Of a stretch of 64,000 bases of DNA, positions 1-64,000 are shown in pieces. The position numbers and the translations under genes were made by a program. Below the pieces are notes generated by a model that saw only the letters and a list, made by a program, of their open reading frames with translations, made no database searches and was not told where the DNA came from. The stretch's first letter is position 1; the number at the start of each line of letters is the position of its first letter. This DNA is from Paragordius varius (taxonomy: Eukaryota > Animalia > Nematomorpha): contig OZ176052.1 of NCBI GenBank assembly GCA_964247055.1, positions 6,262,001-6,326,000 of the forward strand, in the 5' to 3' direction.

Positions 1-324
1 AAAAAGAGGGCCTAAATTAAAAAAGCGAGCCGACTATGTTCGGCGCAATCGAAAATAAGTAAACAAAAATCATATTTGAAATTGAATGGTCCAACACGTT
101 CTCCGGAAAATTGTCTCAAAGACACGATTTTTGTGGACTTCTGTTTTTTAAAAAAACCCGTTTTTCATACGGGGTGGGTCCGAACTGGGGGCCTATTTCA
201 AAAAAGGGAGCAATTGTCGGGGCATTCATTATATATTTTTTCGATGTTTGGATTTGAATGGGTCTACCGGTTTTCCTGTACCAGATCACAAAGCCAGCAT
301 TTTCCATTTTTGTAAATATATAGA
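1..324 (-). mobile_element. Non-autonomous Helitron, 5' part (3' end lies left of the window)
   Basis: Near-identical to 8770-9094. Both copies stop at the same point (...AAATATATAGA|T on plus), which is a 5'-TC terminus preceded by A on the minus strand. Confidence 0.7.
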
Positions 325-687
325 TGATAATTATTGCGTAAATATATTCACTAATTAACAAATATCCATTTTCTATTTTAATAACAGTTGTAAAATCCGT
401 AATAAATAATGATAATCGAAAATTAAATAGATAATTAATAGAAGGATAATTATTAACAGAAACGATATGTGAAACCCTTTCGTTATAATAATCGTAGATT
501 AGTTTCGTGTTTGCTAGCACTCATCAGTACGACACAACTATTTGACTTGGGGTTTTCACATATCGATTTTGTATATATATCCAACCAGTTTCTTAAAATA
601 TTTATTCATTATTTAGTAACAAGAACAGGGAAATAATTGTGTATTAAGATTAAGTAATGTAAACACAGTAGTTTATGATATAAAAGA

Positions 688-880
688 TAGTCCACTAAAT
701 AAACTAAATAAATATTACATAAAAGGGAAAAATATTTAATTTCAACCAGTTGAAATTTTTTTTACCATACGCTACTGTAATTAAGTTAGTCCAAAACTAA
801 ATAAAGAAAATAAATATTACATATAAGAAAAAATATTTGATCTAAACCAGTTATTGTTTTTTAATATACGCTACTGTAAA
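688..880. repeat. Two tandem ~99-bp units, each ending in (C/T)ATACGCTACTG|TA (possible Tc1/mariner-like terminus)
   Basis: Units at 688-786 and 787-880. The same terminal motif recurs at ~3633-3645 and, inverted, at ~60539-60551. Confidence 0.55.
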
Positions 881-1199
881 TTTAATTTAAATAACTTTTC
901 ATAGCACTTTATGTAAAAGAAAACTTGTGTTAAAAAAATAAATTTTGTTTCCATAAATATATATTAGGATATTGCAAAAAATATTATTAAATAAATATCT
1001 CACTAAGTCCAATATACCAGTAACAGCATCCTGTTTTTTTTTCAAATTTATAAAACACATTTGTACGGATAATTTAATCATAAACACTTAATAAATCCTT
1101 TCTATTAAAAATAATTATCCATACACATTTTTTAATAAGTATATATATTCATTTTTTATATTATTCATTTGTTTTTTCGCGCTTACTTTTATTGTATTA

Positions 1200-2974
1200 C
1201 ACAGTGTGCAACAAATTTACTCAATTGTGAAAATCATATTTTAAAGACAAACTTGCTAATCACAAGCAAACATCCACCAGAAAGTTATATTTTGATACAT
1301 TATGTTTATTGTGTAATAAATCTAATACATATAATATATTTAATTTTTTTAATCTAAAATTATTTACTTGTTTTTGAACGAATGTAGGCAAGGTCGCCAA
1401 AAATAAAACTCCTCCAAAGATTTCTATTTTTAGTTTTAATGTTGAGTTCTGCCAAAGAATTGGTTTCTCTTAGATTACCCATTCTAATTTAAATAAAACT
1501 CCTCCATAGATTGCTATTTTTTGTTATGTTGAGTTATGCCAGTATTCAGGCACATAATTATTTTAGGTTCATTCTTCAAATTAGAAATGTAAATTTAAAA
1601 AAATCTTCTGAATACGGCCAGTTTTTTCTTGAATTATTTTTTAAAAAACGGTTTATGGCAAAAGAAAGTGTTAACGAAGTGTACATCAGTTTTACCAAAA
1701 CTTGGGCTCTAAAAGCTTATTTATGGCCCTGAATTATCAATTAATTTTTTTGTTATACTTATTTTTAATATAAATGTCTGCAAGTTTTTATAGTTATAGT
1801 ATGTTGCACGGTTCATGAGACAAGATTTTGCAGCCCTTTTAATTTTTTTGTTGAGTACCATTTCTTTAAATTCTATTTAAATCTATTAAAAGGTGTTGAT
1901 AATCATTTTATAAACTATTTTAATCGGGTATTTCATGTTATTAATATTTTGGCAAAATTCTCAATATCAAGAACTTTTTCAACGAGTTGAATTTCATATA
2001 CCCTAAGTAGGATAGGTTGTTTGCGATGGCTTAAGAAGCGCATGATCTAAGAGAAACTAATAAATATTTGGCAGAACTCAACATTAAAACTAAAAATAGA
2101 AATCTTTGGAGGAGTTTTATTTTTGGCGACCTTGCCCACATTCGTTCAAAAACAAGTAAACAATTAATGATTAAAAAAATTAAATATATTAAATGTATTA
2201 GATTTATTACACAATAAACATAATGTATCAAAATATAATTTTCTGGTGGATGTTTGCTTGTGATTAGCAAGTTTGTCTTTAAAATACGATTTTCACAATG
2301 GATTACATTGGTTTTTCAATGTTATATCTGAATTCCACAATATTTATCTATAATTATTATAAAATATACCATCATATCAGGGTAAAACAACAGACAATAT
2401 CATCTACAATTCAAAAATCCAGGTAAAAAATTCATATGGTTATATTTATAATCACCACACATGATTATATTACAGTTGATATTAAAAAAATTTAATTTTA
2501 TTTTAGTAAAATAAAAAATTTTAAAAATTAGATTTTAACTGAGTTAAAATCTAATTTTTATTATATATAAGTAATATTTATATTAACATATAAAGTTAAA
2601 CTTAAATTTTGGCGCATATTATATTGATTTTCATCAAGTATTTTTTATGTTACTAATATAAAGGGCTAAATTTAGTTGGATTTAATAAATTGACGTTAAT
2701 TTTAAATCTATCCATTCATATTGAGCCAAAATTTGCAAATAATATTTATTTAATATTATTTATATTATATATAAGTTTTATAATTTTTGATCAAGTATTA
2801 TGCAAATAAATTGATTTTTTCCGAATATATCCATATATGGAAAAAGTGAAAAAAAGTTTTCTGCATCGACAATTTTTTTTATCCTTATATTTTTATGATG
2901 TCTATGTCACAACGGTCATATTAAGCTTAATATGATATCCTGAGAAAAAAATAACCCCAATTTTGCACACTGTG
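1200..2974. mobile_element. CAC-terminated non-autonomous DNA transposon (Chapaev3/CMC-like), downstream of DHCR24 exon 5
   Basis: Left end TTA|CACAGTGTGCAA (1200); right end TTGCACACTGTG|TTA (2974). The termini are inverted and both flanks are TTA. Confidence 0.6.
1225..2298. repeat. Internal inverted repeat with ~250-bp arms (1225-1475 and 2047-2298)
   Basis: The arms are reverse complements with few mismatches, which produces the near-identical ORFs 1169..1357(+) and 2031..2270(-). Confidence 0.85.
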
Positions 2975-3130
2975 TTATATATTAAAGGGCAAAAACGGAA
3001 TATTAATTGAAAATTAAATATTTTTTTTTACATTTTTCTCAAAAAGGGTTATGATACGAATATGGAGTGATATATTTTTTCTCACAGATGAGAATATTTA
3101 AATTCAACATTTATATTAAAAATTATATAC

Positions 3131-4845
3131 CTTCATCATAGCATGCTTTTGCAAAATCTTGACTAATATCACCGAAAGTAGAATGTACTAAGGGATAGTA
3201 TTCCAAACAAACAAATGGTTTTGCCGGTATAATATTTATTCTGGCTTCGGTTAAAAAACCCAGAGTACCATGAGACCATGGAATTGAGCAAAATAAATCT
3301 GGTAAATTGTGCTATTTATTTGAAAATAAAAAAATTTAAATAAATTGTGATATAGATGTAAGTTTGTAGGTTTTAGGAGCTTAAAATTTTTTTTTAAAAA
3401 AGAGTATTAGCTTTCACCGATCGGAAAATATTTGGAAAAATCCTAGGATTGCTTGTTTAAAATTATTAGTGGAGGGGGTGTTTTAATTTTCTTACGCTTT
3501 CACTATTTATTTATACAGATGCACGCTTATATTGGCCAATTCACAATATTGTATTGACAATCGGCAATACAATAGTGTATCGGTAAAAACAAGGTTGAAA
3601 TTAAACAACTATATTAAAACTTTGTTTTTTATCATACGCTACTGTATTACCAATGGCCAACAATAATGTGTGCCCTGTTTATAATAAAACTTTAGGGAGT
3701 TTTATATTGAGTGTATAAAAATATAAACAAAACACTGCTTAATGGTTGTTTCAAGCATTTTATTTTTGGTGTATTTCTCTTATATGGGAACGCCTTCGAT
3801 TATTCAGACTTTATTGACAATTGATTATTAAAATTTATAAACAAACCCCTACTGGTATATTATATATTTTTATGTTTGTTTAAACGTTTTTAATATAAAT
3901 TTATACAAATAATTCTCAAAATCTTAATCGCATATAAATCTACTTATTTTGTTGGTAAATTTTGATTAAGGCCATTTAAAATGTTTGCATATTATGAAAA
4001 ATATTATTTTAAAAAGATAACTATAATCTAAAAATGTAATGTTAATATATATATAAGATTAAAACCTTATCGCACATAATGACATTTCCATCGGCCGTAA
4101 CTATTTCAAATCTAATGCAAGTTTGGTGAAATAAACCATATTTATGGGATGAGGTCTTAATCCCACAACCATTAATTAGACCGCCTAATATAACGATATG
4201 AACAAAAAAAATGAAATATCTAAAAGACACAAAATTAAACATTTTTAATATAAATTACAAAAAAATTGTTAAAAATTTGAAAAAATTACCAACGGTGAGA
4301 TCATCAAGTTCAGGTAAAACGGGTAAAGTCCAGCCCATAGGCAGCAATGTTGCAGTAATTTGACCCATTGTAACCATCGGTTCCACATCTATCCATTTTT
4401 CTTTGGTATTTACCTAACACGTTAAATATATTTTGTATAAAATTATAAAGAATCATATAAAAAATATATATACTTGAATAATATTGTGTAAATCTATTTT
4501 TATGTTTGAATATTTAGATTTATATTTGGCATTGTGAGGTGACATATTTTCCCATCCTGGTCTAGCAGTACACATAGGAACATTTACATTTTGAGTTAAA
4601 ATCTAATTTATAAAATAAAATACCTGATCACATATTTTTTTAACTGCAGCACTATGTTCTGTTGGCCCATAATTTTTATTAGACCAATTTTTTTTGTTTT
4701 TCCATTCAAAATGCAAATTATATATGTAAGATATCGGTAAAACTATCATAGAAATAAACAAGCAACGTAAAAATGTAATGCATTTTTTATCAAATGTGAT
4801 AAAAAATAAAATGCCCGAGATGATAAAAGTAAATAAAAAATACAT
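3131..4845 (-). CDS. DHCR24: Delta(24)-sterol reductase, exons 1-5 only (4845-4624, 4602-4474, 4413-4290, 4184-4066, 3311-3131); 3' exons not found
   Basis: The spliced translation contains [51 protein letters not shown] and [11 protein letters not shown], all characteristic of the DHCR24/DIMINUTO FAD-binding region. All introns are GT-AG and keep the frame. The first intron is 21 nt. Confidence 0.92.
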
Positions 4846-4909
4846 AGGAATGAATATATGACTAGAAGCGTGGTTTTAACAAATAAAAATATTTAATATG
4901 TAAAAATAG

Positions 4910-5800
4910 ATATTCATCACATTTTGGGGGTGTTTTATACCTCAAGGTTGTTTTCTTAAAAAGATGTTAAGATTTAGAAAACAAGCTTTCTCAAGCCTTT
5001 TAGGCGCATGTTAGAAAAAAAATTAGTTTAAAAAATGTTAATTTTAACACTTCGATTCAAATTGGGGTATCTAAATACCCCAGATTATATTTAAATTAAT
5101 ATTTTTAAAAAAATACTGAAAACGGTCACAATTTAAATTTATGCTTCTATCCTGATAAAAATTTTATAAATATGCCAAAATATCATGATAAAATTTTGTT
5201 TTGAAAAAAAAGTTCCATCTCGAACTACTTCTACGCCATTTTTATTTTACAAAATTTTTACAAATTATCGTATTCATTTAATTTTAAGGGTAAAACTAAA
5301 GCTATTTTTTTATATAATTTACATCTAACAATGGTAGAAATAGAAAAAGCGTTTTTTTGTATTATATTTTAATTTTACAATTTGACACATGTCATACGTT
5401 GACTAAATTATTACCTTTCGGTTTTAGCTTAAAATAAGTAATATCAAGTATATTTCGGTTTATTAATGTTATATAAGTGCAAAATTTTGCCATGTTTTTG
5501 AATACTACCATCTTTTTAAAGTATTTGATATTAAACAGGCCTGGGGTATCCAACTACCCCAATTTGAATCGAAGGACTAAAATGAGTGTGTTGTATCCAA
5601 GTGTTAAGATTCTCATCTCAAACTTTTTGCCGCCATTTATTTATTTAAATTTTTCGTATATACAACAGGCAAAAATATAAAAATATGGTTCAAAAATAAT
5701 AATTAATAAAAAGCTTCCAAATAAAATACTGTAAATTTTCATAATTATCGGTTTTAATAATCATCTGTTAGTTTCCATCGTCTTTTAAAACCATCTGAAT
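4910..5800. mobile_element. TTAA-type MITE family B copy, split by a family A MITE
   Basis: 4920-5043 joined to 5608 onward is colinear with the intact copy at 20274-20865 (TTTTGGGG...TTTTAGGCGCAT...ATCTCAAACTTTTTGCCGCCATTT). Ends are approximate. Confidence 0.6.
5048..5603 (+). mobile_element. piggyBac-like MITE family A
   Basis: TTAA|CACTTCGATTCAAATTGGGGTA ... TACCCCAATTTGAATCG...GGATCCAAGTG-like end (GTATCCAAGTG|TTAA). TTAA duplication at 5044-47 and 5604-07. No ORF. Confidence 0.8.
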
Positions 5801-6439
5801 TTGGGGTTAGAAAGTTTTTTATCTAATATGAAGGAAGAGGTTTTAATTAACTAATCAAAATATTCAAACAGTAGTTTGTTTATATTATAAGCCCTGGGGG
5901 AGAAAACTGCCCTAAAATGCATCGATTATAAAAAAATAAAAATTTCATGAGTAATATTATGTTTTAATTACTTTGCAAAACAATGATAAAAATACTTAAT
6001 ATTAAATACGTCTTAACTCAGGGGGACATCATGATGATATATACATATATTGTGATAAAAAAATGTATCAAGATTATTATGGTGCTTTTTGAGTGATATA
6101 AGAGAGTGATATTTTTATTCAAAATGGGCTAGCTCTGTTAATATAAACCCAAAAATACCAATATTGCGTGATAAAAAAATTTAAAACTATTCTATATTTT
6201 GATATTAACTAAATATTTTTCAAAAAATAGATATTTATGGTGGGTGATAAAAAATTCGCACTTGATTTTATCGAGCGTGGCAAGTAGAAAAAGTTTACTT
6301 AAGCCAGCAAAACACTAAAGTCAAGTCTTTTGCTAATGAATAACATTCTTCGCCATCCAATTCGAGTTTTTCGGATATTATTTTGATCATTATCATAAAA
6401 TTGATGAAATAAGGCACAAAAGGATAAACAAACAATTAA

Positions 6440-6992
6440 CACTTCGATTCAAATTGGATCTAAATACCCCAGACTAAATTTGAGTTAAGATTTTTAAAAA
6501 GCTACTGAAGGAAATGGTTCCAATTTAAATTTATGCTTTTATCCTAATAAAAATTATAATATGCCAAAATATCTAAATAAAATTTTGTTTTGAAAAAAAA
6601 CTTCCGTGTCAAACTAACGCCATTTTTAATTTACAAATTTAAAATATGTCTTCATTTAATTTTAAGGGGAAATTTAAAGCTAATTTTTTATTTAAATTAC
6701 ATCTAACATTGATAGAAATAGAAAAGCTGTTTATTTTGTATTATTTTTTAATTTTACCATTGCACTCATGTCACGTTGTCTAAAATTTTACCTTTCGGGT
6801 TTAGCTTAAAATAAGTAATATCAAGTATTTTTGAATAATATATTCAGTTTATTAATGTTATATAAGTGCAAGATTTTGCCATGGTTTCGATTCCTTCCAT
6901 ATTTTTTAAAGAATTTAATTTTAACAGGCCTCAGGTATTTAACTACCCCAATTTGAATCGAAGGACTAAAATGAATGTGTTGTATCCAAGTG
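6440..6992 (+). mobile_element. piggyBac-like MITE family A
   Basis: Colinear with 5048-5603; flanks are TTAA and CTAA. Confidence 0.8.
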
Positions 6993-8029
6993 CTAAATAA
7001 GCATTTATTTAAGTTCTTAAACTCAATGGGACGTATCTTATTTAATATAATAGATTATCTTCAATATTTAGCCCGGTAATTAAAATTTAATTTAACCACT
7101 TGCCGTTAAAACAATCTCTATTATTTTACCTCATGCTCATTGCATTCCATTTGCAAATATAATGGGAAAATGTTTATACTATATAACATATTATTTATTT
7201 TAATTGATTATCAACATTACATTTGAAATTTATGATTAAACAAATCTATACATGTTTTAATGGTGAAGTAACCTTTAGCGTTAATTATTTTATCTAAAAC
7301 GAAGATTTGAAAATTTAATCAAGATCACCACTTAAATATTAATTTTAAGATATTTTTGTGAATCAAATTTTGTGGGTTTACGAAATTGATAAATGCGTAT
7401 TTTTATATGCATTATAGCAGATTTTTTTAAAAATTTAACCTCTTTTATCCACCCAATTTGAATAGTTTAATTAGCCAAAAAACTAAACAGTTTGTAGCTA
7501 ATAACAGTTTTAATTACATATAATTCTTAAATTACATAGATAAATAGTTTCCAAAATAATTTTATCCATATTTTTAAATCTGTCGAGTATGCCCTACACC
7601 ACACTTGCCAAATTTTTAAGTTTTACTTAAGCAAATTATGTTTATCACCTCCAAATCAAGTTTTCTTGCTTGACTTAAGTCGTCTTATGTTAAATATTTT
7701 TATCACATGAAAGCAAGCCATCATGTGATAACTTTTTAATCACCCCACCCTTTGTTCAAATATTTAAATTTTAGCAAAATTTGGCTAAGCATACTTCATA
7801 CAATTTTGAGACATGAGAAAAACGGTATAAAAGCGTTTATTTTGTAAAAATATTTTTTCAATAATTTAATGATGCTGAACATTTCCCTCGCTTGATAACT
7901 TTAATTTATAGGTGCGTTTGCTTTTAAAATTTGTAAATTTTTGTAAAAAACACAAATCATTTAAAATAAATATGAAGGCGAACGAATATAAATGACAAAA
8001 TAAGAGAAATGTTATCGAATTGCATATGC

Positions 8030-9310
8030 CACTGCGTGTAAAATCGGGTAGTATAAGAAAATAACCTGATGAAATATATATTTTCTGATAGGAAAATGTA
8101 TCAGGATTATCATAGTGCTTTTGGCATTCCCTTACCATTAATTAAAGAAAATTTCTTACACTTTTGTGGTAAGGGCTCCATAAAATGTCAAAAGCGTTTT
8201 TATACTTCCATCATGTCTCAAAATATGAAGAACGCTTCAACAATATATTTCTAAAAATTAAATTTTTTTAAGCATTTTTTCAAAAATATTTATAGTTGAT
8301 TTCAAAATTTAGCTATATTTAATATTATTAATAATTCTAGGTATTGGATTTATTTGAGAATCCCATTTAAAATAGAGAAATTAGGGACTTTCGGAGCTCA
8401 CAAAATTAAATTTTTATAAATATACTAGCGTAAATCTCGTGCTGCTACGCAGCCCGAGGAAGTCCTTCGGACTTCTGGGGAGGGAGGGAGGGGAGGGGTT
8501 CGAAGTTTGGATTTGAATGGGTCTACCGGTTTTCCGGTACCAGATCACAAAGTCACATGAGGAATCAGTTTTTAGCGGGTAGCTCCTTACCCAGCAGCTA
8601 TCATCAAAGAAACGCCTGACTAAAATTTTTGCCTTTTAACAGGGAATACGTGGAATCCATATTGAATTTTTACGGTCTCATACCTAGGGCGAAAAATAGA
8701 TTTAAAAAATTATTTTTGTGGACTTTGTTTTTTTTAAAAAAATGGCATTTTACGGGGGTAGCGGGTAAAAAGAGGGCCTAAATCAAAAAAGTGACTCGAC
8801 TATGTTCGGCGCAATCGAAAATAAGTAAACAAAAATCATATTTGAAATTGAATGGTCCAACACGTTCTCCAGAAAATTGTCTCAAAGACACGATTTTTCT
8901 GGACTTCTGTTTTCAAAAAAAACCCGTTTTTTACACGGGGTGGGCCCGAACTGGGGGCCTATTTCAAAAAAAAGCGAAGCTATTGTCGGGGCATTCATTA
9001 ATGATTATATTTTTTCGAAGTTTGGATTTGAATGGGTCTACCGTTTTTCCTGTACCAGATCACAAAGCCAGTACCATTTTTATAAATATATAGATCTTGC
9101 TTTTTTAGGTAGTGTATGATATAGTTTGATGATATTTTCTAGAATATCGCATTTAGTTTTCACCAAAAAAATCATATAAAAAAGTGCTCAAATTTTGACA
9201 TTTTCTGAGATGACACAGTTCCCATTTTAGTTATAATAACTTTTTTAAATCACTCACGAGGGCCAAAAACAAAAGCACCATCATAATCCTGATTTGCTAA
9301 CAGAATACAT
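8030..9310. mobile_element. CAC-terminated (Chapaev3-like) element interrupted by a Helitron
   Basis: The left end CACTGCGTGTAAAATCGG matches 53553. Removing 8425-9094 restores colinearity with 54290-54560. The right end is degenerate. Confidence 0.65.
8425..9094 (-). mobile_element. Complete 670-bp non-autonomous Helitron
   Basis: On the minus strand: 5'-TC start (9094), subterminal hairpin CGGGCTGC-GTA-GCAGCACG, CTAG-3' end (8425). Inserted between A and T with no target duplication. A second copy lies at 1-324. Confidence 0.8.
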
Positions 9311-11635
9311 ATTTCATTGAACTATATTATATGCCTATTGTTGTTAATAAGTTAATCGCTAAGGGAGTAGGTTTATTATCAATTATTGTCTTTAATTTCG
9401 GACGATCATGAGCCAAGCAAATCATTTTCGGAAAGATACCATAGCGATCACACATTACACTGATACGGTCGGTGTTATTATGGGTTATTAATTATAATTA
9501 AACCTGTAAAACACAATTTTAAACTGATGGATATTAAGCTCGGCCATCAACTCCCAAACAAAAGGGTGGACCCATCATTTTAAACAGTGTATGAGAATGA
9601 TTAATGCGGTATAATCAGGTAAGTGCACAAACTTTGATGAACTATATATTGACTAATAGAAAATATCATATTCTGACGGTGTTTTTGTTAGGCCATATAG
9701 AAATTAAAATAAGCGCTGGTGCTAAACATAGTTTTTGATGAAAGCTAGATTTGGTTCCGGATTGGGTGATTTATTAATATTGGTTTATCGAAACTCCTAT
9801 AAATAGCGGAAATTGAATTCTGATATAAATAGTGTAAAAAAATAGATACTCATAAAAATCATAAATTTATTTTACTAAATCATTACATTTATGGACTACA
9901 AGATTTATAATTGATTTTGCAATGTACAAAAATATTTGGGAGTCAAAAGTTCAATTTTTTTTAAAATATAGATTTGAATTAAACAACTATAATTTTAATT
10001 TAATATCAATAAATAAAGGCTTAAAATATTAGCTCACGCATCCATCAAATTTTAAGATCTTGTATAACCAGAGATACCAACCACAAATGGCTGCACAAGC
10101 ACGTTTTCAGCTCAAAAACCGACCCGCCGTATCTTTTAAAAATTATAACAGTTGGCCACAATATTTGATTACCATCGGAATAATTTACGAAACACTATTA
10201 GGTTTCTCAATATTACTTGTAATACCGTTGCCAAAATTTTGAAGGCGTATTCGGATTAAAATTTGATTAAGATATACCTGGATATATAAAATTATGTTAG
10301 TTATTTATACAATCTAGTATCGCATAAACACGTATATTTTATAAAAAAAAGGAAATATTTAAATTAAATTCATGTATATCAGCACACCCAGAAAAAACTT
10401 TTATGAAGTTCCCGTATAATAACTTAAGCATACGATCTTATATTTATTATGAATATTGTATAGGTCTTCATAATACAATATATTTATTAATTTGAAAATT
10501 AGCAATCTGCGCTTTTACGATTGTTCGTGATAATCTAACTAGATTTGAGCATAGTTATTAATGAGACTCCTGTGAAATAGCATTAAAAACTATTGAAGTA
10601 CGTATATGATTATAGTTATAATATATTGTCTATATTGATGGTCAATAACATCTTGCAAGATGAATTTTCTCATGCGATGGCTTATTTTGTTAAATAACAG
10701 AAATATAGTGATTTTAGCTGGCAAAACAGCATTTATTTTTTATGCATTATCATTCTATAATGAAATTATCTGAAAATTATTGGAAACTTTTAGCATAGGT
10801 TTAACTTGCGCATGTAATGCAGAAAAATATAAATGTTAACATTTTAATTTACCTAACAACGCTGAATGCTAACTGATATAATCCGAATGCATTAACGCGC
10901 CATAAGTATTTATAGACGCACACATTTTTTAGCAGATAAAAAAACTTAAATTATTTTCAATTCAATACTGATTACTACGATTTGTGTCAAAATTTTTTTT
11001 GGATAAATTATAAACCACTATTAATGATAATTTTGGATCCGATAGTAATTTATAAAATTCGTTTAAAGTATGTGGTATAATATAAATATTTAGCTGCTTA
11101 ATAATTTAATCCTAACTTTACCGAACGGGTGATTAGAAATTCAAGCAATAGATATAGCTCTTTTGAGTTATAGGCCACCTAAAACCAATATAAAGGGGAT
11201 TTCGATTACTATAGAATTAATTTTATTTATATTTTTCTTGAATTTTTCGCGGGCCGTATTTTAGACCTTTTAAAAATTATAATAAAGAATTAAAATTAGT
11301 TTTTTAGATTAATCACGAATGTTATATGTCTATTTTTTAATATATTTGTTTGGCCTGGGTTATTTTGTAGACAAGGACTAATGATGTATTACAGTCTTTA
11401 AAAATGTTTTATGAAACATTCATATGTAATAAATTTTTGATATAAACCAAATTGTTGAACAAAATGATAAAAGAATATATCACAAATTAGTAATAACCGA
11501 GCCCACATTAATGGTTTAGCCCCATTTATTAATTTTTTAGTAAAAATATCTGCAAATTTATTATGAGATTAACAGATGTGAAGTTATATATATAACATAT
11601 TCATTAAGCAAGCAAATTTATAGAGTACATTCTCC

Positions 11636-12835
11636 TTAGTAAACAAATGGAGCGATGGTTGATGCACAATAATCTTTAATTTCATTTCCATCAGAGGGTA
11701 AAAACTTACCTAAAATGCTTGTGAATTCTTCAAATTTGATGCTTCGTCCAATAACGCTTTTATACAAACCACCTTCGTAATCCTTGTATATAATGTTTAC
11801 AAAATATTGATTTTCAGGATTAGATTTTACCAAATCTATTTGCATCACAGCACCGAAACCTGGTCTCTCAAAATCGGATACGTTAAATGCTAACAAGATT
11901 GGTACGATCGTTGCTTCGATACCTACATAAATGTTTATGTGTTGTTTGAAACAAGTTTGTCCATTCGCCAAATTTAAGATACTAATGTGTTCTTTCATAG
12001 AATCGATTATCCGTACCAGCAAATTTCCAATCATAATTTTTATCATATGTGCATCATCTCTTCCTATGTTTTTAACCAGGGTCTTGCTAAGATGTCTTAT
12101 TCTTTCGTAAACCGTATCATTTACCCATGGGGGAAGGGCAATACCATAAGTCTTATCGAAAATTAGTGAATTAGCAATAATATGCAATAGAGGTTTAAAC
12201 TTTGTTCCGTCATAGCCGGCATTGGTGAAGACATAATTTAACATTTCATTATTTTCTTGAAACACTTTATTTAAATAAGGATGGTTATCAAGATATTCTG
12301 TTATGATGTAAGTTAGGAGTTTTTGACATTGAATACCAGATGCAAGAAGAAAGTCTGGTTTGGGTAAAACTTCAACTTTTGACTCAAAGCTTGTTGTTTT
12401 ATCTTCTGATGAATGACCCATCAAAGCTTTATAAATAAGTTTTGCACTTGTTATGCATTTTCGACTACCATGGGAAGTAACATAAATCACACTATTGTTT
12501 AAGGCTTCTGTGAGTTTAATTTTATTATTTAGGTCCGAACATGTCCATTTGACGCATGAGGAAGCTGGCTGAGATTCTTTTTCATCGGTTAATCCCAAAA
12601 CTAATGGAGAAAACTCTAAATTTTTTACAATTTCATTTCCGATTCGCACCATTTGTTCCTTACCCTTTTCGGTTAAATTTCCAGGAAAAAATCTAGTGCC
12701 TTTATTTCTTACAGCATCTGTCGGAAATGAAACATCGATTCCATACTCCCCATGATTGATTAACAAGTATCGAGAAATTATTTCTAAACATTTTATAGCA
12801 TTAATATATATTTGTAATTTGATGTTATTATCAAG
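11636..12835 (-). CDS. Histidine acid phosphatase (branch 2) paralog with degenerate catalytic motifs; 5' end unresolved
   Basis: The frame stays open to 12835 (preceded by TAG, a possible acceptor). It aligns along its length with 17881..19089 (GELT..G..QM..IG, KPDFL, LP.W.N..VY, RP.FGA...DL). RHG is replaced by NHG and HD by IE. Confidence 0.8.
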   Translation of the reverse strand, partial: LDNNIKLQIYINAIKCLEIISRYLLINHGEYGIDVSFPTDAVRNKGTRFFPGNLTEKGKEQMVRIGNEIVKNLEFSPLVLGLTDEKESQPASSCVKWTCSDLNNKIKLTEALNNSVIYVTSHGSRKCITSAKLIYKALMGHSSEDKTTSFESKVEVLPKPDFLLASGIQCQKLLTYIITEYLDNHPYLNKVFQENNEMLNYVFTNAGYDGTKFKPLLHIIANSLIFDKTYGIALPPWVNDTVYERIRHLSKTLVKNIGRDDAHMIKIMIGNLLVRIIDSMKEHISILNLANGQTCFKQHINIYVGIEATIVPILLAFNVSDFERPGFGAVMQIDLVKSNPENQYFVNIIYKDYEGGLYKSVIGRSIKFEEFTSILGKFLPSDGNEIKDYCASTIAPFVY

Positions 12836-15800
12836 CTATTTGTATTTATTATTTTTAGTTAAAAATTTGGTGGTAATAGAACTTGTCAGTCTTAAATGAC
12901 TTCAATTATGAAGAAGATGTTTTGAAAATAACTTATCTTTTTGACCATAACATTACTATTATCAAATATTTAATAATCAAAATTAATTTTAGTTGTATTA
13001 TAAAATGTTATTACGTTGACTAAAAGTTGAAACCAAAATATTCATAAAAACTTAATTGGTTAATTAAATAATTTAATTAAATAATTTACCATGATTTGTA
13101 TTACACGTTGGAATTGTTGTAAATTCTGGAATGGCACATCCCAAGAATGCCTTAGATAAAATAATGAATATGCAGTATAATTTAGTATACATTTTTCTAA
13201 TAACAAATCTTTAAAATAATAATAATAGTAATAAAGGCGTAAAGACACTATGTAATAACTTCAGGGTCACAATTAGCACAACATGAGTTTGCTGTTTTTT
13301 ACTGTTTTTGACACATATATGTGTACATGTCATAATTTTCAAAAATTATGATCTTATCAGATTGCGAACACAAGAACCTTTTTTTCTATAAAAACAATTT
13401 TATTATATTAAAATGAAAATTATAAAATGTTAAAAAAATTCTTGAGAAAAATTTACATATAAACGAAAAAATGTACATATTATACAATCATTTGGACAAC
13501 GTTTAGGTCCATTATTCATGAAAGTTTTATTGGCTCAGTTAGACACCACCCCATGTGATAATATGAGTCAAAACAAATCCTCAAAAACATGTCTTTGTCA
13601 CATATTGAGAAACGCGTAGGTTAATTCAAGTTCAATAATTATTTTTTTATCAATGCGCCGCAAATAAAGCCCACTGGTTTTAATTATCCGGGCATAGGCC
13701 CCCTTTCACCTAAAATGACATTTTTTGCAAAAATCTTAGTCCCTATATGGAATTTTTGAGGCTTTTTCGCCCAAGTTAGAAGGCTATATAAAATAAAAAT
13801 GGTTTTAGGTATTTCCTTAATAAAGGCAAAAATTTAAGTTAATTTCTATTTATAACCCATAAGAGACACAATATAGTTGAATACGCCATCATATAAAAAT
13901 TACCTGGCTTAGAAGTAATTTTCCTTATGAGAACATATGGATTCAATCATTAAAAGCAAAGGTTTAACCCAGGGCGTTTGAAACATGAAATGCGATTCCG
14001 AACGAAAAATCAAATCTATAATATATTTTAAACATGTGACCCCATTGAAATTATATTATGGCCTCATGAATTTCATTTTTTTATTATGGATGAAGGCACT
14101 TTTGCCGTCAATACGTTTCAAAAGAATCATCCATCGTCATTCCCGAAAAATTCAGATTTTAGTCGAGGAATTAAAATTTTATATATTTTAAAACATATTT
14201 TTTGTAAGAAACAAAATAATTCCACAGTCAAATATATATCAAATGTAGAATATTAACGCTGAAACAACTTTGCGTGTAGACTTATTCTTTATATTAAGAA
14301 TCATTATAATTTGTTTAAACTTGCGGGTCAATTTTAGGTTTAAGTTGGGTTTTTTAAAATAAATTTCCCAGAGCTTTGATAATTAATTATAATATATATT
14401 CCTTATTTGTATAACGGTATTAAATAAAAAAAAGGAATAAAAAACATGCACGTGAATTGAAAAACATTTTTATTTTCATTTGTGTTTACAAAACTTATAA
14501 ACTTATCATTAGCCCAAATTTTTCTTCGTTAAAATAATATTTCTATTAGACTACGTACAGCGAAGTGTAACAAATAAAATTATGATATCATAAAATATTA
14601 ACGGCTATCTATATAAGGTATAAAATATCTGAGGCCGCCTTTTCATTATAAGATACCATTTCAATGAGATCAGATTTTGTCATGACATAGCAGTCTTCAC
14701 CGATTATATAACATTGAAGTTTCTAAGTTTAAATACCTATTTTATAATTGTTGTTATTAAAACAAAGATAAAAAATGGGTTTATACCTGAACTTTTTTGA
14801 TTATACAAATATTGCCTTTATACGCTAAATTTCATTATATAACTACAAATGATATTGAATTTCATGTTTCATATATTTTTTATTAAAGTATATATTTTTT
14901 TATTTAGAGTAAATAGTTAATTATCAAGCTCAGCGTTTTTTTCTACCAAATTCAACACTTTTTCAATCCAACCTTACCGTCTTTTATTCAAACTCAACAG
15001 TTTGATTCAATTCGATTGTTGATTTTTTAGTCAAATTTTTTAAATGAAATTCATTTTCCTTAAATTACTGGTTCGCTATATATTTAATATGTAATTAGTT
15101 TTGCCCGCCGCCTTTATATTTAACTCATATAGCCATATATATATATATATATCAAAATTATCATGGTGCTTTGAGTTTGGCCTTGCGAGTGAAATAAGAA
15201 AGTAATTTCATGGCAAGTGCTCCATATCAGAAAATGACAAAATTTGCGCACGTTTTATAAAATATTTTTTTGGTGAGAGCTATATGCTTCTTTAATTACA
15301 AAAAATTCACTAAAATATATCATAAACTACATATAAAAAGCAAAATATATTTTCGAAAAATTTTATTTTTAAGCCTCCGAAAGTCCCAAATTTTTTCCCT
15401 TTTCTAAAATGGGCCAGTTCTTTTATAATAAACGCAAAAATGCGGGGATCGCGCAATAAAAATTTTAAATATTTGCTATTTGTTATCGATTAAAAATATT
15501 TTTTAAAAAGGCATTATTTTATCAAAAGTTGCAATTTTATTGAAGCCTACTTCATACTATTTTAAGGCATAATGGAAACGGTTTAAAAACGCTTCAGGAT
15601 TAAAACAGTTTTTTCTATATATTTCTATAATCCTGAACAATTCCGTGCTTCAGCCCTAATAATTTAAATTATCGTTTGCTTCCAAATTTTGGTGAATTAT
15701 AATAAAAATATACAATTTATATCTAACATTATTTGATTACGAACGAATATTTTAATTTCTGAGGTGATAGAGATGTTTAGCATAATCGAATTATAAAAGT

Positions 15801-16138
15801 GTTTTATAACATCTTAAGGTGTTTTTATACCGTTTCCATCAAGCCTAATTTGAATCTCGGCCAAAATTTTGTTAAAATTAAATTTTTAAACAAAATATCT
15901 ATTTTTTCGGACAAATTTTTTTGAAGAACTTGGCATATATTTAAAATTCATTTTTATGGGAGAACTAGCCCATTTTAGAAGAGCGAAAATTTTTGGGACT
16001 TTTGGAATAAAAATTATTTAAATATCGTTTCCTTTTTAAATGCAGTGTATGATAATGTGACCAGATATTTTAAACTCGGACGCAGTACAAAATTAAAACA
16101 TACTTTGTCTGTTTTTAAACCATCGGTGTGGTATATTA

Positions 16139-17781
16139 CACAGTTTCCACAAAAAATATCCTGCTGAAAAATATATATTCTGATAGGAAAATATCAGGAT
16201 TAGCATGGTGCTTTTGGTTTTAACCTTTACGAGTTATTAGAGAAAGTTATTTACACTTTTGTGGTAGGTGCTCAGTAATTGCAAAAGGCGCGCAATTTTT
16301 CACATATATTTTTTTGTGAAAGCTAAATTAAAAAATATCAGTAAATATAACATAAACTACATACATAAATTAAAAAAAGATGTGAGTTCTGATAGTCCCA
16401 AATTTTTGGTCTTTAATAGACTGTTCTCTTAACAAATATTCCGATATTGTTTAATAATTTTAAATATATACTAAATTTTGATATCAACTAAATAAATAAT
16501 ATGAAGTACGCTTCAACAAAATTTTGCTAAAAACTAAATTTTTGGAAGTGTGCATTTTTTAAAGCATGATGGAAACATTATAAACGGTGGAGATATTACA
16601 ATATTATATATATATATATATATATATAATTAGATAATGCTAATTCTCAATCAAAATTTTGATTAAAATGGTTCGTTTTCAAATTTATATTAAATAAAAA
16701 TTGTTTTTTTTACAAAAATTCGCCAACATTTTAAGCCAACAAAACCTCTAAATTGAAATTCTGAACCTATAGTAATGTTAAACATCATTGAATTATTTAG
16801 AAAAAGGGTTTTATTATATCTTAAAGCGTTATACCGTTTTCATCAAGCTTCAAAATAAATTTAAGTAAGGTATAACAAAATATCTCAAATTTGTTAATGA
16901 AAAAAATAATAAAACTAATAAAATTTAAAGTTTAGGAAAAAAATTAAGTAATATCAATCTCCCACCTAATGAGTATAAAACGTAGAAACTCTTAATTTTT
17001 TAATTTTAAATACGAAAAAAAGGTTATTTCGGAATCATATGCCATATATGATAAATTTTATATTTATGTTATGGGAATAACAATTTTTTATATAATTTTC
17101 CGTTTGATAATTATAACAAAAATTGAACTTTCTAAATTTGATCAAACATTTATTAAAATAATATTATGTAACTTTTGAAATTGGAGGCACCTTTTCTTAC
17201 GGAAGCCCTGAGTGAAAGAGCCATTAGCCTGAATCTTAAGGTGTGGAGTCCCAGATTTATAGTTTCGCCACTGCGCAAAAGGCTGCAATCTTAAGTTTTA
17301 TGTATAATTCGAGCAGAAAAATATAAACCAATTATAGGCCAATCTTAGTTATTTACCGAAAAATGAACCTTTTCTTTACAAATTATGGGGTTATTTTTAT
17401 TGAGGGTACTATATTAAATACTAAAATAATTTTCTTGAATAATCAAAAATTAATATATATTTATAAATTTTTTTTTTAATTTCAAAAAGCAGTACAAAAG
17501 AGGGCGCAGTACTGGCTCAGTTTTTTTCTGAAAACCCAGTACTGTACTGCGAAAAACAGCCTATCTGGTCACATTAGTGTATGATATATTTCAATGATAT
17601 TTTTTTGGAATGAATCAAACTTTTGCCAAAAATTTATTTCAAAAAATGTGCACAATTTTGCCATTTTCTGATATGTAGCACAAACCACAAAACTGTAATA
17701 ACTTTCTTAAATGGCTCGTAAGGGCCTAAACCAAAAGCACCATGATATTCCTGATATTACCTATTTTTTGTGCACCCTGTG
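16139..17781. mobile_element. CAC-terminated (Chapaev3-like) element with unrelated internal sequence
   Basis: Left end TTA|CACAGTTTCCACAAAAAATATCCTG and right end ...GTGCACCCTGTG. The family core ATCAGGATT..CATGGTGCTTTTGG is present at both ends in inverted orientation. Further partial copies at ~15150-15970, 20930-21345, 34320-35170, 48349-49310, 52780-53230 and 55340-55500. Confidence 0.5.
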
Positions 17782-17880
17782 GTTAATAACACATCAAAAT
17801 AATAATAATTTAATTTTATTTGCATTACAATCACTTTATGATGGGTTATTTATTTAATTTTAAAATAATAAACAAAACAT

Positions 17881-19089
17881 TCATATTGTATAATCTCCAT
17901 CTATTGGTAGTTTATTAAACGGTGATATTTTATTGGCACATCCGACATCCCAACCATTTTCAACGCTTTCAAGGTGTTTTAGGCTTGCGAAAAAATTATT
18001 AAAATTTACACCATCAATTACGGTTTTGAAAGGGCTATCTAGTGCATCTCTAAATTCAACATTTATATAAAAGTGTTGATGAGATTCCGACCAAATTAGA
18101 TCAAAATATATCATTGCCCCAAAATCAGGCCGCTTTCCTGCGCTACTATTAAGAGCTAACATAATGGGTGTTATTGTGTGGTCATGTCCGACTATTACAT
18201 AATACTTAATTTTGTTAGCATATTTTATGTCACATTTTTTCGTTGTTTCCGTACTACCACTTATATCATTGTTGCATCGAAGAGAACTACCAAAATCCTG
18301 TATATTTTGTTTCAGTTGTTTTAATAATCGATTAACAAAGTTTCCAGCAGCCATTTTTATGAAACGAGCATCCCGTTGACCAAAGTATGCAAAAACGCCG
18401 TTACACAAATCTTGAGCCAATTGATAAACATTTTCATTGGCCCATGTTGGAAGGGGATACCCTTGGGCCCGATTTAGAGACAATACATCAGCCACGATGA
18501 GAATTAGAAAAGGAAAAGATTTATCTACGAACCCAGCTTGATTGAGTATCTTATTAAGTAACTCGGCATTACCGATAAAGTGTTTTTGAAATAATGGATC
18601 ACGTTTAACGACTCTGGCTATATAGTTTGAATAATTCTTGCATTCATGACTCCGGAACAAAAAATCAGGTTTAGCAAAAGTTAACATTTCCTTTTCAAGA
18701 TTAAAGCTACTTAACTCGTGTGCTATAATTTGTGCACTGTGTCTACATCTTGTAGCATTGGAAGTATAAATTAAAATTTTTTCCATTTCCTCACGATCTA
18801 AGAAAGTTCTTTTATTTAGTGCCCCGAAAAAATGTGTGGACCTTTTATTTTCTTCTATAGATTTTGCTATATCCAACCCTATCAGTTTCATTTGTAGTTG
18901 TCCATAATCGGTAAGCTCTCCAGGTGGGTATTTAGTTGGAAACCTTTCATAGGCAGGATATATTGTATCTACAACTTTTTCACCATGGCGCAATATATGG
19001 GTTCTTGATACTAGAATGTCTAAATATATTTAAAACAATATACAGAGCATAGTTAATTGTTTAATGAAAATAAAGTATAGTACCTCCAT
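17881..19089 (-). CDS. Histidine acid phosphatase (branch 2; lysosomal/prostatic type); exons 19089-19044 and 19019-17881
   Basis: RHGEK motif, GELTDYG, SNATRCRHSA and VGHDHT (HD motif). The ORF-track start is a TTG. The nearest ATG joins in frame only through a 24-nt GT-AG intron, so the 5' model is less certain than the product. Confidence 0.85.
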
Positions 19090-20273
19090 CTTGATAAATT
19101 TTAAAAGAATATATGTTAAAAAATAGATTTAAGTATAAGATAAAATTTAAAAAGTAGCGCATAAATAGAATTTTAAAAAATAATCTAGACTAATTTATGA
19201 TATTTTATCATCTTAAATTTATGGCTTTAAGCCACATATCGTACGGACATAACAATCAACCATTTATTTCTTTAAAATAAAAGACTTTTTAGAGAAGCAT
19301 TTTTATATTTTTGACGTTTTTACAATTCTAGAGATGATGGATGAGTTTGGTAGGACTCACATATATCTTTCTTATGTAAAAAAATTTATTTTAATAAAAT
19401 TTATACGAAGCTTTAGATTAGAGAGCCTTATTGGGTTAAAAAAATTTTGATTGGATTATATCTTAAAAATGATGGATGAGTTTGAAAACGCAAAAAATAT
19501 TATCTAAGTAAAAAAACGTTTATTTATGTTATACGGTAGAGATGAATCTTATTGGGTTTAAAAAATTTAATTGGTTAATAGGGAAAATAAATTAAACAAG
19601 TTTGAATGTTTTTTCTAGCTTAAATTATACAGATTTTCAGCAATTATAATAAGAAAAACTAAAAATGTTTATAATTGCTTAAGACAAATTTACAATTTTT
19701 TTCACCAATTAAAAGATGCTAATTATCAATATATATAAAATATGAATGATATATTGTCACATGTGTCATAATATTTCTGTAGTTTCCCAAAATTAAAAAG
19801 TACTCTCAAGCCATTTAATATTTTATAAATAAAGCAAATTAGCTATTAATTAATAAATCAATTAAGCCATACATTGAATCTCAATAAATTTTTACGTCTA
19901 AATATATAATGCAATTTAAAATAGAGTTCAATTTTAAATAAAAAATGGATTCTTTTGAGGACGATATTTGAATATCTGGATCTTTTTATTACCAAAAATC
20001 GAAATAAGCGTACAAATAAAACAGTTGAACATTATCATTGCTTCATTACCATTTATGGCATATAAGTGGGATTTCATATATAAATAACTCATATTCTATG
20101 ATGCTAGGCCAAAGTTAAAAGTATGCATTCTTTAGCTTTTTAGGCACATTATGCAAAAAAATATTCTAAAAATGTAAAGTTTTTTAAATCATCCTTTTAA
20201 ATTTTTAACCTCCGTTTTTTGGGATATATATATAAAAGACTGAAAAATTTAATTAAAAGCGTATTATGGTTAG

Positions 20274-20865
20274 CACTCCATTCCGTTTTGGGGTAGTTTT
20301 ATATCCCAGAGCGATTTCAAAATGAATATTTTAAAAAGTATTTAAGGTAGTAGGCAAAATTTAAATATATGCCTTTTAGCTTTTAGGCGCATAATACAAA
20401 ATTTTATGAAAAAATGTAAAATTGTGAAAAATCCTTATCTCAAACTTTTTTGCCGCCATTTTTTCTAAAATATTTTTCAAATCGCTAATGTAACAGGAAA
20501 ATAAATGTTTAAGGTAAAAAACCTAAAATATTTACAGTTTTATAACTTCTTTTTATAATTTGGACATCACCAAAACATAATACTAAATAGTTGATTGTTA
20601 CATCAATAAATACGAGTGTTTGTTGGTTAAATTCTATTCGAAAGCTTACTTAAAATCAAAATTTACATTTTCTAACCATAAAATACTTTTGCACTATTAT
20701 ATTATCGAATAAAAACGAAAAAAATGTTGGCGAAAAAGTTTGATATGATGTTCTTTTACAATTTTGAAATGTTTTTGAAATTATTTTTGTTTATTAATAC
20801 CTTTTAAGATAGTCAAATTTCTAATCCCTTTGTGATTTAAAACTACCCTAAAATGTCATGAAGTG
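20274..20865. mobile_element. TTAA-type MITE family B
   Basis: Imperfect TIRs CACTCCATTCCGTTTTGGGGTAGTTTT and CACTTCATGACATTTTAGGGTAGTTTT, flanked by TTAG and TTAA. Related pieces at ~22900-23320, 35170-35400 and 47700-48200. Confidence 0.6.
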
Positions 20866-21856
20866 TTAAAGCAAGCGAACCTTTCAATTAAACAGCTGAA
20901 GCGATAGAAATGGTTAGCAATCTATTTATTTAAAAAAATGTTATATAAAGCTTTATACCATTTCCATCATGTCTTAAATAGTATGGCTTCAACAACTAAT
21001 AATTAAATTTTTTAAAAAAAATATGGATTTTTTTAAAATATTTTTTATTGATACCATTTTTGCGTTTATTTCGACGCTCACATCTGAAGTTAAAATTTTT
21101 TGAAAATGATGGTTTGCTGTTTATATGTAGTCTATAATATATTTTAGGGTTGTTTTCTGGAATGAAGCCTATAGCTTTCACCAAAAAAAATTATTTAAAA
21201 AATGCTCGCAATTTTTGCCATTTTTTTATATGGAGCAGTTGCTAAAAAAGTGATAATATCTTTCTTATATCAATGGTAGAGACCAAAATTTAAAACACAT
21301 GATAATCCTGGTACATTTTATTATCAAATTATATATTATTAATCAGGATATTTTTTATATCCCACTAATTTGGACGCAGTGTTGCGTAAAAATATGTTTT
21401 TAAACCTTTTCCTTCAGTCTTAAAATATTATGAATCACGCTTATACAAAACTTTGTAATACGTTAATAAGCAAAATATATATTTTTCGAAAATTACTATT
21501 CTTGATGTCACAATTTAGCATATTAAATATTTTATCGCGCAATCACGGCATTTTACGTTTATTGACAGAACTATACCATTTTGTAACAAAATATATGGGA
21601 ATTTCTAAGCCTATGTCTAAAATCATGATATTTTTGGATGAAGGATTTAGCTTTTACCAAAAATTTTATTTAACAATATTTGGACAATTTTTTTTGATAT
21701 AGAGCATTTACCATATATTTGTAAATAATTAAATCACTAGTAAGGACCAATACCAAAAGAACCATAACAATACTGATTATTTTCCCATCAGAATATATTT
21801 TATTATATTTTTTTGCAGACGCGGTGTATATTAAATATTCACAATGTGATATAATC

Positions 21857-24622
21857 ATGTGCGATGCAGTACGCAAAGCCAAAAACCAAACCCCCAAAAA
21901 GAAAAACTCGGACCCTATTTATGAATACACGGCCCATAATTGGGAATCTTATTTTGAGTGCGATACCGTTACAGATGATGGCACTGAGTCGTTTTTTTGG
22001 AGAGCTCATACTTTAACCGTCTTATTTTGTTTTGCTTGTATTTTATGCTTTGTCGCAGTTAAGGAAGCAAATCATTCAAGTCCACTTCTTAATCCCAGTG
22101 AATTAGAATATAAAGAAGCCTATAATTTTAAACGGGGGTTTTTGGCTTGTATTGGGGTATTTTTATTATTTGGAATTACTCAAACCCCTGATGGTCCATT
22201 TAAGCGGCCACACCCAGTAGTTTGGCGATTTATATATTGTGTCAGCATATTGTATGAGCTTCTTTTGATATTTTTGCTTTTTCAAACGCCTCAAACTGCC
22301 CGGACTTTACTTAAACACATTGATTCCGAATTAGGAAAGCCCTTACCAGAAAAATCTTATGGTGGGAATTGTAAAATTTATGATCCTATAAGTATAATAT
22401 TTTTATCTATATCTATAGATTATCCCAATGATCCATTTTACAACTTCAAAGATAAAATGGATGAATTCGTACCAACACATTTCCTTGGTTGGTGGTTTAA
22501 AACCCTTATAATTCGCGATTGGTGGCTTTGCATGGTTATGAGCATTATGTTTGAGATTTTGGAATACAGTTTGGAACATCAATTACCTAATTTTAGTGAA
22601 TGCTGGTGGGACCATTGGATTCTCGATGTTTTAATTTGTAACGGATTAGGTGATTTCGCATAATATATTTTTTTAATTTATACTTCTTAAAATAATAATA
22701 ATATGGAATGACAAGAAAATACCAGAAAAATTAAGTATCCCAATGAAAAATTGATAAAATTATAGAACACGATTTACATAAATCTGGCCTAAGACATTGG
22801 CAATATATATGTTAAAAAACATTTTTTTGTTAAAATTGATTATAGAATGTTTATCAATATTATCAAGTCATATCCCTTAAAAATTATAATTCTAATGAGG
22901 GATTATTACTCATTACTTTTTCATTTTTTGGGGGTAGATTTATATTTTAGAGCTTATTTATAAAATGCTGTTCGAAAAGTTGTTTTGATTAAAATTTAAT
23001 ATCAAACATTGTTATCCTGTTTTATATAGAAAGCTTAGAATTTTTAACTTCTACAATACGAAATGATAGCTTCACAACCCGATTGGAACAGGCTGATTTT
23101 AAATTTAATATCTTACAAAATTTACTGCTATTATAATATTTAAAAGCTTTCTTAGGCTAATTATTTACGTTTTAAACCATAATATAAATCTATTAGCCTG
23201 CTGTAATCGTTTGATAAAAATCCAAGGAAAAAAATGGCGGCAAAAAAGTTTGACTCAAGAATATTTTACAATTTTATACTTTTTAAATTTTTTGGATCAT
23301 GTGCTTAATAGGCTAAAGAAGGCATGTATTAATTTGGCCCAATAAAACACTTTTTATGATTTCAAATTTAAGATCGTATGTTAAATTTTCCGGACAGGTA
23401 ATGATCGTTACACATTTTTTAATCTAATATCTTTTTGATTAAACTTAAGTTTTTTAAAATTTGTATTAATCGTTGAACCAATGCCTTATATAATATAAAA
23501 AAAATTTAATTGTTGCTAGTGGCTTACAAGATCAGAATTCTATTAAAAAGTTAGTTTTTGAATCATTTATGTATATTAGCAATTTTTACTATTACATTCC
23601 ACCAAAATAAAATTTAATTATTCGGTAGAATATAGTTCTTTATCAAATAAAAAGTTATTTCTCTATATTAACCAATTGTGTATAATGAATTACTTTTTAT
23701 AGGCATATATTTGGGGATGAAAACGCTCGAATACCTGTGTATGAAACCATATCATTGGCGTGGTATGTGGAACATACCAGGCTACCGCGGTAAGCTTAAA
23801 CGCGCTGCAGCACAATTTAGTCCCTACAGTTGGATCATGTTTGAATGGAAACCGACGCAAAGTCTCAAGCGTTGGTTAGCTATGTTAGGACTCATTCTTA
23901 TATTTTTGTTGGCTGAAACAAACACGTTTTATCTCAAATATGTTTTATGGCTAAAACCAACACATTACTTAAACCTTGTACGCCTAATTTTTTTCTTGTT
24001 GGCGGGTGGGGTAGCCCTGCGTGAAACATTTCAATATCTTGATGATCCAAGGTGCAAAAAATTTGGTCGACAATCATGGGTAGTAGGTTCCATCATTATT
24101 ACCGAAATGTTAATCATTTACAAATTTGATCCGGATTTAGTTACAAAACCTTTCCCGCCTCGTATCTTTTGGGCTTGGTGTTGTGCGATCGCATGTTTAT
24201 GTATTTATACATTTTTCAAATTTTTTGTCGTTATTCACGACGAAGACTTATTCCTACGAATTCCATTCATGACTAACAAACTTAAAAGTTGTACACGGAG
24301 TCCCGTCGGGAAACGGATATGTGCCATGATATTACCCAAAACATATTTTTGCTTTTTGTCTGATGCCACATTTGGTACAAGTTGTTGCCCAAATATAAAT
24401 AATGATTATAAATCAAACTTTAAGACAAACCATTCAAACATTTTACCGTTTAAGTATGGAATTCAAACAAACGATAATGCGGCTTCCTATCCCATTTCTT
24501 ACAACCCTAAGTGTCTGAGTTCTTCAGCTATTAATCTTTTATCATCACAACAGGAAGATATAATTAGAGAGAAACGATATGTTAGGCATCGAACTAATTC
24601 TCAAGGTTTTACACCTGAATAA
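21857..24622 (+). CDS. PTDSS2: Phosphatidylserine synthase 2; exons 21857-22649 (possible 27-nt intron 22392-22418) and 23703-24622
   Basis: [69 protein letters not shown]|IYLG and QFSPYSW. A phase-1 GT-AG intron at 22650-23702 joins the two ORFs in frame. Confidence 0.95.
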
Positions 24623-24945
24623 GTGATAAAATTGTTTTTTGCCCTTGTGAATAACCAAATAATGGATAGAACTGTTCTATCTGCCCAAATAACATATGTG
24701 ATATGCAATTTTTTAGTGAATATATATACATCCATGTATAGTAATCAAAATATTATTTTTTTATCTAAAAACTAGAATTTAATCATATAATAAATTTTTG
24801 ATTATCTTTTCTATTTTTTTGATCCATTTTAATATCCTTTGTGGAAAAAATGAGAAATGTTTGCTTCGTATATATATAGGATTGCCATATAAAAATAACT
24901 CATTCTAGAATACATAAGTCTTATTTTGTTATAGTCCTTTACACT

Positions 24946-27900
24946 ATGAATATGAGTCAAATAAATGAATCCAATTTATTTCGTAAAATTGATGATATGA
25001 TCACAGAAAGCAAATTAGCTGAATTATCACAAGCTAATGAGGATGCTGAGTTTGATAATATATTGGATCAATTACTTAAGTCAAAATTGGATACGTTAAT
25101 TTCTCGAAAGGAACAAAATCCTACTTTATCCCATGATAATCCCAGAGATGAGAATTCCGATTATTACGTTTTGTCATGCCCACAACATGGGAAAACTAAG
25201 TTTCAAACGACATATACTCAAACAGAATTCCAAACTTTTGCCGAAAGTTCAATAGATAATACAGGTAAATCGCCTCCAAACATTAAAAAAATCTCCAATC
25301 TACAGAAGTTAACATCTAAATCTCCTGTAATGACCGGATTTAATTTGGGTTGTAAGGTTCATTTTGTTGAGGATACCATGGTTGAGAATGATTTCGATTT
25401 ACAACATCCTGTAATGCAAGGAGTAAATTTAGGGTGCAACATCCAGATTGATCAAAAAAGCAAAAGTAATATAGCTGAAAAAACGAGTCAAGGTACAGAT
25501 AAAATACCAATTAAGGTTTCCTCAAGTCCATCTTATTTTAAAAAGTTAAGTGATAAAAAACCGAAAAAACGTCGAAAAAAAGTTATAGTAAATGCGCCAG
25601 GTAAATCTGTAAAGAACATTGGTTTATCAATTGATTCCAAAAAGGAAAACCCAAATTCTTCGACGGGTTCTAAATCATCAATTTTAAAAAATGTTAAATC
25701 ACCATCATCAATATCACCGTTATTAAATGAAGGCTCCAAGTTAATATCACCAGAGGTTAAGCAAGAAATAAGTTCAGACTTTAAATTAGATTGGGATAAT
25801 TTGACTCTCACAGATGAAGTACTTGGTAAGGGGCAATTTGGGGTGGTTAAAAAGGGTCGAGTAAAGCTTAAAAATGGAAAGGAATATGTTGCCGCTATTA
25901 AAACGATGCAATTGAAGTCAGGTAATAAAGGTAATCAAGATGCATTGAAAGACATGAAGAAGGAGTTAGGAGTTATGAGTTCACTTGGCCAGCATCCCAA
26001 TGTTGTGCAACTCTATGGTGCTTGTGAACATGAAGGCGATCTGTTTGTAGCCATGGAATATTTGCCGAAAGGCGATCTAAAGAAATTGTTAAAAAATTCG
26101 TCGGCCAACAAAGAGCCCATACCAGTTCTACAAAAGCTTAAATTTTGCCTTGACATAGCAAAAGGAATGGAACATCTTAGTGCTAAAAATTGGATTCATC
26201 GTGATTTAGCTGCTCGAAATATATTATTGACTGAAGATCTAACCGCTAAAATATCTGATTTTGGTTTAACTCGTGAAGGAAATAAATATATGATGAGGAC
26301 TCGAAATAAACCTTTGCCGGTACGTTGGATGTCGATTGAAGCTATCGATAAAGGCACTTACACAGAAAAATCTGATGTGTGGGCATTTGGCGTTACAATG
26401 TGGGAAATCTTCAGTAACTGTGAAATACCATTCAAGGGCAAAATTGATCGAAGTCAAATACTAGAATATTTGAAGGCAGGTAAACATTTGCATCAGCCAA
26501 TAACATGTCCCAATCAAGCCTATGAAATAATGAATCAATGTTTCAGAAATGACCCGGACCAAAGACCGACATTCGGAACTATCAAAACTAAACTCTATGA
26601 AATTATTCAAAGTATGAATGCGGTCGAAGATGCAAAAATTTACGAAAAGAAAGCCGAAAGTTATTGGGAAATTGATTATTTCACTGTAAAGTTTCCAGAC
26701 ATCCTACCAAAACATGATTTCCAGGGCAAAGATTTGGCAGTGACATTGTCTAAAAATAACAAAAGCATTCTGGCTTTGTGCAATTTTTTCTCTTTAACTG
26801 ATGAGAGAAATGAAATTAGATTGGAAATTGAAAATTTGAAAAACGAAATTAACATACTCAAATCTATTCCTAAATCGAAAAATATTTTAAGCTTGATCGG
26901 ATCAACCGTGTCCGATCGAAAAAATCTTTACGCCTTTTGGGAATATTGTATTGCTGGCCGTCTCAAAAATTTTCTCATGCAACATGATAATAAAATTACA
27001 ATTTTAACCGATTCCCTAAAGGTTCGAATATTGTTTGGTATTTCCACTGGTATGAATTTTCTTGCAACTCATAAGATTATCCATCGAGATTTAACAGCTA
27101 GGAATATTTTTTTAACCCAAAATTTGGTACCCAAAATTTGTTGTTTACGCAATGCTCGGAAGGGTGAAACATATATTCCCATGCATTTACCAAAACAAAA
27201 CCCAGCCCGATGGATGCCAATCGAAAGTCTCAGGGACAGAATTTTTACCGAAAAATCTGACGTTTGGGCTTTTGGGGTTTTGTGTTGGGAGGTTTGGACC
27301 AATTGTCTAACTTTACCTTATTTTGGTATGGAGCCATTAGAGGTTGTAACATTCATCGAACAGGGCAATAGACTTTCTAGACCTGAAACTTGTACAACTC
27401 ATTTCTGGGACACAGTTGTTGCACCATGTTGGAACATAAATCGAAGTGAAAGGTTTAATTGAATAAATACTTTCTGCAAAATAAAATTGACGTTAGAAAA
27501 ACTTTTGACCTCCATATCTAAATTCTTTTTTAGCAAGAAAAAACAAAAAATTAAATTACATCCTTTACGTGTATTTTTCGATTAACAAATAAATGGTCCA
27601 TACAACCAATAATATGGCTGTTTACCGTTTTAATAATCTAATTATGTGAAATAAAATAATGGCTTTGTACCCTTAGTGATGTATCAAGCCTAGTGATTCA
27701 TTAGTCATCAATTATATGATAAAAAAAGACGAAATATCATGAATGAACGAAGCATGCTAATAAAAAATTTGTTTTTGCTAACAAATTATTTCTAAAAAAT
27801 AAATTTTTTTATTTTTTGTTTTGAACAATTGCATATATAAAGTTTTAATGGAATGCAAAAAATTATTTACGATTAATTGGTCAATAATGAAACAACTAGG

Positions 27901-30900
27901 GTAAAACAAAGTTAGGGCAAATCGGAATATGGTAGGGGTTTTGTATGATAAATTTAGGAAAAAAATGTATATCCCTGAAAACTTAATGTGAGTATCGTGA
28001 GAGACCGTTTACTATAATTTTAGTATCATATAATCAGTCTATTAATAAATTATTTATTGATTATTGCCATGAAATGTAAGATATTTTATAAAATTAAAAG
28101 ATGTTACATTTTATGTATAAAAGTTATAAATCATAAAAAAATTCAAAATTACAAAAAAACAAATTTAATAATACAATAATAAGGTAATTTTTCAATAAAT
28201 ATTTGTTAAATTATATTTATTTGAGTTGCCGAATATCGGGCAAAGGAATCCAAGCTAATTATAAATTGTTGTAAAATAGACCGGCTTTTCACGCAATATC
28301 TTCCAAGATAAAACTTATAATGTTAAAATTCGATCCCGCCATGACGGCTTATGAGAACCATAAAAAGCTTGTAGAAGCTAAAAACGGACCAACCTTAACT
28401 AAGGAGCAATCACGAATACTTAAATCGTTGGTTGGATCTCAAATTTACGATGATTTTTTTAGCTGGGAACGCCAAAATGAAAACTATTGGAATATCGATA
28501 TTAGTTTGATTAATGTCGTTAAAGATACTGCTGATTTAATTCAAGAGCTAAATTACAAAATATCCCTTGCACAAATGAGGGCAAAGGATGGACAAAACGT
28601 CAAAATTTTGCTCAAAACTATCTATGAACAAGGTTTAAAAGATAAGGTAAATAATAATCTTGATATAAAATGGTAATTTTATAAATACTACAAGGATCTT
28701 AGATTAAATTTTTTACACTTTTTAAAAATTTATATCCCTATTTATTTGAATGATAAAGGCATTTATGCAAATTATCAATGAAGAATTGGAACTATTAAAA
28801 TCCATACCAAAACATCCTAATCTTTTGAATTTTATCGGTTTTAACAATTTAATACCGACCACATTGTATTTAATATATGATTCCAAAGAAAGGCAAGATT
28901 TAAAAGGATTTTTGCAGAATCCAAGCAATCTTATCAGTGAAATAACAAAGGTAAACACATATGTGATTGATTTTTATTAATTATCTATTTTTACAAGGCT
29001 TGAGTTAAATATTTCTTTTTATAGTGCTCCCTTGTACTAGGAATTTGTAGAGGCATGACACATTTAGCACAATATGGGATAATACATAGAGATTTGGGCG
29101 TAAGAAGCATTGTTTTGACCGATCAAAATACTCCTAAAATTACTAATTTTGAAAGGACAAAAAGGCATGGGGTGTTTTTAGATACAGATTTGATAAAAGG
29201 TAAAGTTACGAATTTTAATATGTATAAACATTGGCTGTGTTATATGGGCAAACATATAGATTTGATGTATAGTGAGGAAAAATAAAATTGTTCATTTTTC
29301 TGCAATTAAAATTTATAGTTCCACCTCTGGTTTTTCAAAAAATATTTTTAATTTTCTAAATTATAAGATTGCGTATTTACCGTTCGCATTTAGCTATTAT
29401 TAAGAAAATGTACCATAAATTAAAAAAATAGTTTTTCCCAGTCTCATTGTCTTATAATTATATAAAAAAACTTATATAATTTTATTATAAGGTGACACGG
29501 TAGACACCAAGCCCTTGTTGCTACCTGTTCGTTGGTTATCTCCTGAAGCATTTCTCCACAAAATTTACAGCGAAAAATCGGATGTATGGGCGTTTGGGAT
29601 AACTATGTGGGAAATTTATGAGAATGCAAAGAGACCGTACGATGAACTGTTAACGCCCAATGACGTGATTGAAAAAGTGATGATCGGATCACATAGATTA
29701 GATAAACCCAAGGACTGCTCTTTGCCAGAAACTTACAAAATAATGCAGAAAACATGGCAAAAAGATTCAATCGATCGCCCAAAATTCTTTGTATTATTGG
29801 ATGAATTAGAGACGTTAGTGGAAACATTAAAGTTCCCTATAAAAAAATTAATGCAAAATCTTCAAAATTTATACGGTAACAACGTGAAAGAATTGCAATT
29901 CGATCGATCTAAAGATTTGCGGGAAATGAAACAAGGGAAAACGATTAACCCATATTTAGAAATTGCTGAAGGCATATGGAAAGACGAGACTGTTAATATA
30001 AAAACGAGAAAAATCTTAAAATTGCAACATGCAACTTTAGTTTACAATGATATTTATGTGCTAAACTCATTAAAAAGCTTAACGTCTTCCTATGTTGTTA
30101 ATTTTCGGGCTTTTGATATATTGGGTGATAAAATTTTAATGATAATGGATTATTGTATGTATGGAGATCTACAAAGTTGCCTAAGAAAAGCTCAATCCCA
30201 AAATATTATCATAAAGTTTTCCGTGTTGATTATGTGGTGTCACGAAGTAGCAAAAGCTCTGTCTTTTCTACATGGAAACGGATATTGTCACAACCGAATT
30301 AAAAGCCTTAACATCCTTCTCGCTTCCGATTTTCATATAAAATTGACCAACTTTGAATATAGCTTTAAATCTTCTCTTACCTCAAATGATATGGCTGAAC
30401 ATATTGCTATGCTATCCTTACAATCAGAAGATTTTATACCTTGGATGGCAATCGAATTGTTACAATATAAGGTTCATCCTGTTTCCGATAAAAACGTTAG
30501 TAAAATTTTGACCCCAGCATCCGATGTTTGGAGCTTTGGAGTTTTTGTTTGGGAAGTTTTTGCATATGGTCGATATCCTTCTTTGGAATCTTTAAAGGTT
30601 TTAACCTATCAAGACATAGTACAGCGAATACAAGCAGGAGAACGTTTAATTAAACCATCGGACAAAATACCCGATTCCCTGTACACCTTTATAAGACAAT
30701 GTTGGGAAATGGATGATAATAAAAGACCTAATATAGCTCAAATTGTGGAATATTTATCAAAATTTTTAGAACCAAACGATGAGTCAAATATTGATGTTCT
30801 CAAAAAAATTATGCAAAATTCCTCTGAGTTACCTTTAAGTACAAAGACACAAAAAATTGCACAAGATATGTTTTGGATACTAGACCCAAAAACTGTGAAA

Positions 30901-33680
30901 ACATCAGCCAAAGAATTAGGACACGGAAATTTCGGAGTAGTTTTTAAAGGTAAAATTATTTCATTTGATATGTATCGGATTTTAATATCGTTTACTTGTA
31001 TTAATTATTTAACACATAAAAACATAACTTAAAAACTGTTCTTTTGAAATATTGTTATTAACCTATATCTATAATGTTTTTATTGGCTTTATAACTGATC
31101 TAGTATTGTATTTAAATTTTTGGCAAAATTAGCTAATACCAATATATTTTATCATCCCTAAATAAAAATCGGCCTTTTTATAGTTATTAACCCTTTCGGC
31201 AAAATCTATATTTATTCTAAAATAATATGCTATTGGGGGAAATCTTAAATGCATCTTTGAAGCAATTTTCCGGAAAAGTGTATGCCCATTTATTAGGTAA
31301 TTAAATTTTATTGAATGCGCCAAAATCAAGCATCTTTTATAAATACCTCGTTAAGCCTCAACCCCGCCAAAATAGCATTAAAATGATATTTTTCGCTATC
31401 CTACATCGAAAATAATACTGAGCCAAAAAGTTGTCAGGAATGCTTAAAATAGTGGCAATCCTACAATCCGTAAGCGTTTATCACAAAAATCCAAACCCCC
31501 ATATTTGACTTTGGACCAATTTTTTGGAAAACGTGGAACAAATAATTTAATGTAAAATCTACTTTCATTTATAAAGCGGCGATCATGGTTAACTTTCACT
31601 AATTAGCCATTGTGTTCAGCCCTATATTTTGTCATGCGATATAAATAATAATATGAATTGCTTGAATCAGATATTGAATAAAAAGTTAACGGTTTTACTG
31701 GCAATCATAGCTACAATATTATTGGTCCAATTAAAAAACCATGTAGATGGTTGTTAAGTACAAATGTTTGGGCAATCACTCTTAATTCATTTTTGGTCAT
31801 CAATTTATTGCAATAAATTTTTATCAATCTGATTCATAATGATCGTTTCATTTAAGTCTCTGCAAAGACAGGGTACAGCTAATGAGGTGAATATTATAAA
31901 TATCCTCTAGTATATACTGGTAAATATTTATTAATTTCATCGATTTTTTCGTTTCATTATATTGTTAGGGTCCCTAACTCATTTTAAATACTGTAAAAAA
32001 ATATTTTAACAATGTATGGAGGGCCTGAAAATCTATATCAGAATCGAAATATTAAACATATTAACACGATACAACACATTCATTTCAGTCCATCGATTCA
32101 AATTGGGGTAGTTGGTTATCCCAGGCCTGTTTAAAATTAAATACCTCAAAAAATATGAAATGAATTGAAACCATGGCAAAAGTTTGCACTTATATAACAT
32201 TAATGAACCGACATATAAAAATTCATTCAGAAATACTTGATATTACCTACTGGTAAAACCCAAAGGTAATAATTTAGTCAACCTGACATGTTATAAAAAT
32301 AATACAAAATTAACCTCATTTTCTGTTCCATCAATGTTAGATATCATTTAAAAAAATAGCTTTAATATTAGCTTTCATGGTGTTTAAAAGAAAAATAGCG
32401 TAATAGTTTGATATGGAACTGCTGTTCAAAACTATTTTTAAATATTTCGGCTTATTTATATAATTTTCATTAGAATAGAAGCATAAATCTAAATTGAGGC
32501 CGTTTCTTTCAGTAGTTTTTTAAAAATATTAACCAAAATATAGACTGAGGTATTTCGATACCCCAATTTGAATTAAAGTGTTAAATACATTAAATCTTTT
32601 CTAAATTATCTATCATTTAAGGGGATTTACTCAGGGACGGCAAAAAGGCTAAAGTTGCAATTAAATTTATTCTCGCTAAAGAGGAAAAAGTTGGAACGAA
32701 AATTGAACAAGCATTAAACGATTTCCTTAATGAAATCGTTATCCTCAAGTTAATTCATGAGAATGGGGTAGGCCACGCCCACATTATAAAATTCTTTGGT
32801 ATTATTTTGGATGATACGAAGAATGTTGAGGGACAGACGCTACAGATGGATGGCAAAAATATGAAAATTGTCCTTGAATATGCTGCCAAGGGTTGTCTTA
32901 AAACATTTTTAGAGTACCATAACCGTTTAAATAAATCAATATCCGAATCTAACATGCTATCATGGATCCATCAAATATGTGAGGGTATGAAATATTTGGT
33001 TGACCACAAAATTATACATAGAGATTTGGCATGTCGAAACATTTTGCTCGATAAAACGTATCGCTGCAAAATTAGTGATTTTGGATTAGCGCGGTGTGGC
33101 GAAACATACTTTAAACAATCTGAAGGCATGCAATTACCAGCCAGATGGATGGCCCCTGAAACCTTTACTCAGAAAGTTCAAAAAATTATTTTAAAAATAT
33201 TTAATTAAATAGTTAGTATTTTAATCCTAATAAAGGCATTACTTTTCAAATTTGATCTCACTCTCATATATAATAGTAATTTTAAATGGGTTGATTTTTT
33301 TCGTTTATATTACCTTTTAACTAAATAATAGAATTAAAATCTATGCAATCCCTTGATAACAAAAATACTAGGTTTTTAATGAAAAAACGGATGTTTGGTC
33401 TTTTGGTGTACTATGTTGGGAAATCTTTAGTTACGGAGAAGTACCTTACTCAGGCCTAACAGCTAAACAAATATTAACTGCAATCGAAAAGGGAAACAAA
33501 TTACTCAAACCATATTATTGCAGTCAAGTAATTTATGAAGGCATACTGTTGAAATGTTGGACCACGAATCCAGACGCTAGAACCTCATTCAAAGATTTAC
33601 AATCGGTTATTAACAACCTTTTAGACTCGCTACCGCCACCAAAATCACTGATGAATTGGATGGAAAAATTATTTTCTTAA
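24946..33680 (+). CDS. Multi-domain tyrosine kinase-like protein with five tandem kinase domains (~1,853 aa); exons 24946-27452, 28280-28646, 28759-28950, 29025-29199, 29492-30949, 32622-33175, 33372-33680
   Basis: Six GT-AG introns join the kinase ORFs in frame and restore split motifs (ER|PAF, GVVFKG|DLL...VAIK, TQK|VFNEKTDVWSFG). Domains 1 and 5 have GxGxFG, AIK, HRDLAxRN and DFG; domains 2-4 are degenerate. Confidence 0.88.
32065..32580 (-). mobile_element. piggyBac-like MITE family A in kinase intron 5
   Basis: Reverse copy of 5048-5603 flanked by TTAA at 32061-64 and 32581-84. Confidence 0.75.
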
Positions 33681-36126
33681 TATATATTTTAGGTGCCAAG
33701 TACATTTATTATAAAATGATGAATATTTGTTTCCATTTAAATAAAACAAATAATTTAAATTATGTAAAAAGCGTATATGTCGAATAGGTCATAAACTTTA
33801 TTTAAATTAATACATTTTTTAAATTTATTTGGAAAAGTATATTGTAATCATTAGTACGGAATTACCGACTAATGATAGTTAAGAAAAACCCTTTTTGTAA
33901 AAATTCATATTTTTGGGGAATGTATCCTGAAAATTGTAAATCCCGATGTTTTATAATAATTTAATATACAAACCTTAAGAATAATAAAATGGCCCGACGA
34001 TACATCGTTACCAATGCAAAAAAAACAACAAAAAATTATCTTTTATAAATGAATGTGTTTCAAAAAACATCATTTTTAATTAACTCCCTCAAAAAAACAA
34101 ATAAAAATACAAATTTATGATTAATCTTTACATTAATAAAAATGTAAAATATTGGCTTTAAGAAAATTTCTGGAAAACGTGGAAAATATAAATATAAAAT
34201 TAGGAAATTTTTTATTCCTTTGTAAAAGCGTCCAACAGGTTGAGGTCTTTTTTGATTTAGCCACTCAGTTAGGCCCCACCCTGTGTAAATAATAGGTTTA
34301 TAAAAATTGTCCTTTTCGGAAAACAAAAATGAAATATATTATTCTGATAGATATATGAAAATTAACATGGTGCTTTTGGTTTTTCTTACGAGTGATGCAA
34401 GAAAATATAAATACTTTGGTAATAATTCCTCCATATCCGAAAATCGCTCATAATTCTAAAAAACATTACTAATTATCAAAACAATATTTTTATAATAATA
34501 TTTAAATTACAGATGTGGACTTTGAAAGTCTCAATATTTTGGACCCAAAAAAGGGGCAATTTTTTATAAGATAAAAAATGCTATGGTGGGATAGAAAAAT
34601 TATTTATATATATGATTATGCATTTTTTTAAAAAAAAAATTTTTTAAAAAATTTTCGAAACCGTATGTCATAGCATGATGTATGGATGGTAAAAACGGTA
34701 CAAAACATGAAACACTTTTAACGATGATGCAGAATTTAATCAAATCAGATTTTTGATTAAAAAATGTGATACCATAAAACTTGCTTCACATAATTTCCAT
34801 ATCATATTAAATATAAAAGACAATACCATTTTTTTAGAATAACTTTTTTTGTTGTTGAAATTTAGCACATAGTCATTTATCACGCAGTCAGCATCTCGTT
34901 TAGTTTCCAAAAAGTACATTTTAGACGGATCCAAAAATTTGTTGGAAAGACCCTGCATCAAATTTAAAATTTGATTTATAAAAATTATAATAAAAAAGAG
35001 TAATATTTTTTGGAATAATCTATTTAGTGTCAAAATTTTATTGTAACCTAAAAAGTGGTATTATTTTAAAATCCACACTCATAAGGCCTAAAACCAAAAG
35101 ACCCATGAGAATCCTAATACTTTTTCATAAGAATATATATTTTTTATCAGGGTATTTTTTTGAGCGCTGTGTTATTGTTAACAATCCGTAGCTCAAACTT
35201 CGCTGCCATTTTACTGCTTTGGATTTTTTCGCTAATACAGGCAGAATGTATCTTAAGGTGAAAAATTCAAATAACTTCAGTATAAATAGCTTTCAACTAC
35301 GTTTTATCAGAAAGTTTTTGATATTTTGATTTTATAATATGCTGCTTAATCGGGCTTATATTCTGATTCTGAATGTTAAAATAATACTGAAGCTTTTTAA
35401 TGTATAGAATAACATTTGATCGATTTTTCACAAAAACCAATTTAACAGTAGTTTATATACATAAGGGGTGGGACATGAATTGACACAAATTCAATCGCCT
35501 ACAATAAAAGGGAAAGGAAGCGTTATATTTTTTATATTAAATTTGTTAAAATATATTTTAATATGTGGGATCCGTTTTAGTTGCCCCCCTCTAAAATGTG
35601 CTAGTCTTTTTAAATAATGTTTTTTAAAACTCAATGGACTAAAAATTGAAAAAAGATTCATCACTCTAAAGTGATAGAATAGTCTAGCCTCAAAGAATTA
35701 GTGTTTCTACAATCTCTTAAAATATTTTTATACCGTCAACATGCCTCAAAAAAAAAATAAGGTTCTTGAAAATGTTTTTAAAAATTTGAATTTCGGAAAA
35801 AAATATGATTCTTAAAATATGTCGTTGGATGTCATTATATAGCATATAAAATAATATTACTATCGCCTTTCGGCATTGCGTTTTATTATAATTCTACCAT
35901 TTAAGCAGGCCAAAAATTTGGCACGCATCTGAAAACTTTATAAAAACATTACTATGATTTTCAAGTAAAGTTTATAAACCATTTATATTTTTGGAAGCAT
36001 TTGTGTAACCAAAAAATAATATTTGGCATAATCGAATTTTCCATTAAAGCAATTACCACAATACTCAGTTACGCTCGTAAACTGTAAAATCAAAGGATTC
36101 ATATCATTTTTTGTATTTTCAAATGT

Positions 36127-38367
36127 ATGGTTAGCATTCGCGCATTCGATGTGATGAAAGACCTTTTGTTCGCCTCGGTGCGACCATTGTCAAAGCTTAA
36201 TACCAATTTGCATAATAAAATGTCAAAAATTAAATACAATCCTACATCTGTAATTCCAGAAACTATGCCAGAAATTCCTAATAATATTATTTATAATTTA
36301 TGTGCTAGATTTTTGCTCAATATACCAAAACAAAAATTATCCGATCCATATCATGTTTTATTTTTATGTGAAGAAGCTTATTGGTTTTATATTGATTATT
36401 GCATTAATGATTATGACAATTCTCAAATTATTGAGATCGAACATCCTTGTGAAAGCGAATTATACAGATATAAAGAGCAATCCATAAATAATTCATCTTC
36501 CAACTTGCCGATGGTGTCATTCCATGAAATTACATTTTTATTATTAGAAAGATGTGGTTATTTGAAAACAATACTAAATACAGCTGCTAATTTAGAGATA
36601 TCATTTGATAACAATTTAAATCGTGCTCAATCTCCGTATAATCTTTTGGGGAAATTAATTATGCATTGGAAAAAATACAAAAAACTTTTACCGGTTTGTG
36701 GTGCCATAATTCTTGACGAAACCAGGCAATATGTCCTTCTAGTCAAAACTTATGAAGAAAAAGAAGAAAATGGCGCATGGATGTTTCCCCGTGGAAAAAT
36801 TATCCGAGAAAATGAAAAGGATTGGCAATGTGCCATCCGAGAAGTTTTTGAAGAAACAGGGCTTGATATTAGTCCTTACATAAATAAAAATTCATTTCTT
36901 GTTTTAAATGAACCAGATAGCAAGGACAAAAACTATGCAAGTCACACATCATCAATTTATCCAACACCAACTAAAACCATAAAATTATTCATTGTGTCCG
37001 GTGTCCCTAAATCTGTTCATTTTAAACCACAAACTCGTTGTGAAATAAGTGGAATTCAATGGTTTGATATACGCGAATTATATGCCCATTATCAAACCCG
37101 AAAGCTGATTAAATCAATGTTTCCCGATCACGATGTTGGGACGTACAAGGGTAACAAATTTTTTCAAGTAGATTACTTTATACGACAATTATTTCGAATA
37201 ATGTCATCACAACACCATTCCACGTTAGAAGGCGTCAAATTTGATGACAATCATCATCCACTAAACGGTCATAAGGTATCACCGTTAATTAATAGTTTGA
37301 ATTTGCAAAACAATTTATATAATGAATTTGACCCAAAATTTGTACAAAATCCCCATAACCAACAGCTCATTATGAATCCAAACCTTGCAGCAAATAGCAA
37401 CATTAAAAAGACGCCTCGACGTATAGATGATAAACGACCATCCATAATTCCAGCATTAGCCTTAGAGAGCGGGCCTACACACCATATTCATACCACATCT
37501 AAACATCACATTGTCCATGATGATAAAGTCACAAAGAGAAAACCTTTAAATATTTTACCTAATCTTAAATCTATGCCCCTTTCCCCTATATCTATAACCA
37601 ATGAATTGCTAGCCAATTTTGAACCAACCCATAATAATGACTTAACTCCCCTTCCTAAACAAATTACCATAAATGGAATAACCAAGCCTCTTACCTCAAC
37701 GCCACTTGTTCAAAATCGTAAATCTCGGGATAAGATTAGTGTGCACAAAAAACGGACTCATTTAGCAAGTGAAGGATGTGGACTGCTCAACTTCGAAAAT
37801 ACTAATGTACTCCAAAATCTGGCACATTCCAACAGTTTTTCTGCTACCAATACATCATCACAAAAACCCATAAGTTTATTAAAATTGTTTAGTGATAAAA
37901 ACGTTGACTTGAATGAGAGTAATCGCGAGGATAAAGTGATATGTGTGGAAAATATATTTAAAAAGTTAAATCAGGTACCAGATCTCAGTTTAAATACCAT
38001 CAAAACAACTAACAATAATAGCAAAAATGATGACAATGCTTCACAAATTAATAGCAATAGTAAAGGCCAAATATCGCTTAAAAATCGACTTATACCATCT
38101 ACCCCTGTGAATCAAGCCAATGGTCTAAAAAGTTCATTATCTTTACGACCTAATCATGCAAGTCTTCCAAGATCCATTGCTAAACAATTATTATTTAATC
38201 CTACCAACACATCGTTTGCGACACAACCAAAAAATGACACGAAACACATCACCAAATTAATCACGTGTAAGAATGATGATGTAGCAAATAATAAGCCCAT
38301 TTTTGAAGGACAATGGTTCAAAGTTTTAGATCTCAAACCTTGTTTAGAAGATATTTTAAATGCTTAA
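36127..38367 (+). CDS. DCP2: mRNA-decapping enzyme Dcp2 (Box A + Nudix) with long low-complexity C-terminus; intronless; start may be 36127, 36154 or 36220
   Basis: Box A (LCARFLLNIP...EEAYWFYIDY), LPVCGAIILD, Nudix box FPRGK...CAIREVFEETG and PQTRCEISGIQWF. Confidence 0.93.
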   Translation: MVSIRAFDVMKDLLFASVRPLSKLNTNLHNKMSKIKYNPTSVIPETMPEIPNNIIYNLCARFLLNIPKQKLSDPYHVLFLCEEAYWFYIDYCINDYDNSQIIEIEHPCESELYRYKEQSINNSSSNLPMVSFHEITFLLLERCGYLKTILNTAANLEISFDNNLNRAQSPYNLLGKLIMHWKKYKKLLPVCGAIILDETRQYVLLVKTYEEKEENGAWMFPRGKIIRENEKDWQCAIREVFEETGLDISPYINKNSFLVLNEPDSKDKNYASHTSSIYPTPTKTIKLFIVSGVPKSVHFKPQTRCEISGIQWFDIRELYAHYQTRKLIKSMFPDHDVGTYKGNKFFQVDYFIRQLFRIMSSQHHSTLEGVKFDDNHHPLNGHKVSPLINSLNLQNNLYNEFDPKFVQNPHNQQLIMNPNLAANSNIKKTPRRIDDKRPSIIPALALESGPTHHIHTTSKHHIVHDDKVTKRKPLNILPNLKSMPLSPISITNELLANFEPTHNNDLTPLPKQITINGITKPLTSTPLVQNRKSRDKISVHKKRTHLASEGCGLLNFENTNVLQNLAHSNSFSATNTSSQKPISLLKLFSDKNVDLNESNREDKVICVENIFKKLNQVPDLSLNTIKTTNNNSKNDDNASQINSNSKGQISLKNRLIPSTPVNQANGLKSSLSLRPNHASLPRSIAKQLLFNPTNTSFATQPKNDTKHITKLITCKNDDVANNKPIFEGQWFKVLDLKPCLEDILNA

Positions 38368-40124
38368 ATTATAATTTTAGTTTATATATGTAGAAATTTA
38401 ATACATCTATTTATTTGTTCATGGTTAATAGTTTTTGAATCACATTTACCATGTTTTACATGCAACAAGAAATAAGGATTAATCTTAATATTTATGATAT
38501 AAATACAAAAATAAAATGCATTTATTGTATTGCCAATTTATTTTAAAAATTAAATCTCTAAATTACAGCCCATATTATGTAAATTTTTATAATAAAAACG
38601 ATATTTATAGTTCAAAAAATACATATGATTTATTTATTCAATAATTTTTTAATAGCGAAATGTGGCTCAAAAATTATTTTCCTGCAAATAAGCATCTATC
38701 TTGTATCAATTATACATATTCAATCATAATTATATAACTTGATACATACAAAGGAAATTAAAAATTTAATTTACCCAACACTTCTCTATGAAAAAATTTA
38801 ATTTTTATATAAATATAAGAAGAAATATATTTATATGGGTAAATTTATATATATGATGACACATCACTTACATGTAGCATAGTTAATAATTAAGTTTACA
38901 CGAGAATAAATATAGTCAAAGGTGCAAACATATTTTTTATTATGTTATTAATGTTGATTAAAATTCATCGAAATATAGAGGCCTTACTTAGTCCAACCAT
39001 AATAATCGTTGGATAGAATAATTAACATTAAGCTAATAATTTGAATATCGAAAATTTTGGATATAGTTCAATTTATTAAATTTTACGAGAATTCAAATTA
39101 TTAGTAAACATAAAATCGTTCTTGTTGACAATATTAACTAAAACATAAAGGTTAGGGCAAATTGAAATCAGTCTTATAAACAATGCGAAAATAATGAGTG
39201 GTTTATTAATAAAGAAAAATCTACGGAAACCCACAAACATTTATATGGCTTGTACAAAAGCACACAAGTATCTGTATGTATCAGACACTACAAAACCGAC
39301 AGGTGATTTTTAAAAATCAAAAATACTTCCAAACTCTGATCTAATCCTTTCTAGTGTAATCCAAATAAATTTTGCGACATTTACAATTTCAGTTTAAATA
39401 TGTTTTAAATTCAAAATGCAGACATATATATAAGATATTTTGAAAGTGTGCTTACAATAGAAAACTACCCCAAAATAATGAAGTGGTAGTATGGAAACAT
39501 TTCACGAAGATATTTATTGAGATTATATTTGATTTTATGTGGCCTTTTCAAGAATAAGCAAGTATTGTTTATTTGATATTGTAATGCAAAATATTTATAA
39601 TTAATAAATTCGAGGGAAACACACTGGTCAATATACCGGTAAATGATTGTTTCTGACCATAAATGAGTGCATTCAAAAACTTAATCCTAGTGGAGACGTA
39701 TTTTCATAAGATCGGTGCCTTTACAGGCCATCAAAAAGCGCTCGATTATAATCTTTGTCTTTAGAAAACGGTATACCTGGATTATATTCAAACGGTCATA
39801 ATTCCAAAAAATCGCCTCAAGATCATGATTTTGGGCACTTAGTTTTTTTCAAAAAAAAGTTAATTTTACTAAGGGTGGGGCAAAAGAAAAATATTCGATT
39901 AGCTTGACTATAATCGGCAACTTCATAATAAAATTAACATTAGCTATCACTGAATTTAATGGGCTTAACGATAAGTATTTGATAAAATATTAAAATCTCA
40001 ATTGGGGGCAATCAAATAATCCAAAATGTTACAAAGTGTTATTTAAAAATTCTAATGTATTTATTGATAAATTATGAGCTTTGTGTAAATAAGTTATAAT
40101 AAATTAAATAAAAAATGGCAAAAA

Positions 40125-43100
40125 TTAATAAATATAATTGTATAAAATTTTAAGATTTTTTGGGCATTGTCTTTGCATATATAATAATAATAATAATGCA
40201 TTATGATTCAAATATTTGCTATCACAGCATAGGCATAGAATAGATAAAAATTTTAAACTGGGTATTTTGTACATAATATCACAATGGGTATTGTTAAGTG
40301 TATCATTATTTTGAATTTGTGTAAAAAACCATGCTAAAATATCAATATATCGCATTTTTCTAGAGATGCTATTAATTTTTAAACTAAAATTGTCCATATG
40401 AGTCCGCATTTCCCCGTACAAAATATCAATACCACAAATATTGACAATGTTACGGAAAAGGCTAATGGAATAAGTTAAGGTTAAATTTCGAAGCTCATCC
40501 GATGGTACATTAATAACATGATATAACTCCGTATTCGCAATACCTTGTTCAAAATTATTAATGGTAGAATGCTTGAATACACAGTTCTTGCAAGTTATCA
40601 ATTCTTGCATAGCAGAAACGTTATATGAATTCATGAAATATATATCATGTGATGCATGTTGACCCAAAAAAATGTTTAATAAGTAAGCTAGAAACCTAGT
40701 CGGCTTTTTCAAATACGGTTGGTATTTAAGGCATAAATGCATATTAGTGTTAACACATAAATTATAAAAAGAATTATTGGATTCATAAATATCAGAGTCA
40801 CTATTACACACAGGTAGAGAGAACCAATGTGAAATTCGGCACCATCGTAACACTAAATGCCAAATGGTATCATTGAGGGGTGGTATGTTTCCAGTGTTTT
40901 CTTTAGGCATAGCTAAATTTCCAATAGCCGTAATTGAAAAAAGTTTTCTTACGGTATCGATAAAAGATTGTTGGTGAGTATAATAAATATTAACGGTAGA
41001 AATATTATTATTATTATTGTTATTATCATTTAACAATCCATAATCGTCTAAAACACTGTGACAAATGTATAAAACTTCTAAGCAGTGAGTTATGACTTTG
41101 TGTAACAATTGAGCATGCTTGTAATACACGGGCCCTGAGTATCTGCTACATGTATTGATCTCACCTAATTTATAAACAGGAGGTTTCAAAAAATAATTGG
41201 GCATACTTGTTATTTTTTCAGGAAATATTATTAAATAAAAATGATAAATCAAAGGACAAAGAAGCCGAATTTGTTATACCCTAAATTTTTTTATTGAGAC
41301 AATTACATAATGACAATACTTGCATTTTAAATAATAAAATGAAATATTGTGCACTCTTAATATACGTATATGAGTAAGTATGGACTGCTAGAAAGTTATT
41401 AATTATTGCTAAATACCATATGCAGCAAAGAGAATTATTATTGGCTAATTATAGTAAAGAGTGAAAAAAATAACTACAAGCCAATGATACTGCCCTTGTT
41501 TTATGTGCTATTTAGCAATAATTAATAGCTTTCTAGCAATATATATTAACTACTGTATATGCAATATATATTAACTACTGTATATGCGCTCGTTCTCACT
41601 TAGATTTTATTCAATTTTAAAATAAATTCTGAATCAACATAACAACTTAGGTTAGTGATTCAAAAATTGTCAAATATAGCAATTAAAAAAATAATTATTA
41701 TTAATGCCATGTTAAAAATATGGCAAATTAGCATTAGACTAGATGGCATTTATATTAAAACATTACCGTTTCCATATGAGTTTTCGCAATTGTCAGTACC
41801 AGAAAAATAAAAAATCATTGGGCCCAATATATTTTCCATAACAAGCGTACAAATATGCAAAGATTGTTCAATTATGGTTGTCATAAATGAAATTTTGATA
41901 CAACTTAAAGGGATAGTGCCGCGTAGTCTCCCAACCTCAAATTCAAATAGAGCGTTTACAAACGTTGCCAAAAAATGACAAATTTGATCATCAAATATAT
42001 TATTACATGCGTTTGTACATGGCGCGTTGGCATAGATTTTGAGATTGATTGAAAATTTAAATAATATTAAAGCTTTGGTAATGTACCATGCAGCATAATG
42101 ATTCACAAGTTCAATCTGGCTATTCGACTCCATATTTTCAACCGTGAACGTTTCATTTTCAGTAGTATAATTCCTGATTGGGGTTGAAATGTTAATTCCA
42201 TACCAAAATAGTTTGTAACCTAACCTTAAACATCTTAAAAGTGTGATTTCATGCATCGGTCCTAAAAGGCGAACCGTCAAAAAAAGATTTTGAAAATGAA
42301 TCATAACCGGATCTTTTATCGTGAACTCGGATAAATGTGATTGAGCAAAAAATTCGCATGATAAATAGCATGTATCAGCTAAAAAATCTTTTAAACCATT
42401 GATAAAGGGATGAGCATCATAGCTTTCCAAACCGTGAACATTTAAATAATGAATAATGTTATCAATATCATTGTCAGAAGGTGTAATACTGACTCTCAAA
42501 CTTTTATAGACTTCATTTATTAATTGACGCCGTAGTGTAAGTCCTTGTTCCCAATACTTACATGCTAACAATATATCATCGCGTTCTTCTAATATAGTAG
42601 CACCCATTAAATAATACGCTTTAACACATGCCATATCTGTAGCTTCAAACTCTACAAACGCATCCATCATGTTACCATCATTTTTAAAGTATAAATTTTT
42701 GAATCTTTTCACATAATTGAAGATGGGATTTTTTTCTTCGTCAAATTTTACAAGTTCTAAAAGGGTTTGTTCAGAACCATATATCCCACAAGTTTCCCAA
42801 ACATCGTTACCAAATCTATTTTTGAGAAAAGGATCGGCTCCATTGCCCAATAAAAATTTCACGGCTTCTGCCCTATCTTCTTGTACAGCATAATGCAAAG
42901 CTGTTTTACCCTGCACATCTGAGTGATTAATGAATTTATGTATTAATTCCTTTGATTCTAACAAATTACATGACTTTTGATCTAAAATATTTTGATATGC
43001 ATTGACTAGCGCTTGGCATAATTCTAAACTCTGAATCGAATTTATAAGGGCTGTTCCACCCGCATAATTTTCAAGAGTTGGATCTACGAAAGAGCTTTCA

Positions 43101-46100
43101 TACTCATTATTACTATTCAGGCCCAATAAATATTGAACAACAGGGATTCGCGTTAAAAAACAGGCACTTCTCAAAGCGGTACTCCCTGTGGTAAGCGAAC
43201 GGGTATTATAAAATTCATGATTTGTTGAAGAAGGACATGCTTCACAAAGCAATTTAACTATAGGTAATCGACCCAAAACACAAGCAACCCATAAGGGTGT
43301 AACTTGTTGAACATTACCAATTATTCCATTACAATTAGTGGTAGTGCTAGAATTAGAGTTTGATGACAAAAGATTAATTTGACGATTATGATTATGCTGA
43401 TTATGATATGGTACCGGATAAGGGGATGAAATTGATGAATGACCTTCCAACAAATTAGCCATGTTGGGTGCAACGTTATTATTAACTGTGTTTGTGTTTG
43501 TGTTTAAACAATTAATAGGTAAGCCGCAACGCATTCGAAGTACGTCTATATTTATAAAGGAATAATTTATTTTAAAATGAATAAGTATTATAACAGAAAG
43601 ATATATTTATGGCTCAAATAACACTTATATTGGTGGATAAAAATACGCTTAATATGTAATTATATTATCAGCAAAACGCAAATTAATGCTAAGCAAACTA
43701 AAAGTTTTAAGTAACCATAATAAAAAATTTGAGCTGATATTTATCACGATGAATGAAAATAATAACCTATGAATATGATTTAATACAGCTACATCATATT
43801 TATGATATGACACTTTTTTAATAGTTTTAAAAAAATTAACAGCTGAAAAAAAATGTAAATTTCACAAAAAATATATATTTATAGATTATATAAAAGGAAC
43901 TATCATTAATAATATTAATACGATACCAAATGATGAAATAATGGTATGTAAGGGTTAAGAGGAATTCACATGCTCTAAAAGACATTGTATATAAAACATA
44001 AATACCATACATATGAAGGATTAATTTTAGTGTATCACTACCGAACGACTCATGACAAAATTGCAGGCGAAAAACAATAACTTCAACAAATAACAGAATA
44101 AATTAGTAAAATCATACTTAAAATTGAGCATAAAGTATAACTTTTCTAAAGATCCTTTGAAATCATCTCAAATGTATGAAATATTACTTACGAATCTTAT
44201 GAGGGATCCAGATATACTCTCAACTGCCACTTATAGACACATAAACAAATACTAATGAGAAACATATAATAACATGTGACGACAAAACGCAAAATGAAAC
44301 TACATTGATAACATTTCACAAGCCTAAACGAAAAAACTCCGATTAATTTAAACCTATAATCAATGATTTTTAAAACCAATATAAACCAACTTTTTTCATA
44401 GATTATATATTATATAATATATTATAAAATGAGAAAATTCACAATCGTTTATTTGGTGACTAAATTAAGTTTTAAAATCCTAAAACCATAAACACTGACT
44501 AATGACTACAATCACATTAAAAAGTAATGTAAAGTATTTAATTTTTTAATAATATTCACGTCTTCAGCAAATAATTAAATGACTTAAAAATGAGATGCAT
44601 TTTCAAATTTTTTAATTCAGCTTAAAATCAAACAATTTTTTTAAAGAATAAATGAATTTGGGATGGTCTGAAATTTTTAAAAATATTTTCGAAATTTTAT
44701 TTGCTTATCATTTTCAACTAAAATCAAATTAAATAAAATTAAACACTTATTCTAAATCAAATGCTTTATTAATAAATATTTTTGACATTTGAGAGTTTAA
44801 TAAGCATATATCATCCCTTGATATGTAGTGTATCTAATTTTATTCTCTTTTTAGTCATAATATTTAATTAAAAAAATCATTAGGACAAATTAACGTTTTA
44901 AACAAAAGCTTTAAAATTTTTGCAATTAAATATAAATAAACTAATTACAATAAAGATGAAAAATGTTTTTTAAATATCATAATTCAAAAATATTTTTTAA
45001 ATAGTTTTAGTTATTTCAAAATAATTAAGTTGGATTGGAAAAGTTGATTATGAATGAAAAAGGGATTATTATTATATATTTTGTCAAATTTGTTGAAAGA
45101 GAATATTTAATTGATAACACTTTGACGATAGATATAGAAAAAGGCGTTTATTTGAATTACTGTATGAACAAATAAAATTTATAATGAATAAATAGGGTTA
45201 AAATTCAGAAAATTTAAATTGTGTGAAACAAAGTAACAATATTGTAAAAGTATCATATATTATAATTGGTGTATATTGGAACCGAACCCCTATTTATTTT
45301 GCAAAAAATTTGCAAGTAATAAAAGAAAGACAGCTAATCTGGAGAGGGATGTTTCTTACGCCTCAAATTATACAATAAAAACACCAGGATTGTTTAAACA
45401 CCTAAATCATCTTCATACTAATATAAATTCTGAATGAGCCTGGCAAAAAGATATTAATAGAGGGAAAAAATTTAGACATACATCCCATGCGCTAAAGGAC
45501 TTTTAAAGCAGATATTAAGCGTCTTTTTTTGATAAATATAATGGAAAAATTTTTTTAAAATGCCTCGTCCCAAATTTTTCGATAAAGTATCTGAAGAATT
45601 TATTTAAACCTCTTATAAATATAAAATATGGTACCTATCAAAGACAACGATGTGCCTTTTTCATCTTCCCACTCGCACCATGTTTTCCAATCCCAGCAGA
45701 GTTTTTGGGTCAAGTTGACTTTGCAATCCATAACCAAAAATCTCAAATAAAAAAATATTATACCTAATGATTGATAAGGGTGCATCGCATAATATGCAAA
45801 ACATTAAAAGTGATATGATTCTTTGTTCCTCACCAATCGAAGAAAACATATATCTTATAAGTGTATTTATATCATGTAAATAGTTTGACTCATTCATTTG
45901 ATCTCTGCCAGATATTTCTGAAATGTTCCACAGCTTTATAATAGATAAATCTGAATCTTCTATTGTACACATAGCATCTTCGGGATTAAAAATTTGTGAA
46001 CAAATGGAAGACTTTTGTTCTATATTTAGATGTTTCAGGATATGATATAAAGAAGTCAAAGCAGTTTCTTCAGATAAATTTTTATTTAAAAGTTTGATTA

Positions 46101-46140
46101 TAATGTTAAAAACTTTGACAGTGTATTTTTGCATATCCAT
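40125..46140 (-). CDS. fem-1-like ankyrin/TPR protein (~1,100 aa); exons 46140-45764, 45741-45635, 43545-41767, 41164-40125
   Basis: Fem-1-type ankyrin repeats VTPLWVAC, GSTALRSACF, GGTALINSIQS and GKTALHYAVQE, plus YLMGATILEE. Three separate ORFs join in frame through GT-AG introns of 22, 2,089 and 602 nt. The exact last splice sites are inferred. Confidence 0.8.
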
Positions 46141-46832
46141 ATCGATTTAAAAATTTAAATTACACTAACGCAATCTTGTGATTATAATGTGATTTATCAA
46201 AAAAAATAAATACTAATGAGATTAAATATCTTTATTAAAATTTTTATAGTCATTAATTAATATGTAAATAATCATTTAGATTTATATATTATATTTGGAA
46301 AATAGATATTTTCAGCATTGATAGATATTAAGGTTTTGTAAAATGTATATCGACAGAGAAAATACCCTTAAATATACTATTTTATAATAAATATGTGTAT
46401 CATAATACTCATAGTCCCATTGTTAGGCGATATTAACGATTTGTAATACATTTTTTGCCAATTCTTAAATAATTTCAAAATTTACGCACAATATAATAAA
46501 TAAACTTCTTATTATCTAATATATTGTCACAACATATACTATTATAACAAAACAATATTTATTAATTTTTATTTTCAGATATTGGCTTCGTTGAAATTTT
46601 TGGCTACTAAAATAAGTTAGTTCTTGTAAAATAAACGCAGAAATGCCGAAATTGCGCCTAATATAAATATATTCTAGATAACGACATCAAAAACATATTT
46701 TCTAAAAAATGCCAAGTTTCTTTAAAATTATTTTTAGCCAATTTGCGCAATCATAATTGATTAAACCAATAAAAATACATTTATATTTTTAAAACACTTT
46801 TTTCTATAACTGATTGCTTCAGATTGATTAAA

Positions 46833-47592
46833 CACTTGGATAAACACATTCATTTCAGTCCTTAGATTCAAATTGGGACAGTTAGATACACCAGGCTTGT
46901 TTAAAATTAAAAAATCCAAAAAATATGTAATAAATTGAAACGCAAAAGTTTGCATTTGTGTAAGATTCAATATACAATCATGCATTATTTAAAAAAATTT
47001 ATTTTTTTTTCGTTAAATGGGTTTAAATATTTGGGGAAGAATGGAAAAAACAAGAGCTCTTTGGTAATATTTATAGTTTTTTGATAAATATATTGTTAAT
47101 ACCATAAAGCCTTTGTTTCCATTCTTTACCAGATATTTATACCCATTTAACGAAAAAAATAAATTAAAGGATACTTGACTGTAATAATATTTCATTCAAA
47201 AAACTGGATATTACTTATTCAAGGGTAACACCCAATGGTAAAAATATAGCCAACATTACATGTGTGCATAAGCTAAATATAAAGATAATCCAAAATCCAC
47301 CACTTTTTCTGTCTATAACACTGTTAAATGTTATTTAAAAAAAGTAAGCTTAATTTTAGGCTTAGAACTAAAAAAATTAATACATCGCAAAAATGTTGTA
47401 AAATATAATGGCATCCAAGTAGTTTGATGCGTAACTTGTTACTAAATTTTAGTAGATATTTTGGCTTATTTATAAAATTTTATTAGGATAGAATCATAAA
47501 TTTAAATTGAAATCATTTCTTTCAGTAGTTATTTAAAAATTTCAATTTAAATATTGTCTGGGGTATTTACATACCCAATTTGAACTTAAGTA
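46833..47592 (-). mobile_element. piggyBac-like MITE family A with ~400 bp of unrelated internal sequence
   Basis: 46833-46985 and ~47390-47592 match the two ends of family A. Confidence 0.6.
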
Positions 47593-50500
47593 TTAAGTAA
47601 TTCAACCATAAATTTATGCAATATTATTTTAATGACTTTTATATTAAAATAAATTTTAGGACAAACATTTCTAATTCTCAGTAGAAGTGTTCATTATTTG
47701 TTTTGGGTAGTAAAGTTAACAAAACACTTCTTCTTAAAAATTTTTGGTTAAATATCAAAACATGCTTGTATTAGATATAAAAACTAAAAAATGTTGCAGT
47801 ATTTTAACTTCTACAGTCCCAATAATTTACAATCATTCCAAAATTAATTATTATAACCATAATATACATTTTTATGACAGTTGTATTCACGATAAAATAA
47901 AGAAAAACGGCGAAAAAATTTGAGTTGAGGTTTTTTTTATTATTTAACATTTTAAAAAAATATCATTGTATCATTCCTCTAAAAAACCCTATATTTACAT
48001 TTGGTTCAAAGCTAAAAATATATTTCAAAATAACTAAGTTTTTCAAAAGCTCTAATGCATAAACTACAGCAAAAACTTATGTGTGAAGTATGCTGCATTA
48101 AAATTTTGCAAAAATTTAATTTTTAAAAAAATTATGCAGTTTTCTAGAGATTTATTTAAATATTAAAATTGTTTCTGCCCAATTTCGGCGTTATTGCCTT
48201 TATTTTAGGAATAAAGCCCATTTTAAAGGGTCTAAAAAATTGCGACTTGCCTCTAAAATTTTATTTAATATGTAGTGTGTTGTTTTTGGAATAGAATTAT
48301 GTAAAATATTTTTTGGAATATAGCCTCTAGTTACCAAAATTAGCATAACACAGTGTTCAGAAAAAATAATAAATTTATATTTTCTGATTAAAAATATCGG
48401 GATTCTCATGGTGCTTTTGGTTTTGGACCTAGAGTGTTTTAAGAAAGTTATTTAGATTTTTGTGATAACTGCTCCATATCGGAAAATGGCAATACTTGCC
48501 CGCATTATGTTAAATATTTCTAGGAAAATTAAATGGTTTATTCCAAATATAACTTAAATATATTATAAACAACATATACAAAGAAAAACAATATTCCTAT
48601 AAAATTTTTATTTTTGAATTAGGGCTATAAATGTCGCAAATATTTCGCCCTTTTACAAAGGCAAAAACGCTGAGATTTTGAGATAAAAAAATTTAATATT
48701 TGCAAAGGCATCATAAAATTTTTCCTGAAAAAATGGTTATTTTTAAAAACTTTACAAATTGCTGATAGAGAGAAAACTAACCTATATATTGAAATTCTAA
48801 TGTGATAAAAATGTACAGCATCATCGGATTATTTAAAAAAGTGTTTTTTATAATAAAAGTAATTATTATACTTTCCATCATGCCTCAAAATAGTATGAAA
48901 AACGCTTCAACAACATTTTGTTTAAAATAAAATTTTTTTATAAAAATATGCTTTTATCAAAAATATATTTATTTGATATCAAAATGCATATATTTAAAAT
49001 ATTTATCGGGCAATCTCGGCATTTTTGCCTTTTTAAAAAGTAAACTAGCACATTTCGGAAAAGTTAAAAAATTTGGGAATTAAGATTCCAACATCTAAAA
49101 TTAAAAATTTTTAATAATATTATTTTTTTATATGCAGTCTATGATATACTGTAGAGATATTTTTCGTATTTAACAAACGCAAATTTACGACTTTTCTACA
49201 TTCATCAACTACAAAAAAGTGCAGATAAGTTTTTTTATCACTTGTGAGCTTAAAAGCCAAAAGCATTACATTTTCCAATCAAAAATATATTTCATAAGGA
49301 TATTTTTTTACATCCAATATTAGACGAAGTGTAATGTGCGCAAATATGACATATTTATACATGAAGTAATTAGCACGAAAGTGGTGATAAATTTCTTAAT
49401 CAAGTTATTTTTCATACCACTCGATTTTATACACAATGTTAGAATACAATTTATATTTCAGATTCAGTGTTGCAATAATGGGAACACCGAAAGACAAAAA
49501 ATTGTGTCTATCATCCATTAATTTAGCAGATTATATCAGTTGTCTAAATTTTGCAAGCTGCCATTAGTCAAACACACTGTGGCCCAACAGATATCTTTTC
49601 TGGCCGCATTTTGGCTCAAAAAACGCCGGGTTGTATTTTGGAACCAATATAATCAGAGGGACATTTTATAAATAAAAAATTTACGAACACAATATCATCA
49701 CTATTTAATTTACAAACTGCTAATTCTGTTGCCGAAATTCGAAATAACTTAAATCTTGATGTCAAGGATTACCTGGAGATACAAAATTATATAATCTCAC
49801 CAACGGTTCGATTAAACTTTTATCGAAGAAAGTAAATTTAATCAATTTTTGCTGACCAATTCACACGAATAATTAATATTAATTTAAAATTTAGTATATT
49901 TTTAGCTAATATTTTTTAAATTTAGTTTTTTCTTTGGTTCAAATTTTCGCGGGCAGTACTAAGAATCGTCGAGAGCGTATGCGACTTATTCACTCTTCTG
50001 ATAGATATCAAACAATAATTAAGCATGTTACACATTAAACAACATATGATGATATTCTTAATATATTTAAAATTGTGTAACATTTCAATACAAATTGGCA
50101 AATTCAATTTCAAACTTTTTGGTGCTATTTTTACATCTTTTATTTTCAATTTTTTATATTCTAAAGTTTTTAATAAAAAAAATCATCAAGGCTGAACTGG
50201 TTGTAATATTAGCCTATTTGGAATAACAAACGCCTTCAATAAACTAAAAATTTACGTAGATATAAATAAAAGGTAATAATTTTAACTGATTTTTAATGTT
50301 TTGTTTTATCATGTTTTCTTCTCACATTTAGAGGTTACATGAATACTAACACGATATACTTCTTTATGCGCTTAGAATGATGGGATAAAGATTATAAAAT
50401 GGATCAATTTAGCCAAGCTTGAGGTGGGTGTTCCCATTCAATTCAGGCGTGCCTTGCTCTTTGGCACCTGTTCCATCATTCTGAATAAACAATTTTTCCT

Positions 50501-51069
50501 ATCGTACATTACTTAGGTTATTTTATTTAAAGTTTTTTTTTCATACACTTCTGTTTTGCCATCAACCAACTAGTGTGAATAAGTCAGCATTAAAATCCAT
50601 AATGTATAAATTTAAAATGAAGTATTTTGTATATTTTTCGCTGGTGCTACTTGGTATATACGTTCCTTTAGATATATTTTAATGGGCGATGAGATCTTAT
50701 CAATTCATATTTATATTTGTGAATTTTTTAAATATTACTTTGTCTAAGGCTTTATTTATAATCTTTTATTAACCAATAGATTCTTAATGTCAAGAGAAAG
50801 GGGCAATAGAAGACTCTATTATTTAGAAATATATAAGGCAAAATTTATATAAAAAAATTTTATAAATATTATATTTTATCAGTATTGAATTATAAATATC
50901 GGGCTTACAACTATTTGTATCAAAAACAAATAAATGATTTGAATTTTATAAACATTAATAATTCATAAAATATTTAAATCCTTGGATAAAACGATAGAGC
51001 ATTAACATTATTTATATCCAAAAAAATAGTAAAATATAAAAGGTATAATAGGGTTGCATTAACATAAGA

Positions 51070-51509
51070 TCAAAAAAATAATCTAAAGGGTATGAGTCCA
51101 CCACCACCCCGTCTTAAATTATTATCAATGTCGTCACCAGAAAATGTGCCTTGAATTCTTTCTTGATTAGGATTAAATACAGAATAGGCACTTAATGTTT
51201 TTATATTACGATTCGTAGATGTTTGAAAATATATAAATATAAGGATTGATATGATAATATAAATAATTGCAAATCGAATATGTATAAAAAAAATTAAACC
51301 TAAAATCCAAATAATAGTTATTATTAAAATATATTTATAATTAAAAGGAGTCACATGTATTGATTCATCGACTTCGATATCTACTACTTCTTCAGTATTT
51401 TCTGGGAGGAGAGAAATTTCATCTTGTTCTTTCACCTATTATTTTATATTTTAATTACTTTATTTGAGCGATAATCTTGCAAAGATTGCAATACATTTTT
51501 TATATCCAT
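51070..51509 (-). CDS. SAYSD1: SAYSvFN domain-containing membrane protein (138 aa); exons 51509-51459 and 51435-51070
   Basis: Hydrophobic hairpin followed by SAYSVFNPNQERIQGTF. The N-terminus MDIKNVLQSLQDYRSNK joins through a 23-nt GT-AG intron. Confidence 0.9.
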
Positions 51510-52098
51510 AAAAATTTCGAACACATGGGAATACTAAATGCTACAAAACAGAACATTCGTTTGTTATTTTATCATTTTTGTATTTTTACCCAAGATCCTT
51601 ATATTTCATACTTGGATTTTTTTGCTAAAAACGTTAATTATATTATCAAACATTCCTACCTTGTGCAGTTTCACAATGTTATATACAAATCAAATTAGCA
51701 TGCCTTTGTTATAAAATGGGTTGAAACCCTAAGCCTGTATCAAATATTTTATTATGAAAATATGCTTAAAACTAAAAATTTTTGCACTAAAATTAAATCA
51801 AAATATAAGAAATACCACAAATTTATGATACATATATTTTACAAATTTAGACAAAAGGTTGGTGAATTAAAAATATTATTATTTTCGACATTTGATTATT
51901 ATTGATATATAACCTATATATTATCTGCAAAATCTAAAGTGTCCCAATGTTCAATGTTTTAAATACAAATGGTGAAGAAATAGTTTAATGGCAAACTTTT
52001 TTCTTATAACTAAAATAATTAATTAGCTTATATAATATTTAGGATTGTGGCATAAATATAAAATCGCTTAGTAACTTTAAAAGGTTTTATAATATTAA

Positions 52099-52664
52099 CA
52101 CTTCGATTTTGGGGTATCTAAATACCCCAGACTAAATTTAAATCAATATTTTTAACATACTGAAGGAAACGGTCTTAATTTAAATTTATGCTTCTATCCT
52201 AATAAAAAATATATAAATATTCCAAAATATCTTAATAAAATTTTGTATTGAAAAAAAGTTATATGTCAAACTACTTCGACGCCATTTTTATTTTACAAAA
52301 TTTTTGCAAAATATCGTCTTCATTTAATTTTAAGGGTAAAATTAAAGCTAAGATTTTATTTAAATTACATCTAACATTGATAGAAATAAAAAAAGCGGTT
52401 GATTTCGTATTATTTTTTAATTTTACCATTTCATACATGTCACGTTGACGAAATTTTCACCTTTCGGTTTTAGTTTAAAATAAGTAATATCAAGTATTTT
52501 TGGAATAAATTTTTTTATATATTTTAATATTATTAATGTTATATAAGTGCTAAATTTTGCCATGGTATATTCCTTCCATATTTAAAGTATTTGATTTTAA
52601 ACATGCCTGGGGTATCCAATTACCCCAATTTGAATCGAAAGGAAAATGAGTGTGTTGTAAAGTA
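52099..52664 (+). mobile_element. piggyBac-like MITE family A
   Basis: Colinear with 5048-5603; TTAA at 52095-98 and 52665-68. Confidence 0.75.
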
Positions 52665-53552
52665 TTAATAAAACCTTTAAAAATTAAAAGTTAGTGTTAA
52701 GGAAAATATCAAATTTATTTAACAACTTAAAATTCAAGATAAACTGCTTCCAAAATCGGCTGGTATTAAAATAATTACCTGATGAAATATATATATTCTG
52801 ATAGGAAATCAGGATCAACATGGTGTTTTTGGTTTTAGCCCTTACAATTGATTTAGAAAGTTATTAAGAATTTTAAGTGCTCCATAGAAAATGTAGCTAA
52901 ATGCTTCATTACAAAAATATCACTAATATATCATAAAGTACTTATAAAAAGCAAAACAATATTTAAAAAAAAATATTAATTAATAGATATGGGTTTCTAA
53001 AGCCCAAAATTTTTCCGTCCTTTTTAAATAAAAGTATAATCCGATATTAAGTGATAAAAATTTAAAATATATGCTAAATTTTGATATCAGCTAAAAATAT
53101 TTTTAAAAATATCCAATTTTTTAATTTTTTGCAAACTTTTGTTGAAGCGTACCACTATTTTCACGCATGAAGGAAACGGTGAAAAAACCCCTTAAAACAT
53201 TATAAAACACTTTTTCTATAAGAATGCTAAAGATTTCTATCGCTGTTTCGTTTTAAAACTTTGGTTGTAAGAAGACACAAATTTGATTTATTATAATTGG
53301 AGACAAATCAATGTTATTAAAGTTTTAATATGCTATAATTCTTACGCCTTACTATATCAAAATATATATTTTATCAGCTTATAATAATAATATTATGGGG
53401 TGGTCTATCTCTAAGATATTTATACTTGGATACAAACACATATATTTCGATCCCACCGATTCAAATAGGGTTGGGGACCCTAAGCCTGTTTAAAAACAAA
53501 TATTTCTTAAAATATAAAAACAAATCGAAACCCTTGCAAAAAGTCGCCCTTA

Positions 53553-53594
53553 CACTGCGTGTACAATCGGCGTGTATAAAAATAACCTGATATA

Positions 53595-53651
<57 letters not shown>

Positions 53652-54582
53652 GCAAAAAAATATCAGGATTATCATCGTTCTTTTTCTTTTGGCCCTTACC
53701 AGTTATTTAAGAAAGTTATCAATGAGCTGGTCATCTTAAAACTAACGCGAAAATTCCGCAATGCGATAATAATTTTAATTATAAGCTTAATTTTGATAAA
53801 ATTAAAATAAAATGCATACCTTTTTCAAAAATTTATATTTTAACATAATTTTATTAAAGCGTAATTCATATTATTTTGAGTCTGGAAGGAAACGGTTTAA
53901 AAACGCCTTTAAATATCAGTTCAATATTGCATTTCTATCACCTCAGAATTTCAATTAGATATTAGTTTATCTTCAATTTTATGCTAAATCAATATTGTGC
54001 TTCTTTACAAAAAATCAAATTTTATAACCTCTTGAATGAACTGGAATAGCATATTCGGATATTTAGAAAACATGTTTTTAAAAAATCCTAAAGCGATTTT
54101 TTAAAGTTGTTCTTATGCCTCAAAATAGTATGAAGTATGCGTCAACAAAATTTACTAAACTCAATTTTTGGAAAATGCATTTTTTAAAAAATATATTTAG
54201 GTGATATCAAAATTAAATTTAAAATTTTTATCGCGAATTCTCGGCATTTTAGCGTTTATTTTAAGAGAACCAGGCCATTTGGGAAAAGTAAAAAATGGGA
54301 CTTTCGGGGCCCACATTCAAAAAAGATTTATACATAGTTATTTGCTTTTTATAATCTAATGATATTTAGTAATATTTTTGGAATGAAGCATTATATTTCA
54401 CAAAAAAAATTAATTAAAAAGCTTCTCAAATTTTCCCTTTCTGATATGGAGCACTTACCACAAAAGTGTAAATAACTCTTATATCACTCGTAAGGGCCAA
54501 AACAAAATATACCATAATATCCTTATACATTTTTCTATTAGAATTAATATATATCAACAGGTTATTTTTTGTGCACACAGTG
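53553..54582. mobile_element. Complete CAC-terminated non-autonomous element (Chapaev3/CMC-like)
   Basis: TTA|CACTGCGTGTAC ... GTGCACACAGTG|TTA, with a 3-bp TTA duplication and inverted subterminal cores. Confidence 0.7.
53591..53648. repeat. (TA)n microsatellite
   Basis: Near-perfect TA run. Shorter runs at ~15137-15151 and ~16607-16628. Confidence 0.95.
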
Positions 54583-55742
54583 TTATATAGCAATGTGGGC
54601 ATCAAAATAAAAACATTTAAAAAATATATATAACTTATTTAATGGATAGAACCCAGATAAAATCTTAATCAATATGTCATGTGTGCATTAGATCAATATA
54701 ATAATAATGCAAAAAACACTGTTTTTTCTCTTTATATCAATGTTAGATATGATTATAAAAAAATAATAGTGTTAATTTTACTGTTCGATCAGTAAATTAT
54801 AATGTCGTCGAAGTAGTTTATGAAAGTTTTATTCAAAACCAAATTTTACATAGATATTTTGACTTTTATATTTTTATTGCGATAGAAGTATAAGTTAATG
54901 GAACGGTTCTTTCATAGAATATCTAAAATTTAGTCGAAGAACCGTAAAGGAAATTATACGGACAAAACCTAAAAATATAAATACAATATTTTCGAAAAGA
55001 CAACCATACTAATCTTAATTTTTAAAAAGATAACTCATTGTTTTAAATTGCAAAGTATAAAAATGATATTTATATTGGTTACGCAATCAATTATATATTT
55101 TACAATTTTAATTATAAATTATAAGAAAAATTAATCTTTAAAAAAGTATTGCTGTTTAGAAAAAAATATTTGTCATTATATTTTTACTTATTGACCGTAT
55201 AATTTCAGTTTTTACTGTATATATATGTAATATACTTCAAAAATAAACAATGTTTAAAAAATATAATGATGAATCATATATTTGAGGTGGGGGGGGGAGT
55301 AATAAAATATCCTGATAAAATAAACTCAGCGTCCAAAATCCAGGGTTATAAAAAATAACCTGATGAAATATATATATTCTGATTGCTTATAAAATGGGCT
55401 ATTTCTTTTAAAAAAATGCATACTTTTTACAAAAATTTAATTTTTAGCAAAATTTTTTTGTATCTGCCCAATACTATGCATTAAACGGTAGAACGCTTTT
55501 AGATATTATTTAAACAAAATAAATGATGCAAACTTATCGCTTCAGAATTTTATTTTAAATGTTTGTTATTGAATTTTTCCGAAGTAAAATACACAATTTA
55601 TATTTAACATTAATTTGATAATGGACAAATATTTTAATCAAAATTCTAAATTCTGAGTAGAAATGTACATCATTAAATTATATGGAAAATGTGTTTAATA
55701 ACTAAAACCTTCTTAATACTGTGTCCATTAAGCATTTAAATA

Positions 55743-58700
55743 CAGTATGCATTTTAATGTCTGTTAAGTAATTTTATTGCCTGCCAAATAACATAAATGG
55801 TTTATCAAAAGCGTAAAATACTGACCCACGAAATTATTTCGTAGTACACATATGAAAGAAGATTGACGTGAGAATTAACAGGGGCTTTAATTTGATGGAT
55901 ATTTTGTAATGTTAAATTTTGAGAATATTATAGCAAATTATGTTAACATTTGTAATATTGTTGTTACGTATTTAGCGGAATTTTGTGGGTTTTTATCTTT
56001 GATAAATTAATAAATAGTAAAATACGTATTTTAAGATATTTTATGTTAATTATTCTTATTAATAATAAATATTTTTCAACATGCTAAATACGTGTATTAA
56101 TGAATATTGGTATTATAATTTTATATAGTTGTTACTACCAATTAAAAAATACAGGTAAATATTTATTTGTGAAAATTTAAGTAGATTTTAGATTTTTGTC
56201 TTTTATGTTTTGGTTAATTATTAATAATTTTTAAGTATTTCAGACATTTTAATCAGGTAAAAATTGCGGTTTTAAATAACTTTAGTAAAAACTTAGTTTT
56301 TTTTTTATGTTTTGCATTGTTAATTGTAATTAATTACTACATATTTTGGACATTATAATTAATACAGGTAAAAATTGCGGTTTTTAACAAATTTAGTAAA
56401 AATAAGTTTTTTTTGTTTTTTTTATGTTTTGCATTATTAATTTTAATTAATTACTACATATTTTGGACATTATAATTAATACAGGTAAAATTGCGGTTGT
56501 TTATATATTTGGTATTATTGTTTTTTTATTTAACATTGTTAATCATAATTAATTTCTATATATTTGGAAATAATAATTACAGGTGAAAATGGCGGTTTTT
56601 AACGAATTTTAAATTTAACATTTTTTGTATTTTGTATCATTGTTATTTAATTAATTACTAAATATTTTGGACATTTAAAAAACTGGTGTAAATTGCGGTT
56701 TTTAATAAATTAATATACAGGTAAAAATTACTATGATTTGCGGTTTTTTAAAATATTATTTTTTTGTTTTACATTGATAGCTAATATATTAAATAGAGTT
56801 AACATATCTGAGCAGGTAAAAATGCATGTTACGGTTTTATGTTTGACATTTTATTTTCCAAATCAACTATTTATATTTTACAAACACCTTGTCACCAAAG
56901 ATTGAAAATAAGATCAAGATATATAAAACATCTTTTAAAGTATCTGAATATCGCCAAATATAAATAAATTTATTTGAATTATAAATGTATAATTACACAA
57001 AATATTCATAATATTATGTTTAAAATTAGCATTCTTCTGATATTAATACAGGTAATTTCTTTCTAATATTGATATACGATGCGGTCTGTACATGATGATC
57101 ATATCTTAGGTAGATTCTATCAACTAAAATATAAGATAGAAAGGTATTTATTAATATATTAGAAAATTGATACCTGGATTCTAGAAGTATTTTTAACACA
57201 ATTTTAAATGTTGGGGGCATAAACATTCAAAGTTTGAAAGGGAACTAAACAAAAACATTCAAATTTTGAAAGGGAACTAGATAAGGTTGACTTGGCTTTT
57301 TAACACAACTAAATTTGCAAAAAATTATTTTCTTCATGATAAAAAGTTCAAAAATGATACTTTATGTTTTTGCGTTTTCGTTTATCTTAAACTATAAATA
57401 TGAAATTCTTCACCAAAGCAATGTTAGTGTTGCCTGCTTAGTTTTTGGAGTGCTGTTGCATTCAAAGCTTTTGAAAAAAAATATTTGTTTCTATTTTCTA
57501 TTTGACGTCATTGGTGAAATCATATAAGCCTTTTCATATTTATAGTTTGGGATGGTAGTACGAAAATGCAAAAACAAAAGTATCATTTAATTTTTTATCA
57601 TGAAGAAATAATTTTTTGCAAATTTAGTTGTTAAAAAGCCAAGTCAACCTTATCTAGTTCCCTTTCAAAATTTGAATGTTTTTGCTTAGTTCCCTTTCAA
57701 ACTTTGAATGTTTATGCCCCCAACATTTAAAATTGTGTTAAAAATACTTCTAGAATCCAGGTATCAATTTTCTAATATATTAATAAATACCTTTCTATCT
57801 ATTTTAGTTGATAGAATCTACCTAAGATATGATCATCATGAACACACCGCATCGTATATCAATATTAGAAAGAAATTACCTGTATTAATATCAGAAGAAT
57901 GCTAATTTTAAACATAATATTATGAATATTTTGTATAATTATACATTTATAATTCAAATAAATTTATTTATATTTGGCGATATTCAGATACTTTAAAAGA
58001 TGTTTTATATATCTTGATCTTATTTTCAATCTTTGGTGACAAGGTGTTTGTAAAATATAAATAGTTGATTTGGAAAATAAAATGTCAAACATAAAACCGT
58101 AACATGCATTTTTACCTGCTTATCAATGTAAAACAAAAAAATAATATTTTAAAAAACCGCAAATCATAGTAATTTTTACCTGTATATTAATTTATTAAAA
58201 ACCGCAATTTACACCAGTTTTTTAAATGTCCAAAATATTTAGTAATTAATTAAATAACAATGATACAAAATACAAAAAATGTTAAATTTGAAATTCGTTA
58301 AAAACCGCCATTTTCACCTGTAATTATTAAAATTTCCAAATATATAGGAGTTAATTACGAACAATGTTAAATAAAAAAACAATAATACCAAATATATAAA
58401 CAACCGCAATTTTACCTCTATTTATTATAATGTCCAAAATATGTAGTAATTATTTACAACTAACAATGCAAAACCTCAAAAACAAAAAAAAACTAAATTT
58501 TTAGTAAATTTATTAAAAACCGCAATTTTTACCTCTATTTATTATAATGTCCAAAATATGTAGTAATTATTTACAACTAACAATGCAAAACCTAAAAAAC
58601 AAAAAAAACTAAATTTTTAGGAAATTTATTAAAAACCGCAATTTTTACCTGATAAAAATAATGCAAAACATAAAAGACAAAAATCTACTTAAATTTTCAC

Positions 58701-60271
58701 AAATATATATTTATCTCTGTTTTTTTAATTAGTAATAACAACTATATAAAATTATAATACCAAGATTAATCAATACAGGTATTTAGCATGTTGAAAAATA
58801 TTTATTATTAAATTTAGGAATAATTAACATAAAAAATCTTAAAATACGTATTTTACTATTTATTAATTTATCAAAGATAAAAACCCACAAAATTCCGCAT
58901 CTAAATACGTAACAACAATATTACAAATGTTAACATAAATTGCTATAATATTCCCAAAATTTAACATTACAAAATATCCATCAAATTACAGTAAATGTTA
59001 ATTTTTAATATCAAGAATTTTTTTTTTAATCCATGTGGCATTTTTTTATCCTTTTAAAAGTTATTTTACAAGCATATAAAAAATAACACTTACATATATA
59101 TTTAAATGTACTTACATGTCCCTTTTCGGTACACATATATGAGAGATATACATTAACATTGCAATATGTTCCTCTTCTCGCTACATTTATTATTTGAGAA
59201 ATGGTAAATCGCATATGTGTTTTGCCTACTTTGATAAATATTTAGGTTTGATATAACATTTTTTATAAAATTAGGTATTAATCAGTATGTTATGTGTTGT
59301 GCATACTTTGATTTTTAATTTATAAGTTTATATATTTTTTTTATAAAAAATATTAAGTTTTTATTATTTTGTCAAAAAGAATTTAGAATAAATGTATAGT
59401 TTTTGTGAAGAAGATAGTATAGATGAAAGTTTGTCATCAACATTAGATTCAAACTATGGCACATTAATAACCCAGACTCCAGAGAAAAAAAGTCAGGGAA
59501 GATGCCATTTTAATGTGGAAGATTCTTGAAAATATTCAGCACATTCATTTTCTTAAGTATTATGAGCACACCAAAAAAATTGTCAAAAATGTTTGCTTAA
59601 ATAAATTACCACTTGTAAAATAATTAATTATAAATGGTATTATTTTACCATTTTTCGTGACATTTCTCAGTTTTAATTTTAGGTGATATAGTGTTTTCAA
59701 AAAAAGTCAGCAAAATCAAATCAATATTTAAATTTGTATAATACAAGTTTTATTACGCACATAAGCGATTTATATGAATGTATTTTTTTATAGTCTTTTC
59801 TGAAATATTTTTTAATTAATTATTAAAAACTTAATTTTTTATAAAAAAAATTATATATAAAACCTAAAAAATTATTTAATGAAGTAGGCACAACACATAT
59901 GCAATGTTACCATTTCTATAATGAGATATGTAGCGAAAAGGGGAACATATTGCAATGTTAATGTATATCTCTCATATATGTGTACCGAAAAGGGACATGT
60001 AAGTACATTTAAATATATATGTAAGTGTTATTTTTTATATGCTTGTAAAACAACTTTTAAAAGGATAAAAAAATGCCACATGGATTAAAAAAAAATTCTT
60101 GATATTAAAAATTAACATTTACTGTAAAGCCTATGTTAATTCTCACGTCAATCTTCTTTCATATGTGTACTACGAAATAATTTCGTGGGTCAGTATTTTA
60201 CGCTTTTGATAAACCATTTATGTTATTTGGCAGGCAATAAAATTACTTAACAGACATTAAAATGCATACTG
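55743..60271. mobile_element. Foldback element: ~1.66-kb inverted arms, ~130-bp spacer, TA flanks
   Basis: TA|CAGTATGCATTTTAATG at 55743 and CATTAAAATGCATACTG|TA at 60271. Arm 55743-57405 is the reverse complement of 57533-60271 once 58989-60124 is removed. Confidence 0.88.
58989..60124. mobile_element. Tc1/mariner-like MITE (1,136 bp, ~200-bp TIRs) nested in the foldback right arm
   Basis: TA|CAGTAAATGTTAA ... TTAACATTTACTG|TA. The left arm shows the empty site with a single TA near 55890. Confidence 0.85.
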
Positions 60272-60806
60272 TAATAACTTTATTTTAAATGACAATTTAC
60301 CAGCAAAATGACACAGGAAAACAATGTTTGATAATTATATTTTCACTAAAATATAGTTTATTTACAAGATTGAATTCTGAGACATAAAACTATTACAATA
60401 TGTCATCACGGACAAAAAATTGAATAGGTCATGAAGTGTTTAAAATTAACACTTTATGAGAAAAAGAGTTTATGAAAAAACATAGGAGTTAATTATGTAA
60501 TACTTATAACTTTTCTTACTAATATAAACTATTATATACAGTAGCGTATGGTCTGAAATTCACTAATGTCGGAACTAAACGTTTCCCTTTATACAACTTT
60601 CTGCTAAAACTATAAACTTAACACGTCTTTAAATGTCAATTTAAAAATCTCAAATAATGATTATTATGATAATGTCTGCCTTCATTCCAATTTATTACAA
60701 GAATTTAACGCATAAATCACAATGATCTACGCAATATGCATAGTTAATTTTTGATTATAATTTAATATATATTGTTTATATTTAATTGAATATTGCATTA
60801 TGTGAT

Positions 60807-62097
60807 TTATCCTTGTCCTGGCATTCCAGCCATCATAGGTTGAGCCGCTGGCATAGTCATTGGTTGAGCAGCGGGCATACCTGCCATCATTCCTAGAAAG
60901 AAAAATATGTTTTAAATTGAGTAACAACTTAATACAATTTGAGAAAAACCCAAGGTTTTTTTACGAGTTTTGATAAAATTCATATATTTTTTGATTAGTT
61001 TTAATAAAACAGTCAGTCATATATAATTTTAAATGAGCGTTAACCAGGTTGTCCAGCCATCCCAGACGTGGCGGCTCCTGTTGTGGGCACACTGGCTTCA
61101 GCCTCTCGCTCAAGGGCAGCATAATCAATATTTGGGGGTACAAAGTAACCGGGACGGGCAGCGATAAGCATTATGTCTACAAATAAAATAAACATATTAA
61201 ATGACCTTAGATACTTTTGTTTTTTGTAATTAAAAGGGAAATGTCACTTAAATCTTTTTTGTATTAATTATATGAGCTGATTATCAGATTAACTTATTAC
61301 TATTTTGGGACATTTTTTGTGCCAATTGATGTATTTTCTGGGTATCCTGAATGGAATCGTGTCCTCCAACGATGATTATAAGTCGTTTACCGCCTGCACC
61401 TGACAACATATTTATGGCATTTTCAATGGCACCTTCAAGCTTAACATCACCGGCAGCTAATATAATAAATTTACAACATCGGTTACACTGAAGTAAATTG
61501 TTTTTTAAAATAAAATAGTAATATTAAATGTTATATACGTGGGTTCATTATAATGGCTTCGACTTTTCCATTAACATAGAGGAGTGACAATATTTTGCTA
61601 TTTTTTGCACTCACAAGTGGTTGATTGCGAAGGGAAGCTTCTTGTGGGTTCTTAATATCTCGGGAAATATCTCCAGTAACACCGGCAGCGTCATCAAGAT
61701 TCTGAAACATTAGAGTAATATAAACATTATCAAGTGAGGAAAAGAGATGGAAATCTCGAAAAAAAAAATATTTTTATTCTCATTAGTGTTTACTTACAGC
61801 AAAAGCATCAAGATCAGTTTTTTCCAAAGTCGCTTGATCCAACATATTAAGTCCATGTACAATAACTACTACATTCATTCCTGAAAATAATATTAATTAA
61901 TTCAAGGTTAATATATTGTCTAAATCAGATTTACAAAATTTTATATAGTAGAAAGGATTTTAATAAATAAAATTTTTACCTTCAGAGGCACCTGCAGCTC
62001 CTCCAGCCATGGGCATCATAGGCTGTTGTGCCATTTGTCCAAATATTCCAACACAGGCTACCACGGATAAAACAGCGAGGCTTATTAAGGTTTTCAT
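60807..62097 (-). CDS. Secreted 245-aa protein with M/Q/P/A/G-rich termini and a possible vWA-like core; exons 62097-61980, 61880-61798, 61701-61539, 61456-61301, 61176-61045, 60892-60807
   Basis: Not in the ORF track as one ORF. Six GC-elevated exons joined by GT-AG introns (82-152 nt) give a stop-free frame that starts with a signal-peptide-like MKTLISLAVLSVVACVGIFG. Confidence 0.8.
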
Positions 62098-63595
62098 TCT
62101 GAAATATAAAATTACTTTTATGGTGAAGAAAATATAAAATATTATTTTTCATTTATAAAAAATAATTTTTATATTTTGTATATGAATTAGACCATATTAA
62201 TTAAATTATTTTGTTTAAAATTGGTTTACAATTATGTGCTGTATAGAGCTTTTTAATCAAACCATATATAGTCCAAAAACGATGTTTAAAAGACCCTCTA
62301 ATATAATGATTATAATCAAGACTATAAAACTACATAATTACCTTTTTCTGATTTAGGGAATGATAAAATAAAAATATAAATTTTTAATTTTTTTCAAATA
62401 AATACTTATGTAATCATGAATTGGGGAAAATCAAAGGTTAACCTCAACCATATATTAATCATTGGTTTTAGAACTCGCATTAATTAAATTGTGCAACATC
62501 ATCCTTATATTTTAATTATATAATATTAGTTATTTTTAAAATTTACATTTGACATATCATCGCGCAATTAATTTTTACCATGTTCATTCATTATGGATGC
62601 ATCATACCTTGCGGACATTTAGAATAAAGAATACATGAATATTTAAAATTAAAAAAAATAAAAAAATATAACGAATTACATGATGAAATTCGTTTTCATA
62701 ACTTTATATATGGTTATAAGGTTATCATAAATATCCTCTTAAATTTAAATCTTAAAATTTTTAATCATTCCTATAAAATTATTTATTATAGAATGTATAG
62801 AAAATTATAAAAATACGGAACAAATAGTAAAGAAAACCAAAAACGTATTTTTATAAGTAGAAAAACATAATTTACACTCACAATTTTGAAATGTTGTTTT
62901 TAAAATGTGAATACAGCACGATTTTTAAATTTACACAAAAACAATAAAAAAACATAGCCAATTTTCATAATATATTGGCAAATAGCTTTTATAGTAAAGA
63001 ATTAGCTTAGAGTTTGGTGCATGAAAAATATAATTTTTTAGCTTGCTTTTAGTCAATAGTTCTATAGTACAAACTCTATCTGGCAATTTTAAATTAAAAC
63101 TGCAATCTTATTTTTAATCATATTGTATTTATAATTTTTTAATTACTTAAAGCATAGCAAATATTCACCCACAATCATAGCTTTTTATTTTTAATAATCC
63201 CGATAATTTACTGTAATTGTTAAATTTAAGGATACAAAGCGCATTTTCCTCAATTTTATCAAAAATTCTAATTTGCATCCTTCTAAAAATGCTATTTAAC
63301 TATAATATATTTATCTAATTTAAGATCAAACGAAGGTGCATCGGAAAACCATCGATTTCTAATTTATCATATTCTTACGAAAAGATTTGCATTATTTAAA
63401 AATATTTAAAGTTTAGAGATTCAATTAAATACACAAATAAATAATTCATTCTAAAATTATTTTCTTGATTGATTATTAAAATTGATACATGTATTAAGAC
63501 TTAAAATGCCTGCACATTAATATATTTCTTAACAATCAATTAATTTTTGTGTAAATTGTTAAACTTTTTAAATCGTCAACAAATAATCATACAAA

Positions 63596-64000
63596 ATGAG
63601 TGGAATGTCTGGTGTAACTATTGATGCGGAGTGCATTTCTGTGTTCGAGGAAGTTAAGATGAAACACACACATAAATATATACTCTTTGCCATGTCACAG
63701 GACAATTCCAAAATTGTGGTTAAGAAGAAGGCTGCCCAAGCAGCCAAGTACGAAGACTTTATGAAGGATTTAGCGGAAATTCAAAATCAAAAGGATTGTA
63801 TATACGCCGTCGTAGATTTCGATTATATTGCTGCGAAAACGAATCAACCCAATCAAAAACTTATCTTTTATATTTGGTGCCCCGATTCCTCAGACATTCG
63901 CAAAAAAATGTTGTACACCTCTAGTAAAGATGCCATCAAAAAATCATTGCCAGGCATATTTGCCGAAATCCAGGGCAACACAATGAATGACGTACAATAT
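63596..64000 (+). CDS. ADF/cofilin (3' end beyond the window)
   Basis: MSGMSGVTIDAECISVFEEVKMKHTHKYILF...CIYAVVDFDY...KLIFYIWCPDSSDIRKKMLYTSSKDAIKKSL: typical ADF-H domain motifs in a 135-codon open frame. Confidence 0.95.
   Translation, partial: MSGMSGVTIDAECISVFEEVKMKHTHKYILFAMSQDNSKIVVKKKAAQAAKYEDFMKDLAEIQNQKDCIYAVVDFDYIAAKTNQPNQKLIFYIWCPDSSDIRKKMLYTSSKDAIKKSLPGIFAEIQGNTMNDVQY

Follow-up and report, generated by a model that had tools for sequence, protein, structure and literature searches.

Can a single gene encode one protein with five tandem tyrosine kinase domains, live at both ends and degenerate in between? This question is raised by a locus of the hairworm Paragordius varius (GCA_964247055.1, contig OZ176052.1), where seven exons were located at 24946-33680 on the + strand of the window. 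The window is the whole 64,000-nt stretch analyzed (OZ176052.1, 6,262,001-6,326,000, forward strand), and all coordinates refer to it. An initial annotation, made from the DNA letters alone, had described one cytoplasmic protein with the order active-pseudo-pseudo-pseudo-active, and had proposed an HMM domain count, a phylogeny of the domains, and a prediction of their packing as checks.

Structure of the gene

The coding sequence comprised 5,562 nt, corresponding to 1,853 codons and one terminal stop. The six introns of 827, 112, 74, 292, 1672, and 196 nt all had GT..AG ends, the splice phases agreed at every junction, and all twelve splice sites were intact. Together with five profile matches, these results upheld the proposed seven-exon spliced model of about 1,853 aa with five kinase folds. 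The GC content was 0.32-0.37 in the exons versus 0.25-0.28 in the introns. The gene was present as a single copy in the 110-Mb assembly of this AT-rich genome, and its same-strand neighbors were the ordinary genes PSS and Dcp2. PSS, which lies upstream, ends only 323 nt before the start codon.

Exon 1 (24946-27452) carried the start codon, a low-complexity N-terminus of 283 aa, the first kinase domain (KD1), a linker, and KD2 up to its final helix. Its 838-codon open frame contained two PF07714 stretches (E 1.2e-133) and ended at the donor AAG/GTTTAA at 27453. Exon 2 (28280-28646), whose acceptor AAATAG ends at 28279 and whose 2+1 phase rebuilds an Arg codon, encoded the end of KD2, a 63-aa linker, and the start of KD3. 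The stretch from alphaC to the hinge of KD3 was located in exon 3 (28759-28950; GT..AG, both ends in phase 0), while its catalytic loop and NFE motif were located in exon 4 (29025-29199), which gave a weak PF07714 match alone and had a phase 1 donor fitting the acceptor of exon 5. The single 513-codon open frame of exon 5 (29492-30949) included the KD3 C-lobe, a linker, the whole of KD4, another linker, and the Gly-loop of KD5, with two PF07714 stretches (E 7e-68). Exon 6 (32622-33175; acceptor TTTAAG ending at 32621) finished in phase 1 the Gly codon begun at 30949 and covered KD5 from beta3 to the P+1 loop, matching PF07714 alone with E 2e-34. The KD5 C-lobe, a 16-aa tail, and the stop codon at 33678-33680 were contributed by exon 7 (33372-33680; acceptor TACTAG ending at 33371).

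Given the base composition, the 838-codon and 513-codon frames would arise by chance with probabilities of approximately 3e-33 and 1e-20, respectively. Since introns cut KD2, KD3, and KD5, and both KD1-KD2 and KD3(C-lobe)-KD4-KD5(Gly-loop) formed one open frame each, the five domains were not divisible into separate intact genes. The two long exons each spanned more than one domain, and no domain boundary coincided with a possible gene boundary. RNA support was not found, as words of the locus were absent from runs guessed to be RNA under the same species label, and the runs containing the locus were all DNA. Judged from the genomic sequence, the locus is a single, intact gene with one predicted protein of 1,853 aa.

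It is unlikely that the locus instead yields several shorter products, such as an 838-aa KD1-KD2 protein with intron 1 retained, or KD3-KD5 or KD5 alone from transcripts started in intron 1 or 5. The exon 1 frame reaches a stop at 27460-27462, three codons past the donor, so that intron retention would give a near-complete KD1-KD2 protein, but the closing motif of KD2 (SE/RPAF) was completed only via the splice from 27452 to 28280, and the sequence just 3′ of the acceptor at 28279 supplied, in the correct frame, the last helix and the RPxF motif that KD2 would otherwise miss. The length (827 and 1,672 nt) and AT-richness of introns 1 and 5 leave room for shorter products. However, a start within intron 5 would give a product devoid of the ATP-binding loop, since the Gly-loop of KD5 is in exon 5 and its VAIK motif in exon 6. 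Moreover, long introns are normal in this region, because an intron of about 1 kb also occurs in PSS, and roughly one third of the length of intron 5 is one inserted copy of a high-copy interspersed repeat (32060-32600), which lies outside the coding unit. This repeat had 15-nt inverted arms, a depth of 1e5-1e6 in the DNA runs, and more than 3,000 first-look candidates genome-wide at about 75% identity.

Five kinase domains and their motifs

In the preferred single product, five near-full-length kinase domains were delimited with a local profile, in agreement with the proposed HMM count, for which the kinase profile returned five domains. A tblastn search with KD1 and KD2 found five kinase-like blocks on the + strand between 25786 and 33632 and none elsewhere in the window. 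PF07714 matched the exons one by one, scoring about twice as high as PF00069.

KD1 (25795-26613, aa 284-556) was a complete tyrosine kinase (TK) domain with GKGQFG, AAIK, the alphaC Glu, HRDLAARN, DFG, an activation-loop Tyr, and PVRW. It was the genome-wide top PF07714 match (283 bits), and its nearest solved relatives were Tie2, Mer, and FGFR (E 1e-63 to 1e-51). KD5 (30889-33629, aa 1547-1837), split by introns 5 and 6, was also complete, with GHGNFG before intron 5, VAIK, HRDLACRN, DFG, an activation-loop Tyr, and PARWMAPE between the two introns, and TDVWSFG after intron 6; its solved relatives were FGFR3 and JAK2 JH1. KD2 (26713-28328, aa 590-852), split by intron 1, had no Gly-loop, a replaced beta3 Lys (ALCN), a retained HRDLTARN, and CCL at the DFG position. 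KD3 (28518-29826, aa 916-1192), which extends across exons 2-5, likewise had no Gly-loop, but retained the Lys, with HRDLGVRS (Ser in place of the catalytic Asn) and NFE at the DFG position. KD4 (29920-30774, aa 1224-1508) was the most degenerate, with VNIK, HNRIKSLN, and NFE. All five lie on the + strand. Every motif quoted in the initial annotation for these domains occurred once and where it had been placed, and the profile matches and motif table bore out the predicted active-pseudo-pseudo-pseudo-active order.

A domain was defined as a pseudokinase by sequence if the VAIK Lys, the HRD Asp, or the DFG Asp was missing. The beta3 Lys and DFG Asp were lost in KD2, the DFG Asp in KD3, and the HRD Asp and DFG Asp in KD4, while all three residues were present in KD1 and KD5. 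By this definition, KD2, KD3, and KD4 are pseudokinases. The P+1 loops read PVRWMSIE, PARWMPIE, PVRWLSPE, P..WMAIE, and PARWMAPE, and the structural core, comprising [ST]DVW[AS]FG, the subdomain XI Arg, and the alphaF Trp, was kept in all five domains. Based on the catalytic loop (degenerate in KD3 and KD4), the P+1/helix F region, and the best profile and structure matches, KD1-KD5 were assigned to the TK group.

N-terminus and predicted structure

The 283-aa N-terminus was disordered and Ser/Lys-rich, with no relatives in the searches. The basic patch KKPKKRRKK (25555-25581, + strand, aa 204-212) may be NLS-like or membrane-binding, judging from the motif. The earlier description of a low-complexity N-terminus of about 280 aa with this patch was thereby confirmed. 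The linkers between the domains measured 31-63 aa. There was no hydrophobic segment of transmembrane strength, the maximum 19-residue hydropathy being 1.5, within a kinase helix, and no signal peptide, SH2, SH3, or FERM domain was found, with Pfam returning kinase families only. The claim that a signal peptide, a TM helix, and SH2/SH3 domains are absent thus held, and the product is a predicted soluble non-receptor protein.

In the AlphaFold model of KD1-KD2 (pTM 0.57), KD2 had a confident fold (mean pLDDT 88), and no confident inter-domain packing was obtained. KD4 was modeled with a pLDDT of 89.4 and a pTM of 0.90, and Foldseek matched it to the kinase domains of MerTK, FGFR2, and c-KIT with TM 0.74-0.8. 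KD1-KD2 and KD4 are accordingly modeled with confidence as kinase domains. In the proposed packing check, the KD1-KD2 model deviated from the JAK and EGFR-KDD tandems by an rmsd of 14-23 Å.

Selection and origin of the array

Among the best-supported 40 of 229 variants from the DNA runs, every indel was intronic, and the coding variants comprised 14 synonymous and 13 non-synonymous changes, compared with an expected non-synonymous share of about 76% (P = 0.0017). In this sample, the ratio of non-synonymous to synonymous variants was 1 to 5 in KD3 (P = 0.004), and the KD2 tail and linker were under purifying selection like the KD3 region, whereas KD4 had 10 to 5, which is indistinguishable from neutral. 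These data show purifying selection on the gene overall, which is clear for KD3 and not for KD4.

The pairwise identity of KD1-KD5 was only 25-37%, indicating that the duplications are old and that the frames have been open since then. In the domain tree, a shared ancestry of KD1-KD5 received weak support, with KD2 and KD4 on long branches, and KD1, KD2, KD3, and KD5 fell in a 17-tip clade with a support of 0.82. The same DFG replacement, NFE, was common to KD3 and KD4. Intragenic duplication of a kinase domain of the RTK type (Tie/FGFR-like) is the probable origin of the array. Word searches and exhaustive HMMER yielded no orthologue, the best matches being 24-46% identical. We conclude that the gene is a real, lineage-restricted member of the tandem kinase-pseudokinase proteins.

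It is quite improbable that the array is a young, lineage-specific tandem duplication undergoing drift, with middle domains that have no regulatory role and persist as relics soon to be lost, in a gene that is perhaps little expressed. Against the missing orthologue, the long branches of KD2 and KD4, and the neutrality-compatible variants of KD4 in the sample, which all speak for drift, stand the intact 5.5-kb frame with its twelve splice sites, the purifying selection in the KD3 region and in the KD2 tail and linker, the core motifs kept in five of five domains, the still confident predicted fold of KD4, and the inter-domain divergence that dates the duplications as old. Although many database "multi-kinase" proteins may be mis-joined arrays and separate Ig-kinase gene arrays exist, an artefact of assembly or modeling that joined adjoining tandem kinase genes through chance splice-like sites is very hard to credit here, as the exons and introns were covered collinearly by independent DNA runs (at least two studies) that showed no rearranging joints beyond the repeat, and KD1-KD2 and KD3C-KD4-KD5N were physically continuous frames with no start codon or stop between domains.

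The best overall explanation, which we consider fairly probable, is a single intact gene with five TK domains, live at its ends, with regulatory pseudokinases between them and an origin by intragenic duplication. The neutral-like variants of KD4, the low confidence of the KD1-KD2 packing, the weak tree support for shared ancestry, and the searches that returned no orthologue and no RNA evidence weigh against it. KD1 and KD5 would be live tyrosine kinases activated by phosphorylation of the activation-loop Tyr. KD2-KD4 could act as a rigid spacer and, through contacts in cis, as allosteric partners keeping the two catalytic ends inactive or active, in the manner of JAK JH2 on JH1 or of the cis activator-receiver pair of EGFR-KDD, and the polybasic N-terminus might direct the protein to a membrane or to the nucleus. 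A natural chain in which two live TKs flank three TK-type pseudokinases would be a compact test case for multi-step allosteric transmission, and would reveal whether a pair of catalytic domains within the same chain can couple.

Comparison with known tandem kinase systems

The initial annotation had recognized no described family with this layout. This stood for the papers searched, in which no family with the active-pseudo-pseudo-pseudo-active layout was found and only one-plus-one pairs were described (JAK, GCN2, plant tandem kinases; PMC13519141). The implied uniqueness did not stand, as public collections contained uncharacterized predicted proteins with 4-10 tandem TK-like domains, mostly degenerate. 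These included P0121 (ENA assembly, 2,911 aa; 10 domains, nine degenerate and the last alone canonical), P0122 (5 domains), the tunicate Clavelina lepadiformis LOC143460772 (P0124; 4 domains and SH3), and P0001/P0126 (4 domains and SH3). Like the hairworm protein, they are head-to-tail PK_Tyr_Ser-Thr arrays repeating approximately every 260-300 aa, most domains have a degenerate Gly-loop, HRD, or DFG, and the DFG is often NF-x, as in KD3 and KD4. One BLASTP alignment to such an array extended across the hairworm protein from KD1 to KD5 (24.7% identity, E 4e-125), but register-shifted alignments scored nearly equally, which indicates periodic similarity rather than orthology. The identity was only 23-27%, and the hairworm domains did not cluster with theirs in the weakly supported tree. 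Membership in the SH3-containing arrays (P0124, P0001, P0126) was rejected, as the hairworm protein had no SH3 match, theirs being located before the last kinase domain, and its domains were placed elsewhere in the tree. A further difference from the database arrays is the live domain at each end of the hairworm protein.

The database matches hint at several unnoticed origins of such arrays among eukaryotes, a tractable question of kinome evolution. A bolder and doubtful reading is that pseudokinase chains ending in a live TK are an unrecognized, repeatedly evolved type of signaling protein, in which the dead domains would form a cis head-to-tail allosteric relay for cooperative control of the catalytic end(s), like a string of EGFR-type activator-receiver pairs. 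Chains of this kind are exemplified by the live-dead-dead-dead-live hairworm protein, P0121 with nine dead domains and one live, and the four-domain tunicate proteins.

The tardigrade Paramacrobiotus metropolitanus LOC129596353 (P0142) is also ecdysozoan and has tandem TK domains (two), both of which fell in the 17-tip clade (0.82) with KD1, KD2, KD3, and KD5. In contrast to the hairworm protein, it has two canonical domains and, at the N-terminus, an Amidase_2 (PGRP-like) part; the identity is about 33%. Plant TKPs (e.g., WTK1/Yr15) and GCN2 combine kinase and pseudokinase in one chain, in which the dead domain serves as a decoy or regulator (PMC13519141). They belong to other, Ser/Thr-specific kinase groups (RLK/Pelle, PEK) and form one-plus-one pairs in the papers searched, whereas the hairworm has five animal TK-type domains. 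A plant tandem kinase identity was rejected, as all five were closest to animal TKs.

A receptor tyrosine kinase identity, which would call for a signal peptide, an ectodomain, and a TM helix, was likewise not supported, since the gene model has no hydrophobic segment and only 323 nt separate it from the upstream PSS, an additional 5′ exon being improbable. EGFR-KDD has two tandem TK domains on one chain, said to form a kinase-activating intramolecular dimer (PMC12357603). Its structure (PDB 9p9u) ranked first for the KD1-KD2 tandem both by sequence and in Foldseek, but the superposition was poor (TM 0.42, rmsd 23 Å). It is a somatic oncogenic receptor rearrangement with identical active copies, whereas the hairworm has a germline gene with five diverged domains, three of them dead.

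The JAKs (JAK1-3, TYK2, hopscotch) share with the hairworm protein a non-receptor nature and a TK-group pseudokinase in cis beside a live TK, and their high rank in the searches reflects matches in both of their domains. In the hairworm protein, however, FERM and SH2-like domains are missing, the kinase domains number five rather than two, and the N-terminal one is live too. A Janus kinase identity was rejected on the missing FERM/SH2-like domains and an order other than JH2-then-JH1. In the domain tree, the KDs did not group with JAK domains, and the KD1-KD2 model did not superpose on TYK2 JH2-JH1 or full-length JAK1 (rmsd 14-23 Å). The pseudokinases of JAK and GCN2 have regulatory roles (PMC13519141) and offer a mechanistic analogue. 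By reasonable analogy with JAK JH2-JH1, GCN2, and EGFR-KDD, the three hairworm pseudokinases may scaffold or regulate the two live domains.

Gene structure and splicing

The window is AT-rich (GC 0.24-0.37), and two long open frames of 838 and 513 codons, together with several shorter ones, were found between 24946 and 33680 on the plus strand. The probabilities of such frames arising by chance at the composition of the window are 3 × 10^-33 and 1 × 10^-20, respectively. From the reading of the junctions, seven plus-strand exons were placed at 24946-27452, 28280-28646, 28759-28950, 29025-29199, 29492-30949, 32622-33175 and 33372-33680. The six introns between them measure 827, 112, 74, 292, 1672 and 196 nt, all six have GT..AG boundaries, and the exons are richer in GC than the introns. 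The reading phase is consistent across all six splice junctions, and every junction of the gene model rebuilds a canonical kinase element, including ..SE/RPAF.. at the end of KD2 (the slash marking the junction), ..DLIK-G-DTV..PVRW in the KD3 activation segment, and both GHGNFGVVFK-G-..KVAIK and ..TQK/VFNEKTDVWSFG in KD5. The spliced frame of 5,562 nt encodes 1,853 aa and ends in a single terminal stop, which matches the protein length claimed in the initial annotation. This joined model was used only for length, for mapping variants to codons, for the local kinase profile and for comparison with fetched proteins, while the queries in the database, family, fold and structure searches were individual exons or exon fragments.

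KD1 and KD2 lie in a single open frame, a second one contains the C-lobe of KD3, KD4 and the Gly-loop of KD5, and every one of introns 1-6 lies inside a domain. Consequently, the locus cannot be cut into separate genes without breaking a domain. Across two studies, independent DNA runs span the exons and introns collinearly; the four runs compared over 27401-33400 are DNA contigs covering the introns and are thus uninformative on splicing. No RNA run was recovered in a search of sequencing runs for the locus. We infer that all seven exons are joined in a single transcript. Alternative products are possible, such as an 838-aa KD1-KD2 protein that would result from retention of intron 1.

The start codon lies 323 nt from the upstream gene for phosphatidylserine synthase (PSS; PF03034), which occupies two exons at 21824-24622 (+). 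Since the intron of the PSS gene is itself about 1 kb long, long introns are normal at this locus. Downstream, a Dcp2-type decapping enzyme with DCP2 box A, a NUDIX domain and a long low-complexity tail is encoded at 36127-38367 (+). Intron 5 (1,672 nt) consists to about one third of a single copy of a high-copy interspersed repeat, roughly 540 bp long (32060-32600), whose inverted arms of 15 nt lie at 32096-32110 and 32559-32573. Its read depth in the DNA runs reached 1e5-1e6, and a first look at the genome gave more than 3,000 candidate copies with about 72-80% identity. The repeat is probably an old and very abundant non-autonomous element.

Five tyrosine kinase-type domains in one chain

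Searches of the window by tblastn with KD1 and KD2 returned five kinase-like blocks, all within 24946-33680 (+), and none in the rest of the window. Searched exon by exon against Pfam, exons 1 and 5 each gave two PF07714 stretches and exon 6 gave one; the single match in exon 4 was weak. With the local kinase profile, five near-full-length domains were delimited at aa 284-556 (KD1), 590-852 (KD2), 916-1192 (KD3), 1224-1508 (KD4) and 1547-1837 (KD5), joined by linkers of 31-63 aa.

KD1 and KD5 each contain the Gly-loop, the β3 Lys, the αC Glu, HRDLA[AC]RN, DFG, an activation-loop Tyr and a P+1 loop of the tyrosine kinase (TK) type. KD2 is without the Gly-loop, the β3 Lys and the DFG Asp. In KD3, the Gly-loop is gone, DFG is replaced by NFE and the catalytic Asn by Ser, and in KD4, HRD reads HNR and DFG again reads NFE. 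The structural core, including [ST]DVW[AS]FG and the subdomain XI Arg, is retained in all five domains. The layout of five domains described initially was thus recovered by profile, and the motifs quoted for it agreed residue by residue in our motif table. No TM-like segment was found in the 1,853-aa protein. Two catalytically complete TK domains flank three TK-type pseudokinases in one soluble chain.

The solved structures nearest to KD1 were Tie2, Mer and FGFR, and those nearest to KD5 were FGFR3 and the kinase domain (JH1) of JAK2. In the AlphaFold model of KD1-KD2 both domains fold, with a mean pLDDT of 88, and KD4 was modelled with a pLDDT of 89 and a pTM of 0.90, its model matching MerTK, FGFR2 and KIT at TM scores of 0.74-0.8. 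The packing of KD1 against KD2 in this model is of low confidence (pTM 0.57), with an rmsd of 14-23 Å to known tandems, and it did not superpose on the tandems of JAK or of the duplicated EGFR kinase domain (EGFR-KDD).

The N-terminal 283 aa are rich in Ser and Lys and carry KKPKKRRKK at aa 204-212. A short sequence is repeated within this region as PVMTGFNLGCKV and PVMQGVNLGCNI, the two copies being 28 residues apart (window 25324-25443). No relatives of this N-terminus were detected in Pfam, in the Atlas or by BLAST against the fetched proteins.

Selection on the pseudokinase domains

Variants were taken as the 40 best-supported of 229 differences in the DNA runs over 27401-33400, with exon 1 left out. 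Among these 40, all listed indels were intronic and 27 differences were exonic, comprising 14 synonymous and 13 non-synonymous changes, while about 76-80% of changes would be expected to be non-synonymous (P=0.0017; pN/pS ~0.29). The ratio of non-synonymous to synonymous changes was 2:4 in the KD2 tail and linker, 1:5 in KD3 (P=0.004) and 10:5 in KD4, the last being not different from neutral. By these counts, constraint is evident in part of the pseudokinase core and not evident in KD4. One of the four runs, X3, is labelled as a different species; it contained 41% of the 31-mers of the locus, and its contigs were in part identical and in part 5-7% diverged. This pattern suggests that the sample was mislabelled or comes from a very closely related sister species, or that the haplotypes are strongly diverged.

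Relatives and origin of the domains

The 110-Mb assembly contains one copy of the five-kinase gene, whose KD1 is the best PF07714 match genome-wide. No close paralogue was found in the same genome, the nearest being a WSC-FN3 receptor with 33% identity. This receptor, the paralogue nearest to KD1, corresponds to an open frame of 898 aa at L007:5705-8398 (G000:C1:4995704-4998397, +) that matches WSC and FN3. Its kinase domain has HRK for HRD, NFG for DFG and no Gly-loop, and the protein looks like a candidate receptor pseudokinase.

Exons 1, 5 and 6 were queried by word search, and exon 1 also exhaustively with HMMER. No orthologue was returned and no match rose above generic TK similarity, the top identities being 24-46%. 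Two ENA long-contig matches of exon 5, P0282 and P0286, proved instead to be separate Ig-kinase receptor genes in arrays. In the domain tree, KD1, KD2 and KD3 were grouped at zero support with KD5 nearby, and KD4 was left unplaced on a long branch. Because of that zero support and the unplaced KD4, intragenic duplication is not proven by the tree. KD1-KD3 and KD5 fell with nematode and tardigrade TKs and not with the multi-kinase arrays described below. The NFE common to KD3 and KD4 points to the duplication of a domain that was already dead.

Proposed mechanism and comparison with known systems

We propose that KD1 and KD5 would act as live kinases controlled via their activation-loop tyrosines, and that KD2-KD4 may serve in cis as a spacer and as allosteric partners. 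The analogues on which this proposal draws are the pseudokinase-kinase pair (JH2-JH1) of JAK and the intramolecular dimer of EGFR-KDD. Membership of the JAKs, the RTKs and the plant tandem kinase proteins (TKPs) was ruled out for each on the features tested. The cis pairs described in JAK, GCN2 and plant TKPs consist of one pseudokinase and one kinase (PMC13519141), thirteen two-domain kinases are known in humans (PMC8449880), and the EGFR duplication is oncogenic (PMC12357603). No natural family with at least three TK-type domains was described in the literature searched.

The initial annotation implied that the architecture is unique, which was overstated, as similar unstudied arrays exist elsewhere. 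In the exhaustive HMMER search with exon 1, multi-kinase polypeptides were not rare among predicted proteins. Five domains were found in the database protein P0122, four domains and an SH3 in Clavelina lepadiformis LOC143460772 and in each of the database proteins P0001 and P0126, and four to six domains in a Drosophila grimshawi protein; the arrays of oomycetes, a chytrid, Asteraceae and Tritrichomonas are not of the TK type. The tardigrade protein P0142 (Paramacrobiotus metropolitanus LOC129596353) has an unusual architecture, in which an N-terminal, PGRP-like Amidase_2 domain precedes two canonical tandem TK domains. The database protein P0121 has ten PF07714 domains, of which the last alone is canonical and the other nine are degenerate in the Gly-loop, HRD or DFG. 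It is encoded by an uninterrupted open frame in ENA assembly ERZ25069412, where members reach 2,961 aa and contigs 801 kb, and small SH3 and kinase ORFs lie directly upstream of it. The hairworm protein aligned with P0121 across all five of its kinase domains at 24.7% identity in several registers, and the likeness is therefore periodic and does not indicate orthology. The hairworm gene is apparently a lineage-restricted form of tandem kinase-pseudokinase protein.
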